A stretch of DNA of 64,000 nucleotides from an uncultured Candidatus Saccharibacteria bacterium (GTDB taxonomy: Bacteria; Patescibacteriota; Saccharimonadia; CAILAD01; BJGX01): contig CAYMHI010000002.1 in the NCBI GenBank assembly GCA_964390265.1, positions 4,254-68,253 on the forward strand, given 5' to 3'. Of the stretch, positions 1 to 64,000 are shown piece by piece; position 1 is the first letter of the stretch, and every line of letters begins with the position of its first letter. The notes under the pieces are model-generated. The model saw only the letters and a list, made by a program, of their open reading frames with translations. It made no database searches and had not been told where the DNA came from. The position numbers and the translations under genes were made by a program.

Positions 1-643
1 AACTATCACTATTGTCTAGAATTTTTTTTGTTTGACTTATTATTTTTTTAATACTAACCATATCTTGATGATTACTACTACTTAATATATCTTCTTCTGC
101 AAAATCTAAGCTAGCTGCTGAATGGGCAGACAAATCTAATAATGAACGCTTAATACTAGCTATATCTCTGGTTAATCCTCCGGCTAGCTGTCTGCTAGCA
201 AGCCGCATCATCTGCTCATTACCACTAGCTATCAACTCACCTACGGCTTCTGCTTGGGTTAGGTCTAATTTACCATTTAGATAGGCTCTTTTTGTAAATT
301 CACCAGGTAGAGCTAAAGTAGCTCCGGCAATCAGTGATAGATCGATTGTCTTTTGAGTAATTGCTGGCGATCCGTGTAAATGAATTTCAACTACATCTTC
401 ACCTGTATAAGAGTGTGGTGCTGGCATATAAACTAATAAGGCTTGGTCTATTTTTGACTTATTATCTATCAACCAACCAAGAGTAAGCTCGCGCGGTTTA
501 ATCGTTGCTCTTATAGCGGGTTGCCAAACACACTCGGCGATATTTAAGGCTTGCGGACCAGAAAAGCGCACTATACTAATAGCCGCCGGAGTATTAGCGG
601 TAGCTGGTGCAACAATAGTTTTTTTTGATATAGTTTTTTTCAT
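1..643 (-). CDS. mnmE: tRNA modification GTPase MnmE, N-terminal part (truncated by window edge)
   Basis: Reverse-strand ORF with ATG at 641-643 (not in the ORF track because it is truncated). Translation MKKTISKKTIVAPATANTPAAISIVRFSGPQ...YTGEDVVEIHLHGSPA matches the MnmE N-terminal domain. Its position next to jag-yidC-yidD-rnpA-rpmH fits the canonical origin-region gene order. Confidence 0.7.
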   Translation of the reverse strand, partial: MKKTISKKTIVAPATANTPAAISIVRFSGPQALNIAECVWQPAIRATIKPRELTLGWLIDNKSKIDQALLVYMPAPHSYTGEDVVEIHLHGSPAITQKTIDLSLIAGATLALPGEFTKRAYLNGKLDLTQAEAVGELIASGNEQMMRLASRQLAGGLTRDIASIKRSLLDLSAHSAASLDFAEEDILSSSNHQDMVSIKKIISQTKKILDNSDS

Positions 644-790
644 GTTTATAGACAGATAATTAGAATTTAATAGCTTGAGTGCAGTTAATAAGTTATTTTT
701 TGAGGTGCTCTAGCGAGGCGTATCTGTAATACGTTGAGCTGGTACCACAGAAAAAACTTTTTAAATGTGCCGAGATATAAATTCTAATAG

Positions 791-1231
791 CTAAGATTTT
801 TTAATTACTATAGATCTATTAGGGTCTTCACCGATACTTTCTGTAGTTAGTTCTGCAGTATCTGCTAACACCATATGTGCCTGGCGACGTTCAAATGAGT
901 TCATAGCTGGTAGTGTCTTAGGTTGTCCATAAGCCAAGACTTCCGCGGCAGCTTCTTCGGTAATTCTTTTTACTTTTGCTATACGCTCTTTTTTATAGCC
1001 CGCTACGTCAATAGCTACAAACTGACTATCAGGGTATTTACGTCGGCGTAAAGTATTAAAGATATACTGTAAGGATCGTAAATTCTCGCCACGTTTACCT
1101 ATTAAAAGCGCGTGGTTTTCAGTAGTAATTTCGAGCATGCTATTTTCTTCATCTAGCTCACAGGTAGCTTCAATACCCATATGCTGTAATAGCTCTTCAA
1201 GTAGTGATTTTGAGTCACTAAAGCTGTTCAT
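791..1231 (-). CDS. khpB: Jag/KhpB RNA-binding protein (KH + R3H)
   Basis: 146 aa; conserved position downstream of yidC; R3H-like C-terminus. Overlaps the yidC stop by 4 nt (1228-1231). Confidence 0.75.
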   Translation of the reverse strand: MNSFSDSKSLLEELLQHMGIEATCELDEENSMLEITTENHALLIGKRGENLRSLQYIFNTLRRRKYPDSQFVAIDVAGYKKERIAKVKRITEEAAAEVLAYGQPKTLPAMNSFERRQAHMVLADTAELTTESIGEDPNRSIVIKKS

Positions 1232-2031
1232 TTTTTACTCTTCTTTTTAGCTATTCCTTTAGTATTAGGAGAGGTTTTTTTAACAATTTTTACTTCCTCC
1301 ATCTCCTCTACCTCTCCACGCATTATTATATATTGCTGACCAATCGTCATGACATTAGTTACTGTCCAATAGAGAGGTAGAGCGGCGGGTAGTTTCCAAG
1401 CTATAAAGGTTGTTAAAAATGGGAAAAGATAATTCATCATAGCTGTTGCTTGAGCTTGTGAATCTTTGGCATCGGTTTTTTTAGGTGCAATCATTTTTAC
1501 TTGAATGTATTGAGTTATACCAGCAAGAATTGCTAAGAAGATGCTTGGTTGAGCCATATTTACTAATCCAAATAAACTAGGATTAAAACTACTTGGATTT
1601 TGTAACACAGATTGTATGTATGGCAAACTCTTTATTGGGGCATAAAGCAAATTAGCAATTGCGGCTGGGTCGTGAGTACTCTTTTGAAAGACAAAATATA
1701 GTGCAATAAGAAAAGGGAACTGAAGTAGAGCTGGTAGGCAGGCCGAGAATGGACTTATCTCTTTTTCTTTGTATAACTCCATAAGTAATTGAGATTCTTT
1801 TTGTTTATCACCACCAGCTTGTTTTTTGAGCTTGGCGATATCTGGAGCTAGAGCTTGCATCTTCTTTTGACTATGTAGTTGTTTGGCAGTAAGTGGCCAG
1901 AGAGCTAATCTAATAATAATAGTAAGTAAGATTACGCTCATACCAAAATCGTGGCCAGGTATAATGCCGTATATTAAGAAAAGTAAGTTCATTAAGGGCT
2001 GTACAAAGATAGTGGTTAGAATATTTAGCAT
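1228..2031 (-). CDS. yidC: membrane protein insertase YidC (short form)
   Basis: 267 aa polytopic membrane protein with a Lys-rich C-tail; conserved position between yidD and jag. Confidence 0.85.
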   Translation of the reverse strand: MLNILTTIFVQPLMNLLFLIYGIIPGHDFGMSVILLTIIIRLALWPLTAKQLHSQKKMQALAPDIAKLKKQAGGDKQKESQLLMELYKEKEISPFSACLPALLQFPFLIALYFVFQKSTHDPAAIANLLYAPIKSLPYIQSVLQNPSSFNPSLFGLVNMAQPSIFLAILAGITQYIQVKMIAPKKTDAKDSQAQATAMMNYLFPFLTTFIAWKLPAALPLYWTVTNVMTIGQQYIIMRGEVEEMEEVKIVKKTSPNTKGIAKKKSKK

Positions 2032-2291
2032 TATATATTTCCTCGGTTTTTAGTATTTTTAAAACTCATATCTACACTTGGTTCAACAAAAGGATTACAC
2101 TTAACAATCCTTTTAGCTCCTAATGCTAGCCCCTTTATTGATCCATTATGCTTAATTGCTAAGCGTGTATACTCGCTACAACTTGGGTAGTGTCGACAAT
2201 AGCCATAAGGATAGCGTGACCTAAACCAGCCATGATCTGGTGATAATGTTTTTTGATAAATCGTAATAGATTGAATAATAATTTTTTTCAT
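2031..2291 (-). CDS. yidD: membrane protein insertion efficiency factor YidD
   Basis: 86 aa; contains a YGYCRHYPSCSEY motif resembling the conserved YidD Cys-rich motif. Confidence 0.85.
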   Translation of the reverse strand: MKKIIIQSITIYQKTLSPDHGWFRSRYPYGYCRHYPSCSEYTRLAIKHNGSIKGLALGAKRIVKCNPFVEPSVDMSFKNTKNRGNI

Positions 2292-2307
2292 TAATTAGTA
2301 TTATATA

Positions 2308-2649
2308 TTAGCCAATTACAGATAGTTTCTTTAATCCGCTAATAATAGCGCTTTCAAGCTGTTTAGGGTTAAGAGTAGAAATATCTGTCTTTGCCGTAAC
2401 TATTATAGTATACCCAGGCTTTATCTTGCCAAAGTTTACTCTAATAGTCTCATATAAACGTCGTCTAATACGATTTCTATCTACCGCACGCTTAGATATT
2501 TTTTTTGGTGCAACCACAGCAAACCGACTATTGGGCGCCTGAACAGCCAAAGCTTTAATATAAAAGTCGGTATGATTATAGCTTTTTCCGTATTTATAGG
2601 TACGCGTAAAGTCAGTGGCTTTACTTAGGCGAAAACCACGAGCCAACAT
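2308..2649 (-). CDS. rnpA: RNase P protein component
   Basis: 113 aa basic protein containing RNRIRRRL; lies immediately downstream of rpmH. Confidence 0.85.
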   Translation of the reverse strand: MLARGFRLSKATDFTRTYKYGKSYNHTDFYIKALAVQAPNSRFAVVAPKKISKRAVDRNRIRRRLYETIRVNFGKIKPGYTIIVTAKTDISTLNPKQLESAIISGLKKLSVIG

Positions 2650-2655
2650 AGTATA

Positions 2656-2793
2656 TTACACAGCCGTACGGCTGCGACCCTTTAGTCTGCGTCGTTTAAG
2701 TACATTACGACCAGCTTTGGTAGACATTCTACTTAAGAAGCCATGTACTCTAGCTCGTCGACGCTTTTTTGGTTGAAAAGTTTTTTTACTCAT
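2656..2793 (-). CDS. rpmH: 50S ribosomal protein L34
   Basis: Hand-translated (below the track's ORF length cutoff): [45 protein letters not shown], the classic L34 sequence. Confidence 0.85.
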
Positions 2794-2947
2794 AACTCAA
2801 TATATTACAGCTAATATTGGCTTAAGTCAAGATATCCACCAGGTTTATCCACAATAACAACAGATGGTTGTTATTTTTGGTACTTGTTCGGTTGTGGAAA
2901 ACTTTGTAAAGCAGTATTATAAAAAGTAATCTAAAGGGTGAGTAAAT
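2794..2947. promoter_or_regulatory. rpmH-dnaA intergenic region with DnaA boxes (oriC part 1 / dnaA promoter region)
   Basis: Perfect TTATCCACA at 2846-2854; near-consensus boxes gaTATCCACc (2831-2840) and TGTGGAAAA. Confidence 0.5.
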
Positions 2948-4333
2948 GTGGATAAAAAAAATGTAGAGCTGTGGCAAGCAGCTCTGGGCAGATTAGAATT
3001 AAGCGTTTCTCCAGCTAGTTATAATACCTGGATAAAAACATTACAGTTTGGTGGTATTAAGCCACCAGTAGCTACTATATATACTCCAAATTTTATGTCT
3101 AAAAACTATGTAGAGCATACCTTTTATCAAAATTTACTCGATGCCCTCTCTCAAGCAAACCCACAAATTACTGAGCTTGAATTTGCGGTTAGTCACAACA
3201 CTAGTACTAAAAAAGATAAATACGCCGAGGCCAGTTTATTTGATCAGAGTAAAAAAACTAAAGAGCGAGAAACTTCACCTCAACCTACAACCAAACAAGT
3301 TAGTTCTACACCTGTGCAGACCGGTATTCAAGCTGGCTACACCTTCGAGACGTTTATTGTAGGTTCAAGTAACCGTTTAGCTTTTTCGGCCGCTCAGCTA
3401 GTAGTGGAGAAACCAGGAGTAGCTTATAACCCATTATTTTTGTACGGCCCAGCTGGTGTGGGTAAAACTCACTTAATGTGGGCGATTAGAAATGAGATTA
3501 CTAAGCTTCAGCCAGAATTTAGCTCGCACTACATTACTAGTGAAACTTTTACCAACGAATATGTTAACGCTATTAGAAGAGGTGAAGAATTTAGTAATAA
3601 ATACCGAGAAGTAGACTTGTTATTTGTAGATGATATGCAATTTATTGCCGGTAAAGAGAAGACTCAAGAGGAGTTCTTTCACACCTTTAATGCCTTACAT
3701 CAAAATGCTAAACAAATTGTACTCTGCTCAGATAGACCACCTAAAGAGATACCTACTCTTGAGGAGAGGTTGAGATCGAGATTTGAGTGGGGATTGGTGG
3801 CCGATATCAACCCGCCAGATCTTGAGACTCGTATAGCGATAGTATTAAACAAAGCGGCTCGACAAGACATAGTACTAGACGAACAGGTGGCGGAATACAT
3901 AGCTCAGTCTGTAGATAAAAACATCCGCGAACTAGAGGGTGCGCTCACTAAAATAATCGTACATTGTAAGGTTCATAATACACCTATGACACTAAGTGTA
4001 GCCCAAGAGGTTTTTGGTGAATTAGCCAACACAAAACCTCAATTAAGTGCTAATAGTGTAGTTGAAAAAACAGCCCGGTTTTACAATCTCACCCCGGCCG
4101 ATATTTTGGGCGTTAAGCGCGATAAAGAGATAGTGCTACCTCGTCAGATTACTATGTATATACTAAGAACTAATCTAAATCTTAGTTACCCAAGAATAGC
4201 CGCGCAACTAGGTGGTAAAGACCACACCACTATAATGCATGGTCAAAAGAAAATTGAAAAATTAATAAAAGAAGATAGTAGTTTTAAAAAAGAGATAAGT
4301 GAACTTAATGAGTTTATTAGCTCATCGAGATAA
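2948..4333 (+). CDS. dnaA: chromosomal replication initiator DnaA
   Basis: 461 aa, GTG start; Walker A GPAGVGKTHL; C-terminal DnaA-box binding helix (ILGVKRDKEIVLPRQITMYIL...DHTTIMH). Confidence 0.95.
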   Translation: MDKKNVELWQAALGRLELSVSPASYNTWIKTLQFGGIKPPVATIYTPNFMSKNYVEHTFYQNLLDALSQANPQITELEFAVSHNTSTKKDKYAEASLFDQSKKTKERETSPQPTTKQVSSTPVQTGIQAGYTFETFIVGSSNRLAFSAAQLVVEKPGVAYNPLFLYGPAGVGKTHLMWAIRNEITKLQPEFSSHYITSETFTNEYVNAIRRGEEFSNKYREVDLLFVDDMQFIAGKEKTQEEFFHTFNALHQNAKQIVLCSDRPPKEIPTLEERLRSRFEWGLVADINPPDLETRIAIVLNKAARQDIVLDEQVAEYIAQSVDKNIRELEGALTKIIVHCKVHNTPMTLSVAQEVFGELANTKPQLSANSVVEKTARFYNLTPADILGVKRDKEIVLPRQITMYILRTNLNLSYPRIAAQLGGKDHTTIMHGQKKIEKLIKEDSSFKKEISELNEFISSSR

Positions 4334-4616
4334 TTAGTATTGTGGATAACTATGTGTATAAGTTGTGCAAACTGTGTGTATATGGCCGGTATCTATACAC
4401 AACTCTTACACAAACAATCTGTGGTTTAAAACCTAGGGGTGGAAAAAGTCTAGTTATGCATAGTCTGTACCCCACTCAATCACAACCTTACACACAAAGC
4501 ACAAGAGTTATTTTTAAGCCTAGCATAAGTAAAATAATTGCTTATACCCACTATCCACAATACCTACTATTACTACTACTAAAGAATATATATAAATATG
4601 ATAAGATGAGGAGTAT
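4334..4616. promoter_or_regulatory. dnaA-dnaN intergenic oriC candidate (DnaA boxes plus AT-rich unwinding element)
   Basis: Perfect reverse box TGTGGATAA at 4341-4349; cTATCCACA at 4552-4560; several 7/9 boxes; AT-rich tract 4561-4616. The track ORF 4342..4620 here is judged spurious. Confidence 0.55.
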
Positions 4617-5717
4617 ATGAAACTTTCTGTATTACAAAGTAATTTAAATAAAGCATTAAGTGTTACTAGTAGATTAATTCAGACTAATAACAGCCTACCA
4701 GTACTAAGTAATGTATTATTACAAACCAAAGATGGTCGTCTAGAGCTACAAGCTACAAACTTAGAAATAGCTATTTCTTATAAGATTGGCGCCAAGATAG
4801 AAAAAACTGGTAGTCTAAGTGTCCCCGCTCGCCTGCTTAGTGATCTAATTAACACCCTGCCTAACGATAAAATACAATTAGTACAGGTCAAAGACAATCT
4901 AGAAATTCACACCAACCAGCTTAATTCAGTAATTAATGGTATAGCAGCTAGTGAGTTCCCTAAGATTCCTGAGGTTAAAACTACTAAGCAATTTAGTATT
5001 GCAGTTAATGATTTTGTAGACGGCTTAGAGTATGTGTTGCCAGCTGTTAGCCTAGATGAGTCGCGACCGGTATTAACTGGGGTGTATTGTAAGGTAGAAT
5101 CGTCAGTTTTAACTTTTGCCGCTACCGATAGTTACCGTTTAGCTCAATACACTATTTCTGGTGTTAAAATCGATGATATTGAAGTTATTATTCCCCACCG
5201 CACTATTCAAGAGCTAATTCGAATTATTAAAAGTGAATCTATTACTGAGTTAGATGTAGGTGTAAGTGCAACCGAGGTGGTATTTTCATCTAAAAACTTT
5301 ACACTCACCTCACAACTAATTGAAGGTAGTTACCCAGATTACACTAAGATAATTCCACCCAACTCTCAAACATCAGTAGTGATTAATAAAGATGATTTAC
5401 TCAGTGGCCTAAAAATCGCTAGTTTATTCTCTAAAGAAAATGCCAATACTATAAGCCTGGCGGTAGTAAAAAACGGTTTAACAATTCAGTCTCAGGGTGC
5501 GCAGGTAGGTACCAACGAATCTAAACTAGAAGCAAAAACCACCGGTAATAATAAAGAAATTAATCTTAACGCTCGCTATCTTATAGATACCTTATCGGTT
5601 ATTGATAGTAAGTCTATACTATTGTCTCTCAATGACAAGCTCGACCCATGCGTGGTTTCTGCTAATAATAAAAAATCTACCTCCAACATTCATATTATTA
5701 TGCCTTTACGGAGCTAA
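4617..5717 (+). CDS. dnaN: DNA polymerase III beta sliding clamp
   Basis: 366 aa with three-domain clamp-like layout; sits in the canonical position after dnaA. Confidence 0.9.
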   Translation: MKLSVLQSNLNKALSVTSRLIQTNNSLPVLSNVLLQTKDGRLELQATNLEIAISYKIGAKIEKTGSLSVPARLLSDLINTLPNDKIQLVQVKDNLEIHTNQLNSVINGIAASEFPKIPEVKTTKQFSIAVNDFVDGLEYVLPAVSLDESRPVLTGVYCKVESSVLTFAATDSYRLAQYTISGVKIDDIEVIIPHRTIQELIRIIKSESITELDVGVSATEVVFSSKNFTLTSQLIEGSYPDYTKIIPPNSQTSVVINKDDLLSGLKIASLFSKENANTISLAVVKNGLTIQSQGAQVGTNESKLEAKTTGNNKEINLNARYLIDTLSVIDSKSILLSLNDKLDPCVVSANNKKSTSNIHIIMPLRS

Positions 5718-5729
5718 AAGGTAAATTAA

Positions 5730-6782
5730 ATGATAACCCACCTGGCGCTCAAGCAATTTCGTAACCACGCCGCGCTCAATTTAGACTTCAACTCTAATTT
5801 AGTTGCTATTACCGGCCCAAATGCATCTGGTAAGACCAATATTCTAGAAGCTCTCTATATTAGCTCACTTACAAAGTCGTTTAAAAATACCGATAACAAA
5901 CTAGTTCTACATGGAAGTAATTTCTTCACTATAGATAAAGTAGATAATAACAATAATATACATATTAGATTTACCCAGACAGATCTTAGTCGCGCTAAGG
6001 CGCTCAAGGTAAACAAGGTAGCCAAACCTCTTTACTCTATTATTGGTCAGAGCCCAATTACGCTTTTTGAACCTAATGATCTGTATTTACTCACTGGTTT
6101 ACCATCATTGCGACGCAACTACCTAGATAAAATACTTTCACAAGTAGATAAGGCCTACCTACAAAACCTTAGGCTATACAAAAAAATAATTCATCACCGC
6201 AACAGCTTACTGAGGCGAGCTAAAAAGGAAAATGTTAGAAATATAGATGAACAATTGTTTGTATTAAATATTCAACTAGCTAAGCCGGGCTACTACCTTA
6301 CAAAGAAACGCCAAGAGTTTATTAGTAGCTTAGTAAAAAGCTTAAATAATTATTACCAATTAATAAGCGGTGAATCGGCCAAAATAGTAGTAGAATTTCA
6401 TGCGAGCGCTAGCTCTAGTCAAGATTTACTAAATAAAATAGAACTTGCTGTGCAAAAAGACAGGGCTTGCGGGTTTAGTACAGTGGGCCCGCACAAAGAA
6501 GATTTCAATGTATCACTGCGGGGTCATAACTTAACAGACTCTGCCTCGCGAGGAGAGCTTAGGAGCTTAGTGTTGGCCTGCAAGCTCTCAGAACTAGACT
6601 ATATAGAAAAGAAGCTCTCACGCCGCCCTACGTTACTACTAGACGATGTCTTAAGTGAGTTAGACGACAAACGTCAAAAGTTTTTACTAAGTAGTTTGAG
6701 TATGCAGCAGACTTTCTTAACTACCACCCACTTACCAGATAATTTAAAACTAAAATTTCAACATATTGAGTTACCACTATGA
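5730..6782 (+). CDS. recF: DNA replication/repair protein RecF
   Basis: 350 aa; Walker A GPNASGKTNILEA; an SMC-like signature; LLLDDVLSELD Walker B. Confidence 0.9.
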   Translation: MITHLALKQFRNHAALNLDFNSNLVAITGPNASGKTNILEALYISSLTKSFKNTDNKLVLHGSNFFTIDKVDNNNNIHIRFTQTDLSRAKALKVNKVAKPLYSIIGQSPITLFEPNDLYLLTGLPSLRRNYLDKILSQVDKAYLQNLRLYKKIIHHRNSLLRRAKKENVRNIDEQLFVLNIQLAKPGYYLTKKRQEFISSLVKSLNNYYQLISGESAKIVVEFHASASSSQDLLNKIELAVQKDRACGFSTVGPHKEDFNVSLRGHNLTDSASRGELRSLVLACKLSELDYIEKKLSRRPTLLLDDVLSELDDKRQKFLLSSLSMQQTFLTTTHLPDNLKLKFQHIELPL

Positions 6783-7054
6783 GCTTAGAACCAATACATA
6801 AAAAACTTATTAATAATAGATTTTCTACTGAAACCATAGTATTAAGAGATATTAAAGATATTATTTTTCAATTAACAAAAGTGGAGGCAGGGGTAAAATT
6901 ATCACCACCCTCTAAGCTGGTATTAAAAGTAGATAACGCATCAGCTGCTAGCGAAATTAGTTTGGTTAGCGACAGGGTTGTACTAAATATCAACAACTAC
7001 TTAGATTCTATAGCTATGCCGCGTATTGAAAAGCTGATTATTAAGCAAATTTAG
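6779..7054 (+). CDS. small protein after recF, possibly DUF721/DciA-like
   Basis: 91 aa; 4-nt overlap with the recF stop. Its position matches where DUF721 genes usually sit, but no sequence motif was verified. Confidence 0.3.
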   Translation: MSLEPIHKKLINNRFSTETIVLRDIKDIIFQLTKVEAGVKLSPPSKLVLKVDNASAASEISLVSDRVVLNINNYLDSIAMPRIEKLIIKQI

Positions 7055-7075
7055 TTAATCTAAATAAGTTAAATA

Positions 7076-7855
7076 TTAATCACCAGTCAAGTTATCTAGT
7101 TTTATTTTTGAACCTGGCGGAATACTATCTGAGTTTATTAGTTTTGCAAGTGTAGGATTATCGGCGGTTAAAACATAGCTTTTTCTATCCACTTTAGTAC
7201 TGGCAAGAAAATCACTGATAGACTTAGCAGTATATGCTATCTCACTTTCTGGATAAGGAGGAGTTAGGGTTGGATAAAACAAATCTTTAACTACTACAAC
7301 GGTATTAGTTTTACCATTACTATAGTTAATCTTACCCCCTACAATTGCGTAGTTTTGAGTATTATAGGGTAAAAAATTAGTTATAGTGTTAGTTGCTGGC
7401 TTAGGGTCGGTGTCTTCTATTTGTAGTTTCTGTTGTGCCTCAGTTAAGTCAGAAAATGGAATGTATTTAGTCTTAAAATTAATCTTAGTATTTTTTAATA
7501 CATCTCCTTTATTAGACACAATTTCTTTTATTGTAATTGTGTATCTTTGATTAATTTTCAAAGTATATAGTTTTAATATTAAAGTTTTTTTATCAACACT
7601 TATTCCACTTACTATAGAGTTGTTATTGCTATCACCCAAAGTAATTTTACTAGCATCAATTTCTTTATTAAAGTTAATATTTAACTGGGTTGATGATGAT
7701 GGGAAGTTTTGGTTAGCTTCAGGTAAAGTATCAACCAGCCTAAATTTTTCAAAAGATTCTCTATTAAAACTGTAAATTACTATTCCTATAAAAATTATAA
7801 CTATAGCCACTATAACCGATATTAAAATATATTTGTTCTCAAATAATTTATTCAT
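7076..7855 (-). CDS. bitopic membrane protein, T4SS-associated (VirB8-like topology?)
   Basis: 259 aa with an N-terminal TM helix (ILISVIVAIVIIFIGIVIY) and an extracytoplasmic domain. Its stop overlaps the start of the upstream hydrolase gene, suggesting the same operon. Confidence 0.4.
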   Translation of the reverse strand: MNKLFENKYILISVIVAIVIIFIGIVIYSFNRESFEKFRLVDTLPEANQNFPSSSTQLNINFNKEIDASKITLGDSNNNSIVSGISVDKKTLILKLYTLKINQRYTITIKEIVSNKGDVLKNTKINFKTKYIPFSDLTEAQQKLQIEDTDPKPATNTITNFLPYNTQNYAIVGGKINYSNGKTNTVVVVKDLFYPTLTPPYPESEIAYTAKSISDFLASTKVDRKSYVLTADNPTLAKLINSDSIPPGSKIKLDNLTGD

Positions 7856-8961
7856 TGTACCCTCATAAAACCGGTTAAGTATGGCGCATTAATACTATGG
7901 GTTGATTGTTTTACTTGGTCGCTTTCGTTACCGCCAATAGATGTGTATATACTTACACCATCATAACTAATTACTAAGTTAACATGACTTGGGTAGGGCG
8001 ATATACCTTCTTTGTAAATCGCCACATCACCGGGTTGTGGTTTGAAGCCCTGTTCGCCCTTTGGATGATAGAAGCCATTCTGAATAGCGTAATCTAATAT
8101 TCCTTGCGCTGAACCTATTACTCCATCACCACCACCTTTATTAAGTGGCTGACCGGCTTCATTAAATATATAACTTATAAAGAATGCGCACCAAGGATTA
8201 CTGCCACCACCAAACTTACTAGGGTCTTGTGCGCCACCATTCCAGGCTGCTAGTTCTCTTTTGGCAACATCAACTACCCCTGTATTTACAGTTGGTCCAG
8301 CATCATCACAAGCGTCGCTATTAGTAGAGTCTGGAGTAGTTGTAGGGGTTGTAGGTGCAGCACCCCCTGAAGCCTGTAAATACCTCGCGAAGTCTGGTGC
8401 ATCGTTATATAGTAATGGAATTTCCGCACCTTGGCCGGCATTAAAAGCCGCCACCACACTATTAGCATAGGCAATATCGGCCGCATTTGGATTATTTATA
8501 TTAGCCGGTTCATAATGGCTGACTGCTAGTTTGAAAACATCTTCACCTAATGTTCTTATTTTTGTAGCATATTCTATATAGGCCACAGCATCTTGCATAG
8601 CCTCAGGCGCATCTTTTGCACGTGCAAAAGGAATAGCAGGAGGATAAGCTTGTTTTACCGAGTTCCATGTACGGTTGACGTATTGGTATTTACCTGATGC
8701 TGTTGATTCTGGGTTTTGAGCTGTAGGATCACCACCACTTTCAACTGACATTATAGCTCTTAGAAGTTTATCTTCAAACCCACCACTAGCAGGAGTGGAC
8801 GTGCTTGTGCTAGAGCCACAATCGGTTTGATCGTACCAAAAACGCTTCTCTATCTCTAATCGCTGTTCTCTATTAAGTGCAAATGTTTGAAGTGGTATAG
8901 CTATAAACCCAACCACTATAAGTATTAAAAATGTTTGTATTATTCTTTTCATATCAACCAC
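7852..8961 (-). CDS. secreted peptidoglycan hydrolase with lytic transglycosylase (SLT) and CHAP domains (PrgK/TcpG/VirB1-like)
   Basis: 369 aa; N-terminal TM/signal. SLT-like block LLRAIMSVESGGDPTAQNP...SGKYQY. C-terminal CHAP domain with catalytic Cys (GGSNPWCAFFISYIF) and His (SHVNLV). Confidence 0.7.
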   Translation of the reverse strand: MVDMKRIIQTFLILIVVGFIAIPLQTFALNREQRLEIEKRFWYDQTDCGSSTSTSTPASGGFEDKLLRAIMSVESGGDPTAQNPESTASGKYQYVNRTWNSVKQAYPPAIPFARAKDAPEAMQDAVAYIEYATKIRTLGEDVFKLAVSHYEPANINNPNAADIAYANSVVAAFNAGQGAEIPLLYNDAPDFARYLQASGGAAPTTPTTTPDSTNSDACDDAGPTVNTGVVDVAKRELAAWNGGAQDPSKFGGGSNPWCAFFISYIFNEAGQPLNKGGGDGVIGSAQGILDYAIQNGFYHPKGEQGFKPQPGDVAIYKEGISPYPSHVNLVISYDGVSIYTSIGGNESDQVKQSTHSINAPYLTGFMRVQ

Positions 8962-11900
8962 CTGTCACCGACCAGTGCCACGGCTCTGACTCTAAATTAA
9001 TTAGACCATAGTTAGCCGCGTTGGCTACTAACCAATTAAAACCCGGGCTTCCTCTGTCAATCGTATTACCACCTGTAGTAAAGTCAATAGCTAAACCTTT
9101 TTCGTGGTTAGATGTACCAGGTATTGCAGTAGGTACTCTACAGCTACTAGGTGAAGCAGTGAAAACATCTGGGCAGCCATTAGTAGTACGTAAACCAACT
9201 TGTTCTTCATACGATCTAAAACCACCGCCACCAAATAATATGCCAGCCGCCTGTGCGTCTTTTAGTAATTTATTAAGCTGACTTGCTAGTGATACGTTAA
9301 TATCTATTACTCCACCACCTGGTGCGGCAACATCACAAACCATTATCTTATTAGCAGGTACCTGACCTGGTCCATAAGTTTGGGCAACTCCGTTAACTAG
9401 GTTTGGGCCAGTACTAGTAGTTATGCCTGGTTCACTTGGGCAAGGGGTACCGCTTGTGTCGGCATCGGGGTCGGGTGCACCAATCGGGCCAGTTGGTCCG
9501 CTAGTGCCGCTATTAGCATAAATACTTGGGTTGTCGGCATCACTACTTAGGCTTGCCATTTGGTCTAATACTATATTGTAGTACACATACATACGGTACT
9601 TAACCGGTAAAGAATTAATATCTTTGGCGTCTTGTAGTATTTCTTTACAGTCATTAAATTTATTAAACTTACCCTCTGGATCATCGGTTCGTACTGCCGC
9701 AACGTTTCCGTTAGCATCTAATATTACACCCCTGTGCCACTCTGGGTGAAAGATAAACCATTGTACTGCATTAGCCCCGGGATACTTATCTCTAATACTA
9801 TCAGTTAATGTTCGATTACCAATTTCGCTCAAAGGCTTTGTTCTAATCTTAAAGTACTGGCTTGTAGGTATTTTTTGTTTAAAGCACGAATCATAATGTG
9901 TGAGTTTACGTTTTTCTGCCGGGCTACCATTAGCTTTTAGGTTTTCTATATAGGTAGCATTTTCTAGCATACTAATATTAAAATCACCCTGGGGTATGCC
10001 GGCCGTATCTATCTTGAGGTATTTGTCTCCGCTGGTATTGGCAGCAAAGGCCTTATTGTGCTGACCAAAGCTATAGTAAAGCGCTGAACTATGAATATTT
10101 GCGAGTGATTTTAATGGGTTAAGTAGTTGTTTAAACAATCCTGTTCCTGCTGTCATGGCGGTTTTGGGGGTAACGGTATTTTGATTAATAATACTTCGCG
10201 CCGATCGTATATTATCTAATGCAAACAGCCTATAGCCTACCCCCCTGTCCTTTTCTTCTTCTCTACGTAGGTTTTCAGAGTCGATAGCTACTTGATTGGC
10301 CTCGGTCTCCGTTAAAAACCTTCCACCTATTCTTAAAAAGTAATCATTCATTAATTGCCTAAACCCAGCGGCCTGACGATTATAATTATCTGGGCCAGAT
10401 TCTAAACCACTAACTGCAGTAACCGAGCCAGTTCTTACAAAAGAAGTAATAATCTCTTTGAGGCCAAAATCTGATGGGCTATTAAATACTCCCTCTGATT
10501 GAGCAACAATTTCTAGCTTGAGATCGCGATAGCCATCAGCCACCATTTTATTACCAGTATCAGCTAATGCATCGCCAAATATTCCACCCGGGGCGCTTAT
10601 AAAAACGCATCCATTTTTTAATTTCTGTATAGCCTCTGTGTCATATAAAGCAGTCTGTCTGGCGTTGTAAGACCTTGTAGAGGTGGCCTCTGGGTTTTGT
10701 TGTACTCCATTTAAGGAGTTATGTACGTCAATTGAGTATGCAGCACTACTAGCCCAATTATCTTGCTGAGCAATAGTAGAGTTGTTTTCTACATTGCTGA
10801 GTTGATCGGCCTTGCGGGTGTCGGCTAGAGTGGTAATTTTAATTGCGCCCCGTTCTGTACTAGCTAGTCTACTCTCTATCGCTTTTCTAGCGTTCTTAGC
10901 AGACTCCTCTTCTGTAGGGTCGTCACCTAAATCTAAAAATCCCATAATAAAAGGACAAAGTGTATTGGCTAAACCAGTGGTTACGACTCGCGATTGACCA
11001 TTATCTTTAGTGGGAATATTAATATAACTCTGTAATTGCATATCATAAGGACTTTTACCTGCGGCCATATCTTCATACATCTTGTTGATACCTGCAACCA
11101 AGTTAGACTTGTCGTCGCTGTAAGGTATTTGATCGTCTGGGTTGGCGGCGTTATATTCTCTTACGGCGTCTCTATAGCTATTTTGAATTATATCTATTTG
11201 GCCCTGATAATTAGAGAAATCAATTGAATCCTCTTTTTTTGGAGTTATACGGTTAAGAGTTTTATCATATACATACCTGTCTACCTCGGCTTTATTTCTT
11301 CTAAACTCCTCAGTATCTTTTTTGCTTGCATAATTGAGCCTAACGTCGGCTAACTGGTTAATTTCTCTAGTAACTGGCTGACGAGCCATCAAATTAAATA
11401 TTGGGTACTGTTGTTGAATGCAGTTTGTGGCTAGTATGTTATTGCTTAGATTGTCAATCTGAATTGTAGTGTCCGTCTTGGTGTTTACTACGTAATCTGG
11501 TACAAACCGTACTCTACCCTCACTATTAATTACTTGCTTTAGCTTGAGTTCATAGCCGCAACCTTTTTTATCAAGTGTTTGGTACTGAGCTTTCTTCCAA
11601 TCAATTTTTGAAAGACGCTCAAGGGTAGAGCCTGGCGGTATAGTTGTAGGTGCTGCAGCAATAGCAGTGTTGGGTCCGTGGTAATCTACCTCTCCAAGGC
11701 CAGGTAGAGCATCTATAGCATCTTTTAGAATATTTTTGCCAAAGGCCCTAGCGAGGTCATAGCCATAATCTCGCAATTTTTGATTAGTTAAGACTTTACC
11801 AATAATTTCGTCGGGGTTTTGCATGATATAAAAAAATGTAAATAGTGGTATAAGCGAAATAACCACAGTTACTAATAAAATTACCCCTACTCCGCGTATA

Positions 11901-12397
11901 CCCCCTGCTTTTTCAAAAGCAGTACCCGCACCTGGCGCTATAAATTTATTTAACCCCTCCTTAATTGCTAAATTAGCTGCTTGCTCGGCTTTACCGGCTT
12001 TGGCCTCGGTATTTTTTTCCATAGGGGTTTTAGGTACTTTTTTACCAGCCTTACCTCCAGCCCCACCATCAGACTTATCGGATAATTTTTTTAAAGCATC
12101 TAAAGTTTTGGATTGCTTAGGATCTTTTGCGGCTCCGCCCCCTGCAGCACTTTTAGCTAATTTATCGCCGGCACCACCTTTTACACCTAGTGGAGCAGAT
12201 TTTAAGTTATCCATGCTTGTTGGTAAATCTTTGGCTGGATTAAAAGCTGATTGCTTACCAGCTCCTCCACCCATTTCTTTACCGGCGCTACCCTTGTCTA
12301 GTGGGCTAACTGGCAAATTACCGTCACCCAAGCCCTCACTTTGGCCAGGCATGTTTTTCTTACTATTGCCTTCGCTTTTTTTGGGGTTATTATCCAT
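8954..12397 (-). CDS. large membrane-anchored surface protein with C-terminal M15 (VanY-like) zinc peptidase domain
   Basis: 1147 aa. Gly/Lys/Ala-rich low-complexity N-terminus and a single TM (GVGVILLVTVVISLIPLFTFFYIM). C-terminus carries SNHEKGLAIDF (SxHxxGxAxD) and EPWHW, hallmarks of LAS/VanY M15 peptidases. Confidence 0.6.
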   Translation of the reverse strand: MDNNPKKSEGNSKKNMPGQSEGLGDGNLPVSPLDKGSAGKEMGGGAGKQSAFNPAKDLPTSMDNLKSAPLGVKGGAGDKLAKSAAGGGAAKDPKQSKTLDALKKLSDKSDGGAGGKAGKKVPKTPMEKNTEAKAGKAEQAANLAIKEGLNKFIAPGAGTAFEKAGGIRGVGVILLVTVVISLIPLFTFFYIMQNPDEIIGKVLTNQKLRDYGYDLARAFGKNILKDAIDALPGLGEVDYHGPNTAIAAAPTTIPPGSTLERLSKIDWKKAQYQTLDKKGCGYELKLKQVINSEGRVRFVPDYVVNTKTDTTIQIDNLSNNILATNCIQQQYPIFNLMARQPVTREINQLADVRLNYASKKDTEEFRRNKAEVDRYVYDKTLNRITPKKEDSIDFSNYQGQIDIIQNSYRDAVREYNAANPDDQIPYSDDKSNLVAGINKMYEDMAAGKSPYDMQLQSYINIPTKDNGQSRVVTTGLANTLCPFIMGFLDLGDDPTEEESAKNARKAIESRLASTERGAIKITTLADTRKADQLSNVENNSTIAQQDNWASSAAYSIDVHNSLNGVQQNPEATSTRSYNARQTALYDTEAIQKLKNGCVFISAPGGIFGDALADTGNKMVADGYRDLKLEIVAQSEGVFNSPSDFGLKEIITSFVRTGSVTAVSGLESGPDNYNRQAAGFRQLMNDYFLRIGGRFLTETEANQVAIDSENLRREEEKDRGVGYRLFALDNIRSARSIINQNTVTPKTAMTAGTGLFKQLLNPLKSLANIHSSALYYSFGQHNKAFAANTSGDKYLKIDTAGIPQGDFNISMLENATYIENLKANGSPAEKRKLTHYDSCFKQKIPTSQYFKIRTKPLSEIGNRTLTDSIRDKYPGANAVQWFIFHPEWHRGVILDANGNVAAVRTDDPEGKFNKFNDCKEILQDAKDINSLPVKYRMYVYYNIVLDQMASLSSDADNPSIYANSGTSGPTGPIGAPDPDADTSGTPCPSEPGITTSTGPNLVNGVAQTYGPGQVPANKIMVCDVAAPGGGVIDINVSLASQLNKLLKDAQAAGILFGGGGFRSYEEQVGLRTTNGCPDVFTASPSSCRVPTAIPGTSNHEKGLAIDFTTGGNTIDRGSPGFNWLVANAANYGLINLESEPWHWSVTGG

Positions 12398-12511
12398 TTT
12401 ATATATTAAAACTCATTATATATTTGCAACAAAACTCTTATCCTTATATTCAACAATTATAGCATGTATTGACAGGCTATCTACTCAGACTAAACCATAA
12501 AATAATTAGGT

Positions 12512-14371
12512 CTAACCCGTCGCTTGTTCTACCGAAATATCTTGTCCATCGCCTACACTACTAACTGCCTTGCCGGCATCTATAAGGTCTTGAGGGTTAG
12601 TAGTGATTAGCTCTGTTTCGGTGGGACTAGCCAAAACATGCAGAATAATGTGACTAAGCCCAGCAAAGAACAGACCCTCACCTACCGGAAACTGACTAAG
12701 GCGTTTTTTCTCTTCACTAGTTAGTTTAAAAGTCTCAGCTACTACATCTACTGCAGCTGGGTTTTGTTTGAGTAATAGCTGTAGGCTTGAGTTATTTACA
12801 ATTGCTCTACCTAAGCGTGTACCTAAAAAGTCCTCTACATCTTGAGAGATGGTAGTTAAGCCCAAAAAGTACTTACGAGCGCGTTTAGCAATAGAGAACA
12901 TAAACATTGCTGAGTCTTGATACTGCATTAACTGCCAAGCCTCATCAATTATTAATATGCGCTTTTTCTTCTCAGACTTTACTCTGTTCCAGACATAGTT
13001 AAGGACTATATACATACCAATTGGTCGTAGCTCGTCTTCAAGGTCGCGAATATTAAACACCACAAATGGGTTATTAAGATTAACATTACTTTGTTGTGAG
13101 AATATACCAGAGAAAGTGCCTTCGGTAAATCGTCGCAACCTGGCAGCCAGTGCCGGGCCATTCCCACCCATTTGATTAAGGTTGTTGTATAAGTCAAGCA
13201 TCACGGGCGGCTCGGCCGTATGAGTTAGTGGATCGTTGGTAATGCCTTTTTGACCGTAGGTGTTAATAAGCGCAATGTCCAAATCTGACTCCTCGGTAGA
13301 GCTTAGCTCGCCCATCATTAGCCGCAGCAGACCATGAAGCATAATAATATTTGCTCGCAAGGCGTTATCGGCCTCATCAGAGTCTATAGCTGTGGGAATA
13401 TCAAAGGGGTTTACATGGCTATCGCTGGTAAGACTAAGCTGCAAAAAACTACCACCTACTGCGTCGCACAGTGTTCTGTATTCGTTTTCTGGGTCTATTA
13501 CTATTACCTCGGTGCCAAACATCAGCGAACGCAAGGCCTCTAGCTTAACGGCAAAAGATTTACCCGCACCAGACTTTGCAAACACCACCATATTGGCGTT
13601 TTCAAGACTAAACCTATCAAATAACACCAACCCGTTGTTGTGGCGATTAATGCCATAGAGTATACCCTCTTGGTTACTAAGATTGGCTGTAGTAAATGGG
13701 AAGGTGGTAGATATTGCACCGGTGTCCATATTTCGCTCTACCCCCAACAGGTCGGTGCCAAGCGGCAGCGTAGAGGTAAAGCCCTGCTCCATTTGAATAG
13801 TAGCTGGCTTGGTATAAATAAGGCTAGTGCCAAAGGTAGATTCTATTTTTTTAACTAGCTCATCGAGCTCTTCTAGGTTGCGCCCGTAGATTGTTACGTA
13901 TAAACCTAGTCTAAAAAATCGCTCCTCCCCCACCTGCAATTTGTCGCGCATTTCTTCGGCATCGCTTATTGAGGCCTCTAGTGCTGGGTCTCTTACCTTG
14001 CCTTTTTCGGCGTTAATTGAGTAACTTGCCTCAAGCTGAGTTACTTTCTTTTTGAGGTTTTTTAGAACTACCTGGCTTTCTACTGGCTCAATGTTGAGAC
14101 TAATATCTATAACCTCATCCATATTAATTATTGGGCTTAGCCAGCCGGTAAACAGACTGCGTGGGTAGGCGTAAACAAATAGGGTTCTGGCAAAGCGCGA
14201 ACCTATTCTTATAAAATTGGCCTCTACCTGAATGGAGCTAGGGGCAATCACATCGCGCAATGTCACCACTCCTTGGCGGTATACTTGTTGAGCCTTTTGT
14301 TCAGCACTCATGTTGGCCTGTTGCTGAGGTGTTAGCTTAGGTGCGGCAGGTTTTTTATTACCAAATATCAT
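12512..14371 (-). CDS. virB4: VirB4/TrbE/CagE-family T4SS ATPase (middle and ATPase domains)
   Basis: 619 aa; Walker A VVFAKSGAGKSF; Walker B ILIIDEAWQLM; DVIAPSSIQVEANFIRIG...LFVYAYP block typical of VirB4. Starts immediately after the TAA stop of the upstream ORF (14369-14374 = TAA then ATG on the minus strand). Confidence 0.85.
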   Translation of the reverse strand: MIFGNKKPAAPKLTPQQQANMSAEQKAQQVYRQGVVTLRDVIAPSSIQVEANFIRIGSRFARTLFVYAYPRSLFTGWLSPIINMDEVIDISLNIEPVESQVVLKNLKKKVTQLEASYSINAEKGKVRDPALEASISDAEEMRDKLQVGEERFFRLGLYVTIYGRNLEELDELVKKIESTFGTSLIYTKPATIQMEQGFTSTLPLGTDLLGVERNMDTGAISTTFPFTTANLSNQEGILYGINRHNNGLVLFDRFSLENANMVVFAKSGAGKSFAVKLEALRSLMFGTEVIVIDPENEYRTLCDAVGGSFLQLSLTSDSHVNPFDIPTAIDSDEADNALRANIIMLHGLLRLMMGELSSTEESDLDIALINTYGQKGITNDPLTHTAEPPVMLDLYNNLNQMGGNGPALAARLRRFTEGTFSGIFSQQSNVNLNNPFVVFNIRDLEDELRPIGMYIVLNYVWNRVKSEKKKRILIIDEAWQLMQYQDSAMFMFSIAKRARKYFLGLTTISQDVEDFLGTRLGRAIVNNSSLQLLLKQNPAAVDVVAETFKLTSEEKKRLSQFPVGEGLFFAGLSHIILHVLASPTETELITTNPQDLIDAGKAVSSVGDGQDISVEQATG

Positions 14372-15283
14372 TTATGATTTACCTCCTGTTGCTGTAGTCG
14401 ATTGAGCCGAACTTGCAGGTGGGTTATTTGGCGCCACTTGCTGCCCTGGGCTAGGTTGTGGTTGAGCTTGCATAGCCTGGCGGTTGGCGGCTGAGTAAAG
14501 ATCGTCGGGCGTAGGTTCTTTGGGTGTAGGTGGGTGCACTTGGGCTGGGCCGCCGGTGCGCGTAACTGCCGGAGTGCCTATATCATCAACACTCGTGAGG
14601 CTTTGGCTTTGGCTCTCAGCCACATTGTAAGAGTTGTAAAACAGCTCAATTATCTCTTGAGTATTGAGTATGGCCGAGCGTACACCTATTTGGGCCAAGC
14701 CTTGGGCTACTTGGTTGGTGCGCTGCATTAACTCGTTTTTGTGTTTCTCATAATCACCCATTGACTGAGTGGCCTCAGCCGACTCATTAGATGCCCCACG
14801 CAATTTAGTAAGAATATTGGCCTTAGCAATGCCGGCCATATAGTATGGCACCACTACGTAAAAACGTTTTTCCATAATATTTACTTCATCGAGCAAACTT
14901 TTAATGTTGTCTACATAATCGTCCATTAGTGTGGCAAGCAACGGGTTGGGCTGGTCGCTTTGAATTTTTTCTAGCTTGCCCAAGTAATCGTCTAGGTCAA
15001 TTTTACGAGACTGTATAACTATTTGAATAGGGTGATGTAAGCCATTCACAAAGCCCTGAAAACCAAACTCAATAGCGTCTTTTTCGTCTGGGCTTTTAAG
15101 ATCAAAGTTGGTAGGTGAGCAAATAATTACCATACGCAAGCTGCCATCGCGCATTATTACTACCCCATCTTTTATTTCAGAAAAAGGCAAATGACTCTGA
15201 GTGCTCATTTGCTTATTCTCTTGTTTTGGCGGTGGTGTAATTGAGTTTACGTATTCTTGCTGTTGGGGGGTAACTTGTGCCAT
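14372..15283 (-). CDS. VirB4 N-terminal-domain-like protein (upstream piece of an apparently split VirB4)
   Basis: 303 aa. LPFSEIKDGVVIMRDGSLRMVIICSPTNFDL...FQGFVNGL follows the VirB4 N-terminal pattern (lPYs..d.vi.tKdGsl..v.k..G..fe). C-terminal Pro/Gln-rich linker ends in TAA directly before the ATG of the ATPase ORF, in the same frame. Confidence 0.5.
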   Translation of the reverse strand: MAQVTPQQQEYVNSITPPPKQENKQMSTQSHLPFSEIKDGVVIMRDGSLRMVIICSPTNFDLKSPDEKDAIEFGFQGFVNGLHHPIQIVIQSRKIDLDDYLGKLEKIQSDQPNPLLATLMDDYVDNIKSLLDEVNIMEKRFYVVVPYYMAGIAKANILTKLRGASNESAEATQSMGDYEKHKNELMQRTNQVAQGLAQIGVRSAILNTQEIIELFYNSYNVAESQSQSLTSVDDIGTPAVTRTGGPAQVHPPTPKEPTPDDLYSAANRQAMQAQPQPSPGQQVAPNNPPASSAQSTTATGGKS

Positions 15284-15368
15284 ATAAAATATCTGCTATT
15301 TTTATTTTGCTTACGCTTTATTATAGCAGGTATAGTAATAGAATCTATAAGTTTGCAGTCTCTAAACT

Positions 15369-16199
15369 CTAACTACTTTGCTGCTTGAGCTGTACGCTGG
15401 CGCCAGGCTCAAGAGGCTGCGGTTGAGCCTGCTCGTTGGCTCTTAGCGCCACTTGCTTAATAGTTAGCCCTCCGCCCTGCATGGCTACTTGCGTAGCATT
15501 GGGGCTAGGGGCTGTTGAGGGCTGGGTAGAGCTGGGCTCTATTACGCTACCAGGCTTATTAATTGCCTGTTGTACTTGGTTGGCGGCTTTGTCGCGAGTG
15601 TTTTCTTTGGCGCTTTGCAGTAGCTCGCCCACGGCAGCCGCACGTTGGCTGTTTTCGTCGAGTACATCGTCTTTTTGGGTGGCCAATTGATCGGGGCCTT
15701 GGGCATCACCTTGGGCTTGCGGGCCTATTATACGCTGCGCATATATTGTGGCCTCGTTATCACCTTCGTGCAATTGAATAGTAGGATCTTTAAAATTACC
15801 TCTGGTATCTATTATATTAGCGAGCTGTTTGAGCTGGCCGGTGGTGACTGTTGAGGTTTTCTCGAGATTTTCTTTGGGTTTCTCGGGCTCTTTTACTATT
15901 ACGTCTTTTCTATCGTCTTTTATCCATATGCGTCGGCGCGGCACTATTAAAAATCTTATAAAGGCTACTACGTAGTCTTCAAACGGCACGCCCTCGCGCG
16001 AGCCAAAGCCCAGTAGTAAAAAAAACCCAGTAACCGGCAGGGCAAATATTACTGCCACTATTATAGAGAAGCTAAATATTCGCCACATCAAAAATCCCCA
16101 TAATAAACCAATTATTACGTATATAAATTGCTTTACCGAGAGTGGCCCCAGTATTTTGTCTTCGGTTTCTACATTTTGCGGTACTTTGTATTGACCCAT
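15369..16199 (-). CDS. VirB3/PrgI/ConD-like small membrane protein with disordered C-terminal extension
   Basis: 276 aa. Two N-terminal TM helices (FIYVIIGLLWGFLMW, FSFSIIVAVIFALPVTGFFLLLGF). Position immediately upstream of VirB4 matches Gram-positive systems (ConD-ConE). Confidence 0.4.
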   Translation of the reverse strand: MGQYKVPQNVETEDKILGPLSVKQFIYVIIGLLWGFLMWRIFSFSIIVAVIFALPVTGFFLLLGFGSREGVPFEDYVVAFIRFLIVPRRRIWIKDDRKDVIVKEPEKPKENLEKTSTVTTGQLKQLANIIDTRGNFKDPTIQLHEGDNEATIYAQRIIGPQAQGDAQGPDQLATQKDDVLDENSQRAAAVGELLQSAKENTRDKAANQVQQAINKPGSVIEPSSTQPSTAPSPNATQVAMQGGGLTIKQVALRANEQAQPQPLEPGASVQLKQQSS

Positions 16200-16253
16200 A
16201 GATAGTATTATAACAGTTATGTTTGTAATATTTTAGCTACTAGTTATAGGTGA

Positions 16254-18965
16254 CTAATTTTTTATTTTAACTAAGTGTATTGAGTTTGGGTTTGCTAAGT
16301 ACTCTTGGTAGGTAACCATTTGCAGCCCTAGAGAATTGTAGTCAACTCTATAGAACCCAAGCTTGTCGGTTAGTACAGATGTTGGGTGGGTAAGCAATAT
16401 ATCTTGCGCCATCACACCTACGTATTCTGTGTTGCTCCATAGGTACTTAAACTTATAAATTTTTATACCGTTTTCAAGATTATTTACCAACTTAACATTT
16501 CTTTTGAGTCTAATATCTGATCGCGGTACTGGAGCTGGTGTTGGAGGGGGTGCAGGTGGCTGATTAATGCCTTGAGTCGCAAGGTCGAAGTTTGCCCTAC
16601 CCTCGTATACTGCCCTAGCTCTTGCCACTGCAGCTTGAGGGGTTTCACCTGGTCGCGGTGTTGCAGTTTGTGGATCTTTTGCCGCGTGTCTCGCTGTGGC
16701 AGCTCTATGAACCTGTTGATAAGCTGCATATTCTCTTGTTGCTCCTGCAGGCAGAATACCAGCATCAATATCTGATTTAATAGCAGCAGGATCGCTATAC
16801 TGGTCGAGCATTGTGTTATGTAGATTGGTATATGCCCTTGCTTCTTTTACCTGCGCAGGTGTTGTTGGATCTAGTCTCCCCTGTCTCTCCATATCCCACG
16901 CTATAACAGATTCGGCATATGTTTTACCTCCAGCAGCTCTAGCTAAGGCATCGTATTTTTGCCTTTCTGAAGTGCTCATAGGGGCTTTACCATCTAATAT
17001 TGCAGCCCTAGCATCACGTTGTTTTTCGGCATGTCCTTTTTCAATAACACCTTTAGCAACGCCAGCTCTTAAAGTTGGCTTACCATCTCTTCCAGTTTCC
17101 CCTGAAATTCTCTGTTGCTCCTCAAGGTCCATAAGCCCAATATCTTTCTTTTGAGCTTCTTTTACAGAGTCCTCAAGCCTCAAGCCTTTCTGTTTAACAC
17201 CTCTCCCTGCCTTTGTGCCCTTAAGTAAACTAGATTCACTAGCTTTACCAAATCCTTTGGCTTTGAGCTCTGCCAATTTACCCTCCTGAGCACTTTTACT
17301 GACTGCTCCAGTAGCTGCTTTGCCAGCCCTAGTATCTTTGGCGTTGGCTATTGCTTTACTACCCGCCTCTTTGGCCTTGGCCATAATTGCTCCACTCATC
17401 TTGAGGGTTTTGGGTATCAATACAAGCACAATTATAGGTATTAATATTGATATGATTGAACCCATAAAATTGGCAAAACCTCCACTAGGCCCACCAGCGG
17501 TTAGGTCGCCCTCAGCAAACAAGAAAGAGAATACAGCACCCAGTACAAAAAGTAAGTTTACAAGTAAGAACATTATGCTTAGCTTAAGAAAGTACTGCCA
17601 CCATTTTTTAAAGAACTGTTCGGTGTTGGGTAGTACCCAGGCCGCAAAAGCTAGCGGAGCCGATAGTACCAGGCCAAGCAAGAATAGATAACGAGCCACT
17701 ATGTATATAAATGCTATTATCGCAACAACCAAGCCCACTAGCATTGTGAGATTGAATATTGCAAACTTACCCAAAGCCTCTAACATATCTCCACCATTTT
17801 TAATTCTATCTATCTGAGGCACGATAGTTTGCGAAAATGCCTCTGCGGGTGTAGAGCCGGTAACACCCGGAAACGCTCTAAGGATTTGATTAGGTAGCGC
17901 AATGGCCAATATATTGCCAAGGTCTAGCACTGCCTGGCATATCAGTAATGAAAACTGAGTAAGTATTATAGCTACTATTAGCTTAGGCAAAGCCTTTTTG
18001 ACCGTATAATTATCAAGACCAGGTATGGCTACAAAGTTAGCCAGTATAATAAAAAGAAATATTAGTATATAAAAAGAATTTGCTAAAGTAATCATACTGT
18101 TTACAGCATTTTTTAGGTTTTGGCTGTTAGTAAGATCGGGGTTCTCGAGTAACTTGGTAACAGCTGTAATCATCTTTGTTAGAGTGTCGGTTAAGAACTC
18201 GCTAATAGGACAGAGTACAAAACTAAGGGCGCTATCTAGATTGTCCTCGCATCCACCACTTGCCTCCAACAACTCAGCCTGCACCTCTTCTGTAAATGTA
18301 GTCGTATCTAAACCCTCACCATTAAAAGCACTTCCATCCTCCTTAACACAATTTCCAGGATTTGTAACTCCACACCTGTCGCCTGCCGGGTCTGTAAGTG
18401 CATCGTCTATATTACCAACAGCAAAAAGGTGATTAGGGTCTGAGTTGTCAGTTACAGCGCCAGTTGCATCAGATGCATATGCAAATTTTGCACTTTCTTG
18501 CGTTAAATTGAAGTGTAGACAGTTTCTAGATAACAATCCATTATTGTCTGGGTTACAAAATATTGGGTAGCCTGCATTTTGACTAAATTGAGGATTGTAA
18601 AAATAATCCCTACAAGTTGCATTTGGTGTAAGTGTTCCGCATATCAAGGTGGGATAAGTACTACCTATTTGTGAATTCCAGTCTGCTGCGTTTAGTAATG
18701 CCCCAACCGGTGTATTACTGACTATTCCACCTACCCGTGGTATGGCATTAGGATCTACTGTAAGAGTATCAAAAAAACCTAAAATAGAATTCATCAAACT
18801 ACCAACGGCATTTGGTCTTTTGCATTCAATATGCCCACTATCTTGCCATTGGCACAAAACCTCACTAGATAACGCTTGCGCCGGTTTGGCATTCAAAAAC
18901 AATCCGGCAAATACAAACACAAAAGCCAGCAAAGGTAATATTAAAAATCGGGAGAGTTTATTCAT
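16254..18965 (-). CDS. VirB6/TrbL-like polytopic membrane protein with N-terminal Cys-rich secreted domain and C-terminal peptidase S74 intramolecular-chaperone domain
   Basis: 903 aa. Signal peptide MNKLSRFLILPLLAFVFVFAGLFLNAKPAQA. Five to seven TM helices in the middle. Ala/Lys-rich region, then SDIRLKRNVKLV...IKIYKFKY...GVMAQDIL...YRVDYNSLGL matching the S74 consensus (SDxRLKxNI...GxIAQE...VDY). Confidence 0.6.
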   Translation of the reverse strand: MNKLSRFLILPLLAFVFVFAGLFLNAKPAQALSSEVLCQWQDSGHIECKRPNAVGSLMNSILGFFDTLTVDPNAIPRVGGIVSNTPVGALLNAADWNSQIGSTYPTLICGTLTPNATCRDYFYNPQFSQNAGYPIFCNPDNNGLLSRNCLHFNLTQESAKFAYASDATGAVTDNSDPNHLFAVGNIDDALTDPAGDRCGVTNPGNCVKEDGSAFNGEGLDTTTFTEEVQAELLEASGGCEDNLDSALSFVLCPISEFLTDTLTKMITAVTKLLENPDLTNSQNLKNAVNSMITLANSFYILIFLFIILANFVAIPGLDNYTVKKALPKLIVAIILTQFSLLICQAVLDLGNILAIALPNQILRAFPGVTGSTPAEAFSQTIVPQIDRIKNGGDMLEALGKFAIFNLTMLVGLVVAIIAFIYIVARYLFLLGLVLSAPLAFAAWVLPNTEQFFKKWWQYFLKLSIMFLLVNLLFVLGAVFSFLFAEGDLTAGGPSGGFANFMGSIISILIPIIVLVLIPKTLKMSGAIMAKAKEAGSKAIANAKDTRAGKAATGAVSKSAQEGKLAELKAKGFGKASESSLLKGTKAGRGVKQKGLRLEDSVKEAQKKDIGLMDLEEQQRISGETGRDGKPTLRAGVAKGVIEKGHAEKQRDARAAILDGKAPMSTSERQKYDALARAAGGKTYAESVIAWDMERQGRLDPTTPAQVKEARAYTNLHNTMLDQYSDPAAIKSDIDAGILPAGATREYAAYQQVHRAATARHAAKDPQTATPRPGETPQAAVARARAVYEGRANFDLATQGINQPPAPPPTPAPVPRSDIRLKRNVKLVNNLENGIKIYKFKYLWSNTEYVGVMAQDILLTHPTSVLTDKLGFYRVDYNSLGLQMVTYQEYLANPNSIHLVKIKN

Positions 18966-26221: not shown

Positions 26222-28601
26222 TTTCAGCCTCTAGCTCGGCAATGTCTTTTTTAGCTTGCACAAGCCTTTCTTTCTCCCCTTTTACTACCTCGCTAGGAGC
26301 ATTTTGCACAAACGCCTGGTTGCCAAGTTTACCCTCAATTAGCTTAACGGCATTGGTTTTGAGTATTATCTCTTTTTTGAGCTTAGTTAGCTTAGCTTTA
26401 CTCTCGTGGTTTTGTTTTGCTGCCAGTATATTGATAATCTCGGTTTCAAATACTTTGGCTTTGGTGGGTGACGGACTTAGTAACATATTCGGCCAATATT
26501 CGGTTATTAAGATAGTAGATTGCCATGGCAGCTCTTGCCAAATGGTCTCAGTTACAAACGGTGCAAAAGGGTGGAGAAGTCGCAATATGGTGTCTAGAGT
26601 GTAGGCCAGCATTGACGGGTTGGTAGATTGCTTGGAGTACTCAATGTATTGATCGGCAAACTTGTCCCACAGTAGGGAGTAGACAGCCTGACCGGCCTCG
26701 GAGTAGCGATATTTTTCAATAGCTTTGGTGGCTGTTTCGATAGTTTGATTTAGCTGTGTGGCCATCCAGTGATCGGCCGGGGAGAGTAGTTTTGGTTCAT
26801 CGAGTGATTGAAGGGAATTTGTTTTCGAGAGGGTGTAGCGAGCAACGTTCCAAAGCTTATTGCAAAAATTGCGGTAACCCTTAATCTTGTCGTGGCTAAT
26901 TTTGCCGTCATTACCAGGTGTAATACCAATACTTAGGGCCAGGCGCAAGGCATCGGTGCCAAACTCGGCAGTGATTTTCATTGGGTCGTCATAATTGCCT
27001 TTGCTCTTGGAGAGTTTTTGGCCTTTTTCGTCGGTTACCATGCCCCATAGGTAGACGTTTTCAAACGGCACCTTGCCAGTTTTGTACAGGCTAAACATTA
27101 TCATTCGGGTTACCCACTTGTGCAGAATGTCGCGAGCAGTAGCCATTAAGGTAGTGGGGAAGAATTGATCAAAATCACCGGTGCTTTGGAGGGTAGCAAA
27201 AGGCCATTGTCCAGATGAGAACCAAGTGTCGAAGGTATCGGTTTCGGCCCTGTAATTGCCCTTGCCGTAGTAAGCTTCGGCTTCAGCCTCGCTAGTAGCT
27301 ACTAGATGTGCATCTTTATTGTTGTCGTTGTTGGTTTTGTAATACACCGGAATCCGAATACCCCACCAACCTGGGCGTGAGATGCACCAGTCGTGTTCGT
27401 TTTGTAACCAATTGAGGGCAATTCGTTTGAATCTGGCAGGATAAAAATCAATCTCGTCTGCTTCAATAGCCTCAATAACTGGCTTGTTAAGCTCAGTGAC
27501 ACGCAAAAACCATTGCTCAGAAATAAGCGGCTCAATAACAGTTTTACATCTGTCATGTACCGCTACGGCGTGCTTGAGGGGAGTGGTTGCGATGAGTTTG
27601 CCAGCATTTTTCAAATCTTCTACTACTTTTGTTCTAGCCTCATCTACGCTCAGGCCATTGTATTGACTGGGCGAGTTAATAATCTTACCTTCAAAATCTA
27701 CTACCGATATTTCTGGTAAATTATGGCGCTGACCTATCTCGTAGTCAGCCATGTCGTGACCTGGTGTTACCTTTAGTGCGCCAGTGCCGTCTTTGATACT
27801 CACATGATCGTCGGCAATAATTGGTATTGCTCGGTCTATGAGGGGGATAGTGGCCATTTTACCAATTAAGCTAGCATATCTGGGGTCTTTGGGGTTAACT
27901 GCAACAGCGCTATCGGCAAAAATAGTCTCTGGTCTGGTTGTGGCTATTTGTATGGGTCCGTAATCGAGAGTGTACATAGCGTCTTCGCGATCTATGCGGT
28001 CGGTCTCAATATCGGCAAAAGCAGCTTGGCAACGGGTACACCAGTTGACAATTCTGTTGCCACGATAAATGTGCCCGTCATTGTATAAACTTTTGAATGT
28101 TTGGTGCACTATTTCAATCACGTCTTTATCGAGAGTGAACTTGAGTTTGGCCCAATCGGCCGAGAAACCCATTGAACGCATTTGCTCAATAATAGTGTGT
28201 TGTTGGCCCAGCACAAAGCTTTCTACCTCGTTGTAGAACTTGTCGGGGCCCAGATCGAATCTGGTAAGGCCCTTTTTCTCGAGCTCGCGCTCATAAACTA
28301 CTTGGGTCTCTATACCGGCGTGGTCGGTACCAGGTAGCCAAAGAGCCGGACGACCTTGCATACGAGCGTAGCGAGTAGCAATGTCTTCTACCACATACAT
28401 AAGGTGACCGGCATGAAGGGAGCCGTTGGCATTGGGTGGGGGCATAATAATACAGAACGGGTCTTTATTGGCTGTGCCGTTACCTTGTTGGGCTTTTACG
28501 CCAGAATCTGGTTCAAAGGCGTTGTTGGCTTTCCATAAATCATATATTTGAGCCTCGTGCTTAGCTGGCTGGTATGTTTTGGGCATCTCTTTTGCATTCA
28601 T
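26199..28601 (-). CDS. valS: valine--tRNA ligase
   Basis: 800 aa; HIGH motif PPPNANGSLHAGH; KMSKS motif KLSKSKGN; C-terminal coiled coil typical of ValS. Confidence 0.9.
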   Translation of the reverse strand: MNAKEMPKTYQPAKHEAQIYDLWKANNAFEPDSGVKAQQGNGTANKDPFCIIMPPPNANGSLHAGHLMYVVEDIATRYARMQGRPALWLPGTDHAGIETQVVYERELEKKGLTRFDLGPDKFYNEVESFVLGQQHTIIEQMRSMGFSADWAKLKFTLDKDVIEIVHQTFKSLYNDGHIYRGNRIVNWCTRCQAAFADIETDRIDREDAMYTLDYGPIQIATTRPETIFADSAVAVNPKDPRYASLIGKMATIPLIDRAIPIIADDHVSIKDGTGALKVTPGHDMADYEIGQRHNLPEISVVDFEGKIINSPSQYNGLSVDEARTKVVEDLKNAGKLIATTPLKHAVAVHDRCKTVIEPLISEQWFLRVTELNKPVIEAIEADEIDFYPARFKRIALNWLQNEHDWCISRPGWWGIRIPVYYKTNNDNNKDAHLVATSEAEAEAYYGKGNYRAETDTFDTWFSSGQWPFATLQSTGDFDQFFPTTLMATARDILHKWVTRMIMFSLYKTGKVPFENVYLWGMVTDEKGQKLSKSKGNYDDPMKITAEFGTDALRLALSIGITPGNDGKISHDKIKGYRNFCNKLWNVARYTLSKTNSLQSLDEPKLLSPADHWMATQLNQTIETATKAIEKYRYSEAGQAVYSLLWDKFADQYIEYSKQSTNPSMLAYTLDTILRLLHPFAPFVTETIWQELPWQSTILITEYWPNMLLSPSPTKAKVFETEIINILAAKQNHESKAKLTKLKKEIILKTNAVKLIEGKLGNQAFVQNAPSEVVKGEKERLVQAKKDIAELEAEIEKTGKQ

Positions 28602-28798
28602 ACCAGCAATTGTAGCATTTTATCTGGATTTTAAGAATAATGTAGTTTTAAATAATAAGTAAGTAGATATTGTTTCTACCAGATTCAATATTTTGTATTC
28701 TAGCCTCTAAAAAGTTTGACACAAACGCTTATGTTCAGCTAATATATAGATAACTTTGTAATTATTTTGAATTAATTGGGGGAGATTAAGTAGGAGCG

Positions 28799-29800
28799 GT
28801 GATGAAAGATGTTTATAGTCCATTAGAAATAGATGAGCAGTGGGATCAACGGGCACCAATGATAGAGGGGGATACAGCTACTCAGGCTGTGACTTCTGCC
28901 CCTGACGCAGCCGTTGGAGTTGCCGAGTCTGCCCCTGAGGGCGCGGTTGCGACTATGGGCGAGAGACCAGCCGGAGAACCCGACCCAACTCTGAGTGTAG
29001 ATACTACTTATGGCGCAACGCCTGCCGAGGTAAGCCCGCAAGCTGCAGACCAACCAGAAAATGCTTATGGCACACCGCAGACTGCTCAGATGGTGCCAAC
29101 CCCTGCACCAGAAGGCCAGATGGAGCCCGTAGCAGTTGACGACGGTCAGGCTTTGGCGCAACTAGGCGATAGTGCAGCTGTGGAAGACTCTGGTAATTCT
29201 CAAGTACCAGTTGGTATGCCTCACATTACACCCGAGCCACCAGCCGGAATTCAGATGGGCGCACAACCTGAGCTAGCCGAGGGTGCTGCTGACACTACCG
29301 GTGATCAGCCCGCCGAAGCAGTAGGCAAGCAGATTGTTGAGCCAGTAGAAAAGTTTGAACCTACCAAGCCGCGCAACCAAGGTGGAGACGATGAGCCGAC
29401 AGAACCACCCATTGACCCTGAAGAGTTAGACCGCAATATTAAAGATGCCGAATCGGCTTTGCCAAAGCCGGGCGATGAGCTTGAGACTTCTCCAGTAAAA
29501 ACCGATAAAGATAAAGAGCCCCACCACGCCCAGGGCAAAGAGGCCAAACCAGACCAAAAAAGAGCTCGGGCAATTGAATTGCACGACAAATTATTGCGTG
29601 AGCTTAAGAAAGATATTAATCAAATTGATTCTGAGCTAGCCAAAGAAAGAGCCAATATGGAAGCCGTTGAGCGAAAAATTAGCGATCTTGAGGCCAAGCG
29701 TGCATTTAAAGAAGATGAAGTTGAAGCATTTGAGCGAGCCAAAGCAGCTCTGGCTGATATGCCTGATTACAGCTCTGAGGAATTTGAAGACACATTGTAG
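28799..29800 (+). CDS. acidic Pro/Ala/Glu-rich protein with C-terminal coiled coil
   Basis: 333 aa, low complexity; C-terminal heptad-like region (...ELAKERANMEAVERKISDLEAKRAFKEDEVEAFERAKAA). Confidence 0.45.
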   Translation: MMKDVYSPLEIDEQWDQRAPMIEGDTATQAVTSAPDAAVGVAESAPEGAVATMGERPAGEPDPTLSVDTTYGATPAEVSPQAADQPENAYGTPQTAQMVPTPAPEGQMEPVAVDDGQALAQLGDSAAVEDSGNSQVPVGMPHITPEPPAGIQMGAQPELAEGAADTTGDQPAEAVGKQIVEPVEKFEPTKPRNQGGDDEPTEPPIDPEELDRNIKDAESALPKPGDELETSPVKTDKDKEPHHAQGKEAKPDQKRARAIELHDKLLRELKKDINQIDSELAKERANMEAVERKISDLEAKRAFKEDEVEAFERAKAALADMPDYSSEEFEDTL

Positions 29801-29940
29801 CCAGCTGTAAGGGTTGAGCCTTATTTACTCATAAATTGAATACTAGTTTTTTGCTAATCATCGGGTCTATAATAAAAACGTTAAATTGTAAAACTAAATA
29901 CATTAGATATTTATACATAATATAATAAGGATAAATAGAT

Positions 29941-30300
29941 ATGGCTGATCCAGGAGCGCCAGATATAAGAGAAATTGACGATAGTAATCACCATGACGAT
30001 GGTCGTGCTCAAGAAGTTATAAGGACAGCTACGGGAGACCCAACCGCCGCAGAAGACAACTCTACATATCCCGAAACCCAAGCTCTAATTAATAATATTG
30101 ATAGAGATTTGAGAGCCCATCACGGTGAAATCCTTACCAAAGACCAGGTAGCAAGAATGCTAAATATTGGTCTTCAAGATGTAATACAACTTGCAACAAA
30201 TTTAGGTATTGATGCCGAGGGTGACTTGTCTAGCCAAGCCGCAGCTTCTATTATTGCAACATACGGTATTCAAAAAAACTTATCTCAAAAAGATAGTTAA
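29941..30300 (+). CDS. hypothetical protein
   Basis: 119-aa ORF with no recognisable motif. Confidence 0.35.
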   Translation: MADPGAPDIREIDDSNHHDDGRAQEVIRTATGDPTAAEDNSTYPETQALINNIDRDLRAHHGEILTKDQVARMLNIGLQDVIQLATNLGIDAEGDLSSQAAASIIATYGIQKNLSQKDS

Positions 30301-30314
30301 ATTATTAGCCCATA

Positions 30315-31340
30315 TTAGTCTTCTAAGCTAGAGTCGGCACTCAGTGCACTAGGCTCTATAAACATATCGTTTTGAGCCATTTGTAGCGCGATAGAACCTA
30401 TCATGGCAGCGTTGTCGGTACAAAGTACTGGTGGTACAAAAATTGCCTCAGGCAATACCTTGTGCATCTCAGTGCGTAGTAAGTTATTGCAGGCCACGCC
30501 TCCACCCACCACAATGCTTGCGGGTTGCAATCGTGCATTGGCCTTGAGGGTGTTTTTTACCAAAGCCGTCACCACTGCTTTTTGAAAACTGGCTGCAATA
30601 TCGGCCACAACTTGGTTAGGTAATTCATAAGTCTTCTTGGCTTGTATATTTGCAGGATTGTGACCGGTGATTTGCTGTACTTGTCTTAAAACAGCAGTTT
30701 TAAGACCCGAAAAACTAAAGTCTAAGCTATCTTTACCCAATTGAGCAATAGGAAACTTAAATTTGTCTGGGTCGCCATGTTCGGCAGCTTTTGAAATAGC
30801 TGGACCGCCTGGATAAGGGAGGCCAATTAGTTTAGCTACCTTGTCAAAGGCTTCTCCAGCTGCATCATCTAGTGTTTCGCCTAATATTTCGCGAGTTAAA
30901 TCTGCTTTGTAAAGCGAAAGAGTAGTGTGACCACCCGATACTGTCAGTGCCAAAAAGGGGAACAGTGGCTTGTTGTCGGTGAGGTAAGCGGCAAAGCCGT
31001 GTGCCCAAATGTGATTAACGCCAATTAAGGGTTTGTTTTTAGTAATAGCCAAGGTCTTGGCGGTGAGCACGCCAATCAGTAGCGAACCAATAAGGCCCGG
31101 CCCCTTAGTGACGGCAATGGCATCGATACTATCCCAACTAGATTTTGCTTGCGTCAAAGCCTGCTCTATTACTGGAATCATCACTTCTATATGGCTTCGG
31201 GCGGCAACTTCTGGTACTACACCGCCATACTGAGCATGAATATCTATCTGGCTAGAGATAATGTTGCTCAAAATATTGCCGTCTTCTACAACGGCAGCAG
31301 CAGTTTCGTCACAACTAGTTTCTATGGCCAGTATCTTCAT
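30315..31340 (-). CDS. tsaD: tRNA N6-adenosine threonylcarbamoyltransferase TsaD (Kae1/Gcp family)
   Basis: 341 aa; N-terminus MKILAIETSCDETAAAVV; the VGGGVACN motif. Confidence 0.9.
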   Translation of the reverse strand: MKILAIETSCDETAAAVVEDGNILSNIISSQIDIHAQYGGVVPEVAARSHIEVMIPVIEQALTQAKSSWDSIDAIAVTKGPGLIGSLLIGVLTAKTLAITKNKPLIGVNHIWAHGFAAYLTDNKPLFPFLALTVSGGHTTLSLYKADLTREILGETLDDAAGEAFDKVAKLIGLPYPGGPAISKAAEHGDPDKFKFPIAQLGKDSLDFSFSGLKTAVLRQVQQITGHNPANIQAKKTYELPNQVVADIAASFQKAVVTALVKNTLKANARLQPASIVVGGGVACNNLLRTEMHKVLPEAIFVPPVLCTDNAAMIGSIALQMAQNDMFIEPSALSADSSLED

Positions 31341-31404
31341 AATTTATATCAAGTATATTACCATATATAATTAAAATCCCCTTTAGAATAAAAGGGGATA
31401 ATAG

Positions 31405-31710
31405 TTATCGAGCTTCATCGGGTAAGCGACGGCCACTGGAATCGACACAATGGACAGAACTTGGGTCAAGGGTCTCGTAATGATTAGTGCTATACGAGCT
31501 TCCTTCGCAATGATTGCCATCATCGGTAGTATAGGCAAAATGATAATCCGACCTTATACCATCGGGTGCTCGATCGGTGTTGGTAATGGTAATGTTGTAT
31601 TTCGCTTCGAGCTGGGTACGTACACGTTCTTGTTCGCTGGCGCTTGCACCGCACCCCAAGAGTGTTAGTGCTGTCAAAGCAGTAATAATCAAAAACACTG
31701 CTCGTTTCAT
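31405..31710 (-). CDS. small lipoprotein
   Basis: 101 aa with a lipobox (LTLLGC) signal peptide. Confidence 0.5.
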   Translation of the reverse strand: MKRAVFLIITALTALTLLGCGASASEQERVRTQLEAKYNITITNTDRAPDGIRSDYHFAYTTDDGNHCEGSSYSTNHYETLDPSSVHCVDSSGRRLPDEAR

Positions 31711-31808
31711 CTTGTCTCATTTCTCTTGTAGGAACAATTGTTGCTGTATTATACGTTTTAATAATGCTGTTGTCAATGTGTGTAAACTAGTATATAGTTG
31801 AATATCTA

Positions 31809-32642
31809 ATGAAAATAGCCATACAGGGCCTTGAGGGCTCATACCACGATATTGCTCGCAAAGAATATTTTACTAACAATCAAGAAGTAGTGCATTGCGA
31901 TACTTTCAAAGAAGTCTTTGAAACAATAAAAAACGAATCTGCAGACTATGGCTTAGTAGCCATAGAGAATTCTTTGTATGGATCTATAAATGATGTCTAC
32001 GATTTACTGCTCAAGTATGAATTTTGGATAAGCGGTGAAATTTATTTAAGAATTAATCATTGCTTACTGGGCACAAAAGACGCCAAACTATCAGATATTA
32101 AACAAATTCATTCCCAGCTACCAGCTTTAGCTCAGTGCGAAGACTATTTAGATGCGTATTTGCCTCACGCCGAGCGAGTAGAAGAACACGATACCGCAGC
32201 AAGCGCAAAATTGGTGGCAAAACTTAATGATGCCACCAAAGCCGCAATAGCTAGCAAAGCTTCTGTAGAAATTTACAACCTAAAGGCTCTGGCTGAAAAT
32301 ATCGAGTCTAATAAACAAAACTATACTCGCTTTATTATCTTTAGTAAGAAAAAAGTAGAGTCACAAAGGGCTAATAAATCTTCACTTATTGTCCGTACAT
32401 CTCAAGATATTAAAGCTGGTTCTTTGTATAACGCTCTTGGTGTATTTGCCAACAGGGGCATTAATCTTACCAAAATAGAGAGCCGACCGGTCGTTGGCCG
32501 AGCCTGGCATTATATGTTTTATTTAGATTTTGAGATGAGTTGTGATAGCGAAGAGGGTAGATCAGCCTTGGCCGAACTTGATTCTCTAGGGGCCAAAGCG
32601 GTAGTACTAGGAAGCTATACCAAGGGTAAAATAATAGAATAA
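31809..32642 (+). CDS. pheA: prephenate dehydratase with ACT domain
   Basis: 277 aa; PDT domain with TRF and ESRP motifs; C-terminal ACT domain. Confidence 0.85.
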   Translation: MKIAIQGLEGSYHDIARKEYFTNNQEVVHCDTFKEVFETIKNESADYGLVAIENSLYGSINDVYDLLLKYEFWISGEIYLRINHCLLGTKDAKLSDIKQIHSQLPALAQCEDYLDAYLPHAERVEEHDTAASAKLVAKLNDATKAAIASKASVEIYNLKALAENIESNKQNYTRFIIFSKKKVESQRANKSSLIVRTSQDIKAGSLYNALGVFANRGINLTKIESRPVVGRAWHYMFYLDFEMSCDSEEGRSALAELDSLGAKAVVLGSYTKGKIIE

Positions 32643-32682
32643 TAAAGAAATCCCCCAGATACAAATGTACCTGGGGGCAGTG

Positions 32683-32755
32683 TGGGCCTGGAGGGGATCG
32701 AACCCTCAACCGAGCGATTATGAGTCGCCTGCTCTAACCATTGAGCTACAGGCCC
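32683..32755 (-). tRNA. tRNA-Met/Ile2 (anticodon CAT), elongator type
   Basis: GGGCCTGTAGCTCAATGGTTAGAGCAGGCGACTCATAATCGC...GGGTTCGATCCCCTCCAGGCCCA; G1-C72 pair; CCA not encoded. Confidence 0.8.
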
Positions 32756-32759
32756 TACG

Positions 32760-32834
32760 TGTCCGAAGAGAGATTTGAACTCTCGACCCCTTCCTTGTAA
32801 GGGAAGTGCTCTGACCCAACTGAGCTATTCGGAC
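32760..32834 (-). tRNA. tRNA-Val (anticodon TAC)
   Basis: GTCCGAATAGCTCAGTTGGGTCAGAGCACTTCCCTTACAAGGAAG...GAGTTCAAATCTCTCTTCGGACA. Confidence 0.8.
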
Positions 32835-32839
32835 GGGAG

Positions 32840-32923
32840 TGCCGATGGCGGGACTCGAACCCGCAATCCTCGAGAGGAACCAGGACCTAAACCTGGCGCG
32901 TCTGCCAATTTCGCCACACCGGC
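32840..32923 (-). tRNA. tRNA-Leu (anticodon TAG)
   Basis: GCCGGTGTGGCGAAATTGGCAGACGCGCCAGGTTTAGGTCCTGG with a long variable arm, then GGGTTCGAGTCCCGCCATCGGCA. Confidence 0.8.
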
Positions 32924-32928
32924 TAAAG

Positions 32929-33012
32929 TGCCCGAGGCGGGGCTCGAACCCGCACGGCCCGAAGGCCAGGGGGGTTTAAGCCCCCCGCGTTTGCCAATTA
33001 CGCCACCCGGGC
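32929..33012 (-). tRNA. tRNA-Leu (anticodon TAA)
   Basis: GCCCGGGTGGCGTAATTGGCAAACGCGGGGGGCTTAAACCCCCC with a long variable arm, then GGGTTCGAGCCCCGCCTCGGGCA. Confidence 0.8.
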
Positions 33013-33130
33013 TGGGGTTACTTGACGATTACCTCGCTAGCGGGAAAAGCCTCATGTCTGCCGTAGGTGCTAAGTCGATAGCTATAATAGCAAAATAAAG
33101 TACTTTTGTCAATATTTTATACTTACTGCC

Positions 33131-34105
33131 TTGGCCTGCTACAATAGGAGTATGAATTTGCCAGAAAATTGGAATAAGACAATACAATCGCGGGGTGGGC
33201 ACGTGCTGCAATCGGCTGAGTGGGCCAACTTTCAAGGCCTAATTGGCAGAGTGCCGTATTATGCTATTGACCAAGATTGGTACTGGATAGCTTACAATCA
33301 GCAAAAAACCGGCTTGCACTACTTGCTTGCTACCTACAACCCGGTGATTGAGCGTGAAGTCGCCAATGCTCTTGAATCGTTGAGGGTAAAAGCAGAGGAT
33401 TTAAATTGTGATTTTGTACGCGTAGAGCCAACCGGTAATGTTACTCCAGAAGACCTAGAGAAATTTGGGGCTACCAAGATCGCCGATGCCGAACCATCTA
33501 CAACCTTAATACTAGATCTTACCAAGTCGTTAGACGAACTAAGAACGGGGTTGGGCAAAACTCATCGCAATAAAATAAATACCACGGCCAAACGCGGCAT
33601 AGAAGTAGAGAAGACCACCAGTCTCAATACGACCAAGTCATTTTTACGGTTAATGCACGACACCGACCGTCGCGCCAAGATCAAAAACCACCCCGACTGG
33701 TACTTTGAAAAAATGGCCCATTCACTTATAGAGCAAGGCGCAGCCAGCTATTACGTTGCTACTGTAGAAGATACACCGGCCAGCATATCGCTAATATACG
33801 ACTGGGGCGACACTCGCTACTATGCCTATACAGGCAACGATCAAGTACTAAATAGGCAATACAACGCCGGGATAAGCAATCTATGGCAAATGATTGTAGA
33901 TGCCAAGGCTGATGGTAGAAAATATTTTGATTTTTGGGGAATAGCACCCGAAGGTGCAGTCAATCATCCATGGGCAGGACTGACTGAATACAAGAAGTCG
34001 TTTGGTGGCGAAATAGTAAGCAATATTGGCACTTACGATATAGTAATAAACAAATCAAAATATGCTATGTATAATGCCTATCGCAAACTGAAGGGTCGCA
34101 AATGA
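33131..34105 (+). CDS. FemAB-family peptidyltransferase (peptidoglycan interpeptide bridge formation)
   Basis: 324 aa with FemAB/FemX-like GNAT fold features (…YYAYTGNDQ…); tandem with a paralog. Confidence 0.7.
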   Translation: MACYNRSMNLPENWNKTIQSRGGHVLQSAEWANFQGLIGRVPYYAIDQDWYWIAYNQQKTGLHYLLATYNPVIEREVANALESLRVKAEDLNCDFVRVEPTGNVTPEDLEKFGATKIADAEPSTTLILDLTKSLDELRTGLGKTHRNKINTTAKRGIEVEKTTSLNTTKSFLRLMHDTDRRAKIKNHPDWYFEKMAHSLIEQGAASYYVATVEDTPASISLIYDWGDTRYYAYTGNDQVLNRQYNAGISNLWQMIVDAKADGRKYFDFWGIAPEGAVNHPWAGLTEYKKSFGGEIVSNIGTYDIVINKSKYAMYNAYRKLKGRK

Positions 34106-35172
34106 TACGCCAAGCCACCTCAGACGAAATTGCTACCTGGGATAAGCTTGTAGAGCAAAACCCCGACGGTGGGCATATACTGCAATCATACGAATGGAGT
34201 AAATTCAAAAAATCGTCTGGTTGGGAGCCCAACTTTTTGGTATATGAACAGCCGGGTTTTTTACTATATTTTTGTTTGGCGGTAAAACCAGCTAGCTTTT
34301 TGGGTAATATATATTACTGCGCCAAAGGCCCCGGATTTTTTAAAAACTTCAAAGCCAGCGATGAGTCGAGAGCGCACCTCAAAGACTTTATTGGTGAGAT
34401 AAAAACATATGTAGAACGCCTAGACAGCAAGGCAATATTGGTAAAAATTGAACCTGAGATATTAGAGAGCGAAATTGACCTTAATAATCTTGGTTTGCAA
34501 AAAAGCCGTGCCGACTTGCAGCAAAAAGCTACAATATTTGTTGATATTGAGCCACCTGAGGATGAGATACTTGCTGCTTTTAAGCAAAAAACTCGCTACA
34601 ATATTCGATTAAGTGAGCGCAAGGGAGTAGTAATAGAGCAGCGCGATATGAGCGATGCCAACGTAGATATTATGTACGATCTAATAGTTGCCACTCAAGC
34701 TCGCGCAGGGTTTTCGCTACGTAAAAAAGATTACTTTGCCGGGTACTGGCAGGGTTTGGCCAGAGTTGGTATGGGGCAGCTTTTTGTGGCCACTCACGAA
34801 GGCGAGGTATTGGCTGGGGTGTACGCCACGCTGTTTGCAAACAAGGCTTACTACAAAGACGGCGGGTCTTTTCCAATTAAGCGCAACTTAATGGCTCCAT
34901 ACTTAATTCAGTGGGAGGTAATGCGTTGGGCCAAAGCTAAGGGTGCAACCAGCTACGACCTTATTGGTTCGCCGCCCAAAGATCAGCTCGATAATCCCAA
35001 CCACCCTCAAGCCGGACTCTACCAGTTTAAACGCGGCTTTAACGAAGAGGTAACTGAGTTTACTGGTTGCTGGGATCTGCCCATTTACCCCAAAAAGTTC
35101 AGTATTTTCAAAAGCCAAGAACGGCAGTTTCTCAAGCTCTACAATAAGATGACCAAGAAGATATTTTGGTAG
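34102..35172 (+). CDS. FemAB-family peptidyltransferase, second paralog
   Basis: 356 aa; FemAB-like (…YYKDGGS…LYQFKRGF); 4-nt overlap with the upstream paralog. Confidence 0.7.
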   Translation: MIRQATSDEIATWDKLVEQNPDGGHILQSYEWSKFKKSSGWEPNFLVYEQPGFLLYFCLAVKPASFLGNIYYCAKGPGFFKNFKASDESRAHLKDFIGEIKTYVERLDSKAILVKIEPEILESEIDLNNLGLQKSRADLQQKATIFVDIEPPEDEILAAFKQKTRYNIRLSERKGVVIEQRDMSDANVDIMYDLIVATQARAGFSLRKKDYFAGYWQGLARVGMGQLFVATHEGEVLAGVYATLFANKAYYKDGGSFPIKRNLMAPYLIQWEVMRWAKAKGATSYDLIGSPPKDQLDNPNHPQAGLYQFKRGFNEEVTEFTGCWDLPIYPKKFSIFKSQERQFLKLYNKMTKKIFW

Positions 35173-35176
35173 TTAT

Positions 35177-36550
35177 TTATTGATGATTACGGTAAGGGTA
35201 TTGATTATAGCGGTTATTCTTACCTTGAATCCCAGCCAGCATATCATCTAGTTCTTTAAACACATTTTCGGCATGTTTGGGGCCATGATTTTTACGCATT
35301 GCATACTGATCACGGGCGATTTGCTTGGTAACATTATGGTAAAACACATATCGCCACAAGTCTTCTTCGTCGCTTGCAAATAAGTATGTAGCATCGTCTT
35401 CGGCGTGGGTTATCTCGCCACTAAGCCCGTTTTTTACTTGCAATTCCTCGGGTCGCTCTAGTATTGCTGTCTCAACTATTCTATCTGAGCCAGGACGTCT
35501 GAGCCTAATAATTAGCGCAAGATAAGGTATAGGGCTGGGCCCATCATCTAGGGTGGTACGATATATCTCGGTACTGACTACATTGCTGTTTTCTGCACAG
35601 GCATCTATTATTTCTTGCAAAAATCGTAATCTGTCAGGGGCTATATTGTATTCTATGCTACTAACTCTCTCGCCACGGCTTTGTTGTCGAGCAGCAAGCG
35701 ACTCTATTGGCGGGATATCTTTTCCGCCGTACGGCAAGCTGTCTATCCAGTCAAAAAAAGCTCGTCTCTGCTGTTCTCCTGATAGTTTTAATATTTCATT
35801 AATATCTAAAGGTGGTGGTTCTGGCTCGTTTTCTGCACCTCGTGCATTGGCGTTGACTTCTTCGGTCTGTACGCCAAGCAGTTTCTCAAGCTGCAGCTTG
35901 GCAAATCGAGCAACCTTTTCTCGCTCTGGGCTGAGCATCTCTTTTGATTTCGGCAAATGCATTAAGTCTTTGAGGCCATTAATACATAGTCTAAAAACGT
36001 GATCGTCGGCTTGCTCATACGAGTGGTGAGCAATATTGCTCAATCGCTCAACACTATATGGACCACTATTTTCTCTTGCTCTACTTTCAATTTGTGAGTC
36101 ACTACCATAACCTAGTTTGTAATTCGGCCTACTGGTGTAATCACTCAGATTATGCTCGAGAGACTGTGCTACCACACCCAATATATATACTCGCTCTAGC
36201 TGGTTAAAGCCCAGGTGGGGCAGCGAGTGAATAAACTTGGGGTCGTGAACAACCCGGCCAAAGTCAATATTGTGCTCATCTAACACTGCTTTTACATGAC
36301 TAGCAATTTGAGCCGTCTCAGTTTCATTTACACCAACTTCTTCGGGCCTAAGAGCGTACTCGGTTTTAACGCTCTCGTAAATAGGCACACCACCCAAATG
36401 CTGGGGCAGATTACTTTCTTCTATTCTGCGCTTTCGTTCCAAGTCGCCAAAAACCCTACCTAGCCCCGGCATATCGCCTAGTCTCATAGTGTCGTCGTGC
36501 TCGCCTTCTCCAAATAGAGGTTGGTAGCTATCTCTATCTCTAAAATCCAT
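35177..36550 (-). CDS. hypothetical protein
   Basis: 457-aa ORF of intermediate GC with no recognisable motif. Confidence 0.45.
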   Translation of the reverse strand: MDFRDRDSYQPLFGEGEHDDTMRLGDMPGLGRVFGDLERKRRIEESNLPQHLGGVPIYESVKTEYALRPEEVGVNETETAQIASHVKAVLDEHNIDFGRVVHDPKFIHSLPHLGFNQLERVYILGVVAQSLEHNLSDYTSRPNYKLGYGSDSQIESRARENSGPYSVERLSNIAHHSYEQADDHVFRLCINGLKDLMHLPKSKEMLSPEREKVARFAKLQLEKLLGVQTEEVNANARGAENEPEPPPLDINEILKLSGEQQRRAFFDWIDSLPYGGKDIPPIESLAARQQSRGERVSSIEYNIAPDRLRFLQEIIDACAENSNVVSTEIYRTTLDDGPSPIPYLALIIRLRRPGSDRIVETAILERPEELQVKNGLSGEITHAEDDATYLFASDEEDLWRYVFYHNVTKQIARDQYAMRKNHGPKHAENVFKELDDMLAGIQGKNNRYNQYPYRNHQ

Positions 36551-36583
36551 ATTAGTATTTTAGCATAAGAGTAATTGTTAATG

Positions 36584-36619
36584 ATAAACAAAAACCCCAA
36601 ATTTGTTTAAAACTTGGGG
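36584..36619 (-). terminator. intrinsic terminator ending the minus-strand GC-rich operon
   Basis: On the minus strand: hairpin CCCCAAGUUUUAAACAAAUUUGGGG followed by UUUUUGUUU. Confidence 0.5.
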
Positions 36620-36622
36620 ATG

Positions 36623-36955
36623 TTAGTTTGCGCTTTGCAAACTACTCGCATAGGTGCGGCACAAAACACAATTTGCGTTATGAGTAGTAACACAGTTTGC
36701 GGTAGACTGAGCGTGTTGACGGGCGTTGTCTATGAGTATTCTGTTGAGCAGACAGTGCGTTTGTGCAAACTCTACATCGTCACTCACGGGTAGAGGGGCA
36801 GCTAGAGTTTCGTCTAGAGGGTCTACCCACAACTCGCCTTCACCAGCGCTATTTAGCCGGGGCACAACTTTGTATAGGCTATGCAGTCTGGCTAGGAAAT
36901 CGTCATATTGTGGCCGGGTTGGCATGGTTCTCCTCACATGGGTTGTTGGGTGCAT
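36623..36955 (-). CDS. hypothetical protein (last gene of the island operon)
   Basis: 110-aa ORF, start uncertain (internal Met MPTRPQYDD possible). Confidence 0.35.
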   Translation of the reverse strand: MHPTTHVRRTMPTRPQYDDFLARLHSLYKVVPRLNSAGEGELWVDPLDETLAAPLPVSDDVEFAQTHCLLNRILIDNARQHAQSTANCVTTHNANCVLCRTYASSLQSAN

Positions 36956-37028
36956 TTGACGTCAATATTTTACAACACAACGCTACTTATTACAAGTAAA
37001 ATGCTCTAGATATCTCTAGAGCAAAATA

Positions 37029-37574
37029 TTACAAAAGGTCTGGTATCCCGTGGCGAGCCAAGCTACTGTTCTTGTACCCATGGTAATAACTTACATCGCG
37101 TGCAACACCAAGCCATTCTGGCAACTCAAAGTTAAATATTTCTGGCCGAATGTCTTGCAGCCAGCTTAGTAGCGAGGCCTCATCAAGGGTGTCGTCGGTA
37201 GTGAGTTCTACTAGCCACTCGGCCTCAATAGTAACAAGTCCCCCTAGGTTGTCGTGGTAGCAATCTAGCTCAAGTTTAACGCCATCTGGGCTAGTAAATG
37301 TCCATCGGGTTTTTCTAAGCCCACAAACCGATATTGCGGCTAGCTCATCGTAGAGCCATTCTGGAATAGACGTTTCAGCCTCTGCTCTGGCAACATCACC
37401 ATCTGATTTTTTGGTTGCAGTGTAGTTACCACTGGCATTACGAATACGAAATCCGCCGTTTTGGGTGTCTATATATCGTTGTTCAATTTCTTGAGTGATG
37501 GCATTGTGTATTTGGCTAAAGCCAGTAAAACCTGGTAATACCCACTTTCGTTCTACCTCTATAGTCTGTGGCAA
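37029..37574 (-). CDS. CYTH-domain protein (triphosphate tunnel metalloenzyme family)
   Basis: 181 aa with a TTG start. N-terminal IEVERKWVLP matches the CYTH signature (EIERKFLV). Upstream leader GGCCAACCGCACCUUAAGGAGACACC. Confidence 0.55.
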   Translation of the reverse strand: MPQTIEVERKWVLPGFTGFSQIHNAITQEIEQRYIDTQNGGFRIRNASGNYTATKKSDGDVARAEAETSIPEWLYDELAAISVCGLRKTRWTFTSPDGVKLELDCYHDNLGGLVTIEAEWLVELTTDDTLDEASLLSWLQDIRPEIFNFELPEWLGVARDVSYYHGYKNSSLARHGIPDLL

Positions 37575-37690
37575 GGTGTCTCCTTAAGGTGCGGTTGGCC
37601 GACCATAGGTTAGCACGCACAGGTGTTGGCGTCTAGTCAAAACGTATTGACCAAATGAAAAAGCCTCAGAATCTCTCCTGGGGCTATGTA

Positions 37691-38248
37691 TTATTTATCA
37701 AACATCTGCCGGGCAATCCCTCCTTGTTCAAGTGCATCGTCGTCAGCTCGGTGTGTGTGGGGCGTATCTACTGGGTAGTGCTTGAGCATCTCTTTGCGTC
37801 CAGTCTTGGCAAATAGCGCTATGCCGTGCTTGCCCATGAAGTAACTCTTGAGCTCGATTGCGGTAAAGCCCACAAATCGACGATCCAAGAAGTGTACGCT
37901 GTACCAGTCTACATACATCATGTCCCAAGTGGAGAGGATGACTAAAACGGCCCTAGACTTGTGGTATTTGGCGAGCATTATATTAACCCATTGTTCAAAT
38001 TTTTCCATCGCCTCTTTTGCCGGTACGCCAGTTATTTTGAGGGCTTCTCTATCTATCCCACTAACGGCGAGCGCCTCAGGGTCGTACTTGTCAGAAATGG
38101 GTTGAAACTCAATGTAGAAAGTTTCTTCTGGGTAGTCGATAAGACTGGCACCAAGAGATAGTAGGGAGTAATCTCCCGGAATAGGGCCATCGGCCTCGAG
38201 ATCTAGCGATATTAGTAGTTCATTGTTCATATCTATATTGTCTTTCAA
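37691..38248 (-). CDS. DEDDh-family 3'-5' exonuclease (DnaQ/RNase T-like)
   Basis: 185 aa. Exo I LISLDLEADGP; Exo III HTHRADDDALEQ (H-x4-D). Start is TTG at 38248, or ATG at 38230. Confidence 0.6.
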   Translation of the reverse strand: MKDNIDMNNELLISLDLEADGPIPGDYSLLSLGASLIDYPEETFYIEFQPISDKYDPEALAVSGIDREALKITGVPAKEAMEKFEQWVNIMLAKYHKSRAVLVILSTWDMMYVDWYSVHFLDRRFVGFTAIELKSYFMGKHGIALFAKTGRKEMLKHYPVDTPHTHRADDDALEQGGIARQMFDK

Positions 38249-38364
38249 TTGTTGTCCTTTCTCAAGGTGCCTCCGAGAGTATTTCTCTCAGCCAAGAAAT
38301 TCAATATCATTGAACATCTTGGTAGAGCCCCAATCCGCACTTTAACAGATTGGGGCAAATGAAG

Positions 38365-38607
38365 CTAGCAGCGATCAGCGTGCTTGAAGCAACCACCTAC
38401 GGCAGTGTCGCAACCGCCGGGGCACATTCGGCCAGCAGCTACTTCTTTGGCAATATATGCTTGATTATCTCTTCGTCGTTGTGCTGCTCGGGCGTGATCG
38501 CCTCGAGCTTCAGCAGCCTGCCACTCATAAGCTTCTGCTCTGAGCCTGGCTGCTCTAGCCCTGCCCTCCATTTCGGCAGCTCTGGCCTCTGCTTCGTAAT
38601 CGCGCAT
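38365..38607 (-). CDS. small Ala/Arg-rich protein with C-terminal Cys cluster
   Basis: 80 aa; very GC-rich codons; ends ...MCPGGCDTAVGGCFKHADRC. Confidence 0.4.
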   Translation of the reverse strand: MRDYEAEARAAEMEGRARAARLRAEAYEWQAAEARGDHARAAQRRRDNQAYIAKEVAAGRMCPGGCDTAVGGCFKHADRC

Positions 38608-38742
38608 CTTATCTCCTAGGTAGGTACAAATCTGGGTATCTCCCAGCCAAAACCCTCAAAAATGTTAAGTGCTTTGGTTGGCCCTGCACTCAGCTTCGAG
38701 TGCAGGGAAGAGCTTTTGGACATAGCCCTTTGGTTTTACTAT

Positions 38743-39039
38743 TCACCAGGGATCATCAGCCTTATCCCAAGCGGGATCATCGGGGTCCATCGAGTCAGAA
38801 CGGTCTCGTGGCTTTCTAGTCACCCTACCTCTCATCTCACTAGATTCTTTAATGCGCATCGCACTTTCGTGGTTATAGACTTCAAACTCTTGATCACATA
38901 CGGGACACTTCGCTATGAAAACGCCATCCGTCGTACTTGTTGTATCGTTTCTTTCGATCTCAAGCTCGCTATGGCATTTTGAACAAATTGAGCGCATGGG
39001 CCATACAAGATGATTGAAGCCTTGCCTAAGTATCTTCAC
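38743..39039 (-). CDS. small zinc-ribbon protein
   Basis: 98 aa, GTG start. CSKCHSE...CPVCDQ forms a CxxC...CxxC ribbon. Immediately preceded by hammerhead #2 and an AAGGAGA SD. Confidence 0.45.
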   Translation of the reverse strand: MKILRQGFNHLVWPMRSICSKCHSELEIERNDTTSTTDGVFIAKCPVCDQEFEVYNHESAMRIKESSEMRGRVTRKPRDRSDSMDPDDPAWDKADDPW

Positions 39040-39063
39040 TATTCTCCTTTGTGTATGTACGGG

Positions 39064-39118
39064 TCTGATTTCGTCGTTTTCGACTCTTCAGGGCAAGGGC
39101 ACACTTGCCGATCAGGAG
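39064..39118 (-). ncRNA. type III hammerhead ribozyme (#2)
   Basis: Minus-strand RNA CCUGA-U-C/GGCAAG-UGUGCC-CUUGCC-CUGAAGA-GUCG-AAAA-CGAC-GAAA-UCAGA. Helix I is a 6-bp hairpin; core CUGAAGA; helix II is 4 bp with an AAAA loop; core GAAA; helix III is open (CUGA/UCAG); cleavage site is U-C. Confidence 0.75.
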
Positions 39119-39152
39119 AGGTCTTAAAAGGACCTCCCTTAAACCTTCTGGT

Positions 39153-39341
39153 CTAACAGCGACCATAATCGTGGTCGTAACAAAGAGGTAGATTGGGGTA
39201 GCCACTATCAGCAGGGTAGTTACACCCCTTAACTGAGCATTTGCCATTGTGCTTCAGCTCGTGAACACGAGGATCGTAGAGCTCGTGTATGTTCTTTTTA
39301 TCCGATCCTGCTTTGTTGCTTTCGTCGTCGCCCTGCGCCAT
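39153..39341 (-). CDS. small Cys/His-rich protein
   Basis: 62 aa (…GKCSVKGCNYP…LCYDHDYGRC). SD AAGGAGAUAAG before the ATG; preceded by hammerhead #1. Confidence 0.45.
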   Translation of the reverse strand: MAQGDDESNKAGSDKKNIHELYDPRVHELKHNGKCSVKGCNYPADSGYPNLPLCYDHDYGRC

Positions 39342-39363
39342 CTTATCTCCTTGGTAGGTGCAT

Positions 39364-39419
39364 CTGACTTTCGTCCACCTTTCGGAAGACTCATCAGGGC
39401 CGTCGTTCGGCCGAGTCAG
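39364..39419 (-). ncRNA. type III hammerhead ribozyme (#1)
   Basis: Minus-strand RNA CUGAC-U-C/GGCCG-AACGA-CGGCC-CUGAUGA-GUCUUCC-GAAA-GGUGGAC-GAAA-GUCAG. All conserved core nucleotides present (CUGAUGA, GAAA, U16.1, C17); helices I and II are hairpins; helix III (CUGAC/GUCAG) is open. Confidence 0.8.
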
Positions 39420-39458
39420 GGGAGGTTTTGGTAGGACCTCCCGGAACCTGTTAAAGGA

Positions 39459-39731
39459 CTATTGCAGCTTCCGAATCACTTCCTCTACAGTAAGTCTCAC
39501 AATCTCTTCTAGTTGGGTTCTAGTAATTACTCTTGTCTCTTTGATCGGTTCTTCGTTCTTTGGCCCAAGCCAGATGTGGTCACGAGTATTGGTGCAGTTT
39601 TTACGCCCAGAAGTGTTGCAGGTACCACACCACGTAGGTGGGTATGAGTAGTCTGGGTCCATGCTCTCACGCACAGTGTACCATCCAGTGCGAACTTGCT
39701 CGGTGTGGGTAACGGTGTGATAGCCTTCCAT
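39459..39731 (-). CDS. small hypothetical protein with Cys motif
   Basis: 90 aa (…TWCGTCNTSGRKNC…). Leader GGCCGCACCUCGACAAAGGAGAGAAAUG. Confidence 0.4.
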   Translation of the reverse strand: MEGYHTVTHTEQVRTGWYTVRESMDPDYSYPPTWCGTCNTSGRKNCTNTRDHIWLGPKNEEPIKETRVITRTQLEEIVRLTVEEVIRKLQ

Positions 39732-40181
39732 TTCTCTCCTTTGTCGAGGTGCGGCCTGGGAATCTCCCAGCCGAAGCGTTCGTATCTATACAAGTGCTTG
39801 GGTTGGGAGGGAGCCGGAGTTATTTCTCGGCTCCCTCGGTGAATGTTTCGCCTCTTTCAGTCCTCGTCTAGAAGATCCAGGTCAAAACCAGGTACTCGAG
39901 GTAGCTGATGAAACAGCAGGCCAACAAGATCGAGGCGGTTACAATCTGGTGGCGAGTGATATGAGTCACGGGGCTCTCCTTTGTTGAGGGTCTGTTTCGA
40001 GAAGTTAGTAATCCTACTTCATTCGGCTTTCCTTGCGGTTACGCATATTCACACCCATCAGAGCATTACAGTTTGGGCAGGTGACTACTGCTTCTTCATA
40101 TGATACGAGGAAGGTGATAATGTCTTCCTCTCTGCTGTGACCAGGATCGGGATCGAATCGCCTGGTGCTGGTTGCAGGGCG

Positions 40182-40289
40182 TCACCGAATAGGGTCGTTG
40201 ACGTGATCTACCTCAATTTCTGAGAGGCAAGTTGGGCAAGTGTGTAGCTTTAGACACTTGCTTCCATTTCGTTGTTGGACGATTCTCAT
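40182..40289 (-). CDS. 35-aa zinc-ribbon micro-protein
   Basis: Hand-translated (below the track's length cutoff): MRIVQQRNGSKCLKLHTCPTCLSEIEVDHVNDPIR. SD AAGGAA; lies directly 3' of hammerhead #3. Confidence 0.35.
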   Translation of the reverse strand: MRIVQQRNGSKCLKLHTCPTCLSEIEVDHVNDPIR

Positions 40290-40311
40290 GTTGTTCCTTT
40301 TTAGGTACGGG

Positions 40312-40375
40312 TCTGATTTCGTCGTTTTCGACTCTTCAGGGCAAGTACACACTTGCCGATCAGGGGGAGGTTTTG
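40312..40375 (-). ncRNA. type III hammerhead ribozyme (#3)
   Basis: Near-identical to #2: CCCCUGA-U-C/GGCAAG-UGUGUA-CUUGCC-CUGAAGA-GUCG-AAAA-CGAC-GAAA-UCAGACC. Confidence 0.75.
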
Positions 40376-40402
40376 TAAGGACCTCCCAGAACCTTTCTCG
40401 AT

Positions 40403-41023
40403 CTACTCGAGACTAGCCACATCCTTCAGGATTCGCTGCAACACCCGTTCGGCCTTGAGGTCGATGTTGGGCTCTGCAGCAAAGACGGTGTAGCGGGGAT
40501 GGGCACTCCACACCTCTCGAGTTGCCAGCTCAATCTCGGCAGCCTCCTCGAGTGACTCCATGCGCTCAGCGTTACCTTGCTTGCCGTAGCTTGCAGGGTT
40601 GCCGATAGCCAGAGACTCGAGATGGTACACCGAGTGGTAGCGCTGCAGAGTAGCCTCGAGGTTGAGTCCGTAGGTAGCAGCAAACTTAGTTGCGCCACCA
40701 GGGGTGTAGGCCGCTCCATCGAGCATTCCTCGGTCGAGCACCAGCATCTTCTTGCCAGCCTCTTGTGCCTCGTGGACCCAGAAGCTTTCAAGCCGCTGCT
40801 GAAGGTCGAGTATGGCACCCTGGAAGTTGTACCTCCAGTGGTCGCTGTACTCTACCTCGCGCCCCGGAACCGGGTATCCCCCCGAGAGCAGCACGGTGGC
40901 TGCTTCGGGTACGAACGCTGCATTGGGCAACGCTGCTCTCAGGTACTCTAGCACGGTGCTTTTACCGGCGCAGGGGCCGCCAGTCAGCACCAGCATGGGG
41001 ATGGTAGCAAGGATGGTGGTCAT
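40403..41023 (-). CDS. P-loop nucleotide/polynucleotide kinase-like NTPase
   Basis: 206 aa with very GC3-rich codons. Walker A LVLTGGPCAGKSTVLEYL, resembling dephospho-CoA kinase and phage polynucleotide-kinase P-loops. Confidence 0.55.
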   Translation of the reverse strand: MTTILATIPMLVLTGGPCAGKSTVLEYLRAALPNAAFVPEAATVLLSGGYPVPGREVEYSDHWRYNFQGAILDLQQRLESFWVHEAQEAGKKMLVLDRGMLDGAAYTPGGATKFAATYGLNLEATLQRYHSVYHLESLAIGNPASYGKQGNAERMESLEEAAEIELATREVWSAHPRYTVFAAEPNIDLKAERVLQRILKDVASLE

Positions 41024-41311
41024 ATTTCCTCCAGGGTAATTCCGTCCGGACTATCCGGCTCGGCTACCTGGCAGTGATCACTTTTTTTGCCAGGGTACCA
41101 AGCCGGATTTTACCTAGAGTTTTTCACTTATCTTTGCCTAGCCTTTATTATGTGGTGGCGCTCGGTGGTATATCTAGTCAATTTATTTTGAGTCAAGGTT
41201 CTTTAACTTTCGCCCTGCCGTTACAGTTGTGGGCTCATCAGGACTGGTACTCACCAGTCGAGTTAGTGGGAGCTTTTGGCAGGAGCTCCCGAAAACCTGT
41301 GTGTGAGCTGG

Positions 41312-41563
41312 TTAGCTCCGGCGCCAGTCGATGTCTTTGCCGGGCTTGGCCAGCTTGTGGCCCTCCTCTCGTAGAGCCTCAGCGACCTGCTTCATCATCG
41401 GGCGGGTCATTTTCAGCTCTGGCTTGAGCTTCTTGCCGCAGCCCTTGCAGTTGCCAGCTTGGCCGAGCAGAGCCTTGCGGATGCCCTCGCGAGTAGCTCG
41501 ATCAGGCCGGTTGCGGTGGTTGCACTTGCTGCAGATGATGTAGTAGGGGTGCCAGACAGCCAT
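41312..41563 (-). CDS. small basic zinc-ribbon protein
   Basis: 83 aa; CSKCNHRN...CKGCGKK (CxxC...CxxC); GC-rich; first gene after the island promoter. Confidence 0.45.
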   Translation of the reverse strand: MAVWHPYYIICSKCNHRNRPDRATREGIRKALLGQAGNCKGCGKKLKPELKMTRPMMKQVAEALREEGHKLAKPGKDIDWRRS

Positions 41564-41608
41564 GTTATCTCCTTGGTGTCGAGGTGCGCCTTTGAGCGGT
41601 TGCTCTAG

Positions 41609-41637
41609 GCCGAAAACAATTTTACCTTAAATAACAC
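41609..41637 (-). promoter_or_regulatory. sigma70-like promoter for the minus-strand island operon
   Basis: On the minus strand: TTGACT, 17-nt spacer, TAAAAT. Confidence 0.4.
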
Positions 41638-41745
41638 AAAAAGTCAATGTATAAATAGTCAAAATAATAGATAACAGATAAGAAAAGTAATAGAAACTGT
41701 CGAAAAGCCATCGACAAAAAGTGTATAAAGTGTATAATTAAACCT

Positions 41746-42531
41746 ATGGACACTCAAACAATACAAGAGCTCGGCTTAAACGAATCACAAGCTAAAATGT
41801 ATGTTTTACTTATGCAGCATGGCAGCCTTACTCCCCCCGAAGCAGCAAAATTGTCTGGCGAAAGTCGAACTACGGTTTATTCAATACTAGAAAAATTAGA
41901 GAAGCTTGGCCTAATAAAAAAGAAGTTAGGAACAAAAAAAGTTACATATTTACCTGAAAACCCAGCTGCTCTAGAGAAACTTGCCGAGACAAAGTACCAG
42001 CAAACGGTTGAGCTTAAGCAAAAGATTGCTAGTAACATGACTCGCTATATGACATATTTTTACACCTATCAAGAACAACCGGGAGTACGATTTTTTCAAG
42101 GTGAAGACGGAATTGTAAAGATGTATGAAGACCAACTTCGCACTAAGAAAAATATTTACTTTTTGCGCTCCGAAAGCGATGTAAATGTAATGGGTAAAAC
42201 AATTTATAAGGTCATAGAAAACCGCCACAAGCTCGGTATAAAGGTCTACGGAATTGAGGCTGGTGAAGCTGATAATATTGAGTTCTCGCGACAAAACGAC
42301 ATTAGGCTAGGCCGAAAAATATCTTTTTACCCTACTGGTTTGTACACCGCACCTGTTAATTTTTACACCTATGGCACCAAAACAGCCTTAATATCTTATG
42401 GCGAAGAAGTAATTGGTACCATAATTGAATCACCACAGATAGCACAGGCTTTTCGGCAAATTCATACCATGCTCAAAATAGCCGTCGATTCTTTAAACGA
42501 TCAACCCAAAAAGAGTAAACTAGAGTTATGA
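41746..42531 (+). CDS. TrmB-like HTH transcriptional regulator
   Basis: 261 aa. N-terminal winged HTH (LNESQAKMYVLLMQHGSLTPPEAAKLSGESRTTVYSILEKLEKLGLI), typical of TrmB-family sugar regulators; followed by PMM/PGM. Confidence 0.55.
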   Translation: MDTQTIQELGLNESQAKMYVLLMQHGSLTPPEAAKLSGESRTTVYSILEKLEKLGLIKKKLGTKKVTYLPENPAALEKLAETKYQQTVELKQKIASNMTRYMTYFYTYQEQPGVRFFQGEDGIVKMYEDQLRTKKNIYFLRSESDVNVMGKTIYKVIENRHKLGIKVYGIEAGEADNIEFSRQNDIRLGRKISFYPTGLYTAPVNFYTYGTKTALISYGEEVIGTIIESPQIAQAFRQIHTMLKIAVDSLNDQPKKSKLEL

Positions 42532-43898
42532 ACCAAAAAAACCTCAAAAGTATTTTTAAGGCTTACGACATCAGGGGCCTATCGCCCAAAGAGCTCAACC
42601 CCAAGGTAGCCTATAGCATTGCTCGAGCTTTTGCTGATTTTTTACCCAAAGGTAGAGTAGCGGTTGGTTACGATATGCGCAAAGACTCGCATAGGCTTGC
42701 CGTCGCCTTTATGGCCGGCTTGGTCAAGCAGGGTAGAGAGGTGATTGATCTGGGCCTAATCACCTCCGATATGATTTACTACGCTATTGGCCACTACAAG
42801 CTAGCGGGTGGTGCGATGATAACTGCTAGCCACAATCTGGCAGGCTATGACGGCATTAAACTGACAGGCAAAAACGTGGTACCTATTGGTATAGACTCGG
42901 GTCTACTCAAGATAGAAGATAAGGTAGAGCACCATCATTTCAAAAAACTACATAAGCAAGGTTATGACATTGGGCAAATTGCCAAAAAAGATATTACCAA
43001 AGAATGGGTAGAGCATGCTCTAGAGATTGTGGGCTTGGGCAATTCACGTTTAAGTATTGCCACCGATACTGGCAATGGTATGGCCTCGATAGTTTTGCCG
43101 TATCTAGACGAACTCACCGATTTGCAAATTGAGAGCTTGTATACCGAGCTTGATGGCAGCTTCCCCAACCACCCAGCCAATCCACTCAATGTAGCCAACA
43201 ACAAGGCACTGTGCAAATTAGTAGCCAAAAACCATCTCGATTGTGGGCTTGCGTTTGATGGCGATGGCGACAGGGCCTTTGTGGTAGACGATCAAGGCAA
43301 TCTACTTAGCGCCAGCGTACTAGGGGCAATAATTGCTCGCGATATACTTGAGTGCGAGCCTGGCCAAACTATTTTGTATAGCGCTACAGCATCAGATATT
43401 GTACCGGCTACCATTGAGAGCTTTGGTGGTCACTCGATTCGTACCAGGGTAGGTCATAGTTTTGTTAAGGCCGATATGAAAAAGCATCATGCTATATTTG
43501 GCATTGAGCACTCTGGCCATTTTTACTATGCTCAAAACTACAATGCCGATAGCGGTCTTATTACGGCCTTGACGATTCTAAAAATAATTGCTCAAAGCGG
43601 CAAGCCACTCTCTGAGATAGCTGCGCCTTTTGTGAGTATGTATGCCAACTCTGGTGAGCTAAACTTTGAAGTAAGTGAGCCCAAAGATGCTCTCAAAATA
43701 CTACAACGACACTTTAATAACGCCGAGACCGATGAGCTTGAGGGTCTTACTGTTCGCTATCGCAACTGGTGGTTTAATGCCAGAGCCAGTAACACCGAGC
43801 CATACTTGCGAGTAAACATTGAGGCTGACAGTGCCTATATACTAAAAGCTTACCAAAAAGAAATTACTCGGTTACTGAAAGAAAAGAAGATTAAATAG
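42528..43898 (+). CDS. phosphomannomutase/phosphoglucomutase (alpha-D-phosphohexomutase family)
   Basis: 456 aa; active-site block MITASHNLAGYDGIKL (TASHNP motif); four-domain length. Confidence 0.8.
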   Translation: MNQKNLKSIFKAYDIRGLSPKELNPKVAYSIARAFADFLPKGRVAVGYDMRKDSHRLAVAFMAGLVKQGREVIDLGLITSDMIYYAIGHYKLAGGAMITASHNLAGYDGIKLTGKNVVPIGIDSGLLKIEDKVEHHHFKKLHKQGYDIGQIAKKDITKEWVEHALEIVGLGNSRLSIATDTGNGMASIVLPYLDELTDLQIESLYTELDGSFPNHPANPLNVANNKALCKLVAKNHLDCGLAFDGDGDRAFVVDDQGNLLSASVLGAIIARDILECEPGQTILYSATASDIVPATIESFGGHSIRTRVGHSFVKADMKKHHAIFGIEHSGHFYYAQNYNADSGLITALTILKIIAQSGKPLSEIAAPFVSMYANSGELNFEVSEPKDALKILQRHFNNAETDELEGLTVRYRNWWFNARASNTEPYLRVNIEADSAYILKAYQKEITRLLKEKKIK

Positions 43899-43953
43899 TT
43901 CTCCCTGTGCCTTTCCTGTCTGCCAGCAGAGTGCTACCTGCTACAATAATATT

Positions 43954-44808
43954 ATGATAAGAGCCGCCCAAACCGACAAAAAACTAAAAGAATCAATTTT
44001 AGAATTGCTTAGTTTTTGTACTGAGCACGGAATTAGTCTTGATGAATCCGAAATATTGCAGCATCTACCAGTTAGAGCAAGCAGTGTAGGTGTAAACTCT
44101 CACTTAAGATGGCTAGTGGAACAAAAAAAGGTTACTAAGTTGAAAGATAATAGTTATGGAATTATTAAGGCAAAGTTTTCGGGTGCTCATAGACTTAGCG
44201 ATATTTACAAACAAATGCATTACTCTAGAAAAGTAAAAAATATAGTCAAGGTTGCCAAAATGGTGCCGTTTATAAAGGCAGTTCTAATTAGTAGCGATAG
44301 TATTTTTCACCCAATAGATAAAAATAAGTCACATCAAGAGTTAATAATTGTAACTCTTCCAAATAGAATCTATTTGGCCAAAGATATCATAAGATCTACG
44401 GCATATCGAACTAACAACAAGCAAGATAAAGCTAAATCTAAAAAAAATTCTCTCAAAGCTAGCTGCCAAGACATATATTACTCTACGGCTGGGCTTAGGT
44501 TTGTAGATAAAATGGGAAAATCTCAATTAGAAAAAGTGCTATGGGCAGCTTTTGCCAAGCCAATATACGGCAACTCAACATGGCAGAATTTGTTGCATAA
44601 CGATCCGTTTATATCTCGCCATCTTCCTAATAATCCCTATGTTCATAAGGTGGGCAAAATAGATGTGTCTACCAGTCGGTGGCTAGATAGTTTGGACAAT
44701 GCTCGTTATAGAGACTATCTACAAGAAATGTCAAAATTGAAAGATTTTAAAGACAGCTCACACTTTTTACGTATACGACCCGATGTGTTTATTGTTAAAG
44801 AAAATTAA
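43954..44808 (+). CDS. hypothetical protein
   Basis: 284-aa ORF with no motif recognised. Confidence 0.45.
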   Translation: MIRAAQTDKKLKESILELLSFCTEHGISLDESEILQHLPVRASSVGVNSHLRWLVEQKKVTKLKDNSYGIIKAKFSGAHRLSDIYKQMHYSRKVKNIVKVAKMVPFIKAVLISSDSIFHPIDKNKSHQELIIVTLPNRIYLAKDIIRSTAYRTNNKQDKAKSKKNSLKASCQDIYYSTAGLRFVDKMGKSQLEKVLWAAFAKPIYGNSTWQNLLHNDPFISRHLPNNPYVHKVGKIDVSTSRWLDSLDNARYRDYLQEMSKLKDFKDSSHFLRIRPDVFIVKEN

Positions 44809-44829
44809 TAATTTTATTGTCAAAAGGTA

Positions 44830-44858
44830 TTGACATCATTGTGCTTATGTGATACTAT
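44830..44858 (+). promoter_or_regulatory. consensus sigma70 promoter driving the GC-rich non-coding transcript
   Basis: TTGACA (44830-44835), 17-nt spacer, TACTAT (44853-44858). Confidence 0.5.
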
Positions 44859-44865
44859 GTATTTC

Positions 44866-45792
44866 TACCTAGGCAAAAGCCAATGGTTGCACCACAACAA
44901 AAAGGTCTTGGGTGCTCCGAAAGGAGCAGCACGACTCGTCTTGGAGAAATCCCTCTCGTAAAGAGAAAAAGACGAAGCGTGTATTGGTCTACAGAGCTTA
45001 AAGGCACTGTATATCAATCCCTCACAAACCTGATACTGCTGCAAGGAGGCAAGGCGCCGTAGTCCCTCGAGCCCCGCGCGCAACGCGGAGCTGGGATCGC
45101 CGCCTTGGCTCGGAGCCGCCATCGGGCGTAGTCTCCGGGCCACGAGACCCTGCAGTAGTTAAGGGCACCGTTACCCAGGCCGGGAGCGGTGCAGCGGGGC
45201 CGGTGGTGAGTCGGGGCACAGCTCGACACCACCACCGGCCCCTTCGAAATCCTCGATTCAAAGAACGCTAGGCACCGACTGAGGTCCGCGACCTCTGCCT
45301 GGTATCGAGGTAGCCACACGGCTGAGTTCATCTCGCGAAAACCTGTAATGAAAGGGGAACCAGTGGTTCCACCCGGCAACTAAGCCCCTCTTAGTAGGGG
45401 TACGGGCTTGCCCGAACCACATCCGCCCTCGCTGAGACCGAAAGGAACAAGGCGTGACACGAGAAGATTTACCCTAGCCTTGACCGAGAGAGTAAGTGGG
45501 CGAAAAACAATCCCAGCTCTCGTGATAGGCGCCTCCGTCCCGTTCTTAGGTGCTAGGTGTTGCACCACACCTAAGAACACGCGGCCAAGCTGCCAGAGAC
45601 CACCCCGGTGCAAGACCGGAGTAGAAGTGAGCGAGCGTTGTGCGCAAGATTGTTTTTGACTCCCCCTCAGGCAACTAGAGCCGAGGTGAGCGAGCCCAAA
45701 ACCATGACAGCCACAGCGCCAAACAGACTCTACCTACGTCTTAGCGGCTTTGGTCGCACCCCACACCCTCCACCAGGAGGGTGTTATTCGTT
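44866..45792 (+). ncRNA. candidate large (~0.9 kb) GC-rich structured non-coding RNA, unassigned family
   Basis: Bounded by a consensus promoter and an intrinsic terminator (CACCCUCCACCAGGAGGGUG + UUAUUCGUU at 45764-45792). No coherent ORF in any frame, only short overlapping ORFs on both strands. Many strong hairpins (e.g. GUUCUUAGGUG...CACCUAAGAAC, GGCCGGUGGUG...CACCACCGGCC). GC far above the genome background. Confidence 0.4.
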
Positions 45793-45811
45793 ATATAGAC
45801 ATAAATAATGC

Positions 45812-45841
45812 TTGACACAGCACTTACCGCACTAGTAGAAT
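45812..45841 (+). promoter_or_regulatory. groESL promoter
   Basis: TTGACA (45812-45817), 18-nt spacer, TAGAAT (45836-45841). Confidence 0.5.
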
Positions 45842-45846
45842 AACTA

Positions 45847-45873
45847 TTAGCACTCCACCGCTATGAGTGCTAA
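45847..45873 (+). promoter_or_regulatory. CIRCE element (HrcA operator)
   Basis: TTAGCACTC-N9-GAGTGCTAA, a perfect inverted repeat, between the promoter and groES. Confidence 0.85.
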
Positions 45874-45978
45874 TGCTTATCTAAAAAACTAATGTCATAT
45901 CGAGCGTAGTTGAGAGATCTAAGAAAAGATTTCTCCAGTCCAGTCGAAATGACAAGTAATTTGTAAAAAGGAGAACGT

Positions 45979-47893
<1,915 letters not shown>

Positions 47894-47961
47894 TTTCGCA
47901 CTAAGCGACAATTAATTGACTTAAATAAAAAGACCTCTTACAACGGAGGTCTTTTTAGTAA

Positions 47962-47990
47962 TTGACAAAGAGTATATAGCATGCTATACT
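47962..47990 (+). promoter_or_regulatory. consensus sigma70 promoter for the small GC-rich gene
   Basis: TTGACA, 17-nt spacer, TATACT. Lies just after the groEL terminator hairpin (AAGACCUCUUACAACGGAGGUCUUUUU). Confidence 0.5.
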
Positions 47991-48035
47991 ACTATTTGTT
48001 CCATAAGGAATTTCCCGTTGATCACTAGGAGCGAT

Positions 48036-48293
48036 ATGAGCGACATGTTTGCTTTGACCGTCGGCAACGACGGTGTGTTCCACGCCGGTAACGCCAGTGA
48101 TGACCTGGTACCCGGCGAGGAAACCACGCCAGTCTCCGCACCTCCGCGCGGTCTCGATCCCGAAGACAACGAGTTGCGCTCGCCCGTCTTCGATCCGCAT
48201 CGCTGCCGAGCGTTGGCGGAATGCGACAGTTGGGACCTCCACGGCCCCGATCGCGTCGAGTCGAGTGGGCGAAAGCCCAGAGATCGCAAGTAG
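48036..48293 (+). CDS. small acidic hypothetical protein encoded with high-GC codons
   Basis: 85 aa from ATG 48036 (MSDMFALTVGNDGVFHAGN...). Strong GC3 bias (GAC, GTC, GGC, AAC, TTC). SD AGGAG. Followed by terminator GAGGCUUGCC...GGCAAGCCUC + UUU (48318-48356). Confidence 0.45.
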   Translation: MSDMFALTVGNDGVFHAGNASDDLVPGEETTPVSAPPRGLDPEDNELRSPVFDPHRCRALAECDSWDLHGPDRVESSGRKPRDRK

Positions 48294-48435
48294 AAAACAG
48301 CAACAAACGCCCTGCCCACCCCGAGGCTTGCCCGTCAAAAGGCAAGCCTCTTTACTAATAAATCATTCTAGACACATAGTTTATAAATTGCTACAATTAC
48401 TGGGCATTTGTACCCCTCAATAAGAAAGGCGAGAG

Positions 48436-48888
48436 ATGACAGCGGTAGAGAGATTACGAGGTGGGCTTGAAAGAGAGGCTGCGCTCGAGGAAGCGTCGCG
48501 CAAAAGCATACCATGCCTAAAGCCAGGCATATTGGTATTAGCCGATCTAAGCGAACTACGCCATAAGGCAGACCGCCAAGATCTGCAGGTTCCGGTAGTG
48601 TTGATTCACTCCGTGGAGTGCAGTTGTTTCTGGAAAGCAGCCTGCACAACCATTAGGTCAACCAACCCAATCAATGGGCGAAAAATGCCAAGACTGGATT
48701 GCACAGGTGATGGTGTTCTTCCACAGCTGTATCTGCGTGCAAGTAAAGTCATCGAGCTACCCGATTTTGCGGTAGTTAGGCACTTGGCCACACTCACGCC
48801 AAATGATGCCGAGAGGGTAATTCGTACATACAATTATTACGGTGCCATTGCCAGTAGGCTGCGAAAAGTGGCCAACGGTATAAGCTAA
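48436..48888 (+). CDS. hypothetical protein
   Basis: 150-aa ORF with no motif recognised. Confidence 0.4.
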   Translation: MTAVERLRGGLEREAALEEASRKSIPCLKPGILVLADLSELRHKADRQDLQVPVVLIHSVECSCFWKAACTTIRSTNPINGRKMPRLDCTGDGVLPQLYLRASKVIELPDFAVVRHLATLTPNDAERVIRTYNYYGAIASRLRKVANGIS

Positions 48889-49020
48889 CTCACTCAGCCA
48901 ACAGCCCTTATTGTCTACAACAGTAAGGGTTTTTAAATTACCAACTAGACACCCTACAGGTATGTTTGTTACAATAAATAGCGTTTTGTACCTTATAGGC
49001 GAGAGAGGCGAGGTAAGTTA

Positions 49021-49815
49021 ATGCAAACTAAGCTAAGAGATCACACCCAGGCCGATATGGCCTTTAGAGCCGGTAGAACAGATAGGGCAATAAAGTACTA
49101 CCAAGCGTGCCTAGATGTGTATCGAGTGAATGGTGATGTATATGGCCTGGCTGGCTGCACTCATTCTCTTGGAGTGGCCCTGGTATACGAAAACTGCCCC
49201 AAGGAGGGCATGGAGGCTCTTCTGCAGGCTCGTATAGCCTGGACTGGCCAAAACCGCATCAACGAGGTGGGCAGGGCCGAAAGAGATATTGGAGTAGCCC
49301 ATATGCTGTTTAGGCAGTATTTTGAAGCCAACGAGTGGCTAGAACGTAGTCGCCAAACTCTTGGTTTTAGTAAGGCTACCGAGAGAGGCCTCACCGAGGC
49401 AAAGAGGGGTAGACTATACAGCCTAGATGGCGAGTTCGATATGGTTGATGGCTGTTTTGATGAGGCATTTACCCTTGTAGCCCAAGCACAGTCGCCAGAG
49501 GTAGTTTGTGTGGTACATATAGACAACGCTTTTGCCTGTATGGAGCGTTTGCAGTGGGGACATATGCACAACCATCTGGAGGCCGCTTGGCAGATAATTC
49601 ATTGCCTGGGCGATCAACTAATACGGCAAATGTTGCAACTAACCACTCTCAATGCGCGCTGGTTAATGAACAACTCGGAGTGGGTGCACGCCCAGAAGTT
49701 ATTTAGAGAGAAGTTTGTTGAACCTAGCAGAGATCTCTCGCCTGGAATGGTTGAGGTATTGAAGCGTGAGGTTGGTGCCGATGAACTTGCCGAACTACTA
49801 CTAGTAGATTTCTAG
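49021..49815 (+). CDS. hypothetical protein (possibly TPR-like helical repeats)
   Basis: 264-aa ORF, helical with Tyr/Ala/Leu repeats; no firm motif. Confidence 0.45.
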   Translation: MQTKLRDHTQADMAFRAGRTDRAIKYYQACLDVYRVNGDVYGLAGCTHSLGVALVYENCPKEGMEALLQARIAWTGQNRINEVGRAERDIGVAHMLFRQYFEANEWLERSRQTLGFSKATERGLTEAKRGRLYSLDGEFDMVDGCFDEAFTLVAQAQSPEVVCVVHIDNAFACMERLQWGHMHNHLEAAWQIIHCLGDQLIRQMLQLTTLNARWLMNNSEWVHAQKLFREKFVEPSRDLSPGMVEVLKREVGADELAELLLVDF

Positions 49816-49972
49816 CACTACGCCCTATCTGTTACGCAGATAGGGCTTTTTATATAACTTATAAAGTACATCTCAAACAATAATGTCAGTGAAACTATAC
49901 AAATAGTATGTTTCACACCAGATGTGAAACATATATATAGAGTAGAGTGTATATAAAACTTGTAAAAAAGTA

Positions 49973-50001
49973 TTGACAAACACCTCATAGTTTGATACAA
50001 T
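49973..50001 (+). promoter_or_regulatory. consensus sigma70 promoter with a ~230-nt AT-rich leader before the high-GC gene
   Basis: TTGACA, 17-nt spacer, TACAAT; the start codon is ~235 nt downstream. Confidence 0.45.
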
Positions 50002-50239
50002 ACTTGGCGATACGGTGACCAGGGTAAAACCAATTGTCGTGTCGACACTTTGACAAAGCAAGGATCATATATAAGTAAACAACAATCATGTTGACTGTTG
50101 TGCTGCATAGACCGGTTTACAAATAAATGTTAGACCGGCGCATGCAGTACAACAGCAGTAAACAAAAAAGATAATACGCTTTTTTGTATGGTAGCCCAAA
50201 CCAATTAAGCTACCGTTGCCCCAGGAGGGGTATATCGAC

Positions 50240-51820
50240 ATGACCAGCAACGACACCCGTACCAGCGCGCAGAAGCGCCAGGACACCATCAACGAGCGCA
50301 AGGCCGAGGCCGAGCGCCTGGGCATGAGCTACACCGACTACGTCAAGTCCCTCAAGGCCCAGAAGCGCAAGCCCGGCAAGAAGAAGACCGGCACGGCTCC
50401 GGCCGCGCAGGAAGACAGCGTCGAGGAGACCCGAAGGGCCATCCGAGGTGCCAAGGGCCAGACCGGTTCGACCGTGGCCGAGCAGGCAACGGCTGCGCTC
50501 ACGCACATCCACGACGACGACAGCATGAGCTGGAAGGACGACGCCCACAAGGGCGAGGCCATCCTGAAGCTCATGTCCGGCGACGAAGAGGTGCAGCTGG
50601 CGGGTCTGAGGATGTACGAGACCAGCCTGCGATACACGGAGGCGGCACGCATCAAGGACGAGCTCATCGAGGGTGGCATCGACGATGACGTCGCCGAAAC
50701 CATTCGCTTCAAGATGTGCAACCCGCACGCCGAAGTTCGCGAGTGGGTCAGCGAGGTAGTGTTGCCCAAGATCAAGTCGGGTGAATGGAGCACGGTCCCC
50801 AAGAAGGACTTTGCTACCACCAACCCGACGAGTGGCCCCAGCCAGAGCCCCGCTGAGATCCGTGAGGAGCTCAACAAGGCACTCGAGCAGATGCGGAACC
50901 ACCCGTTCCGAAGCGCCATCGAGGCGCTCATCGTCGAGCAGGCTGAGGCCAAGGGCGGCAAGCACGCGAAGTGGGTCATCCAGGTTCTCAATGACGAGAG
51001 CGACCCGTTGCATCGTGCCAAGTCCATCCGGGCAGCAAAAGGTGTGTTCTTGAGCATTGGTCACCAGATTGCCGAACCGTTGGTGCCGCTCGACATCGCT
51101 CAGCTCGAGGCCGACCGCAAGGTCATCCTGGGCGACGTGAACGCGAGCAAGCTGACGGGCTGGGTGGCTGAGAAGATCAGCGACCCGGGCGATCTGAAGC
51201 ACATGCAGAACCGTGCTTCCCTGAGGAAGGCCCTTGCCATCGCCCATGGAGTGCTGGGCAGGTACATCGAGACCGCCGCAGTGGTGGCCAAGGTACTCGA
51301 GACCATCGACCCGTGGTTCAGCTACGGCTGGGATGCGGAACTCGATGCGATCGAGCAGCGCGATGCCGAGCGCACAGCCAACCAGGCGAATCCGTACGTG
51401 CCCTGGAAGGTCGAGCTCATCGACGAAGCGCTGGCGGCTTACAAGGCCGACCTCGAAGACGGCGGGAGCGCGCTGCTTGCTCTGTGTGGCAACACCAACA
51501 AGCTGCACGGTCTGCTCAAGGCGATCGATGTGTTTCGACGCGTCGTGACCGAAACCGGACAGACCCTGTTCGAGAGCCACGAGTTGCAGATGCAGTTCGA
51601 GGCGCTTCTCGGTGGCGACAAGGCCAAGGCGAGCAACTCCAAGCCGAGTGATGGCGCGCCCACCCGGCGTTCCAGCACCTCCGAGGAGAAGCGAGCCAAG
51701 GCCGAGCGCAACCGGAAGAACCGGGAAGCCCGGGCCGAGGCCGACAAGGCCAAGGCCGCCGCCAACCCCGAGCGCAAGCGCGGGTACGAGCAGGTCGGGG
51801 GCCGCAAGAAGAAGAGTTAA
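50240..51820 (+). CDS. high-GC hypothetical protein with Lys/Arg-rich termini (horizontally acquired?)
   Basis: 526 aa from ATG 50240 (MTSNDTRTSAQKRQ...). SD CAGGAGGGG. Pronounced GC3 codon bias across the gene, unlike the flanking genes. Followed by hairpins at 51830-51955. The antisense 456-aa ORF is rejected. Confidence 0.55.
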   Translation: MTSNDTRTSAQKRQDTINERKAEAERLGMSYTDYVKSLKAQKRKPGKKKTGTAPAAQEDSVEETRRAIRGAKGQTGSTVAEQATAALTHIHDDDSMSWKDDAHKGEAILKLMSGDEEVQLAGLRMYETSLRYTEAARIKDELIEGGIDDDVAETIRFKMCNPHAEVREWVSEVVLPKIKSGEWSTVPKKDFATTNPTSGPSQSPAEIREELNKALEQMRNHPFRSAIEALIVEQAEAKGGKHAKWVIQVLNDESDPLHRAKSIRAAKGVFLSIGHQIAEPLVPLDIAQLEADRKVILGDVNASKLTGWVAEKISDPGDLKHMQNRASLRKALAIAHGVLGRYIETAAVVAKVLETIDPWFSYGWDAELDAIEQRDAERTANQANPYVPWKVELIDEALAAYKADLEDGGSALLALCGNTNKLHGLLKAIDVFRRVVTETGQTLFESHELQMQFEALLGGDKAKASNSKPSDGAPTRRSSTSEEKRAKAERNRKNREARAEADKAKAAANPERKRGYEQVGGRKKKS

Positions 51821-52202
51821 CTTCTTCCGCCGGTATCAGGAACCGGCGACAACCAACGCCGATTAACTTCGGCAAAAAACCTGAATTTCGTCCCCCACGT
51901 AGGGGCCGGTAGGAGATCGATTTCTGATCTGTGGACATGGTCCTTAACTACCGGCCCCTGGGGGCTGCAACAAGAAAGAGAATATATATGATATCTTGCT
52001 TTGTCTCTTTCCCAGAAAACCTATTATTTGGCTGAGATTCTGAAGCTAGTTCAGAATGACGAATTAGGCTTTGTGAGAAAGAACACCAAAACACCACCAT
52101 ACATTAGGTGGTGTTTTGTATATTAAACAATTATAATACCACTTGTAATTGTACCTACCACCACTATAGCTCACAGGCCGAGCCGAAAGGGGTACACAAG
52201 CT

Positions 52203-52739
52203 ATGATGACCTCAATGGGAATTGAGTTCCCTGACGACCATATTCGAATTACTCCGCGCACTAGCGCCGAGCTAGACCGAGCAACTCATCAAGAAATCGC
52301 TCTGATGATACTTGCAATTTTGGCTGACAATAGACGATTGTACAGAGACGTACGTGAAGATGGCTATCGCTCGAGTATAAGGCGCGTAAAAACCAAGTAC
52401 GATATCTTTGACCCCAATCTGGTTATAGATGAATCTGACTTGAAAAGATGGAAACGCATTCTCAAACGGATATTTATTCCCGCCGAGAATGAGCACGAGC
52501 GACGGCTCAATTGTCATAGTGCTGAAAAATGTCGTTTGCTTAGATTGATGGTACAAAAACGGTATCCAGAGTGGCGCGCAATGCTGGTAAATCATCCGGA
52601 GTATTCTGAGTACAATCAAGACTTAGATAGGATGATGCTTACAGAACTCGAAGCAATGCTCAGAGAGCTTAAGTGTATAGAAGAAATGGGTATTAGATTC
52701 TCTGATGATGGCGAAGTAGATACCACGAACAGTAGCTAA
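52203..52739 (+). CDS. hypothetical protein
   Basis: 178-aa ORF; preceded by a bidirectional terminator-like hairpin (ACACCACCAUACAUUAGGUGGUGU + UUUUG, ~52084-52120). Confidence 0.45.
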   Translation: MMTSMGIEFPDDHIRITPRTSAELDRATHQEIALMILAILADNRRLYRDVREDGYRSSIRRVKTKYDIFDPNLVIDESDLKRWKRILKRIFIPAENEHERRLNCHSAEKCRLLRLMVQKRYPEWRAMLVNHPEYSEYNQDLDRMMLTELEAMLRELKCIEEMGIRFSDDGEVDTTNSS

Positions 52740-52809
52740 GAAGTGTGGCTAAGTCTAGCTGCGGTCTAAATATTTAGGCCGCTTTTTTAATTCTGATATA
52801 CTAAGTAGT

Positions 52810-53871
52810 ATGAATGATAATGCTTATGCCAAATTGAGCCAAATAGACAAAAATCACATTTTTGACGTGATAGATGCTCAGCCCAATCAGCTACGCCAAA
52901 ACTACGCCGATAGTATGCGCGACGATATTACCGCCCAAGATGGGGTGGGTATAGACAACGTTTTGTTTGTGGGTATGGGTGGCTCGGCTTTGGCGGGTTC
53001 GCTGGCACACAACTGGCTAAGCTCGCGTAGTCAAGTGCCAATAGAGGTAGTGCGAGGCGATAAATTACCGGGCTACACCAGCAATAGAACGCTGGCAATA
53101 ATATCTAGCTACTCGGGTGATACGGCTGAGACATTGGGAGCACTTGAGCAAGCCTTTAAGCTCAATGCTCAAATAATAGGGGTGGGCCGTGGTGGTAAAT
53201 TAGCCAGGTTGTGCCGAGAGTCAAACTTAACATTTCTCAAATTGCCACAAGTAAGCCAACCACGGCTAGCAGTTTTTGCTTGCCTGCGCGCCCTAGCTTG
53301 TGTACTAGATGATATGGGCTTAGTAGCTGCCACCGATCTGCGGCGTGAGTTGCAAGATGCTGCTGATTACCTCGATACCGCTAAGTTGAGTTGGGGCAGC
53401 GATGCCACCCAAGACAATTTAGCCAAGCGGGTTGCTACTACACTACAAAACAAACCGGTAATTATCTATACTAGCCCTCTACTAGAGAGCGCTGGCTACA
53501 AATGGAAGATAGACATTAACGAAAACGCCAAACAAATGGCCTTTAGCAACACTTTTACTGAGCTAAATCACAACGAAATGCAAGGCTGGGTAGAGCAAAC
53601 CAATGCTGAGTTTGCCAATATATTGCTACATACCGATTACGATAGTACTGCTGTTAAGGCACGTATATCTATTACCGAAAATTTATTAAAAAAATACGGT
53701 TATGAGCCTATACACTTAGAGGCCAGAGGTAGTAATCACATTCAGCAACTGCTCTACATTATATTATTGGGAGACTTTGCGAGCGCATACTTGGCAATAC
53801 TAAATGGTGTAGATCCTACACCGGTAGAGATTGTTCAAGAATTTAAGAAAAAACTCGCTCTAAGCACTTAA
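52810..53871 (+). CDS. bifunctional phosphoglucose/phosphomannose isomerase (SIS-domain family)
   Basis: 353 aa; SIS motif VGMGGSALAG; length and layout of PGI/PMI. Confidence 0.65.
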   Translation: MNDNAYAKLSQIDKNHIFDVIDAQPNQLRQNYADSMRDDITAQDGVGIDNVLFVGMGGSALAGSLAHNWLSSRSQVPIEVVRGDKLPGYTSNRTLAIISSYSGDTAETLGALEQAFKLNAQIIGVGRGGKLARLCRESNLTFLKLPQVSQPRLAVFACLRALACVLDDMGLVAATDLRRELQDAADYLDTAKLSWGSDATQDNLAKRVATTLQNKPVIIYTSPLLESAGYKWKIDINENAKQMAFSNTFTELNHNEMQGWVEQTNAEFANILLHTDYDSTAVKARISITENLLKKYGYEPIHLEARGSNHIQQLLYIILLGDFASAYLAILNGVDPTPVEIVQEFKKKLALST

Positions 53872-53983
53872 AATTACTTCAATACTGCGCCTATGGTTGT
53901 AAAAAAACCCTTTTTATGCTAAAAATAGGTTGCCTGCTAATTAGTAGCGCGTACTTACCAACTATCAAAAAGGCTGGACCTCA

Positions 53984-54580
53984 ATGTCTCCGTTTCCAAC
54001 AAGCAAGAGGATTAAGGTAGCAGTAATTGTTGTAGATCTGCCAAACATGAACTCGCGACTAAGAGAATTGGTTGGTGCAGATGTTCATCTAGGCGAGGAT
54101 CAAAAAATTCATTACGATGTGCTCAAAGCCTATTTTGAGTCATTGTTTGATGATGATACCGATATCAATGCCACCGCATTCATGAATGTGAGCCACGATA
54201 ACTGGGGAGGGGCTCTTGGTTGGTCAAATAGCTCGATGAAGAGTGCTGGCTGGGAGGTGTATGTAAGACCTCGTATTGGCAAGTCTGATGTTGACGAAAA
54301 TATGACAGCTCACATTGAGAAAATTACCAACAACCCAGCAAAAGAAGTGGTGATGGTGGCGATAGTGTCGCACGATGTAAGTCAGTTTGGAGGACTGCTT
54401 GCCCAATTGAGTAGACAGGGGATCAGAGCAGCATACGTAGCCTTTTCAGAAATGATCAGTCCTTGGCCAAAAGAAGGTGTAGAGGTAATTGATCTGCGCG
54501 ACATTGCCGGAATTACCGACAAGCCCTTACCGGACCGTCTGCGATACGAGAACATACCCGCTGAGGGAATGTACTTATAA
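53984..54580 (+). CDS. NYN/LabA-like (PIN-fold) domain protein
   Basis: 198 aa. KVAVIVVDLPNM and ...IVSHDVSQFGG match the Asp-containing NYN/LabA pattern. Confidence 0.45.
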   Translation: MSPFPTSKRIKVAVIVVDLPNMNSRLRELVGADVHLGEDQKIHYDVLKAYFESLFDDDTDINATAFMNVSHDNWGGALGWSNSSMKSAGWEVYVRPRIGKSDVDENMTAHIEKITNNPAKEVVMVAIVSHDVSQFGGLLAQLSRQGIRAAYVAFSEMISPWPKEGVEVIDLRDIAGITDKPLPDRLRYENIPAEGMYL

Positions 54581-54675
54581 AATGCCCCAACTCTATTATC
54601 AGGAGTTGGGTTTTTTAATACACTAGAGCTCTAAGCCTTGAAAGAATATAATAAAGGAGTTCATTAACGATATAC

Positions 54676-54765
54676 GGAGAGGTGGCCGAGTGGCTGAAGG
54701 CGCACGCTTGGAAAGCGTGTGGGCGGGCAACCGTCTCGCGGGTTCGAATCCCGCTCTCTCCGCCA
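54676..54765 (+). tRNA. tRNA-Ser (anticodon GGA)
   Basis: GGAGAGGTGGCCGAGTGGCTGAAGGCGCACGCTTGGAAAGCGTG...GGGTTCGAATCCCGCTCTCTCCGCCA. Confidence 0.85.
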
Positions 54766-54808
54766 TTGTAGATTTTTTAATAAAAATAGAGCATAATTAA
54801 AAGCACTT

Positions 54809-55510
54809 ATGGTAGATAATAATTCAAACGACATAGAAAACGAGGTTCAGGCTACTGAGTCGTCATTTAATGCCGATATACCCGGCGAAGACGTAGATAA
54901 AGGCTTAGCTGGAGTGGAACTTGTAGGTAAAAGAGCTGAAGAAAAGGCGGCTAAGCCAGAAGAAAAGCCCCCATCACTGTTTTCGCGCTACTTGAAGCTT
55001 GGATCAACCAAGCCGGCCGAAAACAAACCAACCACCAACCCAGATGTGCCCGAGCAGTTCTTAATGCGTTGGAGTGCTCCTGAGTTTGTGCAGACCCACA
55101 AACCCATTGGCTGGTATATAGGTTTCGGTATATTTTTTATAGCCATGATAGCGCTGGCTGTATTCACTAGGCAATATCTAGCTATTGGTGTATTTGTACT
55201 GATGGCGATTACACTATTTATTTATGCCAATCGTCCACCTAGAGTACTGCAGTATCAAATAAGTAATTATGGTGTGTATGTGGGCGACAAAAAATATATG
55301 TATGACAACTTTGATGCCTACTATGAGACGAGCGATTATGGCCAAACGGTATTAGAGCTAGTGCCAAACGGCAGATTTGGCACGCTAGTAAGCCTGCCCC
55401 CTGCTGAGCACAAGTTAGAACAATTAGAGCAAACACTTGGACAAATGCTACCCAAGGTAGATAACCGCGAAAATATTGTTGATAAGCTTTTTAGAAAACT
55501 ACGATTTTAA
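54809..55510 (+). CDS. membrane protein (two TM helices, acidic N-terminus)
   Basis: 233 aa; TM pair IGWYIGFGIFFIAMIALAVF / LAIGVFVLMAITLFIY; possibly a bacterial PH-like domain. Confidence 0.45.
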   Translation: MVDNNSNDIENEVQATESSFNADIPGEDVDKGLAGVELVGKRAEEKAAKPEEKPPSLFSRYLKLGSTKPAENKPTTNPDVPEQFLMRWSAPEFVQTHKPIGWYIGFGIFFIAMIALAVFTRQYLAIGVFVLMAITLFIYANRPPRVLQYQISNYGVYVGDKKYMYDNFDAYYETSDYGQTVLELVPNGRFGTLVSLPPAEHKLEQLEQTLGQMLPKVDNRENIVDKLFRKLRF

Positions 55511-55543
55511 AAAATCAGCCATCTAAGGCTGACTTAATAATAC

Positions 55544-55709
55544 CTGGTGCGCCCGGCGGGATAGCGGCTAACGCCTTCTCCCTGTGGTGCTCGACCAAAA
55601 CACTAACAAGTTTGGTTTTGCTCTGCGCGCCTCCTGCACCGAACCATAGGTTTCGACTCTGTCAAACAAACCAATCTCTAGCCCTCATGTAAACATGAGT
55701 ACCAGAGAT
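55544..55709 (-). repeat. ~165-bp tRNA-associated element ending in an exact 17-nt copy of the tRNA-Arg 3' end
   Basis: tggtgcgcccggcggga at 55544-55560 equals the 3'-terminal 17 nt (including CCA) of the adjacent tRNA-Arg. Interior is homologous to the 24050-24214 element (shared ...gcgcctc.t.c.ccgaacc.tagg... and GGTGCTCG...AACAAG.TTGGT.TT blocks). Confidence 0.45.
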
Positions 55710-55786
55710 TGGTGCGCCCGGCGGGATTCGAACCTACGACCTTCAGTACCGCAAACTGACGCTCTATCCAGCTGAGCTACGGGCGC
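55710..55786 (-). tRNA. tRNA-Arg (anticodon read as GCG)
   Basis: GCGCCCGTAGCTCAGCTGGATAGAGCGTCAGTTTGCGGTACTGAAGGTCGTAGGTTCGAATCCCGCCGGGCGCACCA. Arg-like D-arm and A73; anticodon loop UUGCGGU; one A-C mismatch in the T-stem. Confidence 0.7.
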
Positions 55787-55895
55787 GCATCTTGATTAAT
55801 TTAATTTGCACTATTGCTGTGCAACAGAGAGATTATACCCTATTATTCGGCAAAATAAAAGAAACACATTAGTGATATTACAATGCAAAAAGTAC

Positions 55896-55924
55896 TTGAC
55901 AATAATGCTAGTGTTAGCTATAAT
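55896..55924 (+). promoter_or_regulatory. perfect consensus sigma70 promoter
   Basis: TTGACA (55896-55901), 17-nt spacer, TATAAT (55919-55924). Confidence 0.55.
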
Positions 55925-55930
55925 ACTACT

Positions 55931-56779
55931 CATGTTCATTTTCATTACGAATAGAACTGAAACTTCTAGGTTGAACCGCTGACCTCCTCAGCGTGTCTCA
56001 CCCAAGGAGCCGGTCGCCCATCGCCCGCCCGGCCGGCTCCTAAAATCTCCTCTTGTACTGTGCAATGTAGTGCCAACGCGAAGCGCCAAGGCGTAGCGAG
56101 GCGCGATCTTCACCTTTTGCAAAGAGAGGTGGCATGGTCAAGGAGAACCCCAATCAGCCAGGGGTCAATTGCGGGTAACAAAGATTCTGCGGTTGTTAAA
56201 TTACACCACCGCGGTGCCAACCAAAAAGGGCTGACTAAATCACTTTTTGGAATCTTTAACAGAGCTTGATAACTATCGCTACTACTGGAGACGCTGCGGC
56301 GTCGTGGAAGGTAGTGGATGATAAGCTCGCAGCCTGCCGGCTGAGACTCTGCTCTCCTAGCAAGAGAGTTAAAGAAGGCAAACTGTCCAGGCAGTATAAA
56401 AAACAGGTGAGGCATGAGCCAAATCTGTTTGGCGCCCCATCTTGGGCGTATAAGAGTTTGGTGTAGCTCAATAGATACGAGGGTGCGAAGAGCCTGGACT
56501 CTTCAAGCCTTCACCAGTTCTTTAAAGATCGGGGTTCGGTCGGCTCCTCCTCTCGCCGGGACCCGCCACCGACCGAACCCCACTTCGCCAGTCAGCGGCC
56601 TCAAGCTGGCGATCCCGAGAACATCGGGAGGGGCGCTCCGCATAGGAGCTACAACCACCCCGCCATGAGGCACCCTGGCCATCGTCCAGGGTTACTAAGA
56701 GAAGATACAACGTCCACCGGTAGGGAGGGCCACCAAGGCCCTCCCTACCACGACCACCCACCAATTGGTGGGTTTTTTT
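55931..56779 (+). ncRNA. second candidate ~0.85-kb GC-rich structured non-coding transcript
   Basis: Runs from the consensus promoter to the terminator CCCACCAAUUGGUGGG + UUUUUUU (56756-56779). Only short overlapping ORFs in all frames. Many GC-rich hairpins (GGAGCCGG...CCGGCUCC, GGUAGGGAGGGCC...GGCCCUCCCUACC, GGGGUUCGGUCGG...CCGACCGAACCCC). Confidence 0.35.
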
Positions 56780-56808
56780 ATTACTGCTATAATATTAAGT
56801 CAACAACA

Positions 56809-57600
56809 ATGAAAAACATTATTATTTTTAGCAAACCCAGTCAGCGTGCAAAAGCCATAGCGGCCAAATTAAAAAATGACCTAAAAGAATTAAAAAAATC
56901 GCCTAGCAAACCGATTGTAGTTGCTATAGGTGGTGATGGTACTATGCTAATGGCTATAAATAAATACGAGAACAAAGATGTATTGTTTATAGGTATATCT
57001 GCTGGACACTTAGGGTTTTTACAGACACTTAACTATGAAGACACTCCATTACTCATTCAATCAATTGAGAAGAATCAATTTAGTATAATTTCTGCACCAA
57101 TGTTGGGTGTTCGATATGTCGATAACAAGCAAGTGTTGGGCTACTGTTTTAACGATATTACCATTGAACGGTCTGGCCCCAGAGCGGCACGTTTCCAACT
57201 GCATGTAGACGACTTTGAAGGAACATTTATTGGTGATGGAATTATTTTTTCAACACCTCTCGGCTCAACTGCCTATTCACTTGCGGCTGGCGGGCCCATA
57301 ATAGATTCGCGTGCTCAGGATGTATTTGTGGTGAGCCCCAGCAATCCGCACATATCGGCGCTTTACTCTAGCTTACAGCGACCACACGTAATGCAAAAGG
57401 GCCGAATTATTAAGGTAGAATCTTACCCCGAAGATCGCAAAGAAAGACCCATACAGCTATCAATAGACGGCCATATTATTACCAATAAACTTACTCGTGG
57501 TGTTGAAGTATTTGTATCTGATAAATCTGTAAAATTATTAGAACTTAAAGAAAAAGATTTTCATAGTCGTATAGACAAAAAAAGACTCGGTAAATATTAA
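56809..57600 (+). CDS. nadK: NAD kinase
   Basis: 263 aa from ATG 56809 (MKNIIIFSK); GGDGTML motif; NAD-kinase C-terminal fold signature DGIIFSTPLGSTAYSLAAGGPI. The track ORF start at 56665 is an over-extension. Confidence 0.85.
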   Translation: MKNIIIFSKPSQRAKAIAAKLKNDLKELKKSPSKPIVVAIGGDGTMLMAINKYENKDVLFIGISAGHLGFLQTLNYEDTPLLIQSIEKNQFSIISAPMLGVRYVDNKQVLGYCFNDITIERSGPRAARFQLHVDDFEGTFIGDGIIFSTPLGSTAYSLAAGGPIIDSRAQDVFVVSPSNPHISALYSSLQRPHVMQKGRIIKVESYPEDRKERPIQLSIDGHIITNKLTRGVEVFVSDKSVKLLELKEKDFHSRIDKKRLGKY

Positions 57601-57980
57601 ATATTATCTGTGATAAATTGTTTTAAGCCTTCAATGTCTTTTTTGTTCTCATCATAGAAGAAAGTTTTAATCCCTACTGACTCAGCTGATTTTGCCGCTT
57701 CAAGCTTGTGTTCAAAATATATTACGTCATCACTCTTGAGTTTGTAGTGTGATAGCATTTGTTTAAAATACTCTGGGTCGGTTTTTTCGGGATTATGTTG
57801 GAGGGTGAATAGTTCATAAGGCAAATAGGTGAGACCAAACTTTTTAATTTCTTTATTGTTGGCGCCGGTAAGTATAATCTTCTTATTAGGGAAAGTATCG
57901 AGCATATCTACCATTGGCTTATATAAACCCTCGTCTTTTGTTACTAAGCCACCAATAGCATCTACTAATATTGTTTTCAT
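57597..57980 (-). CDS. HAD-like hydrolase-domain protein (first Asp conserved, second Asp of DxD absent)
   Basis: 127 aa from the Met at 57980 (MKTILVDAIGGLV...). The track's N-terminal extension runs antisense through tRNA-Ser and is rejected. Confidence 0.45.
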   Translation of the reverse strand: MKTILVDAIGGLVTKDEGLYKPMVDMLDTFPNKKIILTGANNKEIKKFGLTYLPYELFTLQHNPEKTDPEYFKQMLSHYKLKSDDVIYFEHKLEAAKSAESVGIKTFFYDENKKDIEGLKQFITDNI

Positions 57981-58018
57981 GAATGTATTATACAATAGTT
58001 GAGTATAATAGATGTAGT

Positions 58019-58108
<90 letters not shown>

Positions 58109-58175
58109 AATTTATATATACTACTATTACAATTTTATTAGAATAATCTCAATAATTACTAAGCCAACGGCCATA

Positions 58176-59519
58176 ATGGACAAAAGAGAACAGCACAAAC
58201 AACAATTAGCAATTTTAGGTAAAGAGCTACAAGGCAATACTCAGCCCATACGCATAGCCAAAAAAACTATCTCCAACCTTTTTCGTTATGAGGGCAGCAA
58301 GCCAGACATTGGTAGTCGAGAGGTTGATTTGAGCAAATTCAATAAGCCTCTCTATGTTGATACCAAGGCAAAAACTCTTGAGGTACAAGGGCTAACTACT
58401 ATGAATAATATTGTAGATTTTTGTTTGCCTCACGGATTGTTGCCACTTATTACTCCAGAACTTAAACATATTACAATTGGCGGAGCAATTGTTGGTATAG
58501 GTATAGAGTCTAACTGTTACAAATATGGGTTTGTGCATGACAGCTTGCTTGAGGCTGATGTATTGTTGCCGGATGGCACAATTGTAACAGCAACCGCTAC
58601 CAATGAATACTCAGACCTGTTTTATGGCTTACCAAACTCATACGGTACTTTGGGCTATGTGTTGCGGGCCAAAATAAAACTGCGCAATGCCACCAAATAC
58701 GTGAGCTTACACACTCAAAAGTATTCAGATTCTAAAAGTTTACTTGCGGCAATTAAGCGAGCCACCCAAGACACCAGCATAGACTATGTAGAGAGTTTAG
58801 TCTACGATGCCAAAACCATGTTTTTGACTGTAGGTGAGCAGGTAAAAACTTTGCCGAACGGCGAAAAGCTGTCTAGCATATATGGCTCCTCGATATTCTA
58901 TAAAGATATTTCAAAACCCGGCGACATGTACTTGCCTACCAAAGAGTATATATTTCGCTACGACCCTGAGTGGTTTTGGAATGTGCCAGAGTCAAAATTT
59001 TATAATTTGTATCGAAGAATTGCGCCACCGGCTTTGCGTAACTCGGGGTTCTTTACGCGCTACAATGCGTTTAGAAGTCGGCATGTGTCGCAAATCGAAA
59101 CCGATAATAGCCTAGAAAGGCTTATTCAAGATTGGGAAGTACCGTGGCCACAAGCTCAGGGACTACTAGACTTTGGACTGGCCAATATTGATATGGCCGG
59201 CCACCCATGGCTAATAACAGTAATTAAGACCCCAGCAAAGGCGACTTGTTACCCAATGCAAGCTAATACTTTGTATCTTAATCTGGGCTCATACAGCTTT
59301 GTAAAAAAACTTATTGGCAAAGAGCCGTATTACAATACCAAAATAATGGACGATTACTGCTTTGAGCACGACGGAATAAAAATGCTTTACTCAAGCTCGT
59401 TTATGAGCCAAGCCAAGTTTAATAAAATATATGCAGGCGAAAAATATAAACAACTCAAGCAAAAGTATGATAGCGGTAAATTAGCGCCCACTACCTTTGA
59501 GAAAATAACGCGAACTTAA
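58176..59519 (+). CDS. FAD-binding (PCMH-type, FAD_binding_4) oxidoreductase
   Basis: 447 aa from ATG 58176 (MDKREQHKQQ). ITIGGAIVGIGIESNCYKYGFVHDSLLEADVLLPDGTIV fits the FAD-binding PCMH domain. Confidence 0.55.
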   Translation: MDKREQHKQQLAILGKELQGNTQPIRIAKKTISNLFRYEGSKPDIGSREVDLSKFNKPLYVDTKAKTLEVQGLTTMNNIVDFCLPHGLLPLITPELKHITIGGAIVGIGIESNCYKYGFVHDSLLEADVLLPDGTIVTATATNEYSDLFYGLPNSYGTLGYVLRAKIKLRNATKYVSLHTQKYSDSKSLLAAIKRATQDTSIDYVESLVYDAKTMFLTVGEQVKTLPNGEKLSSIYGSSIFYKDISKPGDMYLPTKEYIFRYDPEWFWNVPESKFYNLYRRIAPPALRNSGFFTRYNAFRSRHVSQIETDNSLERLIQDWEVPWPQAQGLLDFGLANIDMAGHPWLITVIKTPAKATCYPMQANTLYLNLGSYSFVKKLIGKEPYYNTKIMDDYCFEHDGIKMLYSSSFMSQAKFNKIYAGEKYKQLKQKYDSGKLAPTTFEKITRT

Positions 59520-59651
59520 GTAGTGATGCCCAATAAAAGTAAATTTTAAAATATTGTAATTATCTGTATAATAAATTGCAATAATAGTATACTCATAAAA
59601 GAATGTGTGTCCCAGATAGGACACTATAATAATTAATCAAAGGGGATAGAT

Positions 59652-60791
59652 GTGGCCAACAACGAACACAAAACCAAATTAATCAAACTACTAGCTCAAG
59701 CCGATGTGAAAGTAGGAGGTAGTAGAGCTCAAGATATTCAAATACACGACGAGCGATTTTACGATAGGGTGTTTAGCGATGGTAGTTTGGGCGTTGGTGA
59801 AAGCTATATGGATGGCTGGTGGAGCTCTAAACAGCTAGACAAGACAATGACGCTGGTTTTTAAAGCTCAATTAAGCGATAGGCTCGGGCTAGACGACAAG
59901 GTTAAATTTGCTCTGTATCATATTAAAGCTCGAATTGCCAACCAACAAGCTGGCAAAAAAGCATATAAGAATGCCCAAAGTCATTATGATATTGGCAATG
60001 ATTTGTATGAGCCAATGCTGGGGCGCACCATGGCTTACACTTGTGCTTATTGGGCTAGGGGAGCCAAGACTCTCGACCAAGCCCAGACCGATAAGTATGA
60101 ATTGATATGCCAAAAGCTTGGTCTTAAGCGCGGTATGACAGTACTCGATGTAGGCTGTGGTTGGGGTGAGCTAGCAATATATATGGCTAAAAAGTATGGC
60201 TGTGAGGTTGTTTGTCTTACGCCGGCTCACGAGCAAATAGCCTATATTAAGGCTCACGCAAAAGGCCTTAAGGTAAAGCCTATCTTAACAACTTGGCAAG
60301 ACTACCCGGGCAAGACTAAGTTTGATAGAATTGCCGCAATTGGTGTGATGGAGCATGTGGGGCCCAAAAATTATAATGCATTTTTAACCAAGATGCACAA
60401 CCTGGTAAAACCAGATGGTTTATTTATACTCCATACTATTGGTAGCAACAGAAGTATAGTTTCTATGGACCCCTGGATAGATACCTATATTTTCCCTGGA
60501 GGAGTATTGCCATCTATCAAACAAATTGCCGCCGCCGCAGAAGGCAAGTTTGTGATGGAAGACTGGCACAATATGGGTGCTAATTATGACCCAACACTTA
60601 TGAGCTGGTACAAAAACTTTATTAAGGCTTATCCCAAGCTAGATCACGAAAAGTACGACGAACGCTTTAAGCGCATGTGGGAGTTTTATTTGCTAGCTTG
60701 TGCTGGACAGTTTAGATCTCGCAATATTCAACTCTGGCAAGTAGTCTATAGCCCGCGCGGTGTCGAAGGCGGCTATAAGTCGGTTCGCTAA
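59652..60791 (+). CDS. cfa: cyclopropane-fatty-acyl-phospholipid synthase-family SAM methyltransferase
   Basis: 379 aa; SAM-binding VLDVGCGWGELAIYMAKKYGCEVVCLT; CFA-synthase-like C-terminus. Confidence 0.8.
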   Translation: MANNEHKTKLIKLLAQADVKVGGSRAQDIQIHDERFYDRVFSDGSLGVGESYMDGWWSSKQLDKTMTLVFKAQLSDRLGLDDKVKFALYHIKARIANQQAGKKAYKNAQSHYDIGNDLYEPMLGRTMAYTCAYWARGAKTLDQAQTDKYELICQKLGLKRGMTVLDVGCGWGELAIYMAKKYGCEVVCLTPAHEQIAYIKAHAKGLKVKPILTTWQDYPGKTKFDRIAAIGVMEHVGPKNYNAFLTKMHNLVKPDGLFILHTIGSNRSIVSMDPWIDTYIFPGGVLPSIKQIAAAAEGKFVMEDWHNMGANYDPTLMSWYKNFIKAYPKLDHEKYDERFKRMWEFYLLACAGQFRSRNIQLWQVVYSPRGVEGGYKSVR

Positions 60792-60845
60792 TATTTTTAC
60801 AAAAGTTAGCTATGCCTATTACATATTTAAGGTACAATTAAATAT

Positions 60846-62633
60846 ATGGCAAAAACAACCCAAGAAACTAAGACCTGGAATTTAGATGATATTATCATGC
60901 TCGATAAGTTTCCAGAGACACTCAAACAGGCATATGCTCAGATAGATCAACTGGCAGAGTTTTATGCCGAGAGCGTAGAACCTGGCATGACAGAACAGGA
61001 CTTTGTCACATTTTCGAGCCTTAATGAGTCTACTATTGAGTTACTGATGAGGCTTGGTAGCAGGGCTGAGCTTATGCAGTTTGCTGATCAAAAAGATCCA
61101 CAAGCACTCAAGCTCAAGAGTCAATGCAAAGACATTGAGCAATATTATACCGAGAAGATGCAATCAGCTGGACTTTGGCTAGAGGGCAAAGAAGTGGAGG
61201 GTAAACTACAACTTGATGACGCCAATGCAGCACGTCTTTTTGCGAGCGTGCCAGATTTAGAATATCAGTTGCTCTACGATCGTTCTATGGCAAGCCACAG
61301 CCTCCCTGTCGACCAAGAAAACATTATTTCCGCAAAAAATCAGAATGGTACCTCGGTACTTTTTGACCTTTACGGCTTACTCGATGCCGAAATGTCATAT
61401 CGCTTTGTCTCTCAAAAAGGTGAAGTAAAGGTGCTCACTCGGGGTGAAGTAGATACACTCAAGAGTTCTGGCGATGCATATGCTCGCAAAGAAGCATTTA
61501 GGTGTTTCTTTGAGGCGTACAGTAAAAACATCGAGAAGTTCTTTATGATCTATCAGGCTCGAGTTAAAGACTGGATATATACTGCCAAGCTTAGGGGCTA
61601 TCCTACGTCTATTTCAATGCGCAATGCTGCCAATCACGTCCCAGATGAGGCTATCAATACGCTTCTTCAGGTGTGTATGGCAAATAGTAAGGTATATCAC
61701 AGATATTTTGACTACAAGGCCAGGTTTTTAGGGCAGACTAAGCTATCACGATTTGATTTGTATGCTCCGGTTGGCGAAGATACCACAAACATCTCATATG
61801 ACGACGCTGTAGATTTGGTACTCGAGGCATATCAAGAATTTGATGCAGAATTTGCCGCTAAGGCTCGTAGTATTGTTGATGCTAGTCATATTGATTATCA
61901 ACAAAGAAATAATAAGATAAGTGGTGCATTTTGTGCGGGTATCGCTCCCAGTATTACGCCCTATGTGCTTACCAACTTCGCCGGCAAGGGAAGAGATGTG
62001 AGTACCATCGCGCATGAGCTTGGCCATGGTATACACTATCTTTTCGGTAATCACCTGAGCATCTCTGCACAACATACTACACTGCCACTCGGTGAGACTG
62101 CATCTACTTTCGGCGAGATGATACTTTTTGACAAGCTACTCTCAATGGCGAAGGATGATGACCAAAAACGATTTTTGCTAGCAGACAGGCTTGCTGATAG
62201 CTATGCGGGAATAGTACGTCAAAATTCATTTACTCAGTTTGAAATAGTTGCGCACCAAGAGCTGTCAAAAGGAGTCTCTGAAGAGGAACTATCGAAGCTT
62301 TGGCTCAAGAGCTTGCAAGATCATTTTGGAGAAAGTGTAGAACTTGACGACATGTTTGGCCGAGAGTGGGCATATATATCACATCTTTTTGATCGTCCAT
62401 TCTACTGCTATGCGTACTCGTTTGGTGAGCTACTAAGTATGTCGCTTTATAAGCGCTACAAAGACGAAGGTGAAAGTTTTGTACCCAAGATTAAACAAAT
62501 ATTGAGTGCCGGTGGGTCGCAGTCACCCGAAAAAGTATTAGCCAAAGTTGGTATTGATATGACAAGTGCTCAGTTTTGGCAAGATAGCTTTAAGATAATT
62601 GAAGATTGGCAGGATCAACTAGAAAAGCTATGA
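60846..62633 (+). CDS. pepF: oligoendopeptidase F (M3B family metallopeptidase)
   Basis: 595 aa; zinc-binding HELGHGIHY (HExxH); M3-like length. Confidence 0.85.
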   Translation: MAKTTQETKTWNLDDIIMLDKFPETLKQAYAQIDQLAEFYAESVEPGMTEQDFVTFSSLNESTIELLMRLGSRAELMQFADQKDPQALKLKSQCKDIEQYYTEKMQSAGLWLEGKEVEGKLQLDDANAARLFASVPDLEYQLLYDRSMASHSLPVDQENIISAKNQNGTSVLFDLYGLLDAEMSYRFVSQKGEVKVLTRGEVDTLKSSGDAYARKEAFRCFFEAYSKNIEKFFMIYQARVKDWIYTAKLRGYPTSISMRNAANHVPDEAINTLLQVCMANSKVYHRYFDYKARFLGQTKLSRFDLYAPVGEDTTNISYDDAVDLVLEAYQEFDAEFAAKARSIVDASHIDYQQRNNKISGAFCAGIAPSITPYVLTNFAGKGRDVSTIAHELGHGIHYLFGNHLSISAQHTTLPLGETASTFGEMILFDKLLSMAKDDDQKRFLLADRLADSYAGIVRQNSFTQFEIVAHQELSKGVSEEELSKLWLKSLQDHFGESVELDDMFGREWAYISHLFDRPFYCYAYSFGELLSMSLYKRYKDEGESFVPKIKQILSAGGSQSPEKVLAKVGIDMTSAQFWQDSFKIIEDWQDQLEKL

Positions 62634-63034
62634 TCAAGTTTGTACTCTGGGATTTTTATAATGTCTTGTACTTTCCTCGCACCGACCAGCTCAATACAGA
62701 GCTAATAGAGTTTATAGAAGACCACAACAAAAAATATGGCTTTGGAGTACTAACGGCCGTAAATTCTGATATTACCAACTGGCTACAAGAGCGTAAGGTA
62801 AAACGTTACTTTGAATTTATTAAAAATACTACTGAGCTAGGATTGCCAAAAACCGATCCTGGTCTTTACGAAACAGTCCTAAACAGTCTGGGCTTTAAAC
62901 CCAACCAAGTACTAATGGTTGACGACTTAAGCGAAAATTTAGTGGCCGCTAATGAGGCCGGCTTACTAACTCTTAAATATCGAAAAACAGTGCCATTTAG
63001 TAAACAACTAAACGAAGCTAATATTAAGCTGTAG
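62630..63034 (+). CDS. HAD-family hydrolase-like protein
   Basis: ~134 aa from the Met at 62630 (MIKFVLWDFYNVLY); C-terminal HAD motif LMVDDLSENLVAANEAGL. Confidence 0.45.
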   Translation: MIKFVLWDFYNVLYFPRTDQLNTELIEFIEDHNKKYGFGVLTAVNSDITNWLQERKVKRYFEFIKNTTELGLPKTDPGLYETVLNSLGFKPNQVLMVDDLSENLVAANEAGLLTLKYRKTVPFSKQLNEANIKL

Positions 63035-63035
63035 C

Positions 63036-63413
63036 TTATTTCTTTTTTAGATCTAGTGCGCAAGAATTTATACAAAACCGTTGACCAGTAGTCTCTTTGG
63101 GGCCGTCTTCAAACATGTGGCCCAAGTGCGCACCGCATTTACTACAAACTACCTCGGTGCGCTTCATTCCCAATGTATTATCTTCTATAAGCTTGGTTGA
63201 GCCTGGTACGGCCTGGTCAAAGCTTGGCCAACCTGTTCCGCTATCAAACTTTGTGCCACTCTCAAATAGTTTTTGACCACAAACTACGCAGTGGTAACTA
63301 CCATCGGTATGCTCATTTACATATTTGCCAGTAAATGGTGTTTCGGTCGCTTTGTTTTGCGTCACCTCGTAAGTTAGTGGGTCAAGTTTAGTTTTGAGAT
63401 CTTCTTTGTTCAT
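63036..63413 (-). CDS. msrB: peptide-methionine (R)-S-oxide reductase MsrB
   Basis: 125 aa; two CxxC zinc pairs; catalytic region CGAHLGHMFEDGP...RFCINS. Confidence 0.9.
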   Translation of the reverse strand: MNKEDLKTKLDPLTYEVTQNKATETPFTGKYVNEHTDGSYHCVVCGQKLFESGTKFDSGTGWPSFDQAVPGSTKLIEDNTLGMKRTEVVCSKCGAHLGHMFEDGPKETTGQRFCINSCALDLKKK

Positions 63414-63447
63414 AGGTTTATTGTAACACTACATGTAAAATGAAATA

Positions 63448-64000
63448 ATGACGAAAAAAGAATTTGTACAATCTGAACGCCAGTTTACGGTTGATTTACT
63501 TAAGAAGCTTAAGCCCGAGCAGTGGAATACACAAACACTATGTGAAGGGTGGAGTGTAGAAGAATTGGCTGCTCACTTGATAACTCGTGAGCGAAATATA
63601 ATAGGCGGTATTGGGCTGGTGGTGCCTAGCTTGCAAAAACTGCATGAAAATCGATTGGCTAAAGTGGCCATGCATGGCCACGAGTACATTATTGAAAAAC
63701 TACAAAATTATCCATGGTACATACCGGCCAGTGTAAATGTTGCCGAGTTTTGGGTACACAACGAAGACTTTTTGCGAGGAGAGCTAAAAATGAAACGCCC
63801 GGCTCCTACCAAGAAAGAAAATGATATTATTTGGAGTAGCCTTAAAGGCTTGGTAAAAGTTAGAAAGACAATGTTAAAAGACCTAGGTAATGTAAGATTA
63901 GAAAACACAGAAAATAACGAAGTGATTGATATTCAATTTAAAAATAGTCATAAAAAGACAGTCGTACGAGGAAATGCAGGTGAACTGCTTCTGTTTTTCT
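63448..64000 (+). CDS. DinB/YfiT-like helical-bundle protein, truncated at window end
   Basis: Open reading frame from ATG 63448 (MTKKEFVQSERQFTVDLLKKLKPEQWNTQTLCEGWSVEELAAHL...) with a DinB_2-like pattern. Not in the track because it runs off the window. Confidence 0.35.
   Translation, partial: MTKKEFVQSERQFTVDLLKKLKPEQWNTQTLCEGWSVEELAAHLITRERNIIGGIGLVVPSLQKLHENRLAKVAMHGHEYIIEKLQNYPWYIPASVNVAEFWVHNEDFLRGELKMKRPAPTKKENDIIWSSLKGLVKVRKTMLKDLGNVRLENTENNEVIDIQFKNSHKKTVVRGNAGELLLFF

What the first reader, a model, noticed from the sequence alone, without database searches (positions are those of the whole stretch)
55896..56779. Second promoter-to-terminator GC-rich non-coding transcript between tRNA-Arg and nadK
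A perfect TTGACA-17-TATAAT promoter at 55896-55924 is followed by about 850 nt. The first ~60 nt are AT-rich, then the sequence is GC-rich and hairpin-dense, for example GGUAGGGAGGGCC-ACCAA-GGCCCUCCCUACC. It ends with the terminator CCCACCAAUUGGUGGG + U7 just before the nadK promoter. No ORF is convincing: all are 101 aa or shorter, and two of the three plus-strand ones start within 4 nt of the previous one's stop in a different frame. The architecture is the same as the 44866-45792 candidate, but no obvious primary-sequence similarity between the two was seen by eye.
Basis: seen in the sequence. Interest (0 to 1): 0.55.

Follow-up and report, generated by a model that had tools for sequence, protein, structure and literature searches.

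The report
Large structured RNA gene in Saccharibacteria
Between a tRNA gene and nadK, this Saccharibacteria (TM7) chromosome carries a gene for an ~850-nt, heavily folded non-coding RNA that matches no catalogued RNA family; it is far better conserved than neighbouring protein genes, so it clearly matters to the cell, but its job is unknown.

Summary
A perfect TTGACA-17-TATAAT promoter (55896-55924), a GC-rich hairpin-dense body, a 13-bp G-rich hairpin (56719-56749) and an intrinsic terminator (56757-56779) are all present.

The region is not a pseudogene:
- It has no codon periodicity and no protein-family hit.
- The sister lineage differs by six single-base indels.

It is a real structured RNA gene:
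- Folding z = -8.3.
- Homologues lie at the same locus in other Saccharibacteria MAGs.
- In the central domain (56201-56466), 17 of 77 pairs change on both sides and stay paired, against 0-2 in shifted controls.
- There are 26 G-U cells against 2 A-C cells, which points to the + strand.
- The RNA is 94% identical to the sister lineage, where nadK is 81% and four-fold sites 50-60%.

No Rfam 15 family matches, and the first candidate (44866-45792) is unrelated.

Across the clade the locus is mosaic. Differently sequenced, equally structured GC-rich RNAs occupy the same slot, some lineages have none, and shared features are few, chiefly a GC-rich hairpin before the terminator.

Best reading: a stand-alone, highly expressed, trans-acting large RNA, comparable in kind to OLE, ROOL and GOLLD. 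Its mechanism is inferred, and transcription has not been shown.

The parts
55885..55895 (+). A-rich stretch upstream of the -35 hexamer (GCAAAAAGTAC). The AAAAGTAC or AGTAC motif recurs in front of the variant RNAs of other lineages.
55896..55924 (+). Consensus sigma-70 promoter TTGACA-17-TATAAT. The 17-nt spacer is almost invariant (27/29 over the whole promoter) between lineages whose NadK proteins are only 64% identical. It contains the repeat GCTAgtgtTAGC, which may be an operator.
55925..55969 (+). AT-rich 5' leader with a predicted transcription start near 55931-55932. The conserved AUGUUC(A/U)UU could start a leaderless mini-ORF (55932-55982), but its length is not conserved.
   Evidence: inference for the start site
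55970..56200 (+). 5' domain made of several hairpins, for example 55977-55993 with a U-A to C-G swap in L013, and 56006-56040 (GGAGCCGG...CCGGCUCC). It is less well conserved than the centre.
56201..56466 (+). Central multi-helix domain, closed by the invariant helix UUACACCAC / UUGGUGUAG (56201-56209 with 56458-56466). It encloses nine or more helices and the invariant blocks GAUGAUAAG, CAGCC..GGCUGAGA.UCUGCUC and ACUGUYCAGGCAGUAUAAA.
56479..56516 (+). Conserved hairpin (56479-56492 with 56499-56512) whose apical sequence GAAGAGCCUGNACUC is invariant, followed by the invariant UCACCA.
56530..56700 (+). 3' array of very stable GC-rich hairpins: 56530-56581, 56583-56612, 56613-56629, 56630-56661 and 56672-56692. 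From here to the terminator the RNA differs from the sister lineage at only 5 positions.
56719..56749 (+). 13-bp G-rich clamp hairpin GGUAGGGAGGGCC-ACCAA-GGCCCUCCCUACC. An equivalent GC-rich hairpin sits just before the terminator in the variant RNAs read at this locus.
56757..56779 (+). Intrinsic terminator CCCACC-AAUU-GGUGGG followed by U7.
55710..55786 (-). tRNA-Arg (GCG), transcribed divergently from the RNA gene. Context only: it marks the left edge of the variable slot.
56785..57600 (+). Context only: nadK with its own extended -10 promoter (TGcTATAAT, 56785-56793) and CDS 56809-57600. It marks the right edge of the slot.

Best explanation
This is a stand-alone gene for a large (~850 nt here, ~1,050 nt in another lineage), highly structured non-coding RNA.

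Shown:
- The sequence has RNA-type secondary structure on the + strand.
- That structure is maintained by compensatory substitutions.
- The RNA evolves far more slowly than neutral sites and more slowly than the neighbouring protein genes.
- It is bounded by a consensus promoter and an intrinsic terminator.

Inferred:
- It is transcribed strongly from the consensus promoter. The unusually conserved spacer suggests a repressor may bind there.
- The 3' end is protected by the G-rich clamp hairpin plus the terminator stem.
- The RNA acts in trans through its fold. An invariant-helix-closed central junction domain, flanked by hairpin arrays, would serve as a scaffold or decoy for one or more proteins, or as a self-assembling RNA particle, in the manner of OLE, ROOL and GOLLD.

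Across the clade the gene sits in a fixed slot between tRNA-Arg and nadK, but its interior is modular and turns over quickly between lineages.
For: - Folding: z = -8.3.
- Homologues at the same locus: L013-L016 are 94% identical; L005 and L006 are about 60% identical and share a near-identical promoter.
- Central domain: 77 pairs, 98% of cells paired, 17 pairs changed on both sides against 0-2 in slid controls, covariation score 0.36 against 0.03-0.06.
- Strand: 26 G-U cells against 2 A-C cells, so the + strand RNA is the selected molecule.
- Selection against the sister lineage: RNA 94.3% identical, nadK 80.6%, four-fold sites 50-60%, flanking intergenic DNA 77%.
- Non-coding: six 1-nt indels are tolerated, there is no codon periodicity and no Pfam hit.
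- Promoter: 12/12 match, with 0 expected by chance.
- Variant RNAs in the same slot are all strongly structured, z = -5.8 to -15.7, while the nadK control gives z = +0.5.
- No conserved neighbouring protein gene was seen. This fits a trans-acting RNA or an RNA-only particle.
Against: - No expression data exist, so transcription, ends and abundance are all inferred from sequence signals.
- Only four distinct sequences in two deep lineages support the covariation.
- No partner protein, ligand or target is known.
- Several related genomes (L003, L004, L017, L018) lack any RNA here. Others carry unalignable RNAs. The function is therefore dispensable or lineage-specific.
- High identity to the sister lineage could partly reflect recent recombination rather than constraint alone.
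Confidence: 0.6

Rival explanations
1. The RNA is cargo of a tRNA-adjacent integration hot spot. In this reading it is a 'moron'-like transcription unit left by, or serving, mobile elements, for example in phage or mobile-element conflict, rather than a core cellular RNA.
For: - The slot lies next to a tRNA gene.
- Its content differs between related genomes: different RNAs, small ORFs, and a GIY-YIG homing-endonuclease gene with a duplicated tRNA end in L013.
- ROOL and GOLLD likewise sit near tRNAs and in prophages (PMC12286853, PMC5737381).
Against: - The window has no integrase, phage or plasmid genes around it, and its neighbours are housekeeping genes in conserved synteny.
- No similarity to 50,697 phage or 72,556 plasmid records.
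- Zero hits in viral contigs.
- It is single-copy in the window.
Confidence: 0.15
2. The transcript is a precursor that is cut into many small hairpin-derived RNAs, such as guides or regulators. The conserved ends would serve as processing handles and the variable interior as the payload.
For: - The architecture is a tandem hairpin array.
- The 5' and 3' features recur while the interiors vary between lineages.
Against: - The central domain is a closed multi-helix junction with long-range pairing, not a string of independent hairpins.
- No repeats or spacer-like units were seen.
- No matches to phage DNA.
Confidence: 0.07
3. The element acts in cis on nadK. It would be a long leader or attenuator, or a strong upstream transcription unit that tunes nadK by read-through or promoter occlusion.
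For: - It always ends just upstream of nadK, or of a small ORF preceding nadK.
- In L002 and L030 the terminator U-tract overlaps the nadK -10 box.
- nadK has no obvious -35 hexamer or Shine-Dalgarno sequence.
Against: - There is a strong terminator, and nadK has its own extended -10 promoter, which is also present in genomes without the RNA.
- L005 and L006 have another gene with its own promoter between the RNA and nadK.
- Relatives with nadK but no RNA exist.
- An 850-1,050-nt constrained fold is far more than attenuation needs.
- No NAD+ riboswitch family matches.
Confidence: 0.08
4. The region is a decayed GC-rich protein gene. It would be a frameshifted pseudogene of the kind of GC-rich ORFs that sit under similar promoters elsewhere in the window.
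For: It shares its outer architecture (TM7 promoter, AT-rich leader, GC-rich body) with the intact GC-rich ORFs at 48036-48293 and 50216-51820.
Against: - No codon periodicity, against GC3 of 85% in the real ORF.
- No Pfam hit for any ORF.
- 94% identity where neutral sites are 50-60% identical.
- 1-nt indels are tolerated.
- Compensatory pairs are present.
Confidence: 0.02
5. The feature is a DNA-level element (structural or recombination site) or a mis-assembly of high-GC host DNA into the contig.
For: The GC-rich island stands out from the 43% GC genome.
Against: - Identical junctions occur in five independent assemblies.
- The asymmetry of 26 G-U to 2 A-C cells fits RNA of the + strand, not duplex or cruciform DNA.
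- Promoter and terminator are oriented consistently with that strand.
Confidence: 0.01

Closest known systems
[quoted passage not shown]
   Same: - It is a very large (>800 nt) bacterial non-coding RNA with many helices and multi-stem junctions.
- It is often encoded next to tRNA genes.
- No partner protein is known and its function is unknown (PMC12286853, PMC5737381).
   Different: - There is no sequence or structure match. Rfam 15 was scanned at E<=10 with no hit.
- GOLLD is typically in prophages or phages, whereas this locus is in a housekeeping, syntenic chromosomal context with no phage genes.
- The host phylum differs: Saccharibacteria/CPR.
- Oligomeric cage formation was not tested.
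ROOL RNA (Rumen-Originating, Ornate, Large)
   Same: - It is a large ornate RNA (about 580-660 nt) that lies near tRNA genes.
- It can be extremely abundant yet non-essential.
- It has few highly conserved nucleotides (PMC5737381, PMC12286853).
- The RNA here is likewise absent from some related genomes.
   Different: - No covariance-model match.
- The architecture differs.
- Not in a prophage.
- The interior of this RNA turns over between close lineages much faster than is described for ROOL.
OLE RNA
   Same: It is a large (~600 nt), highly expressed, ornate RNA that acts as a ribonucleoprotein scaffold. This is the kind of mechanism proposed here.
   Different: - OLE is defined by co-occurring partner genes (oapA/B/C) and occurs in extremophilic Firmicutes (PMC3413148).
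- No conserved neighbouring protein gene is seen here.
- No model match.
The first candidate in this window (44866-45792)
   Same: Same outer plan: strong TM7 promoter, GC-rich ~930-nt body without codon periodicity, hairpin plus terminator, and no Rfam family.
   Different: - No primary-sequence similarity.
- No match to the covariance model of the core domain, even with filters off.
- The two are therefore not demonstrably homologous.

Membership tests
Any Rfam 15 family (including GOLLD, ROOL, OLE, HEARO, RNase P, tmRNA, 6S, SRP, group I/II introns, NAD+ riboswitches) | A match to the family covariance model at or near its gathering score | tested here: not met
   At gathering thresholds the whole window yields only tRNAs. 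At E<=10 on 55500-56900 only noise appears, best 14 bits against a gathering score of 59. At E<=1 on seven loci that carry homologous or variant RNAs, only tRNA-related hits appear.
GOLLD/ROOL-type large ornate RNAs (as a kind) | Length above 500 nt with multiple conserved multi-stem junctions supported by covariation | tested here: met
   The RNA is 850-1,050 nt. Its central domain has 13 helices and 17 pairs with double changes. Only 4 sequences were available.
GOLLD/ROOL-type large ornate RNAs (as a kind) | Frequent location next to tRNA genes | tested here: met
   tRNA-Arg lies about 110 nt upstream and is divergently transcribed. The same holds in L002, L005, L006, L007, L013, L019 and L030.
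GOLLD/ROOL-type large ornate RNAs (as a kind) | Frequent prophage or phage context | tested here: not met
   Neighbours are PGI, NadK, GroEL and similar housekeeping genes. There are no PHROG hits, and no phage or viral-contig similarity.
GOLLD/ROOL/OLE | Homo-oligomeric RNA assembly (cryo-EM) | not testable with these tools
   This requires in-vitro transcription and cryo-EM or native gels.
OLE-type ribonucleoprotein | Conserved co-located partner protein genes | tested here: not met
   The genes flanking the RNA differ between carriers: none, a GIY-YIG gene, a small ORF of about 90-100 aa, or a small secreted-protein ORF.
Protein-coding gene or frameshifted pseudogene | Codon periodicity, protein homology, indels in multiples of three or neutral decay | tested here: not met
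   GC by codon phase is flat. There are no Pfam hits. Six 1-nt indels coexist with 94% identity where four-fold sites are 50-60% identical.
Group II intron or other mobile RNA element | Domain V/ribozyme core, intron-encoded protein, multiple copies, or target duplications | tested here: not met
   No Rfam intron hit. No reverse-transcriptase or maturase ORF. Single copy in the window.
cis-regulatory leader of nadK (riboswitch or attenuator) | Continuous transcript into the regulated gene, and co-occurrence with that gene | tested here: not met
   A terminator and a separate nadK promoter are present. L005 and L006 have an intervening gene. nadK occurs without the RNA in L003, L004, L017 and L018.

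The most novel reading that the evidence does not exclude
The GC-rich RNA would be one of a set of GC-rich, strongly structured transcription units in this AT-rich epibiont genome. The set includes the first RNA candidate, a hypervariable 534-aa orphan ORF, an 85-aa ORF, and Flp-pilin and 91-aa ORFs in relatives. Their composition would reflect action on, or origin from, a high-GC partner organism. In that reading the RNA is a host-directed effector or host-mimicking molecule of the parasite, and the rapid modular turnover of the locus reflects an arms race. A high-GC actinobacterial host is my assumption from general knowledge of Saccharibacteria, not a result obtained here.
Probability: 0.05. 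Interest if true: 0.9.

Novelty: new variant of a known kind. Interest (0 to 1): 0.6.

Why it matters
Bacterial non-coding RNAs longer than about 500 nt with conserved complex folds are very few: rRNAs, group II introns, OLE, GOLLD, ROOL, and little else (partly from PMC5737381, partly my own knowledge). Each has turned out to do something unusual.

This would be a new family, and to my knowledge and in the literature searched here the first large RNA of this kind described for Saccharibacteria, ultra-small epibionts with reduced genomes. An 850-nt RNA kept at 94% identity, while neighbouring genes drift to about 80%, implies a significant function.

It also matters for annotation. Gene callers have already placed spurious proteins on this RNA or extended nadK into it.

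The mosaic behaviour of the locus, and the co-occurring GC-rich ORFs, point to a so-far undescribed mode of genome dynamics in this clade.

Tried and rejected
- **Metagenome pattern scan.** I scanned 241 M metagenome records for the invariant block TAAGAGNNTGGTGTAGCTCA.
- **Viral-contig scans.** Two scans with invariant blocks gave 0 hits.
- **Spurious-ORF search.** Searching the 5.8-billion protein set with the spurious 238-aa ORF, to find other mis-called copies, returned nothing.
- **Phage and plasmid BLAST.** Queries with this RNA, with the L006 and L019 variants and with the 534-aa ORF found nothing.
- **More homologues through NadK relatives.** This approach used 11 of 12 contig look-ups. 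It yielded the 94% sister lineage and several non-homologous variants, but no third deep lineage of the window type.
- **RNAalifold on the flanking domains.** The 5' and 3' domains gave poor consensus structures, because hairpin lengths differ between lineages. I make no covariation claim for them.
- **Ideas dropped:**
  - tRNA-like structure at UGGUGUAGCUCA...UCACCA: neither ARAGORN nor Rfam supports it.
  - Anti-Shine-Dalgarno mimicry in the 3' hairpin: seen only in L006.
  - A Phe-rich leaderless leader peptide: its length is not conserved.
  - A k-turn at GAUGAUA: the sequence lies in a regular helix.

Full report
**Setting.** The window is a chromosome segment of a Saccharibacteria (TM7, Patescibacteria) bacterium with 43% GC. 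The closest NadK loci in GTDB genomes are all titled Candidatus Saccharibacteria or Patescibacteria. The neighbours of the finding are ordinary housekeeping genes: phosphoglucose isomerase, phosphoglucomutase, GroEL, NAD kinase, an FAD-binding protein, a cyclopropane-fatty-acid-type methyltransferase and an M3 peptidase. The finding lies between tRNA-Arg(GCG) (55710-55786, minus strand) and nadK (56809-57600).

**The observation.**
- TTGACA-17-TATAAT at 55896-55924 is a 12/12 match. It is one of two in the window, with none expected from 100 shuffles.
- An AT-rich start is followed by 55-63% GC.
- The hairpin GGUAGGGAGGGCC-ACCAA-GGCCCUCCCUACC lies at 56719-56749. The terminator CCCACCAAUUGGUGGG plus U7 lies at 56757-56779.
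- The plus strand folds to -360 kcal/mol against -286 +/- 9 for dinucleotide shuffles, z = -8.3. The minus strand gives z = -6.0.
- ORFs inside are 101 aa or shorter. The 311-aa ORF at 56665-57600 is nadK with a spurious extension. A 238-aa minus-strand 'gene' in a public assembly reads through two TGA codons.

**Not coding.**
- GC content by codon phase is flat, 0.55/0.54/0.59, and flat in 150-nt sub-windows. The GC-rich ORF 5 kb upstream shows 0.63/0.43/0.85.
- None of eight ORFs from the region hits Pfam at E<=1, apart from one 14-bit noise match.
- The sister lineage differs at 49 positions, including six single-base indels spread over the region.

**Homologues.** Related loci were fetched through NadK.
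- The lineage with 88% NadK identity (L013-L016, four independent samples) carries the same RNA at 94% identity.
- L005 and L006 (NadK 64%) carry a ~1,050-nt homologue behind an almost identical promoter. The promoter reads TTGACAATAATGCTtGTGaTAGCTATAAT, 27 of 29 positions identical, although the surrounding intergenic DNA is unalignable.
- These homologues share long invariant blocks: ACACCNCCGYGGUGCC, GAUGAUAAG, CAGCC..GGCUGAGAYUCUGCUC, AACUGUYCAGGCAGUAUAAA, UAAGRG..UGGUGUAGCUCA, GAAGAGCCUGNACUC and UCACCA. Between the blocks the sequences have diverged to about 60% identity.

**Structure and selection.**
- For the central domain (window 56201-56466 plus the following hairpin), RNAalifold on the four sequences gives 13 helices and 77 pairs.
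- 98% of cells are paired, and 17 pairs changed on both sides yet stayed paired.
- Sliding the 3' partners by 1-3 columns gives 35-43% paired and 0-2 such pairs. The covariation score is 0.36 against 0.03-0.06.
- An invariant helix, UUACACCAC with UUGGUGUAG, closes the domain.
- In these pairs there are 26 G-U cells and only 2 A-C cells. The plus-strand RNA is therefore the selected molecule, not duplex DNA or the opposite strand.
- Against the sister lineage the RNA is 94.3% identical. nadK is 80.6%, the upstream 233-aa gene 85.6%, four-fold degenerate sites 50-60%, and the intergenic DNA between the tRNA and the promoter 77%.
- Only 5 of the differences fall from 56530 to the terminator.
- This is strong purifying selection, although recent recombination could add to the contrast.
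- I make no covariation claim for the 5' and 3' domains, where length variation spoils the alignment.

**Not a known family.**
- Rfam 15 (4,227 models) reports only tRNAs in the window at gathering thresholds.
- It reports nothing credible in the region at E<=10.
- On seven related loci at E<=1 it reports nothing on the RNAs.
- There is no similarity to phage or plasmid collections and none to viral contigs.
- Full-text searches found no paper describing such an RNA in Saccharibacteria.

**Relation to the first candidate.** The 44866-45792 candidate has the same outer plan and also no Rfam match. BLAST with short words finds no similarity. A covariance model of the core subdomain (56258-56370) scores the four training sequences at 122-152 bits and nothing else, even with filters off over 44500-52300. 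The two are not demonstrably related.

**The locus is mosaic.** In the same slot upstream of nadK, next to tRNA-Arg:
- L007 and L026 carry a ~600-nt GC-rich RNA. It shares only its last ~180 nt with L005 and L006, a stretch the window RNA lacks.
- L019-L022, L030 and L002 carry still other GC-rich RNAs of 430-700 nt. Only short shared pieces link them: 48 nt between L019 and L030, and the terminator between L002 and L030.
- L003, L004, L017 and L018 have none.

The variants I read end with a GC-rich hairpin, usually G-rich on its 5' arm, followed by a terminator. An AAAAGTAC or AGTAC motif precedes the -35 in the window, L013, L005, L006, L019 and L030. All five variant RNAs tested are strongly structured, z = -5.8 to -15.7 with 12 shuffles each, while nadK gives +0.5. 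A chain of partial homologies thus links some of the variants. This fits one ancestral gene evolving by module gain, loss and replacement, but repeated independent replacement is not excluded.

**How it most likely works.**
- *Shown:* this is a bounded, plus-strand, structure-constrained, slowly evolving non-coding element.
- *Inferred:* it is transcribed strongly. The conserved promoter spacer with the repeat GCTAgtgtTAGC hints at a bound regulator. The G-rich clamp plus terminator would stabilise the 3' end. The RNA would act in trans through its fold, as a protein scaffold or decoy or as a self-assembling particle.

This is the working mode of OLE (ribonucleoprotein scaffold) and of ROOL and GOLLD. 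The latter two are RNA-only cages that lie near tRNA genes, have no known partner and have no known function (PMC12286853, PMC5737381). I put about 0.6 on this composite reading. The statement that it is a functional structured RNA gene alone deserves roughly 0.85-0.9.

**Rivals.**
- Hot-spot or mobile-element cargo, 0.15. The tRNA-adjacent variable slot and a GIY-YIG insertion in L013 favour it. The housekeeping synteny and the absence of any phage signal count against it.
- Cis control of nadK, 0.08. The separate promoter, an intervening gene in L005 and L006, and nadK without the RNA in four relatives count against it.
- Precursor of small RNAs, 0.07. The closed junction domain counts against it.
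- Pseudogene, 0.02.
- DNA-level element or artefact, 0.01.

**Comparison and novelty.** In kind it resembles the large ornate bacterial RNAs. It fails membership of every catalogued family and lacks the prophage context typical of GOLLD and ROOL and the partner genes of OLE. I class it as a new variant of a known kind: a new family of large structured RNA, in a phylum for which I found none described, with unusually fast modular turnover.

Interest is 0.6.
- In favour: a specialist would want to see this RNA. It is very large, strongly constrained, sits in a minimal genome, and is one of at least two in 64 kb.
- Against: its distribution appears narrow, the evidence rests on four sequences, and no function can yet be assigned.

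Noticed in passing
window 49973-52000 (ORF 50216-51820; likely start ATG 50240); L032 1-2300: A 534-aa ORF with 64% GC (GC3 85%) sits behind a TM7-type promoter and an AT-rich structured 215-nt leader. In the sister genome the promoter, leader, first ~60 codons and 3' UTR are 88-92% identical. The central ~1,400 nt is unalignable, yet the ORF is again exactly 534 aa with GC3 of 88%. Only 3 homologues exist among 5.8 billion proteins, and there is no Pfam, PHROG, phage or plasmid hit. It looks like a hypervariable orphan protein with a conserved basic N-terminus.
   Followed up: partly
window 55545-55709 (-) and 24085-24164 (-); L013 4405-4580 and 2711-2827; L006 3625-3796; L018 5693-5863; L002 7202-7316; L003 7201-7315; L005 6960-7060: A conserved ~115-165-nt structured element follows tRNA-Arg or tRNA-Ser genes, in at least nine of the ten copies aligned. 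In most copies it ends with a copy of the 3' acceptor strand of that tRNA (for example GCCGGGCGCACCA after tRNA-Arg and CCCUCUCCGCCA after tRNA-Ser). In ten copies, 22 pairs are predicted, 96% of cells are paired and 9 pairs show compensatory change. It matches no Rfam family. It may be a tRNA-targeting mini mobile element or a tRNA-trailer RNA.
   Followed up: partly
window 44866-45792: The first candidate RNA has a TTGACA-17-TACTAT promoter at 44830-44858, a ~930-nt body of 59% GC with no codon periodicity, and a hairpin at 45763-45784. It has no Rfam match at E<=1 and is not related to the RNA studied here.
   Followed up: partly
window 47962-48345 (ORF 48036-48293): A further GC-rich unit has a TTGACA-17-TATACT promoter, a short leader with AGGAG, an 85-aa GC-rich ORF with no Pfam or PHROG hit, and then a hairpin.
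   Followed up: no
L017 ~830-1130; L018 ~5290-5580; L007 4380-4728 (-): In relatives that lack the RNA, a TM7 promoter and structured leader drive a GC-rich Flp-type pilin ORF (…ERGASLVEYALLVALIAVV…) on the other side of tRNA-Arg. L007 has a GC-rich (~70%) 91-aa ORF there. GC-richness is kept in both diverged Flp copies.
   Followed up: no
L013 4629-4907 (and L014-L016 7-285); L013 7274-7525: GIY-YIG homing-endonuclease-like genes are inserted beside tRNA-Arg, with a duplicated GAGCTACGGGCGC, and downstream of nadK in the sister lineage. They are absent from the window.
   Followed up: no
window 55932-55982; L013, L005 and L006 equivalents: An AUG lies 7 nt after the -10 box, so a transcript might start at it as a leaderless message. 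The resulting mini-ORFs are MFIFITNRTETSRLNR (window), MFIFIMNRTEISG (L013) and MFFEK (L005, L006). The AUGUUC(A/U)UU sequence is conserved but the peptide length is not.
   Followed up: partly
L018 10135-10189 (+): A sub-threshold match to the type III hammerhead ribozyme model: 39 bits against a gathering score of 48.5, E = 6e-5.
   Followed up: no
window 56665-57600; L001 208-924; proteins P0013 and P0015: Annotation artefacts are caused by the stop-poor GC-rich RNA. nadK is called with 70-100 extra N-terminal residues in some assemblies, and a 238-aa minus-strand ORF was called across the RNA by reading through TGA codons.
   Followed up: yes
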